This document shows, piece after piece, positions 1 to 64,000 of a stretch of 64,000 nt of DNA; within the stretch, counting starts at the first letter, position 1; each line of letters starts with the position of its first letter. The stretch is from Treponema sp. (GTDB lineage Bacteria; Spirochaetota; Spirochaetia; Treponematales; Treponemataceae): NCBI GenBank assembly GCA_016293915.1, contig JAEDCY010000008.1, positions 2,403 through 66,402 on the forward strand. The letters run 5' to 3'. Under the pieces are notes generated by a model. That model made no database searches, had not been told where the DNA came from, and was given only the letters and a program-made list of their open reading frames with translations. The translations under genes were made by a program, and so were the position numbers.

Positions 1-333
1 AACGTGCCGGAAACCTAAGTATTCTTTTAGCGGTTCTTCCAAATCATGCGGCAAAACTGATTTTCGATTCTCTGTTTCTTTGAATATTGAATGAAAAAGT
101 TCGCTGTGCCACATTGTACTTGAGAGTGGAGTTCCATCTGTCGCTTTATGAATCAGTTTGAATATGCTTTCCAGGCCATTGTAAAAGGAGTGGAGAATTG
201 AGCCAGCGGCATTTAAATCAAAAAAGTCTGGTTCTGTGTTTTTGCATTTTGTAAGAAGAAGAGAAGATTTACTGACGAGTGTGTCAATTTTTGAGATTTC
301 AAGATTTATTTTTTCTTTTGTAATCTCATCCAA
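1..333 (-). CDS. hepT: HepT-like HEPN ribonuclease toxin (type VII TA); C-terminal part cut by window edge
   Basis: Not in the supplied ORF track (TTG start, runs off the window). The minus-strand frame is open from TTG at 333 to position 1. The translation LDEITKEKINLEISKIDTLVSK...LKEYLGFRHV reaches the HEPN R-x4-H motif region at the edge. The start overlaps the mntA stop by 8 nt, the usual MntA-HepT layout. Confidence 0.6.
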   Translation of the reverse strand, partial: MDEITKEKINLEISKIDTLVSKSSLLLTKCKNTEPDFFDLNAAGSILHSFYNGLESIFKLIHKATDGTPLSSTMWHSELFHSIFKETENRKSVLPHDLEEPLKEYLGFRHV

Positions 334-598
334 TTTTTTTAAGTTCTCCTACTCTTTGAAGTAAGTCGAAAAAATCTTTTTGATAATCAAAATCAACTAA
401 ATCAACTGGCATTTTTAAGGCTTCTTCCAAATCTGAATGCATGCGGAAAAAGAGCTTTGGAGGCAAACCTTTTACCCCCAAATCTACATCAGAATTATCA
501 TTTGCTTTTCCGGTTGCCTGTGAGCCGAAAAGATAGATTTCAGTGCAGCCTGCATTTTTGAGGATATTCGTTGCTTTTGCAAGAATCATAGCATTCAT
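326..598 (-). CDS. mntA: MntA-like minimal nucleotidyltransferase antitoxin
   Basis: 90-aa ORF with the Pol-beta-type NTase signature LFGSQATGKANDNSDVDLGV (GS-x-G ... D-x-D). It is translationally coupled to the downstream HEPN ORF. Confidence 0.8.
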   Translation of the reverse strand: MNAMILAKATNILKNAGCTEIYLFGSQATGKANDNSDVDLGVKGLPPKLFFRMHSDLEEALKMPVDLVDFDYQKDFFDLLQRVGELKKIG

Positions 599-643
599 AC
601 TGATAATATAACACGATTTATGGAAATTTGATAGATTTTTTTC

Positions 644-1582
644 TTGCGTGAGGTTTCATTGATTTCTGCCGATAATCATAGTATGACTTTACACGAGCTG
701 ACAGATGAATTTCTTTTGTATCTTGGGGCGGTAAGAGGGCTTTCTGAGAATACTGTGAAGGGCTATGGTAACGACCTGGCCTTGCTTCAGGAATTTTTGA
801 CTCCGACGCTGGATGTAAAATCTATCACACGGGAAAATCTTATGCTCTGCATAGGGCGGTTGTCGGCTTCGAAAAAGTCGGCGGCTACGGTCAACCGTTT
901 TATTGCGGCGGTTCGTACTCTTTTTGCCTATGCGAAAAAGCTTGGTTATATTGAAAAAAATCCGGCTCTGGAAATGAAGACTGTAAAGCTGCCAAAGCGC
1001 ATGCCAAACTTTATGACGACCAATGAGGTGAACGAACTTTGCGCTGAGCCTGTAAAGGATGAGCTTTTGTGGGCCAGCCGCGACCATGCGCTTTTTCTCA
1101 TGCTTTATTCTTCGGGCTGCCGTGCCAGCGAAATTGTGAGCCTTAAATTATCTGATTTTATGGATGGAGGCCGCTCGGCAATTGTTACGGGAAAGGGCAA
1201 TAAGCAGCGTAAGGTTTATTTTGATGCTGCGGCGCGGCAGGCTCTTGCTGAATATCTTGCGGACAGGAAAAAGGTGCTGGCAGAAAATAAAGTGGAGCCG
1301 GCGCCGCGGGAATTATTTATTAATCAGAAGGGTGGAGCGCTTACGACCGGCGGCCTTCGTTATATTTTGAACCGCTATTCCGGCGTGGAAGGAACTAATC
1401 ATCATATTAATCCGCACGCTTTCCGCCACACTTTTGCAACTACTATGCTGGGGAATGGGGCGGATGTAAGAATGGTTCAGGAAATGCTTGGCCACAGTTC
1501 CATTAGTACGACTCAGCGCTATACTCACATCACGACTGAAAAATTGATTGAAACTTACAATAAGGCACATCCACATTCTTAG
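644..1582 (+). CDS. xerC: tyrosine site-specific recombinase XerC/XerD (CodV-like position upstream of hslVU)
   Basis: Carries the C-terminal catalytic block HAFRHTFATTMLGNGADVRMVQEMLGHSSISTTQRYTHI (H-x-x-R ... Y). Its position upstream of hslV-hslU matches the Bacillus codV-clpQ-clpY arrangement. An ATG at 683 (MTLHELTDEF) is an alternative start. Confidence 0.85.
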   Translation: MREVSLISADNHSMTLHELTDEFLLYLGAVRGLSENTVKGYGNDLALLQEFLTPTLDVKSITRENLMLCIGRLSASKKSAATVNRFIAAVRTLFAYAKKLGYIEKNPALEMKTVKLPKRMPNFMTTNEVNELCAEPVKDELLWASRDHALFLMLYSSGCRASEIVSLKLSDFMDGGRSAIVTGKGNKQRKVYFDAAARQALAEYLADRKKVLAENKVEPAPRELFINQKGGALTTGGLRYILNRYSGVEGTNHHINPHAFRHTFATTMLGNGADVRMVQEMLGHSSISTTQRYTHITTEKLIETYNKAHPHS

Positions 1583-1591
1583 GATATTTTA

Positions 1592-2117
1592 GGCGTTCCC
1601 CCAGCCGGGGCTATGCCCCGGCTGGGGTCGGCTGTTCCACACTTCGCTCACGCTCACCGTCCTCACTCAGTCGCTCGTAAACTCGCTCCTTTGTTCCGGT
1701 CGGCGCCTACGGCGGTGTTCCATAGCCTAACGCTACGGGCTCGCAGGCGGGCCTTCTTTATTTATAGAAATCTGAATATATTTTTTGAGTGTTTTTCCGT
1801 CAAAAACTTGCTTTTGAAGAGATTTGACGGAAAATCCGCCGGATATACAAAGAAAAATCACAGAATGGATCCGGCAAAAATCGCATAATCCAAGTTTTTG
1901 ACGGAAATTTCGCGAAAAAAGAATCTGTTTTACACGATTAATATTATATATGAACTGCTGCGTTAGGGCATGGAGCCACCGAGCAGCCGCAGGCTGCGAA
2001 GGGCCACTGGACTGAGGAGCGAACGAAATGAGCGACGAGGGAAGAGGCTGGAGCGATAGCGGAATGGCGGAACGCCCGACCCGGCGGCGGAACGGAGTGG
2101 AGCCGGCGGGGAACGCC
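1592..2117. repeat. MITE-like element: about 165-nt imperfect GC-rich inverted arms (1592-1753 and 1957-2117) around an AT-rich core
   Basis: The termini are complementary (ggcgttcccc... at 1592, ...ggggaacgcc at 2108-2117) and the arms align by eye as a reverse complement, with blocks such as ccatagcctaacgc / gcgttagggcatgg. The left arm starts with a perfect 13-bp hairpin at 1598-1626. The core holds three copies of TTTGACGGAAA (1792-1807 inverted, 1821-1837, 1894-1911). Confidence 0.55.
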
Positions 2118-2189
2118 CGGATGATTCAAATCTTTTTTCTAACTATTTTTTATTTGCCCTTTGACGTCTAAATCATTATATTTTAACTT

Positions 2190-2735
2190 ATGGGAAATAA
2201 AACAAAAATCAGAAGTACGACTATTCTTGCTGTCCGCAGAAACGGGCAGGTTGCTATGGCTGGTGATGGCCAGTGTACTTTGGGCGAGACTGTTTGTAAG
2301 GGAAACTCTCGCAAGGTTCGAAAAATTTATGACGGAAAGATTCTCACCGGCTTTGCGGGCTCTGTGGCAGACGCATTTACTCTGCTGGATCGCTTTGAAG
2401 CCAAGGTGAAGGAATATAACGGCGACATTATGCGCTCTGCTGTTGAGCTTGCCAAGGCCTGGCGTACGGACCGCACTCTGCAGAAGCTTGAGGCTATGCT
2501 TCTAGTTGCCGACAAAAAGCAGATTCTTTTGATTAGTGGTGATGGTAACGTTATTGAGCCTGAGCACGACGCAATTGCAATCGGTTCAGGCGGTAACTAT
2601 GCTTATTCTGCGGCCCTCGCTTATCTTGATTCTTCGGATTTGAGCGCTAAGGAAATTGCGGAGCGTTCGCTCAATATTGCAGGCAGCATCTGTATTTACA
2701 CAAATCAGAATTTGACTGTTGAGACTTTGGAATAA
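2190..2735 (+). CDS. hslV: ATP-dependent protease subunit HslV
   Basis: Near-colinear with known HslV: [47 protein letters not shown]. Confidence 0.95.
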
Positions 2736-2761
2736 TATTTCCGTCATCATGAATAATGGTT

Positions 2762-2840
2762 GTCATTCAGAACAATTGATGTCATCCCGAACTTGTTTCG
2801 GGATCTTCTGGTAGATGCTGAAACAAGTTCAGCATGACGG
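2762..2840. repeat. Family A double-hairpin repeat (copy a)
   Basis: gtcatCCCgaacttgtttcGGGatc (2781-2805) and gatGCTgaaacaagttcAGCatgac (2814-2838), preceded by a degenerate third unit. It differs from the copy at 60212-60269 at 3 of 60 positions. Confidence 0.8.
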
Positions 2841-2867
2841 TTTTGGATGACGCTGACAGGACTTTAT

Positions 2868-4406
2868 ATGAAAACTATCGAAAACAAAACAGAACTTACA
2901 CCAAAACAGATTGTAGAGAGACTGGACTCATATATCATAGGGCAGGAAAAGGCTAAGCGTGCCGTTGCAGTTGCTCTTCGTAACCGCTTCCGCCGCCTCA
3001 AATTGCCGGAAGAAATTCGCGATGAAGTTGCACCTAAAAATATTTTGATGATTGGACCAACAGGTTGCGGTAAAACAGAAATTGCCCGCCGTCTTGCAAA
3101 GCTCTGTGGCGCGCCTTTCCTCAAGGTTGAAGCTACAAAATACACCGAAGTGGGCTACGTTGGCCGCGATGTAGAAAGCATGATTCGCGACCTTATGGCA
3201 GTTGGCTACAACGACGTTAAAGCCGAGATGGAAGAGCAGCTGCGCGAGAAGTCTGTCAGCGTTGTTGAAGAAAAGCTTCTCGATCTCCTGCTTCCTGGAA
3301 GCGACAAAAAAGACGACAAGAAGGCTAAAGGCGACGGTAATGGCTCCGACGGTAAGATGGAAATCAAACCACTTGGATTTTTGTCTCAGCCTAATCCTAA
3401 TGAAATTACAATTGATTTGAATAAGGTTGCCTCTGATATGCAGGAGGCTTTGAATCAGGCAAATCAGACCGCTGCAGAACAGCAGAAAGCTGATGAAGAT
3501 TCTGTAGAAAAAGAGCGTGAAAATCATACACGCGAAAAGTTCCGTCAGATGCTGCGCGAGGGCAAACTGGAAGACCGCGAGGTTGAAATGGTTGTTCACC
3601 GCCCTCAGGGAATGCCAAATATGGAAATTATTGCCGGTGGCAGCATAGATGACCTTCAGAACAGCATGCAGGGAATCTTGAATATGATGAACGGCCAGGG
3701 CCGCGGTAAAAAGCGCAACATCACAGTAAAGGAAGCCCGCAAGATTCTTACCGAAGAAGTTCTGGACAATATGGTAGATCACGATAAGGTTGCCGACGAA
3801 GCCAAAAAGCGTGTAGAGCAGAGCGGAATTATCTTTATTGATGAAATTGATAAGATTGCCGTTCACGGTGAAAGCCACGGACAGGACGTAAGCCGCGAAG
3901 GAGTTCAGCGTGATATTCTTCCGATTGTCGAAGGAAGTAACGTCAATACAAAGTTTGGCGTAGTTGATACAACTCACATTCTCTTTATTGCTGCCGGAGC
4001 CTTCAGTGTTGCAGCTCCTAGCGATTTGATTCCGGAACTTCAGGGCCGCTTCCCGCTTCGTGTAGAGCTCGATTCTCTCCACAAGGAAGACTTTAAGCGC
4101 ATCCTCAGCGAGCCTAAGAACAGCCTGATTATGCAGTATACTTCACTGCTTGAAACAGAAGGTGTAAAGCTTGACATCACAGAAGATGCCCTCGACCGCA
4201 TGAGTGTGGTTGCAGAAGAAGTTAATGCTACTGCCGAAAATATCGGAGCCCGCCGCCTTCACACAATCATGGAAAAGGTTCTTGCCGATATCAACTTTGA
4301 AGCAGACGAACACAAGGGCGAAACAATCAAGATTGATGCTGCCTATGTAGATGAAAAACTCGAAGGCATCAGCCAGAATCAGGATTTGAGCAGATATATT
4401 TTGTAG
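2868..4406 (+). CDS. hslU: ATP-dependent protease ATPase subunit HslU
   Basis: Motifs seen: LTPKQIVERLDSYIIGQEKAKRAVAVALRNR, Walker A GPTGCGKTEIARRLA, IIFIDEIDKI, FIAAGAF. The start is set at ATG 2868, because the track start at 2847 extends into the upstream repeat. The I-domain is long and carries a K/D/G-rich insert. Confidence 0.95.
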   Translation: MKTIENKTELTPKQIVERLDSYIIGQEKAKRAVAVALRNRFRRLKLPEEIRDEVAPKNILMIGPTGCGKTEIARRLAKLCGAPFLKVEATKYTEVGYVGRDVESMIRDLMAVGYNDVKAEMEEQLREKSVSVVEEKLLDLLLPGSDKKDDKKAKGDGNGSDGKMEIKPLGFLSQPNPNEITIDLNKVASDMQEALNQANQTAAEQQKADEDSVEKERENHTREKFRQMLREGKLEDREVEMVVHRPQGMPNMEIIAGGSIDDLQNSMQGILNMMNGQGRGKKRNITVKEARKILTEEVLDNMVDHDKVADEAKKRVEQSGIIFIDEIDKIAVHGESHGQDVSREGVQRDILPIVEGSNVNTKFGVVDTTHILFIAAGAFSVAAPSDLIPELQGRFPLRVELDSLHKEDFKRILSEPKNSLIMQYTSLLETEGVKLDITEDALDRMSVVAEEVNATAENIGARRLHTIMEKVLADINFEADEHKGETIKIDAAYVDEKLEGISQNQDLSRYIL

Positions 4407-4621
4407 AATGAATCGTCAAATTTGTGGCATTTTTCTTTTTCAATATAGTGGGGAGCCTAAAACTGTATTCTTTTAATTGTTTGTAAAAATAGTTTTAAGG
4501 AATCTTACAGTAATGTTTGTTGATTTTATCATAATTGAAATATAAAATTGAAGATAGTAAAAACATCTGCATGAATACAAAATAATGATTAATACAATAA
4601 CAGTACTAAAGGAGTTTAGAT

Positions 4622-5227
4622 TTGAGATTCTTTTCATATAAACTTACACATGATGACGGTTTAGCTCCTAATCCATTTTGGGAATTTCTGACACTTGCTG
4701 TTTGTAAACCTGAAATTAGAGAAAATAGAAATATCGGAGATTGGATAGCAGGTTTTTCTTCAAAAGAATTAGATTCTTCCTGTGAAATTGGAAAAGAAAA
4801 ACTTATTTATTTAATGAAAGTTACTGGGAAGATTCCATTTTCAAAGTATTGGAATGACCCTAAATATGATATAAAAAAGCCAGATTTAGCTTCCTCTGAT
4901 TTAAGAAAACATGTTGGGGATAATATTTATAAACCGGTTCGAATGGAATATGAGCAAGTGCCTAATGTGCGTCATTGTAGTTCAGATATGGATAAAGATT
5001 TGAAAAGTAAACAGGTGTTACTGTCTGATGAATTTTACTATTTTGGGGCTAGTGCTATCGAACTTCCAGATGATATTCGTCCAAAAATTCCATTTGGACA
5101 AAGTTCGAATGGATACGAAACAACTGATGTTCAATGTATAAATAATCTTCTGAAATATGTTTCGAATAATTATAAGACAGGAATGATAGATTACCCCACT
5201 TCATGGGGTAGGAAGACACAAATATAA
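4622..5227 (+). CDS. hypothetical protein, possible Nmad2-family (nucleotide-modification-associated domain 2)
   Basis: TTG start preceded by the RBS aaaggag. The N-terminus FSYKLTHDDGLAPNPFWEFLTLAVCKPEIRENRNIGDWIAGF matches my recollection of the Nmad2 signature (Y-x4-D-x-G-x-APNPF ... TLA-x-CKP-x-IR ... GDWI-x-G). It lies in a visibly AT-rich islet. Confidence 0.55.
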   Translation: MRFFSYKLTHDDGLAPNPFWEFLTLAVCKPEIRENRNIGDWIAGFSSKELDSSCEIGKEKLIYLMKVTGKIPFSKYWNDPKYDIKKPDLASSDLRKHVGDNIYKPVRMEYEQVPNVRHCSSDMDKDLKSKQVLLSDEFYYFGASAIELPDDIRPKIPFGQSSNGYETTDVQCINNLLKYVSNNYKTGMIDYPTSWGRKTQI

Positions 5228-5257
5228 ATTTGTTTCGTATATAAAACTGACTTTGTG

Positions 5258-5266
5258 TGGTATAAT
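5258..5266 (+). promoter_or_regulatory. extended -10 promoter element (TGgTATAAT) for the two-gene cassette
   Basis: TGGTATAAT at 5258-5266, followed by RBS AAGGAGG (5273-5279) and ATG at 5286. No good -35 was seen. Confidence 0.4.
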
Positions 5267-5285
5267 ACTTTCAAGGAGGATGAAA

Positions 5286-5558
5286 ATGTTTTACCAGTAT
5301 GTAGAATTAGCAGATAAAACTATTATAGCTCATTCAGAGATTAAGAATAATAATGGCAATAAATCTGTAGAAGTGCAGTTTGAACGTCCTCGGTCTGAGG
5401 GGGGCTTTTGTTCTGCGCGTTGTGAATTGCCTTCGTATAAATGGATTTTTAATGAATACTTTACAGATGATGATTTGCACTTTTTCGAGCAGTTTCTTGA
5501 ACATAATGCGCATACTTTATTTAAATATGCGGAGTGCGGAGGTATAAAAATTGCCTAA
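5286..5558 (+). CDS. small hypothetical protein (first gene of a TA-like two-gene cassette)
   Basis: The ORF has a strong RBS AAGGAGG 6 nt upstream of ATG 5286, and its stop overlaps the downstream TTG start by 8 nt. I recognise no family. Confidence 0.55.
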   Translation: MFYQYVELADKTIIAHSEIKNNNGNKSVEVQFERPRSEGGFCSARCELPSYKWIFNEYFTDDDLHFFEQFLEHNAHTLFKYAECGGIKIA

Positions 5559-5829
5559 TATACTTCGAATAGGAAGTTATTATGTTTATTTCTGGATGAA
5601 TGAAAACTCCGAACCTGTACATGTACATGTTAATGAAGGTAGTCCAGATGTGAATTCAACAAAACTGTGGCTTACAAAAGCTGGCGGTTGTATTGAGGCT
5701 AATAATAACAGTCATATTCCCAAAACAAAACTGAACAAAATAAAAGAAATCGTTTCCAATAACCATTTTTATATTTGTCAGAAATGGGTTGAAATATTCG
5801 GAAACGATTCTTTGAAGTTTTATTGTTAA
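5551..5829 (+). CDS. DUF4160-family small protein
   Basis: The N-terminus MPNILRIGSYYVYFWMNENSEPVHVHVNEG fits the DUF4160 pattern (MP-x-I ... F-x-F ... E-x-x-P-x-H-x-H). TTG start with GGAGG 8 nt upstream. Confidence 0.65.
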   Translation: MPNILRIGSYYVYFWMNENSEPVHVHVNEGSPDVNSTKLWLTKAGGCIEANNNSHIPKTKLNKIKEIVSNNHFYICQKWVEIFGNDSLKFYC

Positions 5830-5832
5830 TTT

Positions 5833-6591
5833 CTATCTGAAAAGCTGCGGGAAATCTGCGGCTTTTTTTACGGCTTCTTCGAGTGGTAGTCCAGTAAATG
5901 ATTGTGCACCCAGGTTGCGGCCACTCTTTTTGTCGTCAATAAAGGCTCCCACAACGATTCCTGGAATTACACTGTCCGGGTCGTTTGGAGCGTTTGGACC
6001 GCCTAAGTCTGTGCGGCACCAGCCCGGGTCTGTAAGGTTGATGCAGACATCTGTGCCATCCAACTTGCCGGCCAGGTCACTTGTTACCTTGTCCAGGGCT
6101 GCTTTACTTGCAGAGTAGCCTGCCTGCTCCGGTTCGTTACGGATTCCGCTTGTTGTGTTGATTACACGGCCCCAGCCTCGCTCTATCATTTTTGGAATAA
6201 AGTGATAGCAGAGCATCATTGGGGCAATAGTATTGATTACAAAGCTCTTTTCGTAATCTTCTGCAGGGGTTTTCCAGTAGTCGGTGCGGTAGGCAATCTG
6301 AACTGCGGCATCGTTAAAAAGAATATCTACAGGTTTTCCGTGGGCATCAATTTCTTCTATCATTTTCTGAACTTGTGAAAGGTCAGAAAGTTCTGCGGCT
6401 ATATCATAAGCTTCTACGCCCATTGCTTTGACCTCTGCGAGAACGGCTGCAGTGTGTTCAAGCGAACGGCTGTGCAAAATCAAATTACAGCCCTTGCTTG
6501 CCATAAACTTTGCGATTCTGTAGCCGATTCCACGGTTTGCGCCGGTTACCAGCGCCCATTTTCCTTTTACGTCTGTCATAATTTTCTCCAA
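5833..6591 (-). CDS. short-chain dehydrogenase/reductase (SDR) family oxidoreductase
   Basis: Cofactor motif VTGANRGIGYRIA and the catalytic YSASKAAL. Confidence 0.85.
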   Translation of the reverse strand: MEKIMTDVKGKWALVTGANRGIGYRIAKFMASKGCNLILHSRSLEHTAAVLAEVKAMGVEAYDIAAELSDLSQVQKMIEEIDAHGKPVDILFNDAAVQIAYRTDYWKTPAEDYEKSFVINTIAPMMLCYHFIPKMIERGWGRVINTTSGIRNEPEQAGYSASKAALDKVTSDLAGKLDGTDVCINLTDPGWCRTDLGGPNAPNDPDSVIPGIVVGAFIDDKKSGRNLGAQSFTGLPLEEAVKKAADFPQLFR

Positions 6592-6729
6592 AAATAATAT
6601 AAAAACAAAGATGAAAAGGATAATAAAGATAAGATTTTCCTAACTGTACAACCAGGAACTTCAAAAGTTAAATGAGTTTTAAAACTTCAGCGCTATCTTT
6701 AAAATCTTTTCATCTTTTATATCTTGTTT

Positions 6730-7121
6730 CTATTTCATCCTTTCAATTATCTCATCGCACCACTTGTCAAAATCCGGGTCTTCTACCTGGCATTCGGGGT
6801 GGGCGAGAACGTATTCTATTGTCTCTCTGATTCCCTGATCTGCTCGTTTCGTTGCCACAAAATCAGGAACAAGCGACTTTAATTTACTGCAGTTAAAAAC
6901 AACAGAGTTTGCCTTGTCTCCGTGAACTCCGAGAGGCACGCTTCTTGCATCATAAGTGTGACTCGGGCGGATAATCGTTACAGGGAAGTTCTCTTCTCGG
7001 TAAAGCTTCATCAGATAATCTTCGCAGGCAACGTCAAAGGTCATGCCATTCAGCTTTTCAGCCGCAGCTTAGATATTGCTATGCTGATAGTGCCGGTTCC
7101 GCCTATGAATAGTGCTTTCAT
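6730..7121 (-). pseudogene. NAD-dependent epimerase/dehydratase remnant with internal deletion
   Basis: An intact RBS, ATG (7121) and Rossmann start MKALFIGGTGTISIAIS run into a stop after 23 codons. The next ORF (6730-7044) encodes only a C-terminal part (VTIIRPSHTYD...VLAHP). The roughly 130-200 aa in between are missing. Confidence 0.7.
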
Positions 7122-7149
7122 AAGATCTCCATAATTAATTATAAAATGC

Positions 7150-7253
7150 GTGAGGGATTGTAGGGGCGCGAAGCGGCCACCGCAACGAAGTGAGGAGGCT
7201 GGAGCGACAGCGGAACCCCGAAAAGCCCGACGGCAGCTGGCTGCCGTCACGCC
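7150..7253. repeat. solo copy of the GC-rich, T-poor repeat arm (family D)
   Basis: gcgaagcggccaccgcaacgaagtgaggaggctggagcgacagcggaac parallels the right arm at 1990-2090 (gcgaagggccactgg...gaggctggagcgatagcggaa). It ends in a perfect 9-bp hairpin gacggcagc-tg-gctgccgtc (7229-7248). Confidence 0.6.
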
Positions 7254-7445
7254 CATTTGTTTTTACAGACTAGCCTTTCCGCCAAAGAGCAACGGTGTTA
7301 TCAGCTTCTGCGGTGTTTTTTTATTTATGTGAATATTTTACCCCGTTTTTTTAAATCAAAAATAAATCATCTCTGATTAAATTGTATGAATCTATATTTT
7401 TCCTTATCTTTCAAAAAACTATACATTTTGCTATACTAAAGGAAT

Positions 7446-10280
7446 ATGAAAGACGAAATGATAGTAATCCGTGGTGCGCGTGAGCATAATTTAAAGAATA
7501 TTGATGTAACTTTTCCGCGTAACAAGCTGGTTGTAATTTCTGGTTTAAGTGGCTCGGGTAAATCTTCGCTGGCTTTTGATACTCTTTTTGCAGAAGGCCA
7601 GCGCCGTTATATGGAAAGTCTTTCAAGCTATGCACGCCAGTTTCTTGGACGTATGGATAAGCCTGATGTTGATTTGATAGAAGGTTTGTCTCCTGCTATT
7701 TCTATTGAACAAAAATCTACAAATAAAAATCCGCGTTCTACTGTGGGCACAATCACTGAAATATATGATTTTTACCGGCTTCTTTATGCACGCTGCGGTC
7801 ATGCCCACTGTCCAAACTGTGGCCGCGAAATCCGTGAGCAGAGTGTAGACCAGATTATTGACACCGTTATGGGTTGGGAAGACGGCACTAAAATGCAGAT
7901 TCTCGCTCCTGTTATCCGTGGAAAAAAAGGTGAACACCAGAAGATTCTGGATGATGCCAAGGCTTCTGGCTTTGTTCGGGCACGAATTGACGGTGTAATG
8001 GCTGAACTTGATGAGACAAATAAACTTGATAAACAGAAAAAGCATACAATCGAAATTGTTGTAGATCGAATTGTAAAGACCGACGAGGTAAGAAGTCGTC
8101 TTGCAGATTCTATTGAAATCGCTTTGAAAAATGCTAACGGAATTGTTGTTGTTACCCGCCGCGTTGGCGATAAAGATGAGGAGGTTTTCTTCAGTCAGAA
8201 GAATGCCTGTCCGGACTGTGGAATTTCTATTCCTGATTTACAGCCTCGTCTTTTTTCTTTTAACAATCCTTTTGGTGCCTGCCCGGAATGTACAGGTCTT
8301 GGTGAAAAAATGGAATGGGACTTTAATAAGATTCTGCCAGATCGTTCTTTGAGCTTCAATGAGCGTGCTTTCCCATTCTTTAATCCTGATAGTGAATGGA
8401 ATCATTCTATGTTTCAGGCTGTTGCAGATGCAGAAGGTTTTACTCTGGACACACCAATTTCCCGCTTGACTGCCAGTCAGTTTGAGTACCTTTGGAATGG
8501 AGACCCGGACCGCAAGATTCAATGGGTTTATAAAAAGCAGAACGGGGAAGGTTACAGCGAGTATAACCGTCCATGGCCCGGAGTTCTAAACGAAATGAAG
8601 CGCCGTCACGCAGAAGCATGGGGCGACAGTATGCGTGCCAACATAGAAGAAAAGTTTATGAAGGTTGGTCACTGTTCCTGCTGTAATGGTCAGCGTCTTC
8701 GTAAGGAAGCTCTTGGGGTGACTGTAGGTGGTAAGAATATCTGGGAACTCTGCTGTCTTTCTGTTTCTGACTCTATAGACTTTTTTGATAATCTTAAGCT
8801 TACTGAAAGTGAAGAGCAAATTGCAGCTCAGGTAATAAAAGAAATTCGTGCACGTCTGCGTTTTTTGCGTGATGTTGGACTTGACTATCTTACTATGGAG
8901 CGTGCTGCTGAAACTTTAAGCGGTGGCGAGGCTCAGCGAATCCGCCTTGCAACACAAATCGGATCTGCCCTCTGCGGTGTTATGTACATTCTCGATGAGC
9001 CTTCCATTGGTTTGCATCAGCGCGACAACCAGCGCCTCATAGACACACTGCTCAGCCTTCGCGACAATGGCAACACCGTAATTGTAGTAGAACACGACGA
9101 ACAGACTCTGCGCACAGCAGACTACCTTATAGACATAGGTCCCGGCGCGGGCGTTAATGGCGGACGGGTAGTTGCCGCCGGCACTCCTACAGAAGTTGCA
9201 AAGGTAAAGGAAAGCCTTACCGGTCAGTACCTGGCCGGCACCCTTCGTATGGACGTTCCTAAGACTCGCCGCCCTGGCAACGGAAACTTCATCAAAGTTA
9301 TCGGCGTAACCGAACACAACCTCAAAAACGTAAGCATACAGATTCCGCTTGGAACCTTTACCTGTATAACCGGCGTAAGTGGCTCAGGAAAATCAACTCT
9401 GATGAGTGACGTATTGTACCCGGCTCTCAGCAATCGAGTTATGCGCACAAACTATGATGTAGGCGAGTGCGAAGGTGTAGAAGGCGCGGAGTTTATAGAT
9501 AAAGTAATCAATATAGACCAGAGCCCGATCGGCCGCACCCCACGCTCTAACCCAGCAACTTATATTGGAGTCTTCGACGCAATCCGCGACCTTTTTGCAA
9601 GCCTGCCCGAATCAAAAGCCCGCGGTTACCTTAAAGGCCGCTTCAGTTTTAATGTAAAAGGCGGTCGCTGCGAAGCCTGCCAGGGTGCAGGAGAAAACGT
9701 AATTGAAATGAACTTCCTGCCCGACGTATATGTTCAGTGCGAGGTCTGCGGCGGAAAGCGCTTCAACAAAGAAACTCTGGAAGTGACTTATAAAGGTAAA
9801 TCCATCAACGACGTACTAAATATGTCCATAGACGAAGCCTGCGACTTTTTTGCAAGCATCCCTCATATTGCCCGTAAGCTGGAAACTATGAAATCAGTTG
9901 GACTTGGCTACATAGAACTTGGCCAAAATGCACTAACGCTTAGCGGTGGTGAGGCCCAGCGTGTAAAACTTGCCAACGAGCTTGCCCGCGTTTCAACAGG
10001 AAAAACTCTCTATATAATGGATGAGCCTACAACAGGTCTTCATTTTGCAGATGTTAAGCAGCTTATGAGTGTGATTCAGCGTCTTGTGGATCAGGGAAAC
10101 TCTGTTGTAATGATTGAACACAATCTCGATGTAATATGCCAGGCTGATTATATAATTGATCTTGGTCCAGAAGGCGGTTTCCGCGGTGGTAACATTATTG
10201 CAACCGGTACTCCGGAAGAAGTTGCCCGCGAGCCTAAGAGCTACACCGGCCAGTTTATAAAGGGGCAGCTGGGACTATAG
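7446..10280 (+). CDS. uvrA: excinuclease ABC subunit A
   Basis: 944 aa with two ABC modules ([32 protein letters not shown] twice) and zinc-finger Cys clusters. Confidence 0.97.
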   Translation: MKDEMIVIRGAREHNLKNIDVTFPRNKLVVISGLSGSGKSSLAFDTLFAEGQRRYMESLSSYARQFLGRMDKPDVDLIEGLSPAISIEQKSTNKNPRSTVGTITEIYDFYRLLYARCGHAHCPNCGREIREQSVDQIIDTVMGWEDGTKMQILAPVIRGKKGEHQKILDDAKASGFVRARIDGVMAELDETNKLDKQKKHTIEIVVDRIVKTDEVRSRLADSIEIALKNANGIVVVTRRVGDKDEEVFFSQKNACPDCGISIPDLQPRLFSFNNPFGACPECTGLGEKMEWDFNKILPDRSLSFNERAFPFFNPDSEWNHSMFQAVADAEGFTLDTPISRLTASQFEYLWNGDPDRKIQWVYKKQNGEGYSEYNRPWPGVLNEMKRRHAEAWGDSMRANIEEKFMKVGHCSCCNGQRLRKEALGVTVGGKNIWELCCLSVSDSIDFFDNLKLTESEEQIAAQVIKEIRARLRFLRDVGLDYLTMERAAETLSGGEAQRIRLATQIGSALCGVMYILDEPSIGLHQRDNQRLIDTLLSLRDNGNTVIVVEHDEQTLRTADYLIDIGPGAGVNGGRVVAAGTPTEVAKVKESLTGQYLAGTLRMDVPKTRRPGNGNFIKVIGVTEHNLKNVSIQIPLGTFTCITGVSGSGKSTLMSDVLYPALSNRVMRTNYDVGECEGVEGAEFIDKVINIDQSPIGRTPRSNPATYIGVFDAIRDLFASLPESKARGYLKGRFSFNVKGGRCEACQGAGENVIEMNFLPDVYVQCEVCGGKRFNKETLEVTYKGKSINDVLNMSIDEACDFFASIPHIARKLETMKSVGLGYIELGQNALTLSGGEAQRVKLANELARVSTGKTLYIMDEPTTGLHFADVKQLMSVIQRLVDQGNSVVMIEHNLDVICQADYIIDLGPEGGFRGGNIIATGTPEEVAREPKSYTGQFIKGQLGL

Positions 10281-10286
10281 CTTTTT

Positions 10287-13200
10287 ATGAATCGTCGTTT
10301 ATTTTTTGCATCAATTTTTGTTTTTCTCTTAAGCCTGCCTGTTTTTTCACAGAGTGATGATGATTTAGAAGAACCAAAAGAACCGGAAATTACTGTTATT
10401 ACTATAAATAATGCCCGCCAGACTTCATATAAAAAAAATGAAGACACCGGCAACGATTCAATAGTTCTCGAAGGTTCTGTATCACTTACAGTTCAAAAAG
10501 GTCAGTCAACCAACGAAATTACGGCAGACAAAATCACATACGATCGAAAAACAGAAATGCTTTATGCCGAAGGAAATGTTGAAGTTATAATGAAAAGCAG
10601 TGCTTCGGGAAAAGACAAGGCAAATGCAAATTCTCTTCTTTTGAATACATCTACACTTGAAGGTGTGTTTGATGGAGGACGTGTTATCCAGACTCAGAGC
10701 GATGCACTAAATCTTCCTTCCGGTTCAACTCTTATTGTTTTTTCTGAAGTTTTTGGAAAAGGAAATGAAAGTGTTATAACTTTTAAAAATTCAAGTCTTA
10801 CATTCTGTGATGAAGATCCTCCCCACTGGCATATTGATTCAACTCGTACCTGGCTGCTTCCTGGCGGCGAGTTTGCATTCTTTAATGCTATTCTTTATGT
10901 TGGTGTAATTCCTGTAATGTATTTTCCGGCTTTCTATTATCCAAAGGATGAATTGATTTTTAATCCTGTATTTAATTATACAAGACGCGAAGGTCATTCT
11001 ATTCAAACTACAACATATTTGTGGGGTAGAAAACCTCTTGAATCATCGACAACAACATCTGACAGTTCAAATGTCTCTTCCGATTCATTAAGAGGTGTTT
11101 TTAGTTTTATAAAATCAGATACATTAAAAGAGCAGGTTAGAGAAGGTCTTGTGCTTCATAATCTGGATGAAGATTATCGAGGTGACACATCTCATTATGT
11201 AAAGATTATGGCCGACTGGTATTCCAATCTTGGTTTTATGGCCGGCATTGATGGAAAACTTAATCCCTGGGAAACTTATATTTCCAGACTTGATTTTGGT
11301 TTTTATCTTGGATTAAGTAATACCTTGTTTAAGGATAGCTCAAGAGCTGTTTATCATCCATTCTCGAAATCAGGAAGAATGTATAAAGATTCCTCTTCCT
11401 TCATGGGAATTAAGCTGCCTTTCAGATACAGCACTAATTTCCAATTTGAATTATCAAAGCCTTTTAGAGTATCTCTTGCATTACCTGTTTATTCTGACCC
11501 TTATTATGCTTATGATTTTCTGAATAACAGACATGAAACAATGGACTGGATTTCCTATCTTCTTGATAATTCTCAGAATTCAACGGATGAAATTTCGATT
11601 ACCGAAGTTTCTTCTTATGCATGGACTCTTAAGACATCGTATTCTCCATCTCTTCCAGAATTTTTCAGACCATATCTGACATCAGTAACAATTTCAACAG
11701 AATCAAGTGTAAATATTTCATCAAAAAATACAGAATTTACTTATCTTAAAGATGGCGTCAGAATAACAAATTATGATAAAAACGAATATGAAGAAGAATG
11801 GTTATCTTATACTCCAAACAGAAAGTTTTATTATCCTTCTCTCATAACTCCAATTTCAGCTTCAATTTCTGGAGGAGGAACTCTTTTCTCCTGGCCGCCA
11901 TATAAAAGATCTTCTACAAAGAACCTTCCATATATAATTTCTATGAATAAGCCGGATGAACTTAAAACTGAAAAACAGCTGGAGACAGAAAAAAAAGCAG
12001 CAGAAGCTGAACGCAAAAAAAAGGAAGGTCTGGAAGTTGAGCCTGAAGAAGAGATAAAAGATGAAGAGGAAGAAGAAAATCCGTTTACTCTTCCTGAGCT
12101 TGAATTTGCTGTAAATAAAGAAACAGTAGATGATACAATTGCCTATAAACTTGATTACTCGCTTGGATTTAATATTCAGGATCAGATGGCTTATAACGCT
12201 GCTAATCTTCATACATCTGATGATTTTCAATGGGAAAGAGTCCGCTCAAATATGTATATTATTAAGCTCCCGGCTTCTCTTTCAAGCAGATTTAACTATG
12301 GTGGAAATTTCCTGACAGTAGAGAACAGATTTTCTTCAACACCGATATTTCAGGAGCATTCATATATATCACCTGATGCCGGATATACAGACAAAGAAAT
12401 TGACAATCTGAGACTTGCAGATTATAAGGCTGAAAACAGGGATGTAATCAATTCAAATAGTGTTGTTTTGAAACCGTTTTTATTTTTTCCTGTAATTAGT
12501 GATACAAGTCTTTCATGGAATTCTTCTATTAAATTATATCGAAGAATTTTTACAGGAACAGCAAGCGAACCGAAATGGGATGATAAAGGAATGGATATTG
12601 GAGATGAGGAATGTATAACCGTCAATTCTCTTGCTGCTGATATCAGAGCAAAAGAATTTAATGATAAGGTTATTCAATCCCTAAGACTTGAAGCTATTAT
12701 GCCTCCATTGCTTAAAAAGTATACGGCAACTTTAGGACTTACATTCCCTTATGTATCTGCTTCAATAAGTACTGGTTTTGAAGAAGTAAAAAGAGATGCA
12801 GTTGATGTAAATGAAAAATGGAAGAAAAGTCCTTTGAATCAGAGTCTTTCTGTATCTCTCTTTAATTCAAAACTAACTTTTTCTGAAAATTATACTTATA
12901 ATCTTGAAGATAATAATCATGAAAGTCTTAAGTTTTCTGCTTCGGCATATGGAATGAATTTTTCATATACAATGGCTTATGTTCAAGGTTATGATTTTAA
13001 TGATGGCTGGATAATCCGAAAAGAAAAAGAATTTCTTCCTTATTCTTTATCATTTTCTTATCAGTCACCGGATAAAACATTCTTTAAATGGTTTAACCGA
13101 ATTGCTGTAACACCGGGACTTAGTACCAGTATTGTAGCTGATTTACTTAGACCAACAAACAGTTATTTTATTTTTTCTCCTTATATAAAATTCAGAGTTC

Positions 13201-13589
13201 ATGAATTATTTGATATTACTTTTTCTGCAACAACCCGAAACTCGGTTCTTTACTGGTATTTCCATAATGAACCAGGCGATTTGTACAGTGAGTGGGGAGG
13301 ATTCCCTGGTAATATCATAAAAGATTTGATTGATTCTTTCCGTTTTGATAATGAAAAATTGAGAAAAAACTCGGGATTCAAGCTTAAATCATTGAATATG
13401 ACAATTTCGCATGATCTTCATGACTGGAAATTTAATATGACAATGAAAATTGAACCACGTTTAATTACCGAAAACGGCAAAAAGTACTTTGATTTTAAGC
13501 CATATATAACAATTGGAGTAATATGGAAGCCAATGGAGAGCATGAAAACCAGCATTGTTGATAATTACGGCGAATGGAAACTGGAGTAG
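10287..13589 (+). CDS. lptD: large outer-membrane protein, LptD/OstA-like
   Basis: Signal peptide MNRRLFFASIFVFLLSLPVFSQ, an OstA-like N-terminal strand repeat (ITADKITYDRKTEMLYAEGNVEV) and a long aromatic-rich C-terminus. It sits immediately after uvrA, as I recall for T. pallidum TP0514/TP0515. It carries a K/E-rich insert around 11940-12080. Confidence 0.5.
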   Translation: MNRRLFFASIFVFLLSLPVFSQSDDDLEEPKEPEITVITINNARQTSYKKNEDTGNDSIVLEGSVSLTVQKGQSTNEITADKITYDRKTEMLYAEGNVEVIMKSSASGKDKANANSLLLNTSTLEGVFDGGRVIQTQSDALNLPSGSTLIVFSEVFGKGNESVITFKNSSLTFCDEDPPHWHIDSTRTWLLPGGEFAFFNAILYVGVIPVMYFPAFYYPKDELIFNPVFNYTRREGHSIQTTTYLWGRKPLESSTTTSDSSNVSSDSLRGVFSFIKSDTLKEQVREGLVLHNLDEDYRGDTSHYVKIMADWYSNLGFMAGIDGKLNPWETYISRLDFGFYLGLSNTLFKDSSRAVYHPFSKSGRMYKDSSSFMGIKLPFRYSTNFQFELSKPFRVSLALPVYSDPYYAYDFLNNRHETMDWISYLLDNSQNSTDEISITEVSSYAWTLKTSYSPSLPEFFRPYLTSVTISTESSVNISSKNTEFTYLKDGVRITNYDKNEYEEEWLSYTPNRKFYYPSLITPISASISGGGTLFSWPPYKRSSTKNLPYIISMNKPDELKTEKQLETEKKAAEAERKKKEGLEVEPEEEIKDEEEEENPFTLPELEFAVNKETVDDTIAYKLDYSLGFNIQDQMAYNAANLHTSDDFQWERVRSNMYIIKLPASLSSRFNYGGNFLTVENRFSSTPIFQEHSYISPDAGYTDKEIDNLRLADYKAENRDVINSNSVVLKPFLFFPVISDTSLSWNSSIKLYRRIFTGTASEPKWDDKGMDIGDEECITVNSLAADIRAKEFNDKVIQSLRLEAIMPPLLKKYTATLGLTFPYVSASISTGFEEVKRDAVDVNEKWKKSPLNQSLSVSLFNSKLTFSENYTYNLEDNNHESLKFSASAYGMNFSYTMAYVQGYDFNDGWIIRKEKEFLPYSLSFSYQSPDKTFFKWFNRIAVTPGLSTSIVADLLRPTNSYFIFSPYIKFRVHELFDITFSATTRNSVLYWYFHNEPGDLYSEWGGFPGNIIKDLIDSFRFDNEKLRKNSGFKLKSLNMTISHDLHDWKFNMTMKIEPRLITENGKKYFDFKPYITIGVIWKPMESMKTSIVDNYGEWKLE

Positions 13590-13662
13590 CCTAAAGGCTC
13601 AAGCTGCGAGACTATGCGAGCAGCCTACGGTTCAAGCTGCTAGCAGCCGATAATCGAAATTA

Positions 13663-13691
13663 TTGACAATTACTAAGTGATAATTGATAAT
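13663..13691 (+). promoter_or_regulatory. sigma70-like promoter (TTGACA-17 nt-GATAAT) upstream of phoH
   Basis: TTGACA at 13663-13668, a 17-nt spacer, then GATAAT at 13686-13691. The phoH start is at 13708. Confidence 0.35.
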
Positions 13692-13707
13692 ATAATAAGA
13701 GGTATTT

Positions 13708-14643
13708 TTGAACGAATATACAATTGTAGTTCCAGATAACGACGTGCTTTCCTGCCTTTGTGGAACTAATGATAAAAATTTACAACTCATTGAAGAACAT
13801 CTAGGGGTTCCTGTTTTTACAAAAGGAAATGAACTTTCGGTTGAAAATGCAGCTCCCGAAATCTGCCAGAAATTCCAGTTTATTGTAGATCGAATCGTAG
13901 ACGAAGTTCAGTCCGGCGGAAAAAACAGCGACGACATTATACTTACCGTTCTTAATACAAAAAGAAAAATCGATGCAGACGAGATGGTAATTATGATTCC
14001 CGGTGCCCTTCGTCGTGTCTATCCGCGTACCCAGGGACAGGCTGAATATGTAAATCTGCTTCAAACCCATGATATGGTATTCTGTACAGGCTCTGCCGGA
14101 AGCGGAAAAACCTACCTTGCTGTAGCAGAAGCCCTCCGTCTCATACTCACACACAAGAAATCAAAATTAATAATAACCCGTCCTGTTGTAGAAGCAGGCG
14201 AGAGCCTCGGTTTTCTGCCGGGAGATCTCGAAGATAAAATTGACCCCTACCTGCGTCCGCTCCGAGACGCGATGGAAACAATCCTTCCGCCCGAATCTGT
14301 AAGAAGACTTTTTGAAGCAGGTATAGTAGAGGTTGCTCCTCTGGCTTATATGAGAGGACGTACACTAAATAATGCAGTTGTAATTCTGGATGAAGCTCAG
14401 AATACAACCTGCGCACAGATGAAAATGTTCCTTACCCGAATGGGTGAGAATACAAAGGTTTTTGTAACCGGCGACCCGAGCCAGATAGACCTTCCGAAAA
14501 AGCTTGAGTCCGGCTTAATGCATTCAATCAGTATATTATATAAAATAGAAGATATAGGTTTTATGGAGCTTACAGCAGAAGATGTTGTAAGAAATCCATT
14601 AGTTAAGAAAATAGTAAAGGCGTATGAAAATGAAAAGGAATAA
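13708..14643 (+). CDS. phoH: PhoH-family ATPase
   Basis: Walker A GSAGSGKTYLAVA, VILDEAQN and FVTGDPSQIDL. Confidence 0.92.
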   Translation: MNEYTIVVPDNDVLSCLCGTNDKNLQLIEEHLGVPVFTKGNELSVENAAPEICQKFQFIVDRIVDEVQSGGKNSDDIILTVLNTKRKIDADEMVIMIPGALRRVYPRTQGQAEYVNLLQTHDMVFCTGSAGSGKTYLAVAEALRLILTHKKSKLIITRPVVEAGESLGFLPGDLEDKIDPYLRPLRDAMETILPPESVRRLFEAGIVEVAPLAYMRGRTLNNAVVILDEAQNTTCAQMKMFLTRMGENTKVFVTGDPSQIDLPKKLESGLMHSISILYKIEDIGFMELTAEDVVRNPLVKKIVKAYENEKE

Positions 14644-16468
14644 TTCCGAAAAAGAAAACAAAAAAACTGGAACTGCAGCAATCGTACTTAAAAGTGTGGG
14701 GGAATATATCAGAAAAAATTATCCCTTCCTGATTCTCTTTTTTGCAGGACTTCTTGCTGTTTCTGCTTTAAATTTTGTAAGAATCAGTACTGCTCAGACC
14801 ATTGCAAATTTTTCACTGGGAGATTTTGAAATAGGACAGATTGCAGACCGTACAATTATTGCGGATAGAAGTCTTCCTCCTGATAATGTGGATCCGGTTT
14901 ATGTAACAAAAGGGGAAAAAATTATAAAGAAAGGTTTCCCGATTACAGAAGAAGGTTTTTCAAAGCTTAGAAAAATGTCTGCTTCTCCTTTGTATATTGA
15001 TTACCGTGCTTTTGCAAACAGCGAACTGTATCTGCTTCTGCTTTCGATAATGTGGTATCTGCTTTTTACATTTATTTCTGTAAACCGAAAACTTTTGTTT
15101 AAAGAACCGCTTTTGCAGGTGATTTTCTTTCTTGCCGTTTATGCGGTTACGGCTTTCTGTGGAAAGTTACCTTTGTTCTCAAGTCCCTACAGCATTTGTG
15201 TTGCAATCCCTTCGGCCCTGTTTATTATGATTGTTACGATTCTTTACGGAAATCTTTCTGCTCAGCTTCTTTCAATCGTAATGTCTATAGGTGTTCTCTG
15301 CGCTACAAACTGGCAGATTCCAACCTTCCTGATGACTCTCGCTTCATCTCTTACAGCTGCTGCAATTGTGCGTAAAATTGAACGAAGACTTGATCTTGTT
15401 TTTGCAGGTCTTATGATTGCGATTTTCAATATAGTTTTTGTACTGCTCTTTTCTGTAATCTTTAATGAGACTTTTGATGATATTCCAAAGCTGATGATTG
15501 GTCTTGCAATAAACGGTTTCCTTTCAGGAATCCTTACTTTGGGCTTTTTGACTCCGCTGGAAATCATTCTTAATACTGCCTCTGTTTTCCGCCTTATGGA
15601 TTTAAGCGACAATAATACTCCGATTTTTAAGCAGATGCAGATTCAAACAAACGGAACCTATAATCATTCTATGATGGTTGCCCAGCTTGCAGAAGCAGGC
15701 TGCCGTGAAATTGGTGCTAATTCTCTGCTTGCAAGAGTAGGTGCTTATTATCACGATATTGGAAAAATGGATCAAAGCGAATACTTTGTAGAAAATCAGG
15801 TAAATGGAATGGAAAACAAACATAATGACCTGAACCCGACACTTTCTGCATCAGTAATCAAAAGTCATGTTCGTAAGGGAGTTGAAAAAGCCCGCCAGCT
15901 GCATCTGCCTCAGGCTGTAATTGATATTATTTCTGAACATCACGGAAACAGTATAATTACTTATTTCTATAATAGTGCAAAGGAAAAAGATCCTTCTCTT
16001 GATGAAGATGATTTCAGATACCCGGGTATTCCGCCAACAACTAAAGAATCTGCTGTTGTTATGCTTGCAGATACTGTTGAGGCAGCCTGCCATACACTTG
16101 AAAATCCAACTTCTCAGCGCCTGGACAAGTTTATCACAATGCTTATTACTCAGAAGGTAGAAAATAAACAGCTTGATAATTGTGATCTTACATTCCGTGA
16201 TATTTCAAAAATAAAGACTGCTTTTGTAAACCTTCTCACAGGTTATTATCATAACCGAATTAAATATCAGAATCAGCAGGATCCGGATGAGGCTCCTGCA
16301 AAAACAGAAGAGGCTTCTCCTGATGCTGCAAAAGAAGTAAAAGAAGAAAAAGTAGTAAAAGAAGTAAAAACTGTAAAGGAGCAGAAAGAGAACTCTGAAT
16401 CGGTAAAAACTACAAAGACTTCTGCAGGCAGAGCTGCTTCTTCAAAAACTTCAAAGGAAAAGAAATGA
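14624..16468 (+). CDS. 7TM-receptor HD-domain phosphohydrolase (YqfF/PgpH family)
   Basis: A multi-TM central region is followed by the HD domain (YYHDIGK, SEHHG). It occupies the canonical phoH-HD-ybeY operon position and has a K/E/S-rich tail. Confidence 0.85.
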   Translation: MKMKRNNSEKENKKTGTAAIVLKSVGEYIRKNYPFLILFFAGLLAVSALNFVRISTAQTIANFSLGDFEIGQIADRTIIADRSLPPDNVDPVYVTKGEKIIKKGFPITEEGFSKLRKMSASPLYIDYRAFANSELYLLLLSIMWYLLFTFISVNRKLLFKEPLLQVIFFLAVYAVTAFCGKLPLFSSPYSICVAIPSALFIMIVTILYGNLSAQLLSIVMSIGVLCATNWQIPTFLMTLASSLTAAAIVRKIERRLDLVFAGLMIAIFNIVFVLLFSVIFNETFDDIPKLMIGLAINGFLSGILTLGFLTPLEIILNTASVFRLMDLSDNNTPIFKQMQIQTNGTYNHSMMVAQLAEAGCREIGANSLLARVGAYYHDIGKMDQSEYFVENQVNGMENKHNDLNPTLSASVIKSHVRKGVEKARQLHLPQAVIDIISEHHGNSIITYFYNSAKEKDPSLDEDDFRYPGIPPTTKESAVVMLADTVEAACHTLENPTSQRLDKFITMLITQKVENKQLDNCDLTFRDISKIKTAFVNLLTGYYHNRIKYQNQQDPDEAPAKTEEASPDAAKEVKEEKVVKEVKTVKEQKENSESVKTTKTSAGRAASSKTSKEKK

Positions 16469-16941
16469 ACCGGGTATATGTAGCAATGCAGGAGGGCATA
16501 GATGAGCCTGACTGGTTTGAAAGTGTAGAGCCCTTTGTTAATAAGGTAATGGGTGAACTCAAATTTGATGGGGAAGAAATTTCCATGCTTTTGTGTAATG
16601 ACACATATATGCAGGAGCTTAATAAAACATACCGCAACATCGACAGCACAACAGATGTTCTTTCTTTTGAAAATGATGAAGAATATGAGGACGAAGAGGG
16701 GAAATGGAAATGTGCAGGCGATATTGTAATAAGCCTTGATACCCTTCCTGTTAATGCCGAATATTTTAATGAGAGCAGAAATGACGAGTTCAAGCGTTTA
16801 ATAGTACATGGACTTTTACATCTTAATGGAATGGACCATGGCGAAGAGCATATTGAAAAAGACGTACAGCCTGTTTGTGAAATGCTTGTACTTCAGGAAA
16901 AAGTTTTAGAAAAATTAAAGGATGAAAAAATAATAAAATGA
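16465..16941 (+). CDS. ybeY: rRNA maturation endoribonuclease YbeY
   Basis: Zinc motif HGLLHLNGMDH. Start and stop overlap the neighbouring genes by 4 nt. Confidence 0.92.
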   Translation: MNRVYVAMQEGIDEPDWFESVEPFVNKVMGELKFDGEEISMLLCNDTYMQELNKTYRNIDSTTDVLSFENDEEYEDEEGKWKCAGDIVISLDTLPVNAEYFNESRNDEFKRLIVHGLLHLNGMDHGEEHIEKDVQPVCEMLVLQEKVLEKLKDEKIIK

Positions 16942-17720
16942 GTATTTTTAAGAAAAAGAAAACAGCTGCAGAAGAAGCAGAAATAATTCAACAGGAAATC
17001 TTAAATGAAGAAAAAAAAGACATGATTCAGGGAGTAGAGGATTTGTCTAAAACTTCTGTTAAGGAAGTTATGATTCCCCGAATTGATGTTGATTTTATTT
17101 CAAGCGACACACCACAAGATGAACTTTTTAATAAAATTGTAGCCAGCGGTCATTCTCGTTTTCCGCTTTATACAGACTCAATTGATAATGTAATCGGTGT
17201 TCTTTATGTAAAAGATATTATCAAATGTCTTGCTGAAAAAAAAGAAATCAATCTTACTCAGATTGCACGTAAAGCATATTTTGTTCCAGAAAGTAAACGT
17301 ATAGACTCTCTGCTTCGTGAATTTCGCCGCCATCACCTTCATATTGCAATTGCAATCGATGAGTATGGTGGAGTTTCAGGAATTGTAACTATGGAAGATA
17401 TTATCGAAGAGATTGTCGGTGATATTCAGGATGAGTTTGACAAGGAGCAGGAAGATATTCTTAAGGTCAGCGACAATGTATGGCTTTGTGATGCCCGTGT
17501 TGACCTTGACGATTTGAATGAGAGTCTTGAAGCTCAGTTCCCTAACGAAGATTTTGATTCTCTTGGTGGTTTTGTATTTGATTTATTTGGTAAAGTTCCT
17601 GTAAAATATGAAAAGGTGAGCTGGAATGATTATGATTTTATTGTACAGGATATGGAAGGCCACCGAATCAATATGGTAAAAATTATTAAAAATACTGATG
17701 ATGGAAAGGATGATGAGTAA
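16938..17720 (+). CDS. CBS-pair plus CorC/HlyC C-terminal domain protein (hemolysin C/CorC family)
   Basis: VKEVMIPRIDV, HLHIAIAIDEYGGVSGIVTMEDIIEEIVGDIQDEFD and operon context. Confidence 0.85.
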   Translation: MSIFKKKKTAAEEAEIIQQEILNEEKKDMIQGVEDLSKTSVKEVMIPRIDVDFISSDTPQDELFNKIVASGHSRFPLYTDSIDNVIGVLYVKDIIKCLAEKKEINLTQIARKAYFVPESKRIDSLLREFRRHHLHIAIAIDEYGGVSGIVTMEDIIEEIVGDIQDEFDKEQEDILKVSDNVWLCDARVDLDDLNESLEAQFPNEDFDSLGGFVFDLFGKVPVKYEKVSWNDYDFIVQDMEGHRINMVKIIKNTDDGKDDE

Positions 17721-19803
17721 AAAAATTAGCCGGGTTATATTTGCAATGATTTTTGCTGCAGCAGTTGGAAGTACCGCCAGGCCTCTTTTTGCTGCCGAAT
17801 CAAAAAATGTCCTCAAGCTTTATAACGAAGCGGTTGAACTCCAGAATGATGAAAACTGGTATACTGCTTCTCAGTATTTTATTGAGGTTGTAAATTCAAA
17901 TCCGGCTTTTAGTGATGCATGGTTCCGCCTTGCAGACTGTTCTTATCATCTTGGTGAATATGATCTTGCTTTTCAGTATCTGGAAAGTGCAGAAAAATAT
18001 GAAAAAGATCGCAGCGAAATAAAAAATCTTAAGGGAATGATTCTGCTGGCACTTGGCCGCACCGAAGATGCCCGCCAGATTTTTAATGAAGTTCTTAAAA
18101 AATATCCGAATGACATTGATGCCCATTTTGGTCTTGCAGAAATTGAATTATATGACGGAAAATTTTCAGGGGCAGAAAATCAGTATGCAGAAGCTTTAAA
18201 AAGACAGAACTCAAACAGAAAGGCTCTGCTTTCTCTGGCTCTGGTTTGTGCTGAAACAAAACGCTATGCCCAGTCAGAAAAATATCTGCGACAGGCAATG
18301 CAGTATTATTCAGGCGAACCTGAAGTTCATTATCTTGCTGCAATTATCTATACAATGAAGGGTGATTACAAGGATGCAGAAAAGCATGCCCGTATTGCCG
18401 TAGAAATCCGCGGTGGCTACGAACAGGCTTATGAGCTTCTGGCCCAGATTGTTTACCTTCAGCACCGTTACAGTGAAGTTATCAATCTTTGTGATTTTAT
18501 TATAGGACGCAACAGAAACAGCAGTGCTGCCTGGTATTTAAAAGGAGTGGCACAGTCTAAGCTTGGAAATAATGATGATGCAATTGCAACCTGGGATACC
18601 GGTCTTTCGGTAAATCCTCAGGATGAGCTTATGCGGATGATGCTTGAACTGGTTGCAAAGAATGAACTCGAACTTGATGATAAAAGACGTGCTGTATGGG
18701 CCGATTATCATTTGAATAATGCCCGCCAGTATGACAGCCGTTACGATAAAGCTGGCTCTACTTATGAATATCAGAGGGCTCTTATGCTGGATCCTTCAAA
18801 TGCACAGGCCCGCCTTGCTTACGCAGATATTCTTGAACTGAATGGTATGCATGAGCTTTATCTCAGTCAGTTAAAATTTGTGAATGAAAATTCAGAAGCT
18901 AAGATTTCAACTGGTTTAAAAGATACTATTGAAGCCTATGACTCGCTTCTTAATAATACACTTGCAAAAAGATGGAATGTAGATGCTTTCTATCTGGATA
19001 AGATTCGTTGGAATATTGCTGTTTTCTATACTGAAAATACATCTACCTTTAATCATGCAGACAGCGATCGTCTCACAGCCCTTGCCTGCGGCGATGTTTT
19101 TGCAGGTGTAGCCATTACTTCAGTAAAAACTCAGGTTACTCCTGTTTCAGGCTACGGCGAGGCTTTTAAGAATGCAAGGGCAAATAACTTTGATTATTTT
19201 ATATTAGTTTCGCTTAGTGAAGGAGAGGATGATCTTTCTCTGAGTGCAACAATGTATTCAGGCAGAACCGGTACCGAAACTTTCAATGAAAAATACTACG
19301 CAACCGGAAATAACCGTTTTTCTACGGTACTGCGTCGTTTCCGCAATTCGGTTCTGGAAAAGCTTACTGTGCGCGGGAAAATTTTGCAGCGCAATGGAAA
19401 GACCGTTTTGATAGATCTCGGACGTTCTGAAAACATCATTAAAGATGCAGAGTTTAAGATTGTAAAAAAAGGTGCCGTCAAAACAGCTGATGCCGGAGCC
19501 GGACTTTTCTTCCGTGATGACGATGTTGTTGGAATGCTTGTCGTTACCGAAGCTGGTGAAGAGGTTTCCGAAGCTTCAATTACAAGTCATGGTTTTTATG
19601 ACAGAATTAATGAAGGTGATGAACTGGTACTTGTAAATATGCCTTCTTTGAATTCTGAAGCAGGAATGGATACTGTTCCGAATGCAGATGAAGAGGGAAA
19701 TTCTCTCGTTAATAACAGTGTAAAGGGCGATGAACTTGTGGCAGAAATTAAGAAAGCTGTAGAGCGCCCTGCAATCATTGAGCTTTTAAGAAAGATAAGA
19801 TAA
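17698..19803 (+). CDS. secreted TPR-repeat protein
   Basis: Signal-like N-terminus (SRVIFAMIFAAAVGSTARPLFA) and multiple TPR-like units (AWFRLADCSYHLGEYDLAFQYLE, AHFGLAEIELYDGKF and others). Confidence 0.7.
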   Translation: MMERMMSKKISRVIFAMIFAAAVGSTARPLFAAESKNVLKLYNEAVELQNDENWYTASQYFIEVVNSNPAFSDAWFRLADCSYHLGEYDLAFQYLESAEKYEKDRSEIKNLKGMILLALGRTEDARQIFNEVLKKYPNDIDAHFGLAEIELYDGKFSGAENQYAEALKRQNSNRKALLSLALVCAETKRYAQSEKYLRQAMQYYSGEPEVHYLAAIIYTMKGDYKDAEKHARIAVEIRGGYEQAYELLAQIVYLQHRYSEVINLCDFIIGRNRNSSAAWYLKGVAQSKLGNNDDAIATWDTGLSVNPQDELMRMMLELVAKNELELDDKRRAVWADYHLNNARQYDSRYDKAGSTYEYQRALMLDPSNAQARLAYADILELNGMHELYLSQLKFVNENSEAKISTGLKDTIEAYDSLLNNTLAKRWNVDAFYLDKIRWNIAVFYTENTSTFNHADSDRLTALACGDVFAGVAITSVKTQVTPVSGYGEAFKNARANNFDYFILVSLSEGEDDLSLSATMYSGRTGTETFNEKYYATGNNRFSTVLRRFRNSVLEKLTVRGKILQRNGKTVLIDLGRSENIIKDAEFKIVKKGAVKTADAGAGLFFRDDDVVGMLVVTEAGEEVSEASITSHGFYDRINEGDELVLVNMPSLNSEAGMDTVPNADEEGNSLVNNSVKGDELVAEIKKAVERPAIIELLRKIR

Positions 19804-19834
19804 AAGAATTGCCCTTTTAAGGCGGCAATTGAAA

Positions 19835-20710
19835 TTATAATCTGTCAAGAGAAGCTTCAAGCCACTTTGAGGCGAGAGTCGGATAAACAGACTGAATTCT
19901 TACAAAACTTCGAACTGCATCTTCATAATTTTTATTAAAATACTGTGATTCTCCAAGATAAAAACTTGCCCGGTTTCTTGTTTCTTCACTGATATTTGTT
20001 CCAATCAGCTGATTAAGCTTATCAATTGCTTCTTTATAGTTTCTTGTTACAAATGAAGTTTTCAAGATTTCGAAAAGAAGATAAGCATCACCACTTTCTG
20101 GAGAAACAAGATCTTCTTCAAAAATGTATGGCGTCAAAGGTGAAGAAATCGAAGCTTTTTTATTTCCACCTGTAAGCTTTGTAACATTTGAAGCAGTTTT
20201 ATCTGAAATCAGTGGTTCTGCACCAGCTCCTTCAATAATATCAAGATAAGGAAGTGGAGTTTTTCGCAAGGTTCCATCAGGATAAACTGTCTCATAATCC
20301 GTTTTTTCTGCCGGCACATCACTCTGCTTTTTTGCGGTAAGGTGTACTCCAGTTATTGTGGAATTGAATGAAAGCAGTACAACATCATAAGGGCCTGCCG
20401 TAGTCTCCGAAATTATGGTGTAATAATAATCTCTGAGATCTCCAAGAGTATCTGTGTATGAGCTGCTATCCGGTGCAATTGCAGCAATCGGTTCGAGACC
20501 TTCAAGCTGGTTGTAAGAAGTAATCTGCTCTGTAGTTCTGTAAATTAAAAGATTATATAATGCCGGTTCCGGTTTTTTAGGAAGCTGCCAGGTAATTTTT
20601 ACTTTTGTTCCGCTGCCAGCCCGTGCCTGAATATCACGAATAAGAGGCCGGTCTGCAAATAAGAAAGTGGCTGCGGTAATCAAAATAAGCGAGCAAAATA
20701 ATTTCTTCAT
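19835..20710 (-). CDS. hypothetical secreted protein with C-terminal TPR-like (YbgF-like) region
   Basis: The start is set at MKKLFCSLILITAATFLFA (ATG 20710). The C-terminus reads RNRASFYLGESQYFNKNYEDAVRSFVRIQSVYP. Confidence 0.6.
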   Translation of the reverse strand: MKKLFCSLILITAATFLFADRPLIRDIQARAGSGTKVKITWQLPKKPEPALYNLLIYRTTEQITSYNQLEGLEPIAAIAPDSSSYTDTLGDLRDYYYTIISETTAGPYDVVLLSFNSTITGVHLTAKKQSDVPAEKTDYETVYPDGTLRKTPLPYLDIIEGAGAEPLISDKTASNVTKLTGGNKKASISSPLTPYIFEEDLVSPESGDAYLLFEILKTSFVTRNYKEAIDKLNQLIGTNISEETRNRASFYLGESQYFNKNYEDAVRSFVRIQSVYPTLASKWLEASLDRL

Positions 20711-20794
20711 AGTTACAATAATATCATGGAAATATGTTTTTGTCATAAATATGTGACATTGTTCAAAAGTCATTTTTCGTGTATTCTATAAACT

Positions 20795-21932
20795 ATGTTA
20801 GAAGAAATAAAATTACCTGTTGAACAGTTGAGAGAAGAAATCATGAATGTTTGGGGGCGTCTTTGACTCTGCCGCAATTGAAAAAGCTATAGCAGAAAAA
20901 GAAAAGCTTACAGAAGCCCCTGGTTTCTGGGATGACCACGAAGCCGCAGAAAAGGTAATGAGCCAGATTAGAAAGCTCAAAAACCGCATAGAACCCTGGA
21001 AAAAAATCATTGCAGATATGGATGACCTCGAAGCCATGTACGAGCTGGCCGCAGAATCAGGCGAGCAAAGTGACGAAGATGAAGTTCGTACAATGTATGA
21101 GGCTGCAAAAGCACAGTTTGATAAGCTGAATATCTTAAACCTGCTTTCAGGTGAAGTTGATCAGAATGATGCCTTCCTTACTGTACATGCGGGAGCCGGC
21201 GGAACAGAAGCCTGTGACTGGGCCTTTATGCTCAGCCGTATGTACCTGCGCTGGGCAGAACGTCACGGTTATAAAACAGAAGTTGTAGATGAACTTGAAG
21301 CAGAAGGCGGAATCAAATCTATCACAATTCAGATAAGTGGTGACTTTGTTTACGGTTATTTGAAAGGAGAGGGTGGTATTCACCGTCTGGTACGTATTTC
21401 ACCTTTTGATGCAAATGCCCGCCGCCACACCAGCTTTGCTTCAGTTTATGTTTATCCTGTTCTTGATGATACTATTGAAGTTGATATTAAGCCGGAAGAC
21501 CTTCGTGTAGATACCTACCGTGCAGGTGGAAAGGGTGGACAGCATGTAAATAAAACTGACTCAGCTGTTCGCTTTACTCATATACCAACGGGAATTGTAG
21601 TGGCCTGCCAGACAGAACGCAGTCAGCTTATGAACCGCCAGACTTGTATGAACATGCTCAAGGCTCGTCTTTATGAATATTACCGGGAGCAGAAAGAAAA
21701 AGAAAACTCAAAGTTTATGGCAGAAAAGAAAGATATCTCTTTTGGAAGCCAGATTCGCTCTTATGTTTTCTGCCCTTATACAATGGTAAAGGATCATCGT
21801 ACACGCTACTCTGTAGGAAATATTCAGGCAGTTATGGACGGCGATCTTGATGATTTTATGAACGCATACCTTGTTGCAAAATGGAAAGGTCTTCCAATGG
21901 ATGGCTCGGGAGATGATGACGAAGAAGTATAA
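20795..21932 (+). CDS. prfB: peptide chain release factor 2 (programmed +1 frameshift: 20795-20863 joined to 20865-21932)
   Basis: Frame 0 reads MLEEIKLPVEQLREEIMNVWGRL then TGA. The slip site is CTT TGA C at 20861-20867, with the SD-like GGGGG just upstream. The +1 frame continues DSAAIEK... and carries SPF (RISPFDA) and GGQ (GGKGGQHVNKT). Confidence 0.95.
20861..20867 (+). other. RF2 autoregulatory +1 frameshift site CTT-TGA-C
   Basis: Exact match to the classical CUU UGA C motif, with an internal Shine-Dalgarno-like GGGGG 3 nt upstream. Confidence 0.9.
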
Positions 21933-23607
21933 AAAACTGCGGGCAGTTGTCTTAGTGTTTACTTTTCTCTGGGCTTCTTTTTCACCTCTTTTTGGTGAAG
22001 ATGGAAAATGGGTTATTGCAGCTCAGAAATTTATTTATGCACGCGGGCAGACAAAAAATGCCGTTACTTCAAATATTGAGGAAACTATTCCAATCAATAT
22101 CCTCGAAAAAATCAGCAGATCGCTGGAACGTAACATTATGCCAAATGAACGTTTTGAGCGTGAAAATTATAAATTACGTACAGAAAGACAGTCTCTTTAT
22201 CTTCAGCTTTCAAGTGAATATAAAAAACGAGATTCACTGGTTTTAAATAATTATTCTGATATGCGTATGAAATCAGAATTAAAAGCTGAAGAAAAAAAAA
22301 TAAAGCAGATTCAGGAAAAACTTGAAAAGAATATTGCAGAGCAGAAAGAAAAATATGAAAAAGCAGAAGTCCAGATGCATCTGGCTGCAGGTGAAGTTGA
22401 TGATGATGACAACGTTGAGCTTAATGAAGCAGAGCTTGTAAAAAATCTCATAAAGAACATTTTTGAACAGAGTGAAGATTTAATTACAGAAGAAAATATT
22501 GCACTCTACAAAGATAGCGTAGAAAGTCTTTTTAAAACTACAGTAAAAGTAAAAGAAACAGATTATACAGAACCTCTTTTTGAAAAAGAAGTTGTTTCGT
22601 CTGGAATAAATGGTTTAATTACAGGGCAAATTACTTCTTATGGTGATTTTATTTCTGTAGCTGTAGATTTGTATAATTATCCTGGAGCTAAAAAAATTGG
22701 TTCTGTAATGGAAGTTGGTGAGATTAAGGAACTTGATTTGATTACTTCAGAAATCTCCCGGCAGATACTTCCAATGATAGTAAATACATTACCAGTGAAA
22801 TTTGTTTTTTCTATAGAGCCGGAAGAGGCAAAAGAAAAACTTTCAATATATGTAGATGATGTTCTTCAAAAAATGGAAAACGATACCGTTTCTCTGGATT
22901 CTGGAAGTCATAGAATTCAGTTTGTTTCTGAAGGTTATAAATCAGCTGGAGTAACTTATTTTTTTGAAGGAAATAAAAAATACAATATTGAAGTAAAATT
23001 CGAAAGACCGGTAATAGGCCATATACAGTTACAGTTAAAAAATGAACTGCCTGGAAATATTTATGCAAATGCTGAACCTGCTTTAAAATTTGATGACAGA
23101 AATTCTCAAATTTCTATTAATGGAAATACTATTCTTGGTGAGTTTATTACAGAAGATAATGAAACTGCTTTCTTTTATATTCCAAAAAAACAGACATTTG
23201 ATGGAAGTGCCGTAACTTTGAATCCAAAGCCGAGAGACAGAACGGAATATGTTAATACAAGGCGAAAATGGATGTACGGTGCATATACGGTGTTTATGAT
23301 ATCTTTAATTCCAACATTTTATACTTTTGGAAACTTTCAGATTAATAAAGATTTGTATTCAAAACAACAGATTGATTTTGAAACTGCAAAACGATGGCAG
23401 ACAGCATCTAATATATCTTCAACAATCAGTATCTGTTGTGGAGTTTTCTGGGGAATTGAACTGATCAGATATCTTGTAGCTGCAAATTCTGTTTTGCCAC
23501 AGAATGTAAAGCCTGGTATTGTGTCTGAGCAGGTTCCGGTGGGGATTCCTCCGGTTGAAACACAGCAGGAAGAAGCTGTGGAAATTGAAAATGAAAATCA
23601 GCAATAA
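21913..23607 (+). CDS. hypothetical membrane protein (signal peptide, coiled-coil region, C-terminal TM helices)
   Basis: The likely start MMTKKYKKLRAVVLVFTFLWASFSPLFG overlaps the prfB end. No family recognised. Confidence 0.6.
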   Translation: MMTKKYKKLRAVVLVFTFLWASFSPLFGEDGKWVIAAQKFIYARGQTKNAVTSNIEETIPINILEKISRSLERNIMPNERFERENYKLRTERQSLYLQLSSEYKKRDSLVLNNYSDMRMKSELKAEEKKIKQIQEKLEKNIAEQKEKYEKAEVQMHLAAGEVDDDDNVELNEAELVKNLIKNIFEQSEDLITEENIALYKDSVESLFKTTVKVKETDYTEPLFEKEVVSSGINGLITGQITSYGDFISVAVDLYNYPGAKKIGSVMEVGEIKELDLITSEISRQILPMIVNTLPVKFVFSIEPEEAKEKLSIYVDDVLQKMENDTVSLDSGSHRIQFVSEGYKSAGVTYFFEGNKKYNIEVKFERPVIGHIQLQLKNELPGNIYANAEPALKFDDRNSQISINGNTILGEFITEDNETAFFYIPKKQTFDGSAVTLNPKPRDRTEYVNTRRKWMYGAYTVFMISLIPTFYTFGNFQINKDLYSKQQIDFETAKRWQTASNISSTISICCGVFWGIELIRYLVAANSVLPQNVKPGIVSEQVPVGIPPVETQQEEAVEIENENQQ

Positions 23608-23636
23608 AAAGAATTTAAAATAAGGAGATTATAAAT

Positions 23637-24509
23637 ATGAAAAAATCCTTTGGTGAAAAATTAAAATCCTTGTTTTCAAAAGGAAGTTCAATAAATGAAG
23701 ATTTTTTTGATGAGCTTACAGATATGCTTGTTGAAGGAGATATTGGAGCTAAAACTGCTTTTGAAGTGGTTGATGAACTTGAATCAATTTGTAATAAAGA
23801 AAAAATCCGTGAACAGAATGAAATTGTTGAGAAATTAAAGGAACTGCTTTTACAGGATGTGCGTTCAGTTTCTCTTGTACCGGAAGCTGGTAAACAGAAT
23901 GTATGGATGATGCTTGGAGTAAATGGAGTTGGTAAAACAACTTCTGCTGCCAAGCTTGCAGATTATTTTAAGAATAATGGTGTAGAAAATATTGTTCTTG
24001 CAAGTGCAGATACTTTCCGCGCTGCTGCTATTGAACAACTTGCTCTGCATGGACAAAAGCTTGGGGTTCGTGTTGTAAGCCATCAGCATGGTTCAGATCC
24101 TTCTGCTGTTGTTTTTGACGCTGCGGATGCTCTTCGTGCGGCAGGCCCTGGACTTGTAATTGCAGATACAGCAGGTCGTCTTCATAATAAAGAAAACCTT
24201 GTGCGTGAGCTTCAGAAAATAGATCGTACCTGTTCTTTAAAAGCCGATGAAGGTTGTTATAAAAAGATTCTTGTAATTGATGCAACTACCGGACAGAATG
24301 CACTTCGACAGGCAGAGGTTTTTAATGAGGCTGTAAAAATCGATGCAATTATTATGACAAAATATGATTCTACTGCAAAAGGTGGAGTCGCAGTTTCAAT
24401 TGGCCGTGAACTTAGTCTGCCAGTTGCTTATGTGTGTACAGGTGAAGGTTATAAAGATATCGGTCCTTTTGATGCTGCCTCATATATAAATGATTTTCTT
24501 GGATTGTAA
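23637..24509 (+). CDS. ftsY: signal recognition particle receptor FtsY
   Basis: MLGVNGVGKTTSAAKLA, DTAGRLHNK and TKYDSTAKGG. Confidence 0.95.
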   Translation: MKKSFGEKLKSLFSKGSSINEDFFDELTDMLVEGDIGAKTAFEVVDELESICNKEKIREQNEIVEKLKELLLQDVRSVSLVPEAGKQNVWMMLGVNGVGKTTSAAKLADYFKNNGVENIVLASADTFRAAAIEQLALHGQKLGVRVVSHQHGSDPSAVVFDAADALRAAGPGLVIADTAGRLHNKENLVRELQKIDRTCSLKADEGCYKKILVIDATTGQNALRQAEVFNEAVKIDAIIMTKYDSTAKGGVAVSIGRELSLPVAYVCTGEGYKDIGPFDAASYINDFLGL

Positions 24510-24512
24510 ATT

Positions 24513-25706
24513 GTGAAAATAAATCTGAAGTTTCTGCTGGATTCTTTTACCAGATTTGGAAAGAAAAAGATTCTCATTATTTCAATAGTACTTGTTGCTT
24601 TAATAAGTATCTTGTTGTCATCAGCAATTTTTTTGTCTAAAAAATCGAAAAGAGGAGAAGCTGAAGAGTCGAAAAATCACAATGAAGAATTATCTTTTGA
24701 TATAGATTTATATAATCCTGCTTTAGATGATGCAACGTGGGTTGAATCAGTTTTTGCAAGAATTGAAGAAGAAAGAATTGCAGAAGAACTTCGAATAATG
24801 GAAGAAAGTCTTGAAGAATATCAGATAGATGATGCGAGTGAACTTATAAAGGACGATGAGGAAGAATCTACAATGAATTCAGAATCAGAATCATCAGAAG
24901 TGTCAGAAATGTCTGATGAAACAAATGATTCACAGGCAGAAGAAACTCTGTCTGAAATAGAAAATTTTTTTAGTGAAGAAAAAGAAGAAGTTACAAAAAC
25001 TGGAAAAAATGATTTGCTGAGTTTTTATGAATTTGACAATGAAATCTTTACATCACAGGATTCAGAAGGTAATCATATTTTAGTTCATTCCATGAAAGAA
25101 AAAGTAAATAGATTTTTTTATGACGATGAATACAAACTTATAAAAAAAGAAGTATGGAATATACCTTCAGCATCTAAGGCAGCTTTAGAAAAAACGGAAA
25201 CTTATAAATATTTTGAAAATTCAAAAGTTGTTTCTGAAAAGGAAATTACAGGGCCATATACGGTAGAAAATGTAAAATATAATAATGATGGAAAAACACT
25301 TTCTGCTGAAAAATATGCAGTGTTTGAAGAAAAAGAACATATAACAGAAAAAAGACATTTTTCATATGATGATGATGGAAATCTTTTATCTGATGAATTA
25401 AAAGAATACTTTTATAAAGCAGATGATTATAAAGATCTGGATTATTCTTTTACAAAAAAATATCTGTATTCATATAACGATGAAGGAATTCCGCCTGATT
25501 TTAAATATTTTGAAAACGGTATTTTAAAAATGCATAATAAGTATTCAACAGAAAAAGGAAACTTTACAAGCCGAATATTTTTTGACGAAGGGCTTTCTGT
25601 AAAATCATATTATGAAAACAATATTCGTGTTCGCGATGTTTATTACAGAAACAACAGTATTATAAGGGAGAAGGTTTATGAAGAACCTGAAAAATCAGAA
25701 GAATAA
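24513..25706 (+). CDS. hypothetical membrane-anchored protein with an acidic S/E-rich linker
   Basis: GTG start and one N-terminal TM helix (ILIISIVLVALISILLSSAIFL). No family recognised. Confidence 0.55.
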   Translation: MKINLKFLLDSFTRFGKKKILIISIVLVALISILLSSAIFLSKKSKRGEAEESKNHNEELSFDIDLYNPALDDATWVESVFARIEEERIAEELRIMEESLEEYQIDDASELIKDDEEESTMNSESESSEVSEMSDETNDSQAEETLSEIENFFSEEKEEVTKTGKNDLLSFYEFDNEIFTSQDSEGNHILVHSMKEKVNRFFYDDEYKLIKKEVWNIPSASKAALEKTETYKYFENSKVVSEKEITGPYTVENVKYNNDGKTLSAEKYAVFEEKEHITEKRHFSYDDDGNLLSDELKEYFYKADDYKDLDYSFTKKYLYSYNDEGIPPDFKYFENGILKMHNKYSTEKGNFTSRIFFDEGLSVKSYYENNIRVRDVYYRNNSIIREKVYEEPEKSEE

Positions 25707-27012
25707 TTTTTTTAATAGTCTCCGCTGGATTTCTGTTGTTTCCAGACGTTTTGCGCGAGTTGACCGAAAGGGGCGCTCTTCTGTCACTTCTGTGCTTGCA
25801 ACTCTTGGAATTTGTTTTGGTGTTATGACGCTTACTGTTGTTATGAGTGTTATGAACGGTTTTCAGATGAGTTTTATTGATTCGATTCTCGAAGTTTCAT
25901 CTTATCATCTGAGGGTGATAAATGTGGCACCGGAGCAGGAGAATGCTCTGAAAGCGGCTTGTGAGACGGAAAAAAGGATCAGGGCCTGTGTGCCATTTTA
26001 TGAGGCGCAGGCTCTTATGACCGGAGAAAAAGGCGGAGCTGTAGCTGTAAATGTTCGTGCTGCTGATGAATCAATTTATTATAAAGATGAAGGTTTTAAA
26101 AAAGAATTAAGAATGATTTCTGGTAGTTTTGATTTTTCAGAAACTGATTCAATCATACTTGGAAGTACACTTGCAAGAAATCTTGGAGTCCGCACCGGAG
26201 ACACCGTAAACCTTCTGGTCATGAGTGGCGGAAGCGACGTAGACCTCTTTTCATCCGACCGTCTTTTTACAGTGCGCGGAATTTTTACAACCGGCTATGC
26301 AGAGATAAACAGTGCCTGCGCATTTACAGGAACTGCTGCTGCAGAAAAATATTTTGGGGCTTCGGCAAAAAAAATCTGGGGAATCAAAATCAGAAATTAT
26401 GATAAAGAGTTGGGTGTTGTCGCAAGCCTTAAAAAACAACTGGGCTTGTCAGATTCATCAAAAACTCAAATACAGTCATGGCGAAGCTTTAACAAAACCT
26501 TTTTTGGTGCCCTGCGAATCGAAAAAAACATGCTGCTGCTGCTTGTCGCTTTAATTTTCGTTGTTGTTGCAATAAATATTTATAACGGTATGAGACGACT
26601 TGTATTTGAAAGGCGTACAGAAATAGCTGTGCTTTCAGCTCTTGGGGCTCGTAAAGGCGGAATAAAATCAATTTTTATTATGCGGGGGGTTATTATGGGA
26701 ACAGTGGGGGCTCTCACAGGTGTTGTTCTTGGCATAATAATCAGTTTGAATACAGATGTTGTTTTTACTCTTGCAGCAAAGTTAATGTATGGAATTCAAT
26801 ATCTTATAACAGCTCTTACAGATCGTCAGAATCTGCAGTATGTTCAAATTAATTCTTCCTATAATCTTTATGCAAGCATTCCTGCCCGATTGTTTCCGGG
26901 AGAAGTAACTGCAATAACTTTGTTCGGAGTTTTTTCTCCTTTAATTGCTTCCTGGGCAGCAAGCAGAAATGTTTTAAAATTGACAGTTTCGGAGGTACTC
27001 CACAATGAGTAA
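25678..27012 (+). CDS. LolC/LolE-like ABC transporter permease (MacB/FtsX fold)
   Basis: N-terminal TM helix, large periplasmic domain and C-terminal FtsX-like TM bundle. Adjacent to the LolD-like ATPase. Confidence 0.8.
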   Translation: MKNLKNQKNNFFNSLRWISVVSRRFARVDRKGRSSVTSVLATLGICFGVMTLTVVMSVMNGFQMSFIDSILEVSSYHLRVINVAPEQENALKAACETEKRIRACVPFYEAQALMTGEKGGAVAVNVRAADESIYYKDEGFKKELRMISGSFDFSETDSIILGSTLARNLGVRTGDTVNLLVMSGGSDVDLFSSDRLFTVRGIFTTGYAEINSACAFTGTAAAEKYFGASAKKIWGIKIRNYDKELGVVASLKKQLGLSDSSKTQIQSWRSFNKTFFGALRIEKNMLLLLVALIFVVVAINIYNGMRRLVFERRTEIAVLSALGARKGGIKSIFIMRGVIMGTVGALTGVVLGIIISLNTDVVFTLAAKLMYGIQYLITALTDRQNLQYVQINSSYNLYASIPARLFPGEVTAITLFGVFSPLIASWAASRNVLKLTVSEVLHNE

Positions 27013-27679
27013 AAATATCCTGACTATAAAAAATCTTGAAAAAGTTTACGTTACAGACAGCGAAAAACTTACCGTTCTCAAGGGATTGAATCTTAGTGTT
27101 GATGAAGGTTCTAAAATTGCTATTGTCGGTGAAAGTGGCAGCGGCAAGAGTACCCTTCTGAATATTATTGGTGGAATTGATAATGCTACAAGTGGAAGTG
27201 TTCAGGCCGGTGAGTGGGAAGTTACAAAACTAAACGAGGTAAAAATGTCTGAATACCGCTCGCACTTTCTGGGTTTGATTTTTCAGTTTCATTATCTTCT
27301 TAAAGATTTTACTGCCCTTGAAAACGTTTATATGCCGGCTTTGATAGCAGGCCTTTCAAAAAAAGAAGCAATTGAAAGAGCCGAAGCTCTCCTATGTGAT
27401 GTTGGTGTTTCGGAACGTATGAATCATTTGCCGTCTCAACTTTCTGGTGGTGAACGCCAGCGGGTTGCAGTAGCCCGTGCTTTAATTAATGATCCAAATC
27501 TTATTCTTGCAGATGAACCTACTGGAAACCTTGACCCTGCAAACGCTCAGAAAATAGGTGAACTTCTTTTTTCTATGGCAGATAAATATAAAAAAACGCT
27601 TATTCTTGTAACTCATGATATGAAGCTTGCAGCTAATGGAGACAGTCAGTTCCGTATTGTGGAGGGCCACCTTAAATGA
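27005..27679 (+). CDS. lolD: lipoprotein-releasing ABC transporter ATP-binding protein LolD-like
   Basis: [25 protein letters not shown] and [10 protein letters not shown]. Confidence 0.85.
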
Positions 27680-28992
27680 GACTTTCATATTCCTTAAAAT
27701 TTGCAAAGAGTCTCATTTTTCCAAAGTCCGAAAAAAAGTCTATTGCCCGTAAAAGTCTTTTTGGGGCGGTGCTTTGTATAGGGCTTAGTATTGTTCCTCT
27801 TGTTGTTGTTACCTCAGTTACTAATGGTATGATAGACGGAATGACAGAGCGCATTATAGGACTTTCTTCGTCTCACATTCAGGCCTTCGTAGCTCCAAAT
27901 ATTTCAAAGGTTGGCACTGCAGAAAGCTTTATGGATTATGCAAAAAATCTGTTTTCCTGCAGGGGGGTGCTTGCTGCTTATCCCGAAGTAGAGATTTCGG
28001 CAATTGCAGTCGGAAAAAACGGAAGAAGTGGCGCTGAAATACGTGCCCTTGAAAAAGATATCTTTGTGCGAAATAAATCATTCGAAAAACTTTTTGAAGT
28101 TTGTGAAGGAAATATTTCTGATTTTGTAAAGCCTGATGAAAAGGAAAAACGCTCTCCGGTAGTTATTGGAAAGAAAATGGCAGAAGAGCTCGAACTTCAC
28201 AGCGGAGATCTTCTTAGAATAGTTACAACAAGGACTGTTGGAGAAAAAATAATTCCAAAGCTTACTTCTTTTAAAATTTCTGCAATAGTTTCTTCTGGTT
28301 ATCAGGAGCTGGATCAGTTCTGGGTATTTATTCCAATCGAAGCTGCCTATTCAAATCTTTCAATGGAAAGTGCTGAATTCAATGTTATGATAGAAACAGC
28401 AGATGCCTTTTCTCCTGAACTTGTCGCAATTCAAAAAAGGGTGAGTGAATATTTTGGACGATATGCAAATGTTTATCGCTGGGACCAGATTCACACTGCA
28501 GAATTCGAAAATTTTTCATCTACAAAGGTAATGCTTGTTTTTGTAATGATGCTGATTGTTCTTGTTGCTACGGTAAATATTTCTTCTGCAATCGTAATGC
28601 TTGTAATGGAGCGTCAGAAGGAAATTGCAATATTAAAGAGTATTGGTGCAAAACCTCAGGGAATCACTTTTGCCTTTTTACTGGCGGCTCTTTCTTGTGG
28701 AGGCTTTGGACTTTTAATCGGGCTTCCTGTGGGAATCCTTTTGACTCTTTTTTCAAATCAGATTGTTCATGGACTTGAGAGTCTTGTAAACTTTTTTGCA
28801 GTAATGGGTGAGGGCAGTCAGGTTCACCTTATGGATCCGGCTTATTATTTGAGTGAAATTCCTGTTGAAATTCCTGTAAAACAGATTATCCTTATAATTA
28901 TAGCAGTTTTATTGCTTTCGGTACTGGTTTCATATCTGCCTTCCCGAAAGGCTGGCCGTGAAAAACCTCTTGATATTTTGAGGAAGAATTAG
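27676..28992 (+). CDS. second LolC/LolE-like ABC transporter permease
   Basis: Same architecture as 25678-27012 and a 4-nt overlap with lolD. Confidence 0.8.
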   Translation: MRLSYSLKFAKSLIFPKSEKKSIARKSLFGAVLCIGLSIVPLVVVTSVTNGMIDGMTERIIGLSSSHIQAFVAPNISKVGTAESFMDYAKNLFSCRGVLAAYPEVEISAIAVGKNGRSGAEIRALEKDIFVRNKSFEKLFEVCEGNISDFVKPDEKEKRSPVVIGKKMAEELELHSGDLLRIVTTRTVGEKIIPKLTSFKISAIVSSGYQELDQFWVFIPIEAAYSNLSMESAEFNVMIETADAFSPELVAIQKRVSEYFGRYANVYRWDQIHTAEFENFSSTKVMLVFVMMLIVLVATVNISSAIVMLVMERQKEIAILKSIGAKPQGITFAFLLAALSCGGFGLLIGLPVGILLTLFSNQIVHGLESLVNFFAVMGEGSQVHLMDPAYYLSEIPVEIPVKQIILIIIAVLLLSVLVSYLPSRKAGREKPLDILRKN

Positions 28993-29017
28993 GATAATCA
29001 GTGAACTTGTAATAAAG

Positions 29018-29148
29018 ATGCTGAAACATAGGGAGCGCCCCTGCTATGCAGGGGAAAAATAGTCCAGTGGACAATTTTTAGCGAGTCTCCGAGTAGCTGT
29101 GCTGCGAAGGTTCAGCAGGACATGTCACCCTGAACTTGTTTCAGGGTC
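29018..29148 (+). repeat. Family B nested structured repeat (copy b) plus a flanking family A hairpin
   Basis: gatgctgaaac-ATAGGGAGCG...TTTTTAGCGAGTCTCCGAGTAGCTGTGCTGCGA-aggttcagcaggac, then gtcaCCCtgaacttgtttcaGGGtc (29124-29148). Homologous to 55305-55436 and, inverted, to 56020-56124. Confidence 0.8.
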
Positions 29149-29164
29149 TCAACGTGGGTTGTCG

Positions 29165-29479
29165 ATGAAGTGTTGTTCAGTGTGCGGATGCACCTTTGAC
29201 CAGATAGCAAAGTCTCAGAAAATCGGTTGTGCAGAGTGTTATTACACCTTTGCCGAGGAATTCCGTGCAACTCTTGAAGGTTATGGAATTACCGGCTCAT
29301 ACAAAGGTTCCCTTCCAAAGCGCCTTAAAGGTTACCGTTCAACTCTTGTAGACCGGATGACCATGCAGATAAAACTGGAAGAAGCGGTTGCAGCAGAGGA
29401 TTACGAAAAAGCAGCACTTTATAGGGACTATCTTAAGGTTTTGAATCATGGCACGGAAACAAAAGACGGAGAGCAATAG
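29165..29479 (+). CDS. mcsA: McsA-like protein (Cys-rich zinc-finger N-terminus plus UVR motif)
   Basis: MKCCSVCGCTFDQIAKSQKIGCAECYYTF followed by the UVR-like EEAVAAEDYEKAALYRDYLKVL. It lies upstream of mcsB-clpC. The track start 29099 extends into the repeat. Confidence 0.7.
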   Translation: MKCCSVCGCTFDQIAKSQKIGCAECYYTFAEEFRATLEGYGITGSYKGSLPKRLKGYRSTLVDRMTMQIKLEEAVAAEDYEKAALYRDYLKVLNHGTETKDGEQ

Positions 29480-30551
29480 CACAAGTGGTGGAATCAGCGC
29501 GTGGTTTGCAGAACGTGGAAATAATGATGATGTAGTCATTTCAACCCGAGCCAGACTAGTGCGGAATCTCGCAGATTTTCCTTTTTCCTCAAAAATGACT
29601 GCTGACGACAGGGAGCGCGTTCAGGCCCTCGCTTATGATGCCTTTTCCGGCGAGGAGGGATGGCATTTTATTGATATGAGCCAGGTTTCTCTTCCAGGAA
29701 AGCAGATTCTGATAGACAAAAACATCATAAATGATGATTGTACGGCTGTTGTAATCAATTATGGTGATGAAAGCACATCCTGCCTTGTTAATGAAAACGA
29801 CCATATTAAGATTGCAGCCTTTATTTCTGGGCTGGATTGCGAAAAAGTGATGGAAAAAGTCTATAAAGTAGACGAATTCCTTCAAAAAAAACTGCAGTTT
29901 GCGGCAAATATTGATTTCGGGTACCTTACTTCCTATATAAAAGACTGTGGAACCGGCTTAAAGTTCTCAGCTCGTCTTTTTATTCCTTCAATTGTACTTT
30001 CCGGCCAGTTTGATTCGGTTGTTTCTATGGTTCGCGAAAAGAAACTTTCCATTAAACCTGTATTTAAAAGCGGGCAGATTGCTGATTTTTCGAATTGTTT
30101 ATTTGATATCACTACTACAAGCTCTGCAGAAGGCACGGAACTGGACCAGATGGCTGTAATTCATTCAGTTGTAAGCGTAATTTTAAAAACAGAACGCAAG
30201 ATTCGCTCGAATTTTGCCGATAATAATCCTACAGTAGTCTTGAATTTTTTCAAACAGAGTTATGCGCGGGCTATGTACTCGCTGCTGCTTTCTTATGAGG
30301 AGGCTGTAAGCATAATCTCTGCGGTAAAATGGGGACTTCAGCTGGGGCTCATTAAAGGTATTTCAGAAAACGAACTGAACGGGCTTTATTACCGCGTAAA
30401 GGACGGGCATCTTAAATATCTTTGTGACAATTTTGCCTTTACTTTTGAAAAAGACGTAAAAGCCAGCGAAAATCTTCAGATAAAAAGACTCAGAACTATT
30501 GTAATACAACAGGCCTTTGAGGGAATTGTTAATGAGAAACCTGTCTCCTAG
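29448..30551 (+). CDS. mcsB: protein arginine kinase McsB-like (ATP:guanido phosphotransferase family)
   Basis: STRARLVRNLADFPF, NENDHIKI, CGTGLKFSARLFIP and the position between mcsA-like and clpC. Confidence 0.75.
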   Translation: MARKQKTESNSTSGGISAWFAERGNNDDVVISTRARLVRNLADFPFSSKMTADDRERVQALAYDAFSGEEGWHFIDMSQVSLPGKQILIDKNIINDDCTAVVINYGDESTSCLVNENDHIKIAAFISGLDCEKVMEKVYKVDEFLQKKLQFAANIDFGYLTSYIKDCGTGLKFSARLFIPSIVLSGQFDSVVSMVREKKLSIKPVFKSGQIADFSNCLFDITTTSSAEGTELDQMAVIHSVVSVILKTERKIRSNFADNNPTVVLNFFKQSYARAMYSLLLSYEEAVSIISAVKWGLQLGLIKGISENELNGLYYRVKDGHLKYLCDNFAFTFEKDVKASENLQIKRLRTIVIQQAFEGIVNEKPVS

Positions 30552-33147
30552 AGCAAAAAAAATCTTGATGGTATTGGCACAGGATGAAGCCAGAAAAATC
30601 GGAAGTACCCAGCTTTTACCAGAGCATGTGCTTCTTGCAATATTAAAATCAAAGGATGGACTTGGATATTCTGCAATCTCAGAACTTGGACTTGATGCAG
30701 ATAAGCTTTTACAGGCGGTAGAAACTTATTTCCGCGATGACATAAGTTCTCCGACACTCGACTCAATTCCAAAGAGCCGTCGTTATCAGTTTATGATTGA
30801 TATTGCTGATATTGAATCTTCAGCTTTACATAATAATTATATTGGAACAGAGCATCTGCTTCTGGCTGCTGTACGCGATGAGGGAAGTGTAGCTGCAAAG
30901 TTTTTTACTGGTGAAGGTTACACAATAAATGATCTTCGTTTTACAGTTATGGAGCTTCAGTCAGATGTTGGTTCTTCTATCCGTCAGCAGAATGCCGAAA
31001 GTATTGTTGACTCTGTATTCCGAAGCCTTTTAAATGATGATGCAGGCGGCGGACTCTTTGGTGTTTTCGAAGAGAAAAAAGAAAAAAAACAGCCGGCTGA
31101 TAAATCTACCAGCGGACAAAAGCAGTCTTTCCTTTCAGAATACAGCCGCGATCTTACAAAGCTGGCCCGCGAAAATAAAGATGACCCTGTAGTTGGCCGC
31201 GATAAAGAGATTCACCGCGTAATTCAGATTCTTTCCCGACGCACAAAAAATAACCCTGTTCTCACTGGTGAGCCTGGCGTTGGAAAAACTGCCATTGTAG
31301 AAGGCCTTGCCCAGCACATTGCCGCCGGTAAAGTTCCTGAAGGCCTTTTGAACAAACGCATTTTGTCTCTCGATCTTGCAGCCATTGTTGCAGGTACAAA
31401 ATATCGCGGTGAGTTCGAAGAGCGCATGAAAAAAATGATGAAGGAGCTTCAGGAAAATAAAGACATCATTCTCTTTATTGATGAGCTTCATACAATTATT
31501 GGTGCTGGTGGTCCGGAAGGAACAATGGACGCTTCTAACATCATGAAGCCGGCTCTTTCCCGTGGAGAAATCCAGATTATTGGTGCAACTACTACAAAAG
31601 AATATACCCGTCACATAGAAAAGGATCTGGCTCTTGAACGCCGCTTTCAGGTGGTTAAGGTTGAAGAGCCTGGCGACCAGGAAACAGAAGAGATTCTTAA
31701 CGGAATAAAAACTAAATACGAAAACTATCACAAAGTTATTTATGATGATGCTGTAATTCCAGCAATTGTAAAACTCAGCCGCCGCTATATTCCGGAAAAA
31801 GTTTTGCCGGATAAGGCAATTGATATTCTTGATGAAGCTGGAGCTGCAAAAAAGATTCAGGAAGAAGCTCGCCCAACCGAGCTTGCAGAGCTTGAGCAGA
31901 ATATCAGCCAGCTGATAGAAGAAAAAACTGCCCTGGTAAAAAATCAGGATTATGAAAGTGCAGCTTTAGTACGCGACAAGGTAATTGATCTTAAGCGCCG
32001 TCTTAACGTTTACAGCGACCTTTGGAAAAAAAGCGGAGCCAGTGGCACAAAGCGTGTAAGTGTTTCTGATATTGAACACATAATTTCTGAAATGACAGGA
32101 GTTCCTGTAGAGCGCCTTTCTTCTTCGGAAGCAGAAAGAATCGTTCATATGGAAGATGAGCTTCATAATACTGTAATCGGACAGAACTCCGCCGTAAGCG
32201 TAATAAGCGGCGCAATCCGTCGTGCACGGGCTGGTATTTCATCTCCAAAGCATCCTGTTGGAAGCTTCATTTTCTTAGGTCCTACAGGAGTTGGAAAAAC
32301 TCAGCTTGCAAAGGCTCTCGCAAAATATCTTTTTGGAAGCGAAGAATCCTTGATTCGAATTGATATGTCTGACTTTATGGAAAAGCATACTGCCAGCCGC
32401 TTAGTTGGAGCACCTCCAGGATACGTTGGTTACGAAGAGGGTGGAGTGCTTACAGAAAAAGTTCGCCGCCATCCTTACTCAGTTGTTCTGCTGGATGAAA
32501 TAGAAAAGGCCCATCCTGATATTTTCAACCTCCTTTTGCAGCTGCTTGAAGAAGGTGAACTTTCTGATAACCTTGGCCACACTGTAAACTTCCGCAACAC
32601 TGTCATCATTATGACAAGTAATGCCGGAGCTCGCCAGATTACAAATGAAGGTCGTGTTGGTTTTGGTACTCTCGATGGTGTTATGCCATACGAAGAAATT
32701 AAAGCCGGTGCAATGAATGAGCTTAAAAAGCTTCTCAGCCCTGAGCTTATAAATCGAATCGACGATGTAATTGTTTTCGATGCGCTTTCTAAGATAGAGG
32801 TTTCTAAAATTCTGGACATTCAGCTTGCAGAACTCGGAGACCGTCTTGCAGAAAGAGGTCTTACAATCAGCCTTAAGCCAAAGGCTAAAGAATATCTTAT
32901 TGAAAACGGTTATAATCCTGCAATGGGAGCCCGCCCTATGAAACGCCTCCTCCGTAAAGAGATTGAAGATCCGCTTTCAATGGAACTTCTCTCGAATGCC
33001 GGAAAAGACTATAATACTGTAAGTATTGAATGTAATAATGGTAAAATCAAGGTAAAATTAGAAAAACTGGAGTGTAATAATAGTCATACAGAACTTGTTT
33101 CAACATCTGCCATAAAGATACAGAAGCAGATTCGAAATGACCAGTAA
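30532..33147 (+). CDS. clpC: ATP-dependent Clp protease ATP-binding subunit ClpC
   Basis: Clp N-repeats, two AAA+ modules ([15 protein letters not shown]; [15 protein letters not shown]) and a UVR-like linker ([17 protein letters not shown]). Confidence 0.93.
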
Positions 33148-33153
33148 TATATT

Positions 33154-34104
33154 ATGAAGAAGACATTTCTTTTTGTATCATTAATTTTTGTTTGCTTTAA
33201 TCTGTTTGCGCAGTCTGAAAAGCTTCGTGTTGGAATTCTTAACGGTCCAACCTGTGTGCCGGCAGCTTATCTGATAGATAAAAATGCTGATTACACATTT
33301 GAACAGTTTGCTGATCCCCAGGCTCTGCTTCCTAAAATGATAAAAAAAGAAATTGATATTGGTTTTATGCCGGTAAACGTTGCTGCAAAAGTTTATAATA
33401 CAGGAAATAAAGCCCTTATCTGCTGCGCAGTAACAGGATTGGGAAATATTAAGCTCATTACTACAGATTCTGATATAAAACGCTTTACAGATCTCAAAGA
33501 TAAAACTGTATATGTGGCAGGTCAGGGTGCAACTCCTGAATATATGTTTCGTTTTTTGCTTGATGAAAATAAGTTAGACTGGTCTGAAGATGGTGATGTT
33601 GTACTTGATTTTTCTATTCCAACAGCACAGCTTGCAGCTCAAATGATTTCCGGAAAAATTCAGTATGCAGTTGTACCAGAGCCCTTTGCTACAATTGCTC
33701 AGATGAAATCAGAAAAAATTACTGCAGCTCTTGATTTTCAAAAAGAGTATATTGAAATTACTGGAGAAAAAAATATCTACCCGCTTTCTGTAATGGTTGT
33801 TCGTAAAGATTTTGCCAAAGAAAATAAAGAACTTTTAGATACTTTTCTTAATGAATATGAAAAAGCTGTTGAATGGACTGTTGCAAATCCTGTAGAAGCT
33901 GGAAATCTTTCTGAAACAAAAGGCTTAGGTTTAGCTGCTTCTGTAGTTTCAAAAGCAATTCCGGTTTCAAATTATACCTACATTCAGGCAAAAAAAGCGG
34001 TTTCGCAAATCGAAGCTTTGCTTAATATTTTTTTGAATTGCGATAAAATCTCAATTGGCGGTAAATTACCTGCTAAGGATTTTTATTATTCAAAGAATGA
34101 CTAG
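33154..34104 (+). CDS. ABC transporter substrate-binding protein (NMT1/THI5-like, NitT/TauT-type)
   Basis: Signal peptide, periplasmic-binding-fold pattern and coupling to the permease by an ATGA overlap. Confidence 0.6.
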   Translation: MKKTFLFVSLIFVCFNLFAQSEKLRVGILNGPTCVPAAYLIDKNADYTFEQFADPQALLPKMIKKEIDIGFMPVNVAAKVYNTGNKALICCAVTGLGNIKLITTDSDIKRFTDLKDKTVYVAGQGATPEYMFRFLLDENKLDWSEDGDVVLDFSIPTAQLAAQMISGKIQYAVVPEPFATIAQMKSEKITAALDFQKEYIEITGEKNIYPLSVMVVRKDFAKENKELLDTFLNEYEKAVEWTVANPVEAGNLSETKGLGLAASVVSKAIPVSNYTYIQAKKAVSQIEALLNIFLNCDKISIGGKLPAKDFYYSKND

Positions 34105-34888
34105 AATAAAATTTTGTAAGTTTATTTCTCTTTTCTTTCTGGTGCTGGTATGGTATGTATTCTCTGGATTAATGAATGCCCCACTTATACTCCCTTTTCC
34201 TCATAGTGTCTTATTTCGCCTTCTTGAATTATCAGTAACAGCTGTTTTCTGGAAAGCTTTTGCATTTACTTTTTTACGCGTAATTATTTCTTTTTTCATT
34301 TCGTTAGTATCAGGTTTTCTTCTTGGTTTTTTTGCTGCAGACTCAAAAAGTTTTCAAGCATTTCTGGAATTTCCTTTAGAGTTGCTTCGTACCACTCCTG
34401 TAATTGCTGTAATTTTACCGGCTCTTTTCTGGTTTACTTCAAATACTGTGCCTGTGTTTGTAGCAGTAATTATGTGTACTCCTATTATCATAACAGCAAG
34501 TAAAAATGGTTTTGAACATAATACAGAAAATATTGAGAAACTGTTTAAGGCAAAAAGTCGAGGTTTTACAGGATTTTATGCCTTTAGATATATAAGACTT
34601 CCATGTGCTCTTCCATCACTTGCTTCAGGTGCAGAATCGGCATTTGGACTAAGCTGGAAAGTTGTAGCTGCAGGAGAAGTTTTAAGTATTCCCCGTTATG
34701 CGGCAGGTTCTCTTATGCAGAAAGCTCAGGTTCATATTGAATCTTCTGATGTTCTTGCAATTACTTTAGCTCTTGTTATTATAAGTTATTTTTTTGAAAA
34801 ACTTTTGAAATTGATAACAGTCTTTATTCTGCGTGATAAGACAATTCAGACTGATGAAAACAATATTGAACAAACTTTTTCGATATGA
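34097..34888 (+). CDS. ABC transporter permease (NitT/TauT-type)
   Basis: Six predicted TM segments. The start is set at ATG 34097 (MTRIKFCKF), overlapping the SBP stop. Confidence 0.65.
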   Translation: MTRIKFCKFISLFFLVLVWYVFSGLMNAPLILPFPHSVLFRLLELSVTAVFWKAFAFTFLRVIISFFISLVSGFLLGFFAADSKSFQAFLEFPLELLRTTPVIAVILPALFWFTSNTVPVFVAVIMCTPIIITASKNGFEHNTENIEKLFKAKSRGFTGFYAFRYIRLPCALPSLASGAESAFGLSWKVVAAGEVLSIPRYAAGSLMQKAQVHIESSDVLAITLALVIISYFFEKLLKLITVFILRDKTIQTDENNIEQTFSI

Positions 34889-34937
34889 TATATTAATCTG
34901 ATAATATTAGTATTCTATTATACATAAGGAGTTCCTA

Positions 34938-35681
34938 ATGTCAGGACATAGTAAATGGGCCACCATTAAACATGCAAAGGGTTTGGCCGATGCAAAGCGT
35001 GGTAAGATTTTTACCAAATTTATTAAGGAAATTTCTATTGCTGCACGTATGGGCGGTGGAGACCCTAACTCTAACCCTCGTCTTAGAACTGTAATTATTA
35101 AGGCTCGTGCTGCTAACATGCCTAAAGATAACATTGAACGTGCTATCAAAAAAGGTACTGGTGAAGACGGTGGAGCAGCATACGAAGAGTATCTCTACGA
35201 AGGTTATGCTCCTGGCGGAGTTGCTGTAATGGTTGAGGTTCTTTCTGATAACAAGAACCGTGCAGCTGCTGATGTTAAGAATATTTTTGCAAAGAACGGT
35301 GGTAACCTTGGAACTTCTGGTTCTGTATCTCGTATGTTCCAGAGAAAGGGTACAATCGAGCTTGATGCTGAAAAGGTAAACGAAGACGCAGTAATGGAAG
35401 TTGCTTTGGAAGCTGGTGCTGATGATATCGTAAACGAAGACGGTGTAATCACTGTTACTACAACTCCTGATGCATTCTCTGGAGTTGCTGAAGCTCTTCA
35501 GGAAAAAGGTTTTGAAACACTTTCTGCTGATGTAGGAATGGTTCCAGATGCTTACACTCCAGTTGATAAGGATACTGCTGCTAAAGTACAGCGCCTCATC
35601 GACCGTCTTGAAGACAACGACGATGTTCAGAATGTTTACCACACAGCTGAATATCCAGACGACTTCGAGCCAGAGGAATAA
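34938..35681 (+). CDS. yebC: YebC/PmpR family DNA-binding transcriptional regulator
   Basis: MSGHSKWATIKHAKG ... NPRLRTVIIKARAANMPKDNIERAIKKG. Confidence 0.95.
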   Translation: MSGHSKWATIKHAKGLADAKRGKIFTKFIKEISIAARMGGGDPNSNPRLRTVIIKARAANMPKDNIERAIKKGTGEDGGAAYEEYLYEGYAPGGVAVMVEVLSDNKNRAAADVKNIFAKNGGNLGTSGSVSRMFQRKGTIELDAEKVNEDAVMEVALEAGADDIVNEDGVITVTTTPDAFSGVAEALQEKGFETLSADVGMVPDAYTPVDKDTAAKVQRLIDRLEDNDDVQNVYHTAEYPDDFEPEE

Positions 35682-35723
35682 ATCTTAAATGTAATTATCG
35701 GGCTTGACCCGATAATCTTAAAA

Positions 35724-35750
35724 CCGCCTGTTTTCGGGCGGTTTTTTTAT
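35724..35750 (+). terminator. rho-independent terminator after yebC
   Basis: The stem ccgcc...ggcgg is followed by T7. It is preceded by a second hairpin attatcgggcttgacccgataat. Confidence 0.7.
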
Positions 35751-35772
35751 GCTATAATTCATTTATCTGCTT

Positions 35773-36324
35773 ATGATTAATGACGACAAGGTTTTTAATT
35801 CCCTGCCGGGAAATGAACAGAGTAAGAGTTCTCAAAAGGTTCGCCGTGTGCGCCGGGTGCTTGGTATTGACCCGGGACTTGCAAATACTGGTTTTGGCGT
35901 TGTTGATTTTTGTGAGGGCCGCTACCGCATGGTTAGTTATGGCTGTATAACTACAAAAGCAGACCAGCCTCACGGGGAGCGGCTTCTAACAATTTACAGC
36001 CGCCTCTGTGCTGTTATAGACGAATTTCAGCCGGATGAAGCGGGTATGGAAACTCTTTATTTTGCGCGGAACGTAACATCTGCAATGGGGGTAGCTGAGG
36101 CCAGGGGGGTGGCAACTTTGTGCCTGGCCCAGCATAATATAAAGCTTGGTGAATATCAGCCGAATCAGATTAAGCAGGCTGTAACAGGAACTGCTGCTGC
36201 TGATAAAGAGCTTGTAGAACGTTATGTAAAAATACTGCTTGGTCTTAAAACACAGCCAAAACCTGATCACGCTGCTGATGCTCTTGCGGGAGCAATTACT
36301 CATTTACATTACAATTTTAAATAG
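35773..36324 (+). CDS. ruvC: crossover junction endodeoxyribonuclease RuvC
   Basis: RVLGIDPGLANTGFGVV and DAADALAGAITH. The true start may be GTG at 35848. Confidence 0.92.
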   Translation: MINDDKVFNSLPGNEQSKSSQKVRRVRRVLGIDPGLANTGFGVVDFCEGRYRMVSYGCITTKADQPHGERLLTIYSRLCAVIDEFQPDEAGMETLYFARNVTSAMGVAEARGVATLCLAQHNIKLGEYQPNQIKQAVTGTAAADKELVERYVKILLGLKTQPKPDHAADALAGAITHLHYNFK

Positions 36325-39381
<3,057 letters not shown>

Positions 39382-39397
39382 TTCAAACTTAATAAAT

Positions 39398-40387
39398 TTA
39401 CTTCAAAGCTTCTTCAATAACTTTGAGGTTTCCTTCCATAATTGAAAGGTAAGTAGCTCCTGCTTTTGCCTGCTTTAAGGTTGTAGACTGGATAGCGTCC
39501 ATTGTAAGAACTTTTGCATTCTTACTCTTTGTATTCTGAATGATTGTGCGGGCAAGCTTTCCGTCTCCGCTTTCAATCTTGAGAACTGAGTTCAGACCAA
39601 GTTCATCAACCTTTTTTGAAAGGAAGATTACGGTTTCAAAACTTGCTTCTGTTTCTGCTGAACAACCTGCGAAAGCTGCAAAGTAATCAAGACCGTAGTC
39701 TTCAACAAAGTAGCGAAATGGGAAGCGGTCGCCAAAGAGAACTGTGTTCTTACTTCCAGCCTTTACTGCTGCTGCGTATTTTGAGTCGAGGGCGTCGAGT
39801 TTTGCTGCGAATGCTGAGAGGTTTGCCTTGTAAGCTGCGGCGTTGGCTGCGTCTTTTTCGCAGAGAGCGTTTGCGATTTCTGTACTCAGTATCTTAGCGA
39901 AGCGGAGGGAAAGCCATACGTGCTCATCATATTCTACTTCGTCTTCGTCATCATGATGATGGTGACCATGTTCGTCTTCTTCCTCTTCGGCCTGCATTCC
40001 TTCTTTAACTTCTTCAGCTTTAAGCTTGTCGCCCAAAGTTTCCATAAGGTTTATAACCTTCATGTTCTTGTTGGTTGCATTTTTAAGTGCGTCTTTTACC
40101 CAGCCGTCACTTTCTCCGCCAACGTAAATAAAGATATCTGCTGTAGAGATTTTTGCAATGTCCTGAATTGATGGTTGATAAGAATGGAGGTCTACACCGT
40201 TTCCAAGAAGAAGGGTGAGTTCAACATTAGAAGCCTTGTCGCCGATGATTTCTCTTGCCCAGTCATATTCCGGGAAGATTGTGGTAACAACCTTGAGTTT
40301 GTCAGATTTTTTTGCGTTTGCTGCAAACACTGATGCTGTGAGTGCGAGGAGAATTGCTGCTCCTGCGATTATTTTCTTTAACTTCAT
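39398..40387 (-). CDS. znuA: metal (probably zinc) ABC transporter substrate-binding protein, ZnuA/TroA family
   Basis: Lipoprotein-like signal, cluster-9 SBP pattern and a His/acidic loop EEEEDEHGHHHHDDEDEVEYDEH typical of ZnuA. The start is set at ATG 40387 with the RBS aaggag. Confidence 0.75.
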   Translation of the reverse strand: MKLKKIIAGAAILLALTASVFAANAKKSDKLKVVTTIFPEYDWAREIIGDKASNVELTLLLGNGVDLHSYQPSIQDIAKISTADIFIYVGGESDGWVKDALKNATNKNMKVINLMETLGDKLKAEEVKEGMQAEEEEDEHGHHHHDDEDEVEYDEHVWLSLRFAKILSTEIANALCEKDAANAAAYKANLSAFAAKLDALDSKYAAAVKAGSKNTVLFGDRFPFRYFVEDYGLDYFAAFAGCSAETEASFETVIFLSKKVDELGLNSVLKIESGDGKLARTIIQNTKSKNAKVLTMDAIQSTTLKQAKAGATYLSIMEGNLKVIEEALK

Positions 40388-40488
40388 TTTATACTCCTTA
40401 TAAGTCGGCAAGCACAGCTTGCCTCTGAGCCATTTTTTCGATAATCCTAAAACAATCCTTTCGGATTGTTTTTAACGGATTTTCGATT

Positions 40489-40683
40489 TTAGGCTTCATC
40501 CAGACAACTCTTGAGAGCTGCTGTGATTGCATCCTTGTTATATCCCTTTCTAATAATTACAAGCTGGTTTAGTCTGTCGCCGAATTCCTCGTCCCAGGCT
40601 TCTTTTACGTCGTGATTGTATTCGAGGTATTCCTGATTCTGTTTTTCTTCCAGAGCGACAATCCAGTATATCGATGTTTCCAT
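40489..40683 (-). pseudogene. CobW/ZigA-family GTPase C-terminal domain fragment
   Basis: The 64-aa ORF ends ...AWDEEFGDRLNQLVIIRKGYNKDAITAALKSCLDEA, matching the CobW_C tail pattern W-x3-(F/W)GDR-x2-(Q/E)LV-x-IG ... L-x2-CL. There is no GTPase domain upstream and a TGA sits immediately before its ATG. Confidence 0.6.
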
Positions 40684-40796
40684 TCACACTGTGGAAAATT
40701 GGAGCGCGTGGCTGGGAGTCAAAGGTTAGTGTGGCAAAAAGAGAAAGTACAGTAATCAGGGCTGCAACTTGGAAATAACGGAAAAACTTTTTCTGA

Positions 40797-41228
40797 TTAT
40801 TCATTTTCTTTTTCCGTTTTATTTGCACAGTCAGTACAAAGGCCATAAAAAACTGTACGAAGCGGATTTATTACAAAGCCATGCTCTGTCTTAAGATGGC
40901 CGCCGAGTTCTTCAAGCTCCTCGCATTCAAGATGAATAAGCCGGCCGCAAAGTTCACACTTTAAGTGAAAGTGTTGTTCGCTTGCATTGCAGTTTTCTCC
41001 TGCATATTCAAAACAGGCAGCAGAATGATCATCTATAAAATATTTCTGGATTTTTCCTTCGGAAACCAGTTTTTCAAGCTGACGATAAATAGTTGCTATT
41101 CCAATAGAAATCTTTTTTTCTTCAAAATGAATTCGCACATCTTCAGCTGTAAAATGCTTTCCCTGCATTTCGCGAAGATAAGAAAAAAGTAAATCCTGCT
41201 GTTTTGTTTTATAGGCTGCTTTCTGCAT
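40797..41228 (-). CDS. Fur-family metalloregulator (Zur-like by context)
   Basis: Winged-helix N-terminus (IATIYRQLEKL), HFHLKCELCGRLIHL and the C-terminal GLCTDC structural zinc site. Neighbours the znuA-like gene and the CobW remnant. Confidence 0.8.
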   Translation of the reverse strand: MQKAAYKTKQQDLLFSYLREMQGKHFTAEDVRIHFEEKKISIGIATIYRQLEKLVSEGKIQKYFIDDHSAACFEYAGENCNASEQHFHLKCELCGRLIHLECEELEELGGHLKTEHGFVINPLRTVFYGLCTDCANKTEKENE

Positions 41229-41247
41229 TTTATATTGCTTTCCAAAA

Positions 41248-41262
41248 TGATAATGATTATCA
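41248..41262. promoter_or_regulatory. perfect 7-1-7 Fur-box-type operator TGATAAT-G-ATTATCA
   Basis: Exact inverted repeat 20 nt upstream of the Fur-family gene ATG (41228). Confidence 0.65.
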
Positions 41263-41293
41263 AATTATACGAGTTGCTAAAAAAAATGTCAAC

Positions 41294-41320
41294 CAAATTT
41301 GAGAATTATTCTCAAATTTG
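41294..41320. promoter_or_regulatory. perfect 13-1-13 palindrome CAAATTTGAGAAT-T-ATTCTCAAATTTG
   Basis: A 27-nt exact inverted repeat in the divergent region between the Fur-family gene and ruvA. Confidence 0.5.
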
Positions 41321-41432
41321 TCTATTATCGAAGAATCGTTAAAAAAAGAAGCTGTATCAATGGCTCAGAGTTGAGCTTTGCTTTACGAGTCATATACATT
41401 GTCTTCACAAGGCTCTTTATATCATCTATAAT

Positions 41433-42056
41433 ATGAATATGTTCAATTCACTTACTGGAATCATTACAGGAAAATTTCCAAAACAGGTTTTTATAGATAC
41501 AAATGGTGTTGAATGGGATTTATGTGTTCCTGATTCTAATCTTGATATGCTGCCGCCGGTTGGCAATGAGGCAAAGATTTATACATATCTTCAGCATACA
41601 GACCAGCTGATGTCTCTTTATGGTTTTGCTAGCAGTGACGAGAGAAGTGTTTTTTTAGACTTGCTTAAGGTTGATGGTGTAGGCCCTAAGGGAGCCGTGA
41701 AAATCATGAGTGCAGTTTCAAGTTCACGTCTGCTTGATGTGCTTGAAAAAGGTGACCTTGAGATGCTGGAAAAAATTCCTGGGGTTGGTAAAAAAACTGC
41801 CGGTAAGATGATGCTTACTTTGAAAGGTAAACTTAAAATCAGCGAAAGTGCAGGGGACCTCGTTCGTGTTTCTGCTGCAAGTCCTTATGCAGATGTAGTT
41901 ATGTCTCTTGCAAGTATGGGCTATGATAAAAAACTTGTTGAACAGAAGGTCGCACAATTGGTTGAAATACTAACTAACGATAGTTCGTTTGCAGGCAAAG
42001 GTCAAAAAGAACGGGAAGATATTATATTCCGTCGTGCTATTGTTGAGCTTGCCTAA
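41433..42056 (+). CDS. ruvA: Holliday junction branch migration complex subunit RuvA
   Basis: LTGIITGK..., HhH motifs LLKVDGVGPKGAVKI and LEKIPGVGKKTAGKM. Confidence 0.93.
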   Translation: MNMFNSLTGIITGKFPKQVFIDTNGVEWDLCVPDSNLDMLPPVGNEAKIYTYLQHTDQLMSLYGFASSDERSVFLDLLKVDGVGPKGAVKIMSAVSSSRLLDVLEKGDLEMLEKIPGVGKKTAGKMMLTLKGKLKISESAGDLVRVSAASPYADVVMSLASMGYDKKLVEQKVAQLVEILTNDSSFAGKGQKEREDIIFRRAIVELA

Positions 42057-42103
42057 AATAGTAAATGCGTAATGGCTTTTTATAGTATGCTGAGGATTTG
42101 AAA

Positions 42104-43141
42104 ATGAACGAGAATGAAGACTTTTCTGCAATTGTACGTGCGGACTTAAAAGATAGTTTTGATGAACAGGATAACAAATTACGCCCAAATATGCTCAAGG
42201 ATTTTCTTGGGCAGGAGAATGTAAAGAAAAATCTTTCTACCTTCATTGAGGCAGCAAAGCTTCGCGAAGAACCTCTTGATCATCTTTTGCTTATCGGTCC
42301 GCCAGGTCTTGGAAAAACAACTCTTGCGCAGATTACAGCTCATGAACTTGGAGTTGATTTTAAAGTAACAAGCGCACCGGCCCTCGATAAACCAAAAGAT
42401 CTTGCCGGTATTCTTTCGACTATTACGCCGAGAACTGTTTTTTTTATTGATGAAATTCACCGATTAAAGCCTGCTATCGAAGAAATGCTTTACATAGCGA
42501 TGGAGGATTTTGAGCTGGACTGGATTATAGGACAGGGGGCAGCAGCACGTACTGTTCGAATTCCAATTCCACCTTTTACTCTGGTTGGAGCAACGACTAA
42601 GGCAGGTTCAGTTTCGAGCCCGCTCCGTTCCCGTTTCGGCTTTATTCCCCGCTTTGAGTTTTATTCACAAAAAGAACTTGCTTCTATTATAAAGCGTTCT
42701 GCTTCAATTCTGGAAATTGGTATTGATGATGATGCGGCTATGCTGCTGGCTCAATGCTGTCGGGGAACTCCTCGTGTAGCAAATCGTGTACTTCGCCGTA
42801 TGCGGGATTTTGCTCAGGTTTCCGGAAGTCCGGTTATTACAGTTGACATTGTAGACGGTGGTTTAAAGCGTCTTGAAATTGACGAAATGGGGCTTGAAAA
42901 GTACGACCGCGAAATTCTTCGTTCGATTATTGAGAACTTTGGAGGCGGCCCGGTTGGAGCTGAAACCCTCGCAATTTCTATCGGCGAAAGTATGGATACC
43001 CTGGAAGATTATTACGAGCCGTATTTAATTCAGTGTGGACTGCTCCAGAGAACTCCGCGTGGCCGCATGGTAACAGAAAAAGCATATAGTCATCTTGGAT
43101 TATCCCATGCATCAGATTCAAATCAAGGAAGTCTCTTCTAA
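42104..43141 (+). CDS. ruvB: Holliday junction DNA helicase RuvB
   Basis: LRPNMLKDFLGQ, GPPGLGKTTLA, FIDEIHRL and GTPRVANRVLRR. Confidence 0.96.
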   Translation: MNENEDFSAIVRADLKDSFDEQDNKLRPNMLKDFLGQENVKKNLSTFIEAAKLREEPLDHLLLIGPPGLGKTTLAQITAHELGVDFKVTSAPALDKPKDLAGILSTITPRTVFFIDEIHRLKPAIEEMLYIAMEDFELDWIIGQGAAARTVRIPIPPFTLVGATTKAGSVSSPLRSRFGFIPRFEFYSQKELASIIKRSASILEIGIDDDAAMLLAQCCRGTPRVANRVLRRMRDFAQVSGSPVITVDIVDGGLKRLEIDEMGLEKYDREILRSIIENFGGGPVGAETLAISIGESMDTLEDYYEPYLIQCGLLQRTPRGRMVTEKAYSHLGLSHASDSNQGSLF

Positions 43142-43148
43142 AAGGTTT

Positions 43149-43231
43149 GTCACACGGATTCGAAATGCCTAACGGCATTTCATAAATAATTATAAATGGA
43201 TTTTGCGTTAGCAAAATCGAATCCGTGTGAC
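43149..43231. repeat. Family C repeat (copy 1): 15-bp terminal inverted repeats enclosing two small hairpins
   Basis: GTCACACGGATTCGA ... TCGAATCCGTGTGAC with internal hairpins aaatgcc-taa-cggcattt and ttttgcg-tta-gcaaaa. Homologous, in inverted orientation, to 50843-50924. Confidence 0.8.
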
Positions 43232-43276
43232 AATTATATATAGTTAAGAGTCTGTTTTTGTGATATTATACCTCTC

Positions 43277-44359
43277 ATGTTAACATCTGATTTTAATTTT
43301 GATTTGCCCGAAGATTTGATAGCTCAGCATCCGAGTGGAGTACGTGGACAGGATAAACTTATGCTTTTGAATCGTGCTACCGGAGAGGTAGAGCATCACA
43401 TGATGGATGATCTTCCTGATTTAATTGAGCCGGGTACCCTCATGATTTTTAATAACAGCCGTGTTCGCCGTGCCCGCGTTTACGGTATAAAAGAAACTAC
43501 CGGCCGTGAAACTGAATTCATGTTCCTCAATACAATCGATAAAGAATGCTGCATCTGGAATACTATGGTAAAGTCTGCAAAAAAACAGAAGCCTGGAATG
43601 CATTATAAATTCCCGGATGGTACTGTCGCAGAAATTATTGAACACGAAGGAAATGCCGGAACAGAATTCCGTGCCCTTAAGTTTGATTTTGCTATTGATG
43701 AAGACTGGTTTGAAAGAAACGGTCATATACCCCTTCCTCCGTATATTAAGCGTGGTGACACAGAAGAAGATTCAGAACGCTATCAGAATGTTTATGCGAC
43801 AAATACTGGTTCTGCTGCCTGCCCGACAGCTGGCCTTCATTTTACAGAAGAGATGCTGGCCCGGCTGGATGCCAAGGGAATTGAACGCCGCTTTGTAACG
43901 CTTCATGTAGGCCTTGGAACATTTCTCCCTGTTCGCGAAGAAAATATTGAAAATCATAAAATGCACGAAGAATGGTACACTGTTCCAAAAGAAACTGCAG
44001 ACGCCATCAATAAGGCTAAGGCAGAAGGCCGCCCAATTCTTGCAGTCGGAACAACAAGTGTACGTACCCTCGAAAGTGTTGCTCAGAAACTTGCTGATGA
44101 AGCAGGTGGTTTCGACGAACTCAATCACCGTAAAGAATGGGTTAGAGCCGGTACAAATTCAACAAGCATTTTCATGTATCCGGGCTTTAAGTTTAAGGTT
44201 GTAGATAAAATGTTTACAAACTTCCATACACCCGAAAGTACTTTGATTATGCTGGTTTCTGCCTTTGCCGGACGTGAACATATTCTGGAGGCATATAAAC
44301 AGGCTGTTTCTGAAAGATATCGATTTTTTTCATATGGAGACTGCATGTTTATAAGATAA
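43277..44359 (+). CDS. queA: S-adenosylmethionine:tRNA ribosyltransferase-isomerase
   Basis: FDLPEDLIAQHP, IPLPPYIKR, SAACPTAGLHFT and VGTTSVRTLES. Confidence 0.95.
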   Translation: MLTSDFNFDLPEDLIAQHPSGVRGQDKLMLLNRATGEVEHHMMDDLPDLIEPGTLMIFNNSRVRRARVYGIKETTGRETEFMFLNTIDKECCIWNTMVKSAKKQKPGMHYKFPDGTVAEIIEHEGNAGTEFRALKFDFAIDEDWFERNGHIPLPPYIKRGDTEEDSERYQNVYATNTGSAACPTAGLHFTEEMLARLDAKGIERRFVTLHVGLGTFLPVREENIENHKMHEEWYTVPKETADAINKAKAEGRPILAVGTTSVRTLESVAQKLADEAGGFDELNHRKEWVRAGTNSTSIFMYPGFKFKVVDKMFTNFHTPESTLIMLVSAFAGREHILEAYKQAVSERYRFFSYGDCMFIR

Positions 44360-44361
44360 GA

Positions 44362-44439
44362 GGGGCGTTGCGGGGTGTCCCCGCAGGGTGGGTAGCGAGC
44401 AACGAAGTGCGAGCGTAGGGCGGGGCTCCGCCCTCCTTA
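44362..44439. repeat. GC-rich repeat (family D-related) ending in hairpin agggcgg-ggct-ccgccct
   Basis: Shares ggggcgttg.gggg.tgt.ccc.gca and an exact 27-mer gcgtagggcggggctccgccctcctta with 57885-58022. The last 3 nt are the stop codon of the FAD-subunit gene. Confidence 0.75.
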
Positions 44440-45234
44440 AGTCAACTGTTCAAAGCTGTAACGTGCCAGATTAAAAAACTGCTGACGCATAACATCGGTA
44501 ATCATTTGGTCGGTTGCGGCTTTTTGAAACTGCTCAGCTACAACATCTTCAAGCTGTGAAATATCTTTTTGTGTAAGTGGCAGACGATGTCCACTCATGT
44601 AGTTTTCAAATTCTTTGCTATGGAATGTAAAAGGTCCAGCGAAGGCAAGATGTACGTTTAAAAGTGAGTTTTTCTCTGTGTCTGCAAGAAAAGCAAAAGA
44701 TGCAGATTGCTGTGTGATTGAGTGCTCGGGACCAATTCGACGGAAAATCGAAAGCTCTGCATCTACAAGAGGAATACGTATATTGGATAGAATAAAACCT
44801 TCTGGTACGCTTTTAAAATATCTGATATTTTCAGTTTTGGTTTCTGTCTGGTTTTTAAACTCAAGTTTAGCATCAAGTGCCATAAGAGGTGCGAATAAAG
44901 TAAGCTTGTGATTTTCTGAACAGATGTTTCCTCCGATAGTTGCAGTATTTCTTATAATCGGATTTGCAATACAATTTAGGGCTTCGTAAATTATTGAAGG
45001 AAGATGAGTCTGACCTATTGCAAGAATCTCAGAAAGAGTGGCACCAGGACCAACATCTATATAACGCTCGTGTCTTGAGATATGAGAAAGGTCTTTTATA
45101 CCTCGTGTAGAAATAAATTTTTCTGGAAGACTTTCAATTCGTGTGCAGCCACCTACAACTTTAGTTCCAGGATTATTATTCAGGATTTTTATAAGTTCTG
45201 CAGCATTTTTTGCATATAGTATTGTTTTTCCCAT
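44437..45234 (-). CDS. xanthine dehydrogenase-family FAD-binding subunit (CoxM/XdhB-like)
   Basis: FAD_binding_5-type pattern, including IRNTATIGGNI. Confidence 0.8.
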   Translation of the reverse strand: MGKTILYAKNAAELIKILNNNPGTKVVGGCTRIESLPEKFISTRGIKDLSHISRHERYIDVGPGATLSEILAIGQTHLPSIIYEALNCIANPIIRNTATIGGNICSENHKLTLFAPLMALDAKLEFKNQTETKTENIRYFKSVPEGFILSNIRIPLVDAELSIFRRIGPEHSITQQSASFAFLADTEKNSLLNVHLAFAGPFTFHSKEFENYMSGHRLPLTQKDISQLEDVVAEQFQKAATDQMITDVMRQQFFNLARYSFEQLT

Positions 45235-45247
45235 ATTGTCCTCTTAA

Positions 45248-45724
45248 TTAACCCCTCATTTGTCTCTTGTTAAAAATTTGAACAGAATAAAGGATTCCAT
45301 TTACAAGAGTTTCTAGATCTGTACAGCAGGGAGAAAGTGCTTTTACATAATCTGCAATTTCTTCTCTTTTTGGCATTTTTGGAGATTTTAAAATCTGATA
45401 GGCAGAAAAAACTTTACCTGCCGTACAATAGCCGCAGAGTTTTATTCCGGCTTTCTGGAAGCCGGCCATTATAATTGAATATTCTTCAGTTTTTGTAAAA
45501 TAATCAAGAGTAACAATGTCGCTGTTGCGGACTATTCCAGCCGGGATTTTACAGGAAGCTGCCGGGTGATCATCAAGCAGAATTGTGCAGGAACCACAGA
45601 AACCACTGCTGCATCCGCTTTTTACAGAAATGCAGCCGTTTTTGTGGAGAACTTTCATAAGAGATTCATCTGCATGAGCATCAAGAATGGTTTTTGTTCC
45701 GTTTAGAGTTACTGGTATTTTCAT
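45248..45724 (-). CDS. xanthine dehydrogenase-family [2Fe-2S] subunit
   Basis: Two Cys clusters: GCSSGFCGSCTILLDDHPAASC, and LCGYCTAGKV with SPCC. Confidence 0.8.
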   Translation of the reverse strand: MKIPVTLNGTKTILDAHADESLMKVLHKNGCISVKSGCSSGFCGSCTILLDDHPAASCKIPAGIVRNSDIVTLDYFTKTEEYSIIMAGFQKAGIKLCGYCTAGKVFSAYQILKSPKMPKREEIADYVKALSPCCTDLETLVNGILYSVQIFNKRQMRG

Positions 45725-48018
45725 TCTGAAGCTCCTGTCTCTTCTGGATTTTTTACTTCAACCTTTTCTTTAGTGCGATCACGTATCAGCTGGAAAAGAA
45801 GATCTTCTGTACAGGGAATTTCTGTAAGCTGTGTTGTAAGTGCCAGCGATAGGGCTGAAGAGAATGCTGCTGGTAGAGAGTTATGAATTAATCCGCCTAC
45901 CTGTCCAGAACGGTTTTCAGATTTAATAAAGCTTATATTGATTGCATCGCAGGAAATAGTCTTTCCTTTTACAAGCATTGTAAGTTCCTGCTGAATTTCA
46001 AGACGGATTGTTCTTATAGCTGCAGCTTCATCAAATAATTCTCCGCAATCAACGGTTACCCAGATTCCTTTAATTTTTTCATTGTAAGTATATGTGTCAA
46101 GTTCAACTTCCACAACTGTAGTTATAAAAGAAGTTGTGTAGAATGGTGTTCCAGAGAATTTGTCTTTATCCCATTTTGATTTTTGAGTAAGTGCTCCACC
46201 GCGCTTTGCTGTAATTGGCAGCGGCTGGTGAAAACGTTTCTTTTGAATGTCACTACAGCATTTTTTTACAAGCTCGTTCATAATACTGATGGAACTGTAA
46301 GAATTTTCAGGTTGTTCTGGAATCTGGTTGTATGCATAGTCAGAATCTATCTGAATATTCTGTTTGGAAATTTGAAGAATTTCTGAGGCTGAGTTTTTCC
46401 ATATATCCTGAATTACTTCCGAAGGTTTTATAGAATGTATTACAAGTTTTTCATCTGCACTAAGAGTTATTTCAACCTTTGTATCATTTGAAAAACCAGA
46501 TTGTCCATAATATCCGGATGGAATATAGGCTGTTGCAACACCAATTCCGCGCAGAGGCAGGGCAAAGAAAGGTTTGCTGTCTTTTTCAGCACGGTCAATT
46601 GCTTCCATATGAAATGATGCATATTTGCGGTTAAAGTCACTTTGCTTAAGAGCGGTCTGAATAACAGATTGAATGTCACCAGTTGGAATTGAAAAAGGAA
46701 AATCTTTTGTTTTTGTTTTAGATTTTGTTTTTGTTTTTTCAATTTCAGTTTTAGCGTTCAAAAGTCTAAGTTCGTCAGGGAATATTTTAGATTGATTACT
46801 GATTTTCTGAATTTCATTTTCTATTGCAAAAAAAGCCTGTGATTCAATAATCTGCATTGAAATTGAAGTTGGTGGATTTTTAGAGGAATGAGCTTTAGCA
46901 CTAATGTAAAGATTTTCCGGTTTATAATAACTTGTTGCAGCAATTGCTATACGGTCTGTAATTTCCTGAGCAAAAGGATTTGAACAACCGATGTCTATAT
47001 CAATAAGTATTTTAAGAGCTATTAAATGCCCGTCTTTATCAAGAGCAGTGCGGTATGTAATTTCTGTAAGTACACCAGGAACCATATAGTTTTCCTGTTC
47101 GAACTGTGAAAGAACAAGTTTTACAGGCTTTTTTGTAAGCCATGATGCAATTGCAATTTGAACTGCCAGTTGTGTAGTGCGGGCTAATCCCGAAGGATAG
47201 ATTCCTGCTGTTTTTGTTTTGTGAATATATACATCTTCTTCACTTATTCCAAGTGCCAGAGCTACAGATTTCTGTGTAAAGCTTATCCATCGGGTTGGCG
47301 TAAAAACATGAATTTTATCGCCTTCGGTGTAAGCAAAAGCTCCTTCTGTTTCCTGCCATTTTGGAGTAAGCAGTTTTTCTTTCCAGGTGTCGGTAGAAGT
47401 AAAATCTGCGCTTTCAAAAAGTTTTGTGTCAGCCTGAGCTAACTCAAGTTTTTCATAAAGACCATATTTGATTTCACGGGAAGCCACAATGACATCAGCA
47501 TTATCTTCTACATGAGATTTATCGATTACGGCATCAAGAGAAGGCATCTCATTTATCTGTTCAACAAATTCCTTAAAGTTAGAAGCATCATCAGTTTGTT
47601 TGTTGATAACGTTGTTTAAGGCAGATTCAAGATTTTCAACATCAAAGGTTATGTTTACGGTATCAAGAAGTTTGTAAACCTGCTCCTCATCAGGTCCAAG
47701 AATGATTCCTACTGGTTCTCCGCTGTAAGAAACATTTCCATATCCAAAAATCTTGATTATGGTTTTATTTGCATTAAGAGTTTTTGATTCCGGAATATCA
47801 CGGTTAGTATATAAAAAATATCCTTCAGGTAAGTCTGGAGCTGAAATGCTTTTGATTTTTCCTGATGAAGCAGGGCTTCGTATTAGAGCTGCGTAAAGAC
47901 AATTTTCTTTTACTACATCGCTGTAAAAGCCGGTTGCTTCAAGAGAACGTAATTGTTTTTTTTGATCTGATTTTTTAACAGCCATTATGTTATGAATCTC
48001 TCCTGTTTTCATTTCCAA
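45721..48018 (-). CDS. xanthine dehydrogenase-family molybdopterin-binding large subunit homologue, apparently degenerate
   Basis: a/b-hammerhead-like N-terminus (LYAALIRSPASSGKIKSI), family-typical length, and operon position with the FeS and FAD subunits. No GGxFGxK loop or catalytic Glu motif was found by eye. The alternative start 47985 avoids the overlap with degT. Confidence 0.65.
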   Translation of the reverse strand: MEMKTGEIHNIMAVKKSDQKKQLRSLEATGFYSDVVKENCLYAALIRSPASSGKIKSISAPDLPEGYFLYTNRDIPESKTLNANKTIIKIFGYGNVSYSGEPVGIILGPDEEQVYKLLDTVNITFDVENLESALNNVINKQTDDASNFKEFVEQINEMPSLDAVIDKSHVEDNADVIVASREIKYGLYEKLELAQADTKLFESADFTSTDTWKEKLLTPKWQETEGAFAYTEGDKIHVFTPTRWISFTQKSVALALGISEEDVYIHKTKTAGIYPSGLARTTQLAVQIAIASWLTKKPVKLVLSQFEQENYMVPGVLTEITYRTALDKDGHLIALKILIDIDIGCSNPFAQEITDRIAIAATSYYKPENLYISAKAHSSKNPPTSISMQIIESQAFFAIENEIQKISNQSKIFPDELRLLNAKTEIEKTKTKSKTKTKDFPFSIPTGDIQSVIQTALKQSDFNRKYASFHMEAIDRAEKDSKPFFALPLRGIGVATAYIPSGYYGQSGFSNDTKVEITLSADEKLVIHSIKPSEVIQDIWKNSASEILQISKQNIQIDSDYAYNQIPEQPENSYSSISIMNELVKKCCSDIQKKRFHQPLPITAKRGGALTQKSKWDKDKFSGTPFYTTSFITTVVEVELDTYTYNEKIKGIWVTVDCGELFDEAAAIRTIRLEIQQELTMLVKGKTISCDAINISFIKSENRSGQVGGLIHNSLPAAFSSALSLALTTQLTEIPCTEDLLFQLIRDRTKEKVEVKNPEETGASE

Positions 48019-49234
48019 TTTTTATAACAGTATCAATTACAAGCTGGGCCTGTTCATCTGTCATATCCGGGAAGAGCGGAATCGAAATTGTATTATTGTA
48101 CTGTCTTTCTGCATTCGGAAAATTTTCTGCGGTAAAATCAGGGTAGAGTTTGCGCCAGTAAGTAAAATGAAAAATCGGTATAAAGTGGACTGAAATTCCT
48201 AATCCTGCTTCCTGCATTTTTTTTGCAAACTCTTCGCGGGTGATTTTAAGTTTTTCAGGTATAATGCGCATAAGATAAAGATGCCAGCTGTTGCCTTCGC
48301 CGTCTGGTGGTAAGCGGATAAAATCAAGCTTAGAGAAAGCCTTGTTATACATATCCACTATTCGTTTTCTCTGCTCATAAAAAAGCTGGGCCCGGTCTAC
48401 CTGACAGCAGCCGATGGCAGCAAGAATGTCAGGAAGATTAAATTTGTAGCCTGGTGCAATAATATCATATTCCCAGCTTGCCCGCGAAGAAGTGTAGCGG
48501 TCCCAGGTTGTGCGATCCATTCCATGCATACGCATAACCGTCATGCGGCGGGCTAGTTCAGAATCTCTTGTACAAACCATTCCGCCTTCTGCCGTTGTAA
48601 TTGTTTTTGTGACATAGAAAGAAAAAACTCCGGCATCACCGATTGTTCCTGCGTAACCGAGTTCTGTTGGAGACGGATACGAATGTGCAGCATCTTCAAT
48701 TACACGGATTTTATGTTCAGGAGTAGAATACTTTTGTGCGAGCTCCATAATACGGTGCATGTTGCAAACGTTTCCGGCAATATGAACAGGAACAATTGCG
48801 CGAACCCGGTGCTCTGTATCTTTTTTTAAGATCTCTTCAATTTTTACTGGATCAATACTGTAGTTGTCTTTTTCAACATCCGCAAAAAAAACATCTGCAT
48901 TTAAATGACGGGCACAGGCTGCCGTAGAAACAAAAGTGTAAGGCGTTGTGATTACGGCAGTTCCTTCTCGAACCCCACAGGCTTCCATTGCAAGTATCAT
49001 TCCACTCGTATTTGAGTTTACAGCAAGCGAAATTATTTCACTGTCTGAAAGAGAAAGTGCACGGCGGGCTTCTTTCATTTTGTCTGTGTCACTTACCGAG
49101 GCGCTAAACTTTTTTTCGAATTCCAGCGCGTATTTTCCGGTTGTGAGCCAGCCGCTTCGCAGTACATCAAGCACAGCATTTTCTTCATCTTTTGTGATAG
49201 CTGCTCTATGAAATGGAACTTTAATTTCTGCCAT
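47990..49234 (-). CDS. DegT/DnrJ/EryC1/StrS-family sugar aminotransferase (PglE/PseC-like)
   Basis: GWLTTGKY, the PLP-Lys region FSFYVTKTITTAEGGMV and the C-terminal ISIPLFPDMT. Confidence 0.88.
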   Translation of the reverse strand: MAEIKVPFHRAAITKDEENAVLDVLRSGWLTTGKYALEFEKKFSASVSDTDKMKEARRALSLSDSEIISLAVNSNTSGMILAMEACGVREGTAVITTPYTFVSTAACARHLNADVFFADVEKDNYSIDPVKIEEILKKDTEHRVRAIVPVHIAGNVCNMHRIMELAQKYSTPEHKIRVIEDAAHSYPSPTELGYAGTIGDAGVFSFYVTKTITTAEGGMVCTRDSELARRMTVMRMHGMDRTTWDRYTSSRASWEYDIIAPGYKFNLPDILAAIGCCQVDRAQLFYEQRKRIVDMYNKAFSKLDFIRLPPDGEGNSWHLYLMRIIPEKLKITREEFAKKMQEAGLGISVHFIPIFHFTYWRKLYPDFTAENFPNAERQYNNTISIPLFPDMTDEQAQLVIDTVIKIGNENRRDS

Positions 49235-49275
49235 TTATATTTCTTTCTCCTGTTTTTTCCATATAAATATAAACC

Positions 49276-50778
49276 CTATAATAAATCAGTACGAAGCTGG
49301 CCGTCTTTTTTGATTTCCTCGTAAAAGTCACGCAAACTTTCGCAGTCATCACATAAAAGCTTCACCAGAAGTGCTTTGTCACGAAATAGATTTTCCTTTC
49401 CTTTTGTGTAAAAACAAATTGGATGAAGCTCAGTAAGAAGTTTTTCAAGTCTTGAACTTTCATATTCTTTATTATCAAGCATGAAAAGCTTTTTGTATTT
49501 AGTCGGCTGCGGATTTTCTTCTTTAAGCCAGAGCGGTTCAATAAGGCGTTCTCCTTTGCGTGAGCCGACAATTTTTATATCAATATCTTTATAAGGTTCA
49601 AGACCGGAGAACTTAATAATCTGTTTTGCAAGTTCAATGATTTTTATAGGCTCACCCATGTCGAGTAAATATGATTTGCCGTTTTTGCCGACGCCGCCAG
49701 TCTGTAAAACAAGAGAACAGGCTTCGGGAATGGTCATGAAAAAGCGTTCCATTTTTTCATCGGTTACAGTAATTGGACCACCGGTTTTTATCTGATTCTG
49801 GAAAACCGGAAGAATAGAACCTCGGCTGCCAAGTACGTTGCCAAAGCGTACAAACATAAAGGACTGATTTTCTGTAGCGCGCTTAGCAGCGTCGAGCACA
49901 AGCTTTTCGCATATCATTTTTGAAACACCGTAAACGCTTACAGGCGCTACGGCCTTATCTGTAGAAATCAAAACGAAGCGGTCTACTTTGTGAGCCAGAG
50001 CTGCATCCAAAAGATTTTTTGTTCCAAATACATTGTTTTCAACTGCAGCAACCTGATTTTCTTCCATCATAGGAACATGCTTATAGGCCGCACAGTGGAA
50101 AATTACATTACACTTTGTCTGTCGTACAATGTAATCAACATATTCTCTGTCTCTCATGTCTCCAATAATAGGAACAATAGTAGCTTTTTCTCCGACTCCT
50201 TCTGCCTGTAAGAGTCTTAATTCACGGTATATTCTGCAAATAGAATTTTCGCCGTGACCAAAAAGATAAAGACGTTCAGCTCCACCGCTCAAAAGCTGCC
50301 TTGAAAGTTCCGAGCCAATTGAGCCACCTGCTCCAGTAATAAAAACACGTTTACCTCGTAAATATCCAAGACTTTCCTTTAATGAAATTGTAACAGGTGT
50401 TCGGCCAAGAATATCCAGCGGGTCAATTTCACGGGTTTGAACAAGATGGGCTGTTCCTTCAATTACCTGGCTTATTCCAGGCAGAATCTTAATATGATTA
50501 AAACCGTTTTGGGTAAGGGTTTCATAAATTTCACGGATTCGTTCGGTTGGGGCAGAAGGAATTGCAATGATTGCTTCATCAAGCTCTGAATTGGAAAGAA
50601 TAGAAGTTACACTGCTGATAGGACCCAGAACAGGAATTCCTTCTATTGTAGTTCCGATGATATCCTTGTTGTCATCAATAAATGCGTTTACTTTTCCAAA
50701 TATCTTTTTACGCTTGATATCATCGGCAATGGTTTGTCCTGCAAAGCCTGCGCCAATGATGTAAATACGTTTATCCAT
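49276..50778 (-). CDS. polysaccharide biosynthesis protein CapD/PglF-like NDP-sugar 4,6-dehydratase (soluble form)
   Basis: ITGAGGSIGSEL, HCAAYKHVPMME, STDKAVAPVSVYGVSK, and an N-terminal extra Rossmann-like domain IYIIGAGFAG. No N-terminal TM helices. Confidence 0.85.
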   Translation of the reverse strand: MDKRIYIIGAGFAGQTIADDIKRKKIFGKVNAFIDDNKDIIGTTIEGIPVLGPISSVTSILSNSELDEAIIAIPSAPTERIREIYETLTQNGFNHIKILPGISQVIEGTAHLVQTREIDPLDILGRTPVTISLKESLGYLRGKRVFITGAGGSIGSELSRQLLSGGAERLYLFGHGENSICRIYRELRLLQAEGVGEKATIVPIIGDMRDREYVDYIVRQTKCNVIFHCAAYKHVPMMEENQVAAVENNVFGTKNLLDAALAHKVDRFVLISTDKAVAPVSVYGVSKMICEKLVLDAAKRATENQSFMFVRFGNVLGSRGSILPVFQNQIKTGGPITVTDEKMERFFMTIPEACSLVLQTGGVGKNGKSYLLDMGEPIKIIELAKQIIKFSGLEPYKDIDIKIVGSRKGERLIEPLWLKEENPQPTKYKKLFMLDNKEYESSRLEKLLTELHPICFYTKGKENLFRDKALLVKLLCDDCESLRDFYEEIKKDGQLRTDLL

Positions 50779-50842
50779 TTTCCCAACCCTTTTGGTTATT
50801 TTATCACATGCTAACTGATTTCGCAATGATACGATTAAAATG

Positions 50843-50924
50843 TGCACACGGATTCGATTTTCCTACGGAAAATCCATGAAATATATAAAAATGAAACGAC
50901 GTAGTCGTTTCGAATCCGTGTGAC
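50843..50924. repeat. Family C repeat (copy 2)
   Basis: GTGCACACGGATTCGA ... TCGAATCCGTGTGAC with internal hairpins ttttcc-tac-ggaaaa and aaacgac-gta-gtcgttt. Stems are compensated relative to copy 1. Confidence 0.8.
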
Positions 50925-51003
50925 AAAATTAAAAAATATCTAAACTCACTTTTAATTTTTTCCGATGAAGATATTGATAGTCGAATAATATTCGGGGTGT
51001 TCT

Positions 51004-51510
51004 ATGGGGAATTTTAAAAGACTAAGTATTCTTACGATTCTGTTTTTTGCAGGTTCATTATGTTTTTGCAATCAGATTTCATTTCAAATTGTACAGCATG
51101 ATGAAAGTGTAGACTGTGTTTCGGAAGATTCAATGGTAATCGAAGATTCTGTACTCAATAATTTTTTTGAATATGGTTTTATCGTTACTAATTCTGATGC
51201 AGCAATTTCAGATTCTGCAACACAGGATGAAAAACTTTATAAAATCGGGCAGGGAGATGCATTTAATGGATTTTCAGATTATTTTGTTCAGATAAAGCTT
51301 TACTATGAACGCACTGAAAATACATTAAGCAGTACTTCAGACCTTTACGAAATTGATTTTATCATTACTTCTGTAAAGGATGGTAAAAAAATAGCGGCCA
51401 AGTCGATTAAAGATATTAAAATTGACCGTACAAAGAAAAATAATCTGGCGAAGGTTTCATCAGATTTAGTATACGAAATAAACAAAGCATTAAGAGCATA
51501 TAAAGCCTAA
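51004..51510 (+). CDS. hypothetical secreted protein
   Basis: Signal-like N-terminus LSILTILFFAGSLCFC. No family recognised. Confidence 0.55.
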   Translation: MGNFKRLSILTILFFAGSLCFCNQISFQIVQHDESVDCVSEDSMVIEDSVLNNFFEYGFIVTNSDAAISDSATQDEKLYKIGQGDAFNGFSDYFVQIKLYYERTENTLSSTSDLYEIDFIITSVKDGKKIAAKSIKDIKIDRTKKNNLAKVSSDLVYEINKALRAYKA

Positions 51511-51512
51511 GG

Positions 51513-53129
51513 ATGGGTAGGGGTATGAAAAATAAAATTAAAAACATTTTTAAGATTCTGGCAGTAACAGCAGGATGTCTAATGTTTGCATCATTCAGTC
51601 CTTCTTTAGATGGAAGGGCAGTTGTCGTTGATAAAGGAGTTTTTCCTCAGGGACTTTTTGCAAAAACAGTAGGCTACCTTCCTGGTGATATAATCAGTGT
51701 AACAAATATTGCAGGTGATGCTACTGTAGATATTCTTGTAATCGGCGCACTTGATCCTTCTGAGGGGGTTGCAATTATGCTTTCTCCAGAAGCCGCAGAA
51801 GCAATGGGAATTGACAGCAGTGCAAATAACATAGTGAAGATTACAAAACGCTCTGGTCAAGACGACCAGGTATTTGGAAATGCTGTAATTTCAAAATCAT
51901 CAGCAGAAATAGATGACTTTGATGATGAAGAGTTCGAATCAATTGGTGCAGAGCAGAACTCCGATGCTTTTGATAATACAGAAAACGAAGAGCCTGAAGA
52001 GTTTGAAGAAGAGGCAGCTGAAGAAGAAACTTTTGAAGAAGCTGCAGAAGATGAAACTGAAGAGCCTGAAACTGAAATAGCTGAAGAAACAGAAGAAGAA
52101 CCTGAAGTTCCAGAAGCAGTTGAAGAAGCTGAAGAGGAAGAGGCTTTTGAAGAAGAAGTTATAGAAGAGGAAGAAACTGCAGACGAGGAATTTGAGGAAG
52201 AAGAAACTCCAGTAGAAGATGCAGAAGAAGAAAATGAAGAGGAAGCTTTCGAAGATGAAACTCCGGATGCAATAGAAGAAGCTGCAGAAGAAGAAGCTTT
52301 TGAAGAAGATAAGCTTGATGAACTTCCTGCAGAAGAGGAATCTGAAGAAGAGTCTGTAGAAGAAGAACTTGAAGAGTTTGAAGAAGAAGCAGCTGAGCCT
52401 GAAATAGAAGAGGAAACAGCAGAAGAAGAAACTGTTGAAGAAGATATTCCAGAGGAAGAAGAAAGTCTTGAAGAAGAAGCTTTTGATGAAGAAACTCCAG
52501 CTGATATTCCTGAAGAAACAACAGAATCAGAAGATGATGTTCCTGCAGCAGAAGCTTTTGAAGCAGATGAACTTGATGATTTACCTGCAGAGACAGAAGC
52601 TGAGCCAGAAACCGAAGTTTCAGAAGAAACAATAGAAGAAAACGAAACTGATGAATATGAAGCAATTGTACTTGTTCCGGCAGATGCAAATCCTCCAGAG
52701 AGCGAGGAAGATGAAGTTGAAGATGTAATTTCTGAAGATGATATTGATGCAATTGATGAAGAAATTACCTTAACTCCACTGGTGGAAGAAACTCCTGCAG
52801 AACCAGAAGAGCCAAAGCCAGAACCAGAACAAGAACAAGAACAAGAACCAAAAGCTGTAACTTCTTATGATAAGTATATGGTTCCAAGCCTTAAAAACCT
52901 TGAATCTGGAAAGTACTACATTCAGATTGCAGTTTACTCAAGCGAGGATAACATTCTTGATGTAATCGATAAGTATGGAACAAATTATCCGATTACAATC
53001 GTTCCAATGGCAGGCGGTTCAAGCAAGCAGATTTTGATTGGTCCTGTTACAATGGATGAATATAAGGTTGTACTTGAAAGATTTAAGTCTTACGGATTTA
53101 AGGATGCGTTCCTTAGAAAAATTAAATAG
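51513..53129 (+). CDS. SPOR-domain protein (RlpA-like N-terminus) with a poly-acidic linker of about 330 aa
   Basis: C-terminal SPOR-like YYIQIAVYSSEDN...GFKDAFLRKI. The N-terminus GYLPGDIISVTNIAGDATVDILVIG resembles a DPBB. The central region is GAA-rich and E-dominated. Confidence 0.65.
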   Translation: MGRGMKNKIKNIFKILAVTAGCLMFASFSPSLDGRAVVVDKGVFPQGLFAKTVGYLPGDIISVTNIAGDATVDILVIGALDPSEGVAIMLSPEAAEAMGIDSSANNIVKITKRSGQDDQVFGNAVISKSSAEIDDFDDEEFESIGAEQNSDAFDNTENEEPEEFEEEAAEEETFEEAAEDETEEPETEIAEETEEEPEVPEAVEEAEEEEAFEEEVIEEEETADEEFEEEETPVEDAEEENEEEAFEDETPDAIEEAAEEEAFEEDKLDELPAEEESEEESVEEELEEFEEEAAEPEIEEETAEEETVEEDIPEEEESLEEEAFDEETPADIPEETTESEDDVPAAEAFEADELDDLPAETEAEPETEVSEETIEENETDEYEAIVLVPADANPPESEEDEVEDVISEDDIDAIDEEITLTPLVEETPAEPEEPKPEPEQEQEQEPKAVTSYDKYMVPSLKNLESGKYYIQIAVYSSEDNILDVIDKYGTNYPITIVPMAGGSSKQILIGPVTMDEYKVVLERFKSYGFKDAFLRKIK

Positions 53130-53145
53130 TCAGATAAACCAAAAG

Positions 53146-53236
53146 GGCTGTCCAAAAAGTATTGTCATGCTGAACTTGTTTCAGCATCTACACCACATCT
53201 AGTTCTATAGATTCCGAAACAAGTTCGGAATGACAC
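53146..53236. repeat. Family A double-hairpin repeat, long form (copy c)
   Basis: A 91-nt block with 2 mismatches to 56197-56287. Hairpins are gtcatGCTgaacttgtttcAGCatc (53165-53189) and gatTCCgaaacaagttcGGAatgac (53211-53235). Confidence 0.85.
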
Positions 53237-53402
53237 TAGGATGTAAACTTATTGGTCATCCCCTTTTTTATGGTATGATTTGAACCGCAAACGAGCAAAG
53301 CGAGTTTGTCGGTTTCGCAATTAATTTGACACGCTTGCCGAAGGCAAGTCGTGTTCATAATAATGATAAACGGCAGCGGGCTTGACCCGCTGTCCGATTT
53401 CA

Positions 53403-54425
53403 TCAGATAGTATAAACCCATCCCTCAGGTGCAGGGAGACGGCCCATCTGAATACCAGTCAAAGTATCATAAATTTCCTTCAACTTAGGACCCATTTCCT
53501 GTTTTCCTTCGTTATAGATAATCTGTTTTCCGTGGTCATCAATTTCACCAACCGGAGAAATAACAGCAGCAGTACCACAAAGACCACATTCTACGAAATC
53601 AGCAAGTTCATCCTTGTGAATCTTTCTCTCTTCAACTTCCATCTTCAGGTATTCCTTAGCTACAACTACAAGCGAGCGGCGTGTAATTGAAGGAAGAATA
53701 GTATCAGATTTAGGAGTTACAAGCTTTCCATCCTTTGTGATGAAGAGAATGTTTGCTCCACCAGTTTCCTCGAGGTAAGTGTGAGTAGCAGGATCAAGGT
53801 ACATATTTTCAGCATATCCGCAGTTATGTGCATCTACGATATTGTGTAAAGACATAGCATAGTTCAAACCAGCCTTAATATCACCAGTTCCATGAGGAGC
53901 TGCACGGTCGAGGTCTGAAAGGCGAACCTTAATAGGTTTTACACCGCCTTTGAAATATGGTCCAACAGGAGTTACGAGAATACGGAACTGATATTCATCA
54001 GCTGGTTTTACACCAATAACTGAACTTGAACCGAACATATATGGACGGATGTAAAGAGTAGCACCGCTTCCGTAAGGTGGAACCCAATCCTTGTTTTCTT
54101 CGATAGTCTGAAGAACAGCTTCAATAAAGCGTTCTTTTGGGAATACTGGCATTTCAAGGCGTTTACATGAATTTTCCATACGCTCAGCGTTTAAGTCTGG
54201 GCGGAATGTTACGATGTCGCCGTGCTCAGTTGTATATGCTTTAAGGCCTTCAAAACAGGTCTGTGCGTACTGCAATACGCCTGCACATTCGCTGATTTTT
54301 ACAGTATGGTCAGAAGTGAGCTTTCCTTCATCCCATTCACCATTTTTCCAGTTTGCTACATAGCTTTTTGATGTTTCCATGTAGCCGAAAGGCAGATTGC
54401 CCCAGTCCAATTTTTTTGTTGCCAT
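53403..54425 (-). CDS. ilvE: branched-chain amino acid aminotransferase
   Basis: 340 aa, class IV aminotransferase pattern (FEGLKAY, YIRP, EETGGANIFF-like ETGGANILFI, PSITRRS). Confidence 0.92.
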   Translation of the reverse strand: MATKKLDWGNLPFGYMETSKSYVANWKNGEWDEGKLTSDHTVKISECAGVLQYAQTCFEGLKAYTTEHGDIVTFRPDLNAERMENSCKRLEMPVFPKERFIEAVLQTIEENKDWVPPYGSGATLYIRPYMFGSSSVIGVKPADEYQFRILVTPVGPYFKGGVKPIKVRLSDLDRAAPHGTGDIKAGLNYAMSLHNIVDAHNCGYAENMYLDPATHTYLEETGGANILFITKDGKLVTPKSDTILPSITRRSLVVVAKEYLKMEVEERKIHKDELADFVECGLCGTAAVISPVGEIDDHGKQIIYNEGKQEMGPKLKEIYDTLTGIQMGRLPAPEGWVYTI

Positions 54426-54523
54426 ATTTATCTCCTAAAACTTTAGTAATACTAAAGAAATTTAATTACACTTAATTATTATATAACTATTTTTTTTATT
54501 AGTAAAGTGATATAATAGAAAAT

Positions 54524-55300
54524 ATGAAACTTTTTACCTGGAATGATATTCTTTCTATATTAAATGGCGATTCAAATGAAGAATTTCTCTGCGGTGCAAA
54601 AACAGGGATTTCAACAGGCAGTTTTGACGGTCTTCATAAAGGACACAAAAAACTTCTCTCAGAATTAAAAGACCGATGTAAGGCAAAGGGGCTTTTCGCA
54701 GGAGTCGTTACATTTTCACGTCCACTTCCAGGAATAAAACATAGCAGTGATTATAAAGGTGATCTTTCAACACTTAATCAGAGACTGGCTCTTTTCGAAG
54801 AGCTGGGAATTGATTTTGCCATAATAGTTGATTTTGATGATTCTTTTGCCAGCATGATGGGTGCAGACTTTTTGAATATTCTTTTGAATGTATGCAATAT
54901 GGAGCTTATTGCAGAAGGAATTGATTTCCGCTGCGGTTATAAGGGGGCTACAGATGCACAGGCAATCCGTTATTGGGCAGAACAGAATAAAATTGAAGCA
55001 GTTTTTGTAGATCCTGTATATTTTCATGCAGGAACCGAAGATGAAGAAAGAATCAGTTCATCATATATTCGTACAATGCTGAGTAAAGGCTTTTTTATGA
55101 CGGCACAGGAGCTTTTGGAACGCCCATACGAGCTTGATATCGCTGCAATCCGCCGCCTCGCTCCAGAAAAAACGCCGCAGCTGCTTCCTCTGGATGGCCT
55201 TTACAGAACAGAAAACGAAAAAGGGGAACTGGTAAGGCTGGAAATAAAAAACGGAAAGATAGAAAATCTTCCCGCTTGTGATTCTGTAAAGTTTTTATAA
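54524..55300 (+). CDS. ribF: FAD synthetase (FMN adenylyltransferase) RibF-like, with a short/degenerate riboflavin kinase part
   Basis: N-terminal nucleotidyltransferase motif GSFDGLHKGHKKLL and SSSYIR, upstream of rpsO as usual. Only about 75 aa follow where a roughly 125-aa kinase domain is expected. Confidence 0.7.
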   Translation: MKLFTWNDILSILNGDSNEEFLCGAKTGISTGSFDGLHKGHKKLLSELKDRCKAKGLFAGVVTFSRPLPGIKHSSDYKGDLSTLNQRLALFEELGIDFAIIVDFDDSFASMMGADFLNILLNVCNMELIAEGIDFRCGYKGATDAQAIRYWAEQNKIEAVFVDPVYFHAGTEDEERISSSYIRTMLSKGFFMTAQELLERPYELDIAAIRRLAPEKTPQLLPLDGLYRTENEKGELVRLEIKNGKIENLPACDSVKFL

Positions 55301-55304
55301 AACA

Positions 55305-55436
55305 GATCCCGAAACATAGGGAGCGGCGGCTGAAAGCCGACAAAATGCTCCAGTGGAGCATTTTTAGCGAGTCTCCGAGCAGCTGTGCTGCGACGGGTTC
55401 GGGATGACCATGTCATGCTGAACTAGTTTCAGCATC
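55305..55436 (+). repeat. Family B nested structured repeat (copy d) plus a family A hairpin
   Basis: gatcccgaaac-ATAGGGAGCGG...TTTTTAGCGAGTCTCCGAGCAGCTGTGCTGCGA-cgggttcgggatgac, then gtcatgctgaactagtttcagcatc (55412-55436). Confidence 0.85.
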
Positions 55437-55559
55437 TTACTCGCCGAATTCTTCCTGGTCGCACATTTTTTTTGCGTCTTCAAAATCAATTGGCTTACCC
55501 CATACAAAGCCCTGAATAAAGTCGCATTTATGTTCACGAAGAATATCCAGCTGAAGAAG
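55437..55559 (-). pseudogene. C-terminal fragment of an EAL-domain (c-di-GMP phosphodiesterase) gene
   Basis: The minus-strand frame reads LLQLDILREHKCDFIQGFVWGKPIDFEDAKKMCDQEEFGE-stop, matching the EAL C-terminal motif (C-D-x-x-QG-F/Y ... KP). There is no start codon and no upstream domain. Confidence 0.55.
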
Positions 55560-55737
55560 ATATAAATCAGAAAAAAGATATGGACAATAATAAACTTTTA
55601 GAATAATATGTTTAAATCTGTTTTACGGATTACATTGTGATTTGTTTCTAGAAACCCAGAGACCGACCTGCAAGGTTTTCCGCCCATACAGAGTTTCCGG
55701 CCTGGCTGGAAATCATAATTTTTCTAGGGGTTCCAAT

Positions 55738-56007
55738 ATGGCACTTACAAAAGAAACAACAGCCGCAACAGTAAAGAAGTACGGCGCAAAAGACACTGAC
55801 ACAGGTAGTGTAAAGGTTCAGATTGCTCTTATGACACAGCGTGTTGAACAGCTCACAGAGCACAACAAGCTCTTCCCAAAGGATGCTAACGCTAAACGTG
55901 CACTTCTTAAGGTTGTAGGTCAGCGCCGCAAGATGCTCCGCTACTTTGAACGCACAGACCTCGAAGGTTACCGCGCATTCATTAAAGAGCTCGGACTCAG
56001 AAAATAG
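55738..56007 (+). CDS. rpsO: 30S ribosomal protein S15
   Basis: MALTKETTAATVKKYGAKDTDTGSVKVQIALMTQRVEQLTEH...RRKMLRYF, 89 aa. The track ORF start at 55642 is an upstream extension. Confidence 0.95.
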   Translation: MALTKETTAATVKKYGAKDTDTGSVKVQIALMTQRVEQLTEHNKLFPKDANAKRALLKVVGQRRKMLRYFERTDLEGYRAFIKELGLRK

Positions 56008-56019
56008 TCTTGCTTTGTT

Positions 56020-56124
56020 GTCATCCCGAACCATCGCAGCATAGCTGCTCGGAGACTCGCTAAAAACAGTCCACAGGACTGTTTTTGCCCTGCTACGCAG
56101 TGCCGCTCCCTATGTTTCGGGATC
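56020..56124 (-). repeat. Family B nested structured repeat (copy e, inverted)
   Basis: The reverse complement reads gatcccgaaac-ATAGGGAGCGGCACTGCGTAGCAGGGCAAAAACAGTCCTGTGGACTGTTTTTAGCGAGTCTCCGAGCAGCTATGCTGCGA-tggttcgggatgac. Confidence 0.85.
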
Positions 56125-56127
56125 TCA

Positions 56128-56166
56128 AAATCCCGCCAGCCATCGCGCCGTGCGGGATTTTTTTTT
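56128..56166 (+). terminator. rho-independent terminator after rpsO (T1)
   Basis: The stem atcccgc...gcgggat is followed by T9. Confidence 0.7.
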
Positions 56167-56196
56167 GCCCGGCGCAAATTCATTACCATGAATTTG

Positions 56197-56287
56197 GGGC
56201 TGTCCAAAAAGTATTGTCATGCTGAACTTGTTTCAGCATCTACGCCACATCTAGTTCTATAGATTCCGAAATAAGTTCGGAATGACA
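56197..56287. repeat. Family A double-hairpin repeat, long form (copy f)
   Basis: See 53146-53236. The two copies share 89 of 91 nt. Confidence 0.85.
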
Positions 56288-56472
56288 AGTGTGTTTGCTG
56301 CGGAAGGAAAAAAGATTGGAGATTTTTAAACTCTTTATCCTGATTCTGAAGTAACTTATACTTTTAATATTAATAATAAGTCGACTGGTGGGGCTTCGGC
56401 TGGATAAACGAAAACGGCTCAACTAAGAAAATGACAAAGATTAAGAAGTTTTAATCTTATCAGAGAATGAAG

Positions 56473-56511
56473 AAACTCCCGCGCAGCCAGGTGCCGTGCG
56501 GGAGTTTTTTT
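56473..56511. terminator. rho-independent terminator T2 (paralogue of T1), at the 3' end of the minus-strand gene
   Basis: The stem ctcccgc...gcgggag is followed by T7 on the plus strand. About 85 percent identical to T1, with a compensated outer base pair. Confidence 0.6.
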
Positions 56512-56516
56512 ATATA

Positions 56517-57365
56517 TTACAATAAGAATTCTTCGATAAGTTTTTCAAGAGCCTTAATGGAAGGCGGCTCGGTCTGTGTTTCCATGGTGATGATGAGATT
56601 GCGGCCGGCGAGAATTCCGTTTTCGGTGTAGAGGCGGAGCTTGCCGGCCGCATTGTTTGAGTATTCGGTGGAGTCCATGAGGCCAAAGTGTTCCCAGTAG
56701 AACTCTGTACGGGTGCGCGTGTTGAGGCAGAGGAAGTCGGGGTAGAGGGTGATGGATCTGCCGAAGTCGCGTCGAATGTCGTCAGGGTTGATGCGCTTCA
56801 GTGTAATCGGGAATTCGTAACGATAAGGTATGTTGTGGCGGAAAAGTGTATCTGCGATTATTACTTCGGATTTTGAGCGCACCCGTTCGCCACGGGCAGT
56901 ACAGATGTAAGGTGCATCTGACGCGAAGGGCCGGCCCGTCCAGGAAATATCCTGCCAGCGGGCCGCGTACTGCTCGTTTGTGAGAATTGCAGGAGTAATG
57001 AGGCTGCGACGGGCCGGGCAAAGGGAATCGTAGAGTTCAGAAATGGCGCGTCCATTGCTTGTCTGTTTCATGTAATTTTGAAGGGCGGAGATTTCTTTTT
57101 GCAGCAGTTTAATAAGGCGGGCGTCGTAGTCTTTTTGTGCCAGCTGGCGGGCAAGAGTTTTCTGTGAGTGGGGAAGATATTTTCCTCTTAAACTGCCGCG
57201 TTCCGTTACAAGATAATACTCCGGGTGCCCGCCATTTTGAGAAATTCGGATGCGCCCCTGAGGTGCTTTTTCATAAGACTTCTTTTTGGTGAAAAGCAAG
57301 TTTTGAAGCTCTGCGAGCCGCTTTTCTATCAGGGGCGCAAGCTGATTTAGGGATAATTCTTCCAT
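56517..57365 (-). CDS. hypothetical protein, PD-(D/E)XK-type nuclease-like C-terminal half (TnsA/Vsr-like); GC-rich orphan
   Basis: 282-aa ORF with the RBS aaggag. The N half is coiled-coil-like. The C half reads RSKSEVIIADTLFRHNIPYRYEF...ITLYPDFLCLN...EFYWEHFGLMD (E ... PDF ... E-x-F spacing). It is visibly higher in GC than the flanking DNA. Confidence 0.55.
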   Translation of the reverse strand: MEELSLNQLAPLIEKRLAELQNLLFTKKKSYEKAPQGRIRISQNGGHPEYYLVTERGSLRGKYLPHSQKTLARQLAQKDYDARLIKLLQKEISALQNYMKQTSNGRAISELYDSLCPARRSLITPAILTNEQYAARWQDISWTGRPFASDAPYICTARGERVRSKSEVIIADTLFRHNIPYRYEFPITLKRINPDDIRRDFGRSITLYPDFLCLNTRTRTEFYWEHFGLMDSTEYSNNAAGKLRLYTENGILAGRNLIITMETQTEPPSIKALEKLIEEFLL

Positions 57366-57411
57366 TTTTTACTCCTTCGGGCTCTTTTGGAGCTTGATTT
57401 TTGTTTTTGTT

Positions 57412-57699
57412 CCGACTTAACGGTGGCTTTACCTTGTTAAGTCGGGCGATTTGGAGATTTTTTAGCTGTGAGTTCGTCTTTTATTGTAGTGATGGCCGAC
57501 TTAACGCGGTGGTTTTTAAAGTTAAGTCGGCCACAATCAGTGTTTTTGGCTGTAGGCGAGCATCTTTTTCCCAGTTTATCTTCTGCTGTGGCCGACTTAA
57601 CACAGAAAAATTGCAGTTAAGTCGGCTCTTTTCCAGTTTTTCGAAGCGTTGCCGCTGAAATAACTCCGACTTAACGGCAGAACTGACTTGTTAAGTCGG
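57412..57699. repeat. tandem array of four hairpins with conserved stem CCGACTTAAC / GTTAAGTCGG
   Basis: The hairpins lie at 57412-57445, 57494-57532, 57590-57626 and 57666-57699. Stems of 10-12 bp are perfect, and the 14-15 nt loops differ. Confidence 0.85.
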
Positions 57700-57884
57700 T
57701 AAATAAGAGTCTTCGCCGCACAATAAGAAATCTCCACATGTAATATAGACACGAATTACATATTTTTGACAAAATTCGAGGATTTTTTGTGCTTTTTTTA
57801 CTGATTTCTTCCATTGATTATTATGTATTTATGGATTAAAATTAATTATTATATTTTTTTATGAGCCGGCGCGCACGGGGAATT

Positions 57885-58022
57885 GGGGCGTTGTGGGGTT
57901 GTTCCCTGCAAATGGTGCGATGTCTTTTTGTTTTTCTGGCTGGCGATGATTTACCCCACTGGGTGGGGTAGCCGAAAACACCGAAGGTGGTTGAGGCGTA
58001 GGGCGGGGCTCCGCCCTCCTTA
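57885..58022. repeat. GC-rich repeat (family D-related), longer copy
   Basis: Colinear with 44362-44439 apart from an internal insertion of about 45 nt. It has the identical 27-mer at 57996-58022. Confidence 0.75.
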
Positions 58023-58096
58023 AATAAGTATATTAGTTTTACTAATAAATAGAAAAAAACACGCGTCGGATGTAGTGACGTGTGTAGGAGAAAATT

Positions 58097-60202
58097 ATGT
58101 CTGTAGAAAGAGTAACCTACAAACTTGGAGATGCCGATCTCATCCTGGAAACTGGAAAAATCGGTAAACAGGCTAATGGATGTGTTTACGCTCAGTGGGG
58201 CGGAGCCGCTATTATTGCAACTATTTGTGCTTCGTCTAGCGTAACAGAAGGTCAGGATTTTGTGCCTGTAACTGTTGAGTACAACGAAAAATTCTATGCT
58301 GCCGGAAAGATTCCTGGCGGTTTTGTTAAGCGCGAAGGTCGTCCAAAGGACAAGGAGATTTTGGTATCTCGTCTTATTGACCGCCCAATGCGTCCGCTTT
58401 TTGAGCCATCTTTTGGTCACGAACTTCAGATTGTTCCAACTTGTGTTTCTTGCGATGGCGTTCATACTCAGGATATTCTTGCCGTAATCGCAGCTTCTGC
58501 TGCAACTTGTATTTCTGATATTCCATTCCACGGTCCGGTTGCTGCCTGCCGCGTTGGATATTTGAACGGTGAATATATTATCAACCCAACTTTCGAACAG
58601 ATTGAAAAGGGCGAACTTGAAATCGTTGTTGCCGGAACTAAAGACGGCTTTACAATGGTAGAAGGTGGTGCTAACGAAGTTTCAGAGGAATTGATGCTCG
58701 GAGCTTTGGAGCGCGCTCAGAAGTTCATTACTGATATGTGTCTTTTGCAGGAAGAACTTGTAAAGAAGGCTGGTAAGGAAAAGCTTCCTTTGAATCCTCT
58801 TGATGTAACTTTGGACAACGCTGAAGCCATCGAAGCTGAAGCAACTCCACTTTTGAAAGAAGCCTGCTTCAAAGACAGCAAAATCAGCCGTGGTAAGGCA
58901 ATTTCTCAGGTTCAGAGAGACCTGGCTGCAAAATATGCTGAACAGCTTTCTGACCCGATTCAGGCTAAGCTTTTCTGTGCTTTGATGGATGACATTCAGT
59001 ACAAGCTCCTCCGCAAGTCTATTCTTGATGAAGGCGTTCGTGTAGATGGCCGTAAGGTTGACGAAATCCGTCCAATCACCTGCGAAGTAAACGTATTACC
59101 AACTCCACACGGATCGGCACTCTTCACTCGTGGTGAAACTCAGTCTCTTGCTGTATGTACTCTTGGTACTGCTATGGACGAACAGTCTTATGATGATATT
59201 GATGGAGACAGAAGCGAGCACTTTATCCTCCACTATAACTTCCCGCCATACTCAGTTGGTGAAACTGGTAAGCTTACAACTGGCCGCCGCGAAATTGGTC
59301 ACGGTAATCTTGCCCGCCGTTCCCTTGCTGCAATGGTTCCAAGCCGCGAAGAGTTCCCATACACAATCCGCGTTGTTTCTGAAATCATGGAATCTAACGG
59401 TTCTTCATCTCAGGCTTCTACCTGTGGTGGTACTCTTTGTATGCTGGCTGCCGGTGTTCCAATGAAGAAGATGGTTGCCGGTATTGCTATGGGTCTTATC
59501 ACAGAACCAGAGGGAGACAATCCTTATGGCCGCTATAAGATTTTGAGCGATATCCTTGGTGAAGAAGACCACCTTGGCGATATGGACTTTAAGGTAGCCG
59601 GAACAAAAGACGGTATTACAGGCTTCCAGATGGATATTAAGATTGCCGGTGTAACAACAGAAATCATGAAGAAGGCTATGGAACAGGCTCGTCAGGGTCG
59701 TCTCCACATCCTTTCTATTATGGAAAAATGCATTGACAAGCCGGCTCCACTTGCTAAGAACGCTCCACAGATTCTCACAATGAAGATTCCTGTAGACAAG
59801 ATTGGCGCCCTCATTGGACCTGGCGGAAAGAATGTTAAGGCCCTCTGCTCTCAGTATGATGTAACAATCAACACTGAAGACGACGGAACTGTAACAATCT
59901 ACTCTAAGAACGGCTTGAATGCTGAGGCTGCTAAGAAGGCTGTTAAGGGCATTACAGAAGACCCAGAGGTTGGAACAATCTATCAGGGAACTGTAAAGCG
60001 CATTATGGACTTTGGTGCCTTCGTAGAAATCCTTCCTGGAAAAGAAGGACTCTGCCACATTTCAAAGCTTTCAAAACAGCGCGTAAACAAGGTAACTGAT
60101 GTTCTTACAGAAGGTCAGGTAATTCCTGTTAAGCTTCTCGAAGTAGACAAGCAGGGAAGATTGAACCTCAGCTACATCGACGCTTTGGATGAACAGAAAT
60201 AA
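58097..60202 (+). CDS. pnp: polyribonucleotide nucleotidyltransferase (PNPase)
   Basis: 701 aa with two RNase PH domains, KH (IGALIGPGGKNVK) and S1 (GTVKRIMDFGAFVEILPGKEGLCHISKL). Confidence 0.97.
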   Translation: MSVERVTYKLGDADLILETGKIGKQANGCVYAQWGGAAIIATICASSSVTEGQDFVPVTVEYNEKFYAAGKIPGGFVKREGRPKDKEILVSRLIDRPMRPLFEPSFGHELQIVPTCVSCDGVHTQDILAVIAASAATCISDIPFHGPVAACRVGYLNGEYIINPTFEQIEKGELEIVVAGTKDGFTMVEGGANEVSEELMLGALERAQKFITDMCLLQEELVKKAGKEKLPLNPLDVTLDNAEAIEAEATPLLKEACFKDSKISRGKAISQVQRDLAAKYAEQLSDPIQAKLFCALMDDIQYKLLRKSILDEGVRVDGRKVDEIRPITCEVNVLPTPHGSALFTRGETQSLAVCTLGTAMDEQSYDDIDGDRSEHFILHYNFPPYSVGETGKLTTGRREIGHGNLARRSLAAMVPSREEFPYTIRVVSEIMESNGSSSQASTCGGTLCMLAAGVPMKKMVAGIAMGLITEPEGDNPYGRYKILSDILGEEDHLGDMDFKVAGTKDGITGFQMDIKIAGVTTEIMKKAMEQARQGRLHILSIMEKCIDKPAPLAKNAPQILTMKIPVDKIGALIGPGGKNVKALCSQYDVTINTEDDGTVTIYSKNGLNAEAAKKAVKGITEDPEVGTIYQGTVKRIMDFGAFVEILPGKEGLCHISKLSKQRVNKVTDVLTEGQVIPVKLLEVDKQGRLNLSYIDALDEQK

Positions 60203-60211
60203 AATTTGAGG

Positions 60212-60269
60212 GTCATCCCGAACTTGTTTCGGGATCTTGTAATAGATGCTGAAACAAGTTCAGCATGAC
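60212..60269. repeat. Family A double-hairpin repeat (copy g)
   Basis: gtcatcccgaacttgtttcgggatc ... gatgctgaaacaagttcagcatgac, immediately after the pnp stop. Confidence 0.85.
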
Positions 60270-60326
60270 GGTGGTGGTGGTTGAGTCTGTCTAAACTACC
60301 ACCATTTTTTATAGGAGGAACTTTTT

Positions 60327-60746
60327 ATGGCAAAATCAACTAACAGAGGACTCGGTGCTCTCTTTATCAGAATAGCTTTGGCTGCATATTTCATTATCAC
60401 AGGTCTCTGCATGCTGGGAGTAGGCGGTTCAGTTAAGGCAAGCGAAGCAGGTGCTGCAATTTATGAGATTTTCAGCGGCGATCTTGCACAGATTGTTGCA
60501 ATTATTGCTGCTATTGTTATTTTGATTGGTGGTGTTTGTGTAGCAATTACAATTTTCCGCGATCTTGAAAACTGGGACAACACTGTAATGCTTATTCTTA
60601 CAGTACTCTGGATTGTTATTGCTGTTGTAGCAGATGTTTTCAGTCATTCATTCGGTGTAAACAAGCTTGATGGTAATGCAATGTTCTGGATTCTCAATGT
60701 AGCAAAAGACCTCCTGATAATTGGCGGACTTTTGTCGATTAGATAA
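60327..60746 (+). CDS. hypothetical small integral membrane protein
   Basis: Four hydrophobic segments and the RBS aggagg upstream. No family recognised. Confidence 0.6.
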   Translation: MAKSTNRGLGALFIRIALAAYFIITGLCMLGVGGSVKASEAGAAIYEIFSGDLAQIVAIIAAIVILIGGVCVAITIFRDLENWDNTVMLILTVLWIVIAVVADVFSHSFGVNKLDGNAMFWILNVAKDLLIIGGLLSIR

Positions 60747-60850
60747 GCCTATACTCAGAGGCAAGCTGAGCTTGCCGATTAGCGTAGCGGTGCCCGGTAA
60801 TTCACTGTGCTCCGCTTTTTTTTATCAATATATTTTGTTATAATATAAGA

Positions 60851-61309
60851 ATGAATATTGTTAATATTAAATGCCTTGCTTCGAAAGGAGCCGTTATTCC
60901 TGAATATAAAACTAGCGGCGCGGCTGGAGCAGATCTTTGTGCTTTACTCGATAGTCCGCTTACAATTCCTGCAGGTCGTTCAGCCCTTGTTCCAACAGGG
61001 CTTTTTTTTGAGATTCCTGAAGGCTATGAAGTCCAGGTTCGTCCACGTTCCGGTCTTGCTGCAAAAAATGGTGTGACAGTTCTTAATTCTCCAGGTACAA
61101 TCGATAGTGATTATCGTGGTGAAATCAAAGTAATACTTATTAATCTTGGAAATGCTGACTTTACTATAAATTCCGGCGACAGAATTGCACAGATGATTGT
61201 AGCTCCTGTAACTCAGGCAAGTTTTACGATTACAGAAAGTTTAAGTGATACAGAACGTGGTTCAGGTGGTTTTGGATCTACCGGTGTTACCAGCAGTAAA
61301 GTTGTTTGA
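60851..61309 (+). CDS. dut: dUTP diphosphatase
   Basis: [30 protein letters not shown] and the C-terminal [10 protein letters not shown]. Confidence 0.95.
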
Positions 61310-62535
61310 TTATGATAGATATCCGAAAAATAATAATAAAAATCAAGAGTAATTACAAATACAGACTTCTTCATATGTATTATGAAAAGTTTCAGGTTAG
61401 AGTCCTGAAACGTGGAAGTTTAAAAAATCATATTCTTATTAAATATCTCTTTAAGGATTTATTTCTTTATTTTCTTGTATCATTCTTCTTTTTCTTTATG
61501 ATTTTCTTTGTAAATCAGATTCTTTTGACGGTAGAAGATCTTCTGGCAAAGTCTGCACCATTTAAAGATGTAATGAGGATTATGGTTTACAGCCTTCCTT
61601 TTATTATTGCTCAGTCAGCGCCTTTTGCAACTCTCGTTGGATTTTTAATGAGTCTTGGTGGAATGATGAGCAGTAATGAAATTCTCATCTTTAGGGCAGC
61701 AGGTTTATCTTTTTTCAGAATTCTAGTTCCTGTAGCTCTTCTTGGACTTGCAATTTCAATAGGTTCTTTTTTTGTAAATGATTATCTTCTTCCTCTTGGA
61801 ACCATTAAATATAATAAACTGATGCGTGAGATTATGAATTCCACTCCGACAATTGAGCTTGAATCAAATAGTGTAAAAAGTCTTGATAAAGCAAGTGTCG
61901 TAATAGGTGAGGTTAATGGAAATACAGTTTCTGATTTAGTTGTATTTGATTGTAAGGATGATACCGACCGTCTCATAATTGCAGGCAATTCCGAGTTGAC
62001 AGGTGCAAAGCAGGAAGGTGTTCTTATGCATTTTGATATGAATGATACTTTTGTACTGTCTATCGATGCTGCAAAAAGACAAGATTATGATGTATTAAAA
62101 TCTTCAAAAACAATCATGAATGTTTTTGACTCTGCAATTCTTGGAAATTATTCACGTTCTGCACGAGAAATGACAACATATGATTTGACTAAAACAATTC
62201 AAGGTATGAAAAAAGAAACAAATGATGATATCAATTATCTTCGTGTTCTTAATATATGGATAATGGAATGGCACAAAAAACTTGCTATACCCTTTGGTTC
62301 TATCTTTTTTGCATTTCTGGCTTTTTCATTGGCCTTTCTTTTTGGAAAACATAATGGTCAGATGATTTGTTTGTTTCTCGGAATTGTAATTTGTGTACTT
62401 TACTGGGCTTTCCAGATATCCGGACAGCTTATGGTAATGAGAGTCGGCCTAAAAGCATTCTGGTGTATCTGGATTCCAAATTTTCTGGTCGGCATTTTTG
62501 GATTATTATTTATGATAAAGCTTCTTAGGAAATAG
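61306..62535 (+). CDS. lptF: LptF/LptG-family (YjgP/YjgQ) permease
   Basis: Start-region pattern [21 protein letters not shown], three TM helices, a periplasmic domain, then three more TM helices. Paired with a paralogue downstream. The start may be at ATG 61375. Confidence 0.7.
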
Positions 62536-62543
62536 AGAATAAC

Positions 62544-64000
<1,457 letters not shown>

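Follow-up and report, generated by a model that had tools for sequence, protein, structure and literature searches.

The 282-aa protein encoded between rpsO and pnp in a 64,000-nt stretch of Treponema sp. DNA (the window) and the four palindromes located 5' of its gene probably constitute one stand-alone module, namely, a sequence-specific DNA-binding nuclease with its own cis-acting array. From sequence comparisons and structure prediction, we assign this reading a probability of about 0.6. The array appears to be a conserved cognate partner of the gene. Arrays of at least two palindromes with the same arms were found at 48 of 80 distant homologues versus 2 of 119 control windows, and arrays of at least three sites at 36 of 80 versus 1 of 119; the 32 of 80 homologues without an array under strict criteria include some with truncated flanks. 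The initial annotation had recognized a hairpin array beside the gene, which is indeed present, but had treated it as one item of a mosaic insertion, whereas it behaves as the cognate partner of the gene.

The rpsO-pnp spacer and its variable cassette

The spacer between rpsO and pnp is 2089 nt long, and every feature that the initial annotation had listed in it, including the repeats, T1 and T2, and the four-unit array, was found where it had been placed (Table 1). Products identical to the S15 of the window match Pfam Ribosomal_S15, and an Rfam scan gave a weak S15-leader match at 55689-55794 and otherwise noise. The family B repeat has a copy at 29023-29113 (86%) and partial ones at 55305-55408, and the family A repeat has a 98% copy at 53145-53235 plus three pieces of ~27 nt elsewhere. 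The GC-rich block upstream of pnp, earlier described as a repeat, is present but is repeated over 27 nt only (44413-44439); in lineage L089, a different, shorter GC-rich block takes its place. Given that a convergent gene and two terminators part pnp from rpsO, pnp must have its own promoter.

The limits of the cassette emerge from the comparison with L119, a context with an S15 identical to that of the window and flanks that are 98 to 99% identical. This level of identity holds outside positions 56165 to 57806, with the homology on the rpsO side extending to 56164, while inside these limits only two patches can be aligned, at 77%. In strain L005, the missing segment of ~345 bp is flanked by the T1/T2 duplication. 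No empty site, of the kind that a free-standing homing endonuclease would cut and be copied into, was observed among 10 contexts with identical S15.

The composition of the gene is also atypical. Its GC content of 50.7%, against a mean of 40.0%, is the highest among the 38 long open reading frames (ORFs) of the window; its GC3 is 57.1% versus 30.9% for these ORFs, and by codon-usage distance it ranks second among them, in agreement with its earlier description as visibly GC rich. These observations support a plastic rpsO-pnp spacer in which 56165-57806 behaves as a variable cassette of atypical composition, much as the initial annotation had suspected. The dS of the gene equals that of pnp (dN/dS of 0.25 to 0.55), which indicates long residence at the locus.

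Table 1. Coordinates of the features of the rpsO-pnp region in the window
Feature	Position	Strand	Basis or remark
rpsO (ribosomal protein S15, 89 aa)	55738..56007	+	ORF; left conserved flank; stop 56007
Family B repeat	56020..56124	.	Dispersed, MITE-like; outside module
T1, terminator-like hairpin 3' of rpsO	56127..56165	.	Homology to alternative allele stops here
Variable cassette	56165..57806	.	Family A repeat, filler, T2, gene, array, promoter-like block
~345-bp segment (family A repeat, filler, T2)	56166..56510	.	Absent from strain L005 by alignment
Family A repeat	56197-56287	.	Inside variable cassette
T2, T1 paralogue	56473..56511	.	Immediately 3' of 282-aa gene; 74% identical to T1
282-aa gene	56517..57365	-	ORF; predicted coiled-coil arm and PD-(D/E)XK-like nuclease domain
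C-terminal nuclease-like domain (aa 156-282)	56520..56900	-	Family alignment, PDC-S68 match, Foldseek
β-Hairpin tip of coiled-coil arm (aa 34-65)	57171..57266	-	Putative DNA-specificity determinant
Shine-Dalgarno-like AGGAG	57372..57376	-	Six nucleotides 5' of ATG; kept in sister lineages
Site 1 (proximal)	57412..57445	.	CCGACTTAAC-N14-GTTAAGTCGG; centre 63.5 nt from ATG
Site 2	57493..57533 (core arms 57496-57530)	.	TGGCCGACTTAAC-N15-GTTAAGTCGGCCA
Site 3	57591..57626 (core arms 57592-57625)	.	GCCGACTTAAC-N14-GTTAAGTCGGC
Site 4 (distal)	57666..57699	.	CCGACTTAAC-N14-GTTAAGTCGG
Promoter-like block TTGTCA-N19-TATATT (or N17-TCTATA)	57742..57772	-	Directed into array and gene
GC-rich block upstream of pnp	57885..58022	.	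Outside module
pnp (polynucleotide phosphorylase, 701 aa)	58097..60202	+	ORF; right conserved flank

Protein family and predicted fold

Judged from sequence matches, the 282-aa gene, once considered an orphan, is a member of a very large family of nuclease-like proteins, nameless so far, with 5,608 clusters of relatives (E ≤ 1e-3, clusters at 50% identity), nearly all of them 260 to 300 aa long and matched over their full length. The relatives, none of which is named, come from gut and rumen Treponema, Fibrobacter, Clostridia, and Desulfovibrio; there are often several copies per genome, and copies within one genome are ~40% identical. Searches of Pfam, NCBIfam, PHROGs, and PDB sequences with the single protein or a 30-member profile gave no usable match. 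Literature searches, which included PDC-S68 and protein accession numbers, returned nothing on this family, and no published description of a gene-plus-palindrome-array module was found in the literature searched. No partner gene is conserved across the 80 homologue loci.

AlphaFold2 gave a pLDDT of 93.7 for both the full-length model and the model of the C domain. In the prediction, the N-terminal half is an antiparallel coiled-coil arm that ends in a β-hairpin. The invariant polar residues of the family sit in the C domain, where the alignment shows R163, S164, K165, E167, Y183, E184, P209, D210, F211, W224, E225, H226, G228, Y235, K242, and E262 to be invariant. Nearly all Foldseek matches are to MunI, the AddAB nuclease, TnsA, RecU, NucS, T7 endonuclease I-like proteins, DUF559, or restriction enzymes; Holliday junction resolvases are also among the matches. 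With few exceptions, the top matches in PDB and BFVD are PD-(D/E)XK nucleases (eight in BFVD at E ≤ 1e-3), and the similarities are weak, with a best PDB match at E = 4e-3 and TM ≤ 0.44, and TM ≤ 0.5 overall. In addition, the C terminus of PDC-S68 (PADLOC) matches the C domain with an E value of 3.7e-23, and plasmid-borne RecD-like helicase and AAA ATPase proteins end in the same domain. Models and matches thus support the assignment of the C-terminal half to a PD-(D/E)XK-type nuclease fold behind a coiled-coil N-terminal half, as originally proposed from the spacing of motifs now seen to contain the invariant E167, PD210, and E225.

The (D/E)xK motif lacks its canonical lysine, the second residue after E225 being F227 (E225-H226-F227). 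The invariant K165 or K242 might stand in for it. Given this missing lysine, catalysis could be unusual, or the substrate could be RNA.

The palindrome array and its pairing with the protein

In the array, CCGACTTAAC-N14/15-GTTAAGTCGG occurs four times without mismatch, with centre-to-centre distances of 84.5, 95.5, and 74 bp from site 1 to site 4. No such copy would be expected over 100 shuffles, and the motif occurs within the 64-kb window in the array only. The array sits between the promoter-like block and the start codon, with an AT-rich stretch nearby (57800-57860). In sister lineages, the centre of the proximal site keeps its offset from the ATG (61.5 to 64.5 nt). The promoter-like hexamers are kept in L087, L088, and L119, with a variable spacer between them; a strict promoter scan of the window did not pick up the block.

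The pairing of gene and array is seen in more than one phylum. Across the family, the arm sequence differs from array to array and is constant within one array. The distances between site centres (79 per-locus spacings) have a best period of 10.5 bp, with a Rayleigh R of 0.82, where the highest value over 2,000 simulations was 0.42. Because the spacings are multiples of 10.5 bp, they point to sites that are read as double-stranded DNA on one helix face rather than as RNA hairpins. Variation between strains has the same character, with a spacer deletion between lineages of 21 bp, i.e., two helical turns, and the gain in one strain of one 74-bp array unit. The placement of the array 3' of the gene at ~8 loci likewise fits DNA sites. 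Between the window and L088, at dS = 0.33, the arms are 98% identical, the spacers 62%, and the centres 29%, which on sequence grounds means that the arms are under purifying selection.

The protein and the site also change together. Alleles 76 to 86% identical to the protein of the window retain the CCGACTTAAC arms, and residues 34 to 65, the predicted hairpin tip, are 97% identical in both same-site alleles measured (L088 and L090). The L119 protein is 65% identical overall and 34% identical over these residues, and its array comprises six GACCTACAAAA-N16-18-TTTTGTAGGTC sites spaced by 74 to 85 bp. CCTACA sites are also present in L120, L015, and L023, and the proteins of L119 and L120, both with such sites, have the hairpin motif GHLRIAQ..QFYHY in common. 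At the level of sequence, the comparison with the alternative allele thus shows that hairpin tip and palindrome change together at the rpsO-pnp locus. Mutual information between protein and site is weak (residues 38, 40, 42, 44, 49, and 60), in a map that is diffuse and confounded by phylogeny, and a group-conservation analysis for specificity residues likewise gave only a diffuse signal.

An improbable alternative is that the array works as RNA, in the manner of type III toxin-antitoxin modules, with transcribed hairpins that bind, inhibit, or are processed by a nuclease acting as an RNase, so that the toxin would be released once the labile RNA is lost. The conserved promoter-like block directed into the array, if real, would yield a leader of ~340 nt that includes the array and folds far more strongly than shuffled sequence (z = -6.2). 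The layout of a nuclease gene beside a cognate repeat array, the different number of units among strains, and the existence of RNases with a PD-(D/E)XK fold would also fit. The quantization of the spacing by 10.5 bp, however, has no RNA rationale; the stem sequence is conserved while the loops are free, the reverse of most RNA-protein recognition; and imperfect arms contain 38 G·T versus 39 A·C mismatches, i.e., no RNA-wobble (G·U) bias. Moreover, Tandem Repeats Finder detected no tandem direct repeats in the array, Pfam and PADLOC gave no ToxN or AbiQ family match, and no sense-strand terminator was found between array and gene, which also speaks against membership in the type III systems. 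A role of the loops as guide sequences was rejected, since they match nothing in the window even with 1 mismatch allowed, and many arrays repeat near-identical centres in all units. A count of compensatory changes (3 mismatches allowed) was swamped by spurious AT-rich sites and was left unused.

Quite improbable, too, is a DNA-transaction site, where the array would resemble an origin, centromere, or transposon end and the protein would serve as initiator or processing enzyme for a replicon or mobile element that has integrated or degenerated. This reading would fit the atypical composition of the gene, the spread across phyla with several copies per genome, and a gene and cognate array that always adjoin, with the array on either side. 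Phased dyad-symmetric sites beside an AT-rich stretch also recall the lambda O-ori arrangement and iteron origins. Against this, the array is one-sided, and neither a second end nor a target-site duplication is present; the divergence of the copies within a genome (~40% identity) means that they are not recent transposition products; and the neighbourhood has no conserved integrase, NTPase, or Rep partner. Searches of 72,556 plasmids, 50,697 phage records, and 2.9 million viral contigs yielded C-domain fusions and virtually no full-length members; the one full-length protein in a "phage" record lies on a bacterial fragment. The long residence of the gene next to pnp is a further argument against a mobile element.

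We consider it very unlikely that the palindromes extrude as cruciforms and that a junction-resolvase-like dimer grips two hairpin arms and cuts the four-way junction, leading to programmed breaks. The resolvase-type folds among the structural matches (T7 endonuclease I-like proteins, RecU, and Holliday junction resolvases) agree with this possibility, as do the identity in sequence between the half-site duplex and the hairpin stem of the extruded form and the large variation of the site 1 centre between strains. Arms of 10 to 13 bp with centres of 14 to 16 nt extrude poorly, however, and the helical phasing favours B-form DNA. Nor are centres generally more variable than spacers: within arrays, identity is 65% for centres and 52% for spacers, which does not support a general hypermutability of the centres, and high centre variability is seen only between lineages of the species of the window.

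Finally, the hardly credible notion that gene and array have no functional link, the hairpins being generic repetitive palindromes or terminators present by chance in a spacer that also contains unrelated dispersed repeats and duplicated terminators, is already contradicted by the excess of arrays at homologues over controls, the confinement of the arms to the array, the covariation of protein and site at one locus, and the purifying selection on the arms.

Proposed mechanism and comparison with known systems

In the nuclease-plus-array module that we favour, a dimer would bind each palindrome of 34 to 40 bp as double-stranded DNA. The hairpin tips would contact a variable 5 to 7 bp per half-site, ~13 bp from the dyad, within a half-site frame, T-R-C-N5-AAA, that may be common to the family, and dimers sharing one helix face would bind cooperatively. 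At the present locus, occupancy of the array would restrain production of the enzyme, which may be toxic, and keep it on its home site. The conservation of the putative active site implies that DNA would be cut or nicked under some condition. At ~8 loci, the array lies 3' of the gene, and because of this placement these arrays cannot be simple promoter-proximal operators.

It is a speculative step to regard the module as a polymorphic, self-contained accessory cassette of a selfish or defence-like nature. More specific, and doubtful, is the idea of a new class of portable two-part system, in which a specificity of ~20 bp is set by a swappable β-hairpin and the multicopy target is carried along, for example as a self-targeting kill switch or incompatibility device. 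As a kill switch, the resting enzyme would be silent, cooperatively bound to the phased home array; infection or lost regulation would lead to cutting of the array and breakage of the host chromosome; and frequency-dependent selection would keep alleles of different specificity.

If the nuclease-plus-array reading is right, the family, with thousands of clusters from gut and rumen bacteria of at least three or four phyla and often multicopy, would amount to a natural collection of proteins in which a small β-hairpin on a coiled-coil arm reads long palindromic DNA. As each gene has its recognition sequence written beside it, genomes would directly supply hundreds of protein-site pairs, so that a recognition code could be tested without experiments, and such proteins may serve as orthogonal DNA binders or nucleases.

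The C domain has the order of elements of TnsA, T7 endonuclease I, and DUF559-Vsr nucleases (alpha, mixed beta sheet, alpha, beta) and their motif S-x-x-E ... Y-E-x-P ... Y-P-D-F ... E-x-x-G. It differs from TnsA-type nucleases in the N-terminal coiled-coil arm with its predicted β-hairpin tip and in the lack of the (D/E)xK lysine. A part in Tn7-like transposition was rejected, there being no Pfam match, no TnsB or conserved neighbour, and only a one-sided array. PDC-S68 and the plasmid AAA ATPase and RecD-like helicase proteins share the domain, in that their last ~120 residues are homologous to aa 155-281, but the PDC-S68-type helicase fusions have ~1,200 aa and no coiled-coil arm.

Several repeat systems can be set aside. 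CRISPR-Cas was rejected given the inverted-pair repeats, the spacings of 74, 84, and 96 bp, and the lack of a nearby cas gene. ACTTAAC and GTTAAGT of the array arms fit the core consensus of integron attC sites, RYYYAAC / GTTRRRY. This fit is restricted to the lineage of the window, the arms of other family members being unrelated, and the sites are 34 nt long (not 55 to 140 nt) with ORF-free intervals of 40 to 60 bp and no integrase nearby. REP/RAYT elements do not apply, as the arms are limited to the array within the window and the protein is not of the HUH type (Pfam, Foldseek). The operators of restriction-modification controller (C) proteins are similarly dyad-symmetric and upstream of a nuclease gene, and the toxic enzyme is tightly autoregulated; these systems, however, have a methyltransferase and a separate small helix-turn-helix regulator with two operators separated by a few base pairs, and neither such a regulator nor a methyltransferase was found beside the family loci.

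TIGR-Tas systems also place an array of palindromic units, 5' or 3', beside a coiled-coil protein that sometimes has a nuclease (PMC12045711). Tas proteins have a Nop domain, box C/D motifs flank dual spacers of 8 to 12 nt, and the palindromes differ from unit to unit (PMC12045711), whereas here no Nop match and no box C/D motif were found and all units of an array have the same arms. Type III toxin-antitoxin systems (ToxIN, CptIN, and TenpIN) are alike in being stand-alone, two-part, and present in several copies, with a nuclease gene after a cognate, probably cotranscribed repeat array. They have another toxin fold and uninterrupted tandem direct repeats of 34 to 45 nt followed by a terminator, where the module has interspaced palindromes with DNA-helix phasing.

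The arrangement also resembles lambda O with its four dyad-symmetric ori repeats, ParR-parC, and ParB-parS, in which a gene adjoins a phased array of its own sites, with cognate specificity and an AT-rich stretch nearby. In contrast to initiator/iteron and centromere systems, the palindromes here measure 34 to 40 bp and lie 5 to 10 helical turns apart, the protein has a predicted nuclease fold in place of a winged-helix, ribbon-helix-helix, or ParB domain and has no partner ATPase, and the module is chromosomal and vertically inherited. An iteron origin with Rep or a centromere was rejected on these grounds, with no such domain or partner found and sites that are not 1 to 2 turns apart, so that the likeness would be functional only. 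The gene-plus-cis-array layout would lie outside the known array systems (CRISPR, TIGR, type III toxin-antitoxin, iterons, and centromeres).

The 282-aa protein and its adjoining palindromes

The minus-strand ORF of 282 aa was called an orphan in the initial annotation, a description overturned by an exhaustive search that returned 5,608 clusters of relatives at 50% identity. Cluster members are nearly all 260 to 300 aa long and match over their full length, and every named one is annotated as "hypothetical protein". The protein itself has no match in Pfam, NCBIfam, PHROGs or a PDB sequence search, and nothing on its family was found in the literature, of which an incomplete part was searched. 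PADLOC matched residues 155-280 (E 3.7e-23) to the C terminus of PDC-S68, a defence candidate of 1,221 aa, and a homologous C-terminal domain also ends plasmid-borne "AAA ATPase / RecD-like helicase" proteins.

Invariant residues concentrate in the C half (VRSKSE, PYRYE-P, YPDF, WEHFG, Y235, K242 and E262). The AlphaFold2 model (pLDDT 93.7) has long antiparallel helices at aa 9-33 and 66-101, linked by a beta-hairpin (aa 38-53) and followed by an alpha/beta domain, in agreement with the coiled-coil-like N half described earlier. Foldseek found no close structural relative (best PDB match E = 4e-3, TM <= 0.44). Despite these low scores, the matches are almost all PD-(D/E)XK nucleases, including MunI, the AddAB nuclease, TnsA, RecU, NucS, XisH, Card1 and cap-snatching endonucleases, with endonuclease I, TnsA_N, DUF559 and restriction enzymes in BFVD. 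This supports the earlier PD-(D/E)XK call at the superfamily level, the predicted catalytic domain belonging to a known superfamily. The (D/E)xK motif lacks its lysine.

The array 5' of the gene, first noticed as a four-unit hairpin array, consists of four exact copies of CCGACTTAAC-N14/15-GTTAAGTCGG, a motif with a chance expectation of none and absent elsewhere in the 64-kb window. Distant homologues (34-55% identity) were compared at 80 loci in Treponema, Fibrobacter, Lachnospiraceae, other Clostridia and Desulfovibrio. At least two perfect palindromes sharing one arm adjoin the gene in 48 of these, versus 2 of the 119 control windows taken from those loci; for at least three such sites the counts are 36/80 and 1/119. 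The array appears to be a partner of the gene. Its arm sequence is locus-specific (TACGGCTAAAA, TAGGACTAAAC, GGCGGTGAAAT, GGGGCGTATAAA and others). Most arrays begin or end within a region 40-460 bp upstream of the start codon, and about eight are found immediately downstream of the stop codon.

Probable duplex sites and their co-variation with the protein

Centre-to-centre distances between sites cluster at 53, 64, 74, 84-85, 95 and 105-106 bp, with a best-fitting period of 10.5 bp (Rayleigh R = 0.82 for 79 per-locus values; maximum in 2,000 random sets, 0.42). The window array has spacings of 84.5, 95.5 and 74 bp; one spacer is 21 bp shorter in a sister lineage and in one strain a further 74-bp unit has been added, so that indels keep the helical phase. 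All arrays share the dyad-anchored frame T(-19) R(-18) C(-17) N5 AAA(-11 to -9), the central ~16 bp carrying no information. Imperfect arms show no G.U bias (38 G.T versus 39 A.C mismatches), and Tandem Repeats Finder detected no tandem repeat. This pattern points to double-stranded DNA sites, not RNA hairpins. An RNA-level module resembling type III toxin-antitoxin would fit a leader that is probably transcribed and folds strongly, but the phasing, loops that are free to vary and the absence of a wobble bias make it unlikely. Slightly less likely still is an origin, centromere or transposon-end site, for which partner gene and second end are both missing; no neighbouring gene is conserved across the 80 loci. 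Cruciform resolution by the protein is improbable, since short arms with long centres extrude poorly.

Identical S15 is encoded in ten distinct contexts, and in every one rpsO and pnp flank a member of the family. One of them (L119) carries a different allele of 284 aa, with 65% identity overall (45% over aa 1-33, 34% over 34-65, 62% over 66-110, 73% over 111-155 and 76% over 156-282), and six GACCTACAAAA-N16-18-TTTTGTAGGTC sites 74-85 bp apart. Alleles at 76-86% identity retain the CCGACTTAAC arms, and in the two measured (L088 and L090) aa 34-65 is the best-conserved segment, at 97%. A 54% identical member (L120) has the hairpin motif GHLRIAQR-GR-QFYHYT in common with L119, and its five CGACCTACAAG sites lie at exact 74-bp intervals; more distant members (L015, L023) also have CCTACA sites, with GHLRIA..QFY. 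From these comparisons the hairpin tip is the inferred determinant of site specificity. Coincidental adjacency of gene and array deserves almost no credence, since both the association and the co-variation data contradict it.

Relative to a lineage with a 98% identical pnp product, identity is 98% in the arms, 62% in the spacers and 29% in the centres. The gene has a dS of 0.33 and a dN/dS of 0.25-0.55, and pnp 0.31 and 0.03-0.08, respectively. By these values the gene is functional, long resident and evolving faster than its neighbours. The centres are saturated between lineages although dS is so low, and the 14-15-nt centre of the proximal site (site 1) has at least four alleles among strains otherwise 96-99% identical.

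The rpsO-pnp spacer

The two genes are 2089 nt apart, and the spacer contents listed in the initial annotation (ORF, repeats, terminators, array and GC-rich composition) are indeed present; among the 38 long ORFs of the window, this one ranks first in both GC (50.7%) and GC3 (57.1%).

Features of the rpsO-pnp region (window coordinates)
Feature	Position	Strand	Remark
S15 leader (Rfam)	55689-55794		weak match, 22.5 bits, below gathering score; upstream of rpsO
rpsO	55738-56007	+	left of spacer
Family B repeats	56020-56124, 29023-29113
T1	56127-56165		terminator-like hairpin
T1-T2 interval	56166-56510		~345 bp
Family A repeats	56197-56287, 53145-53235
T2	56473-56511		terminator-like hairpin
ORF, 282 aa	56517-57365	-	between rpsO and pnp
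Array	57412-57699		sites at 57412 (site 1, to 57445), 57496, 57592, 57666
Promoter-like block	57772-57742	-	TTGTCA-N19-TATATT; conserved
GC-rich block	57885-58022		upstream of pnp
Hairpin	58058-58084		just 5' of pnp ribosome-binding site
pnp	58097-60202	+	right of spacer

Families A and B, with further copies in the window, are short, dispersed and MITE-like in look; copies adjoin other genes, and both families occur in L119. T1 and T2 are 74% identical, and their duplication bounds an indel, because strain L005 lacks the interval between them and keeps one terminator; strains L002 and L006 have an additional 90-bp insertion in this filler. The block taken for a GC-rich repeat exists, its repeated status being weak because just 27 nt recur. 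In lineage L089, whose PNPase is 98% identical, a different, shorter GC-rich block replaces it between conserved flanks, and the block looks like another small insertion/replacement hotspot. The hairpin before pnp shows, between lineages, a compensatory change of one pair from G-C to A-T, and is a possible element of the pnp leader.

Related strains (L117, L119, L087, L088) have additional genes in this spacer; one encodes a transglutaminase-like protein of 624 aa, and the others are unnamed ORFs of 265, 180, 274, 130 and 204 aa. The spacer is a zone of plasticity, and the limits of the variable cassette are marked by the ends of window-L119 homology, at 56164 and 57807. In one contig (L003, 7352-12151) glutamate synthase, not rpsO, follows the family gene, reflecting either rearrangement or an assembly join at repeats.

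Proposed role and comparison with known systems

The best reading, with a probability of about 0.6, is that hairpin-armed dimers act cooperatively on the palindromes, limiting expression, and cleave under some condition. A dimer would bind each palindrome on duplex DNA via two hairpin-tipped arms, and dimers sharing one helix face would do so cooperatively. The window array sits between the promoter-like block and the start codon, where its occupancy may limit expression. Because the active site is conserved, the protein may cut or nick DNA under some condition. The module looks like an accessory element of a selfish or defence-like kind, given two specificities at one locus, a gene copy split into ORFs of 141 and 62 aa beside four intact palindromes (strain L116, 5542-6219), the presence of several paralogues in a genome, an atypical GC content and the homology to PDC-S68. 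Plasmids, phage records and 2.9 million viral contigs contain virtually no full-length members, which counts against a mobile or viral origin.

The whole module, whose function is putative, matches none of the array-associated systems tested, namely CRISPR, TIGR-Tas (PMC12045711), type III toxin-antitoxin, integron attC, REP/RAYT, and iteron-Rep and centromere systems.
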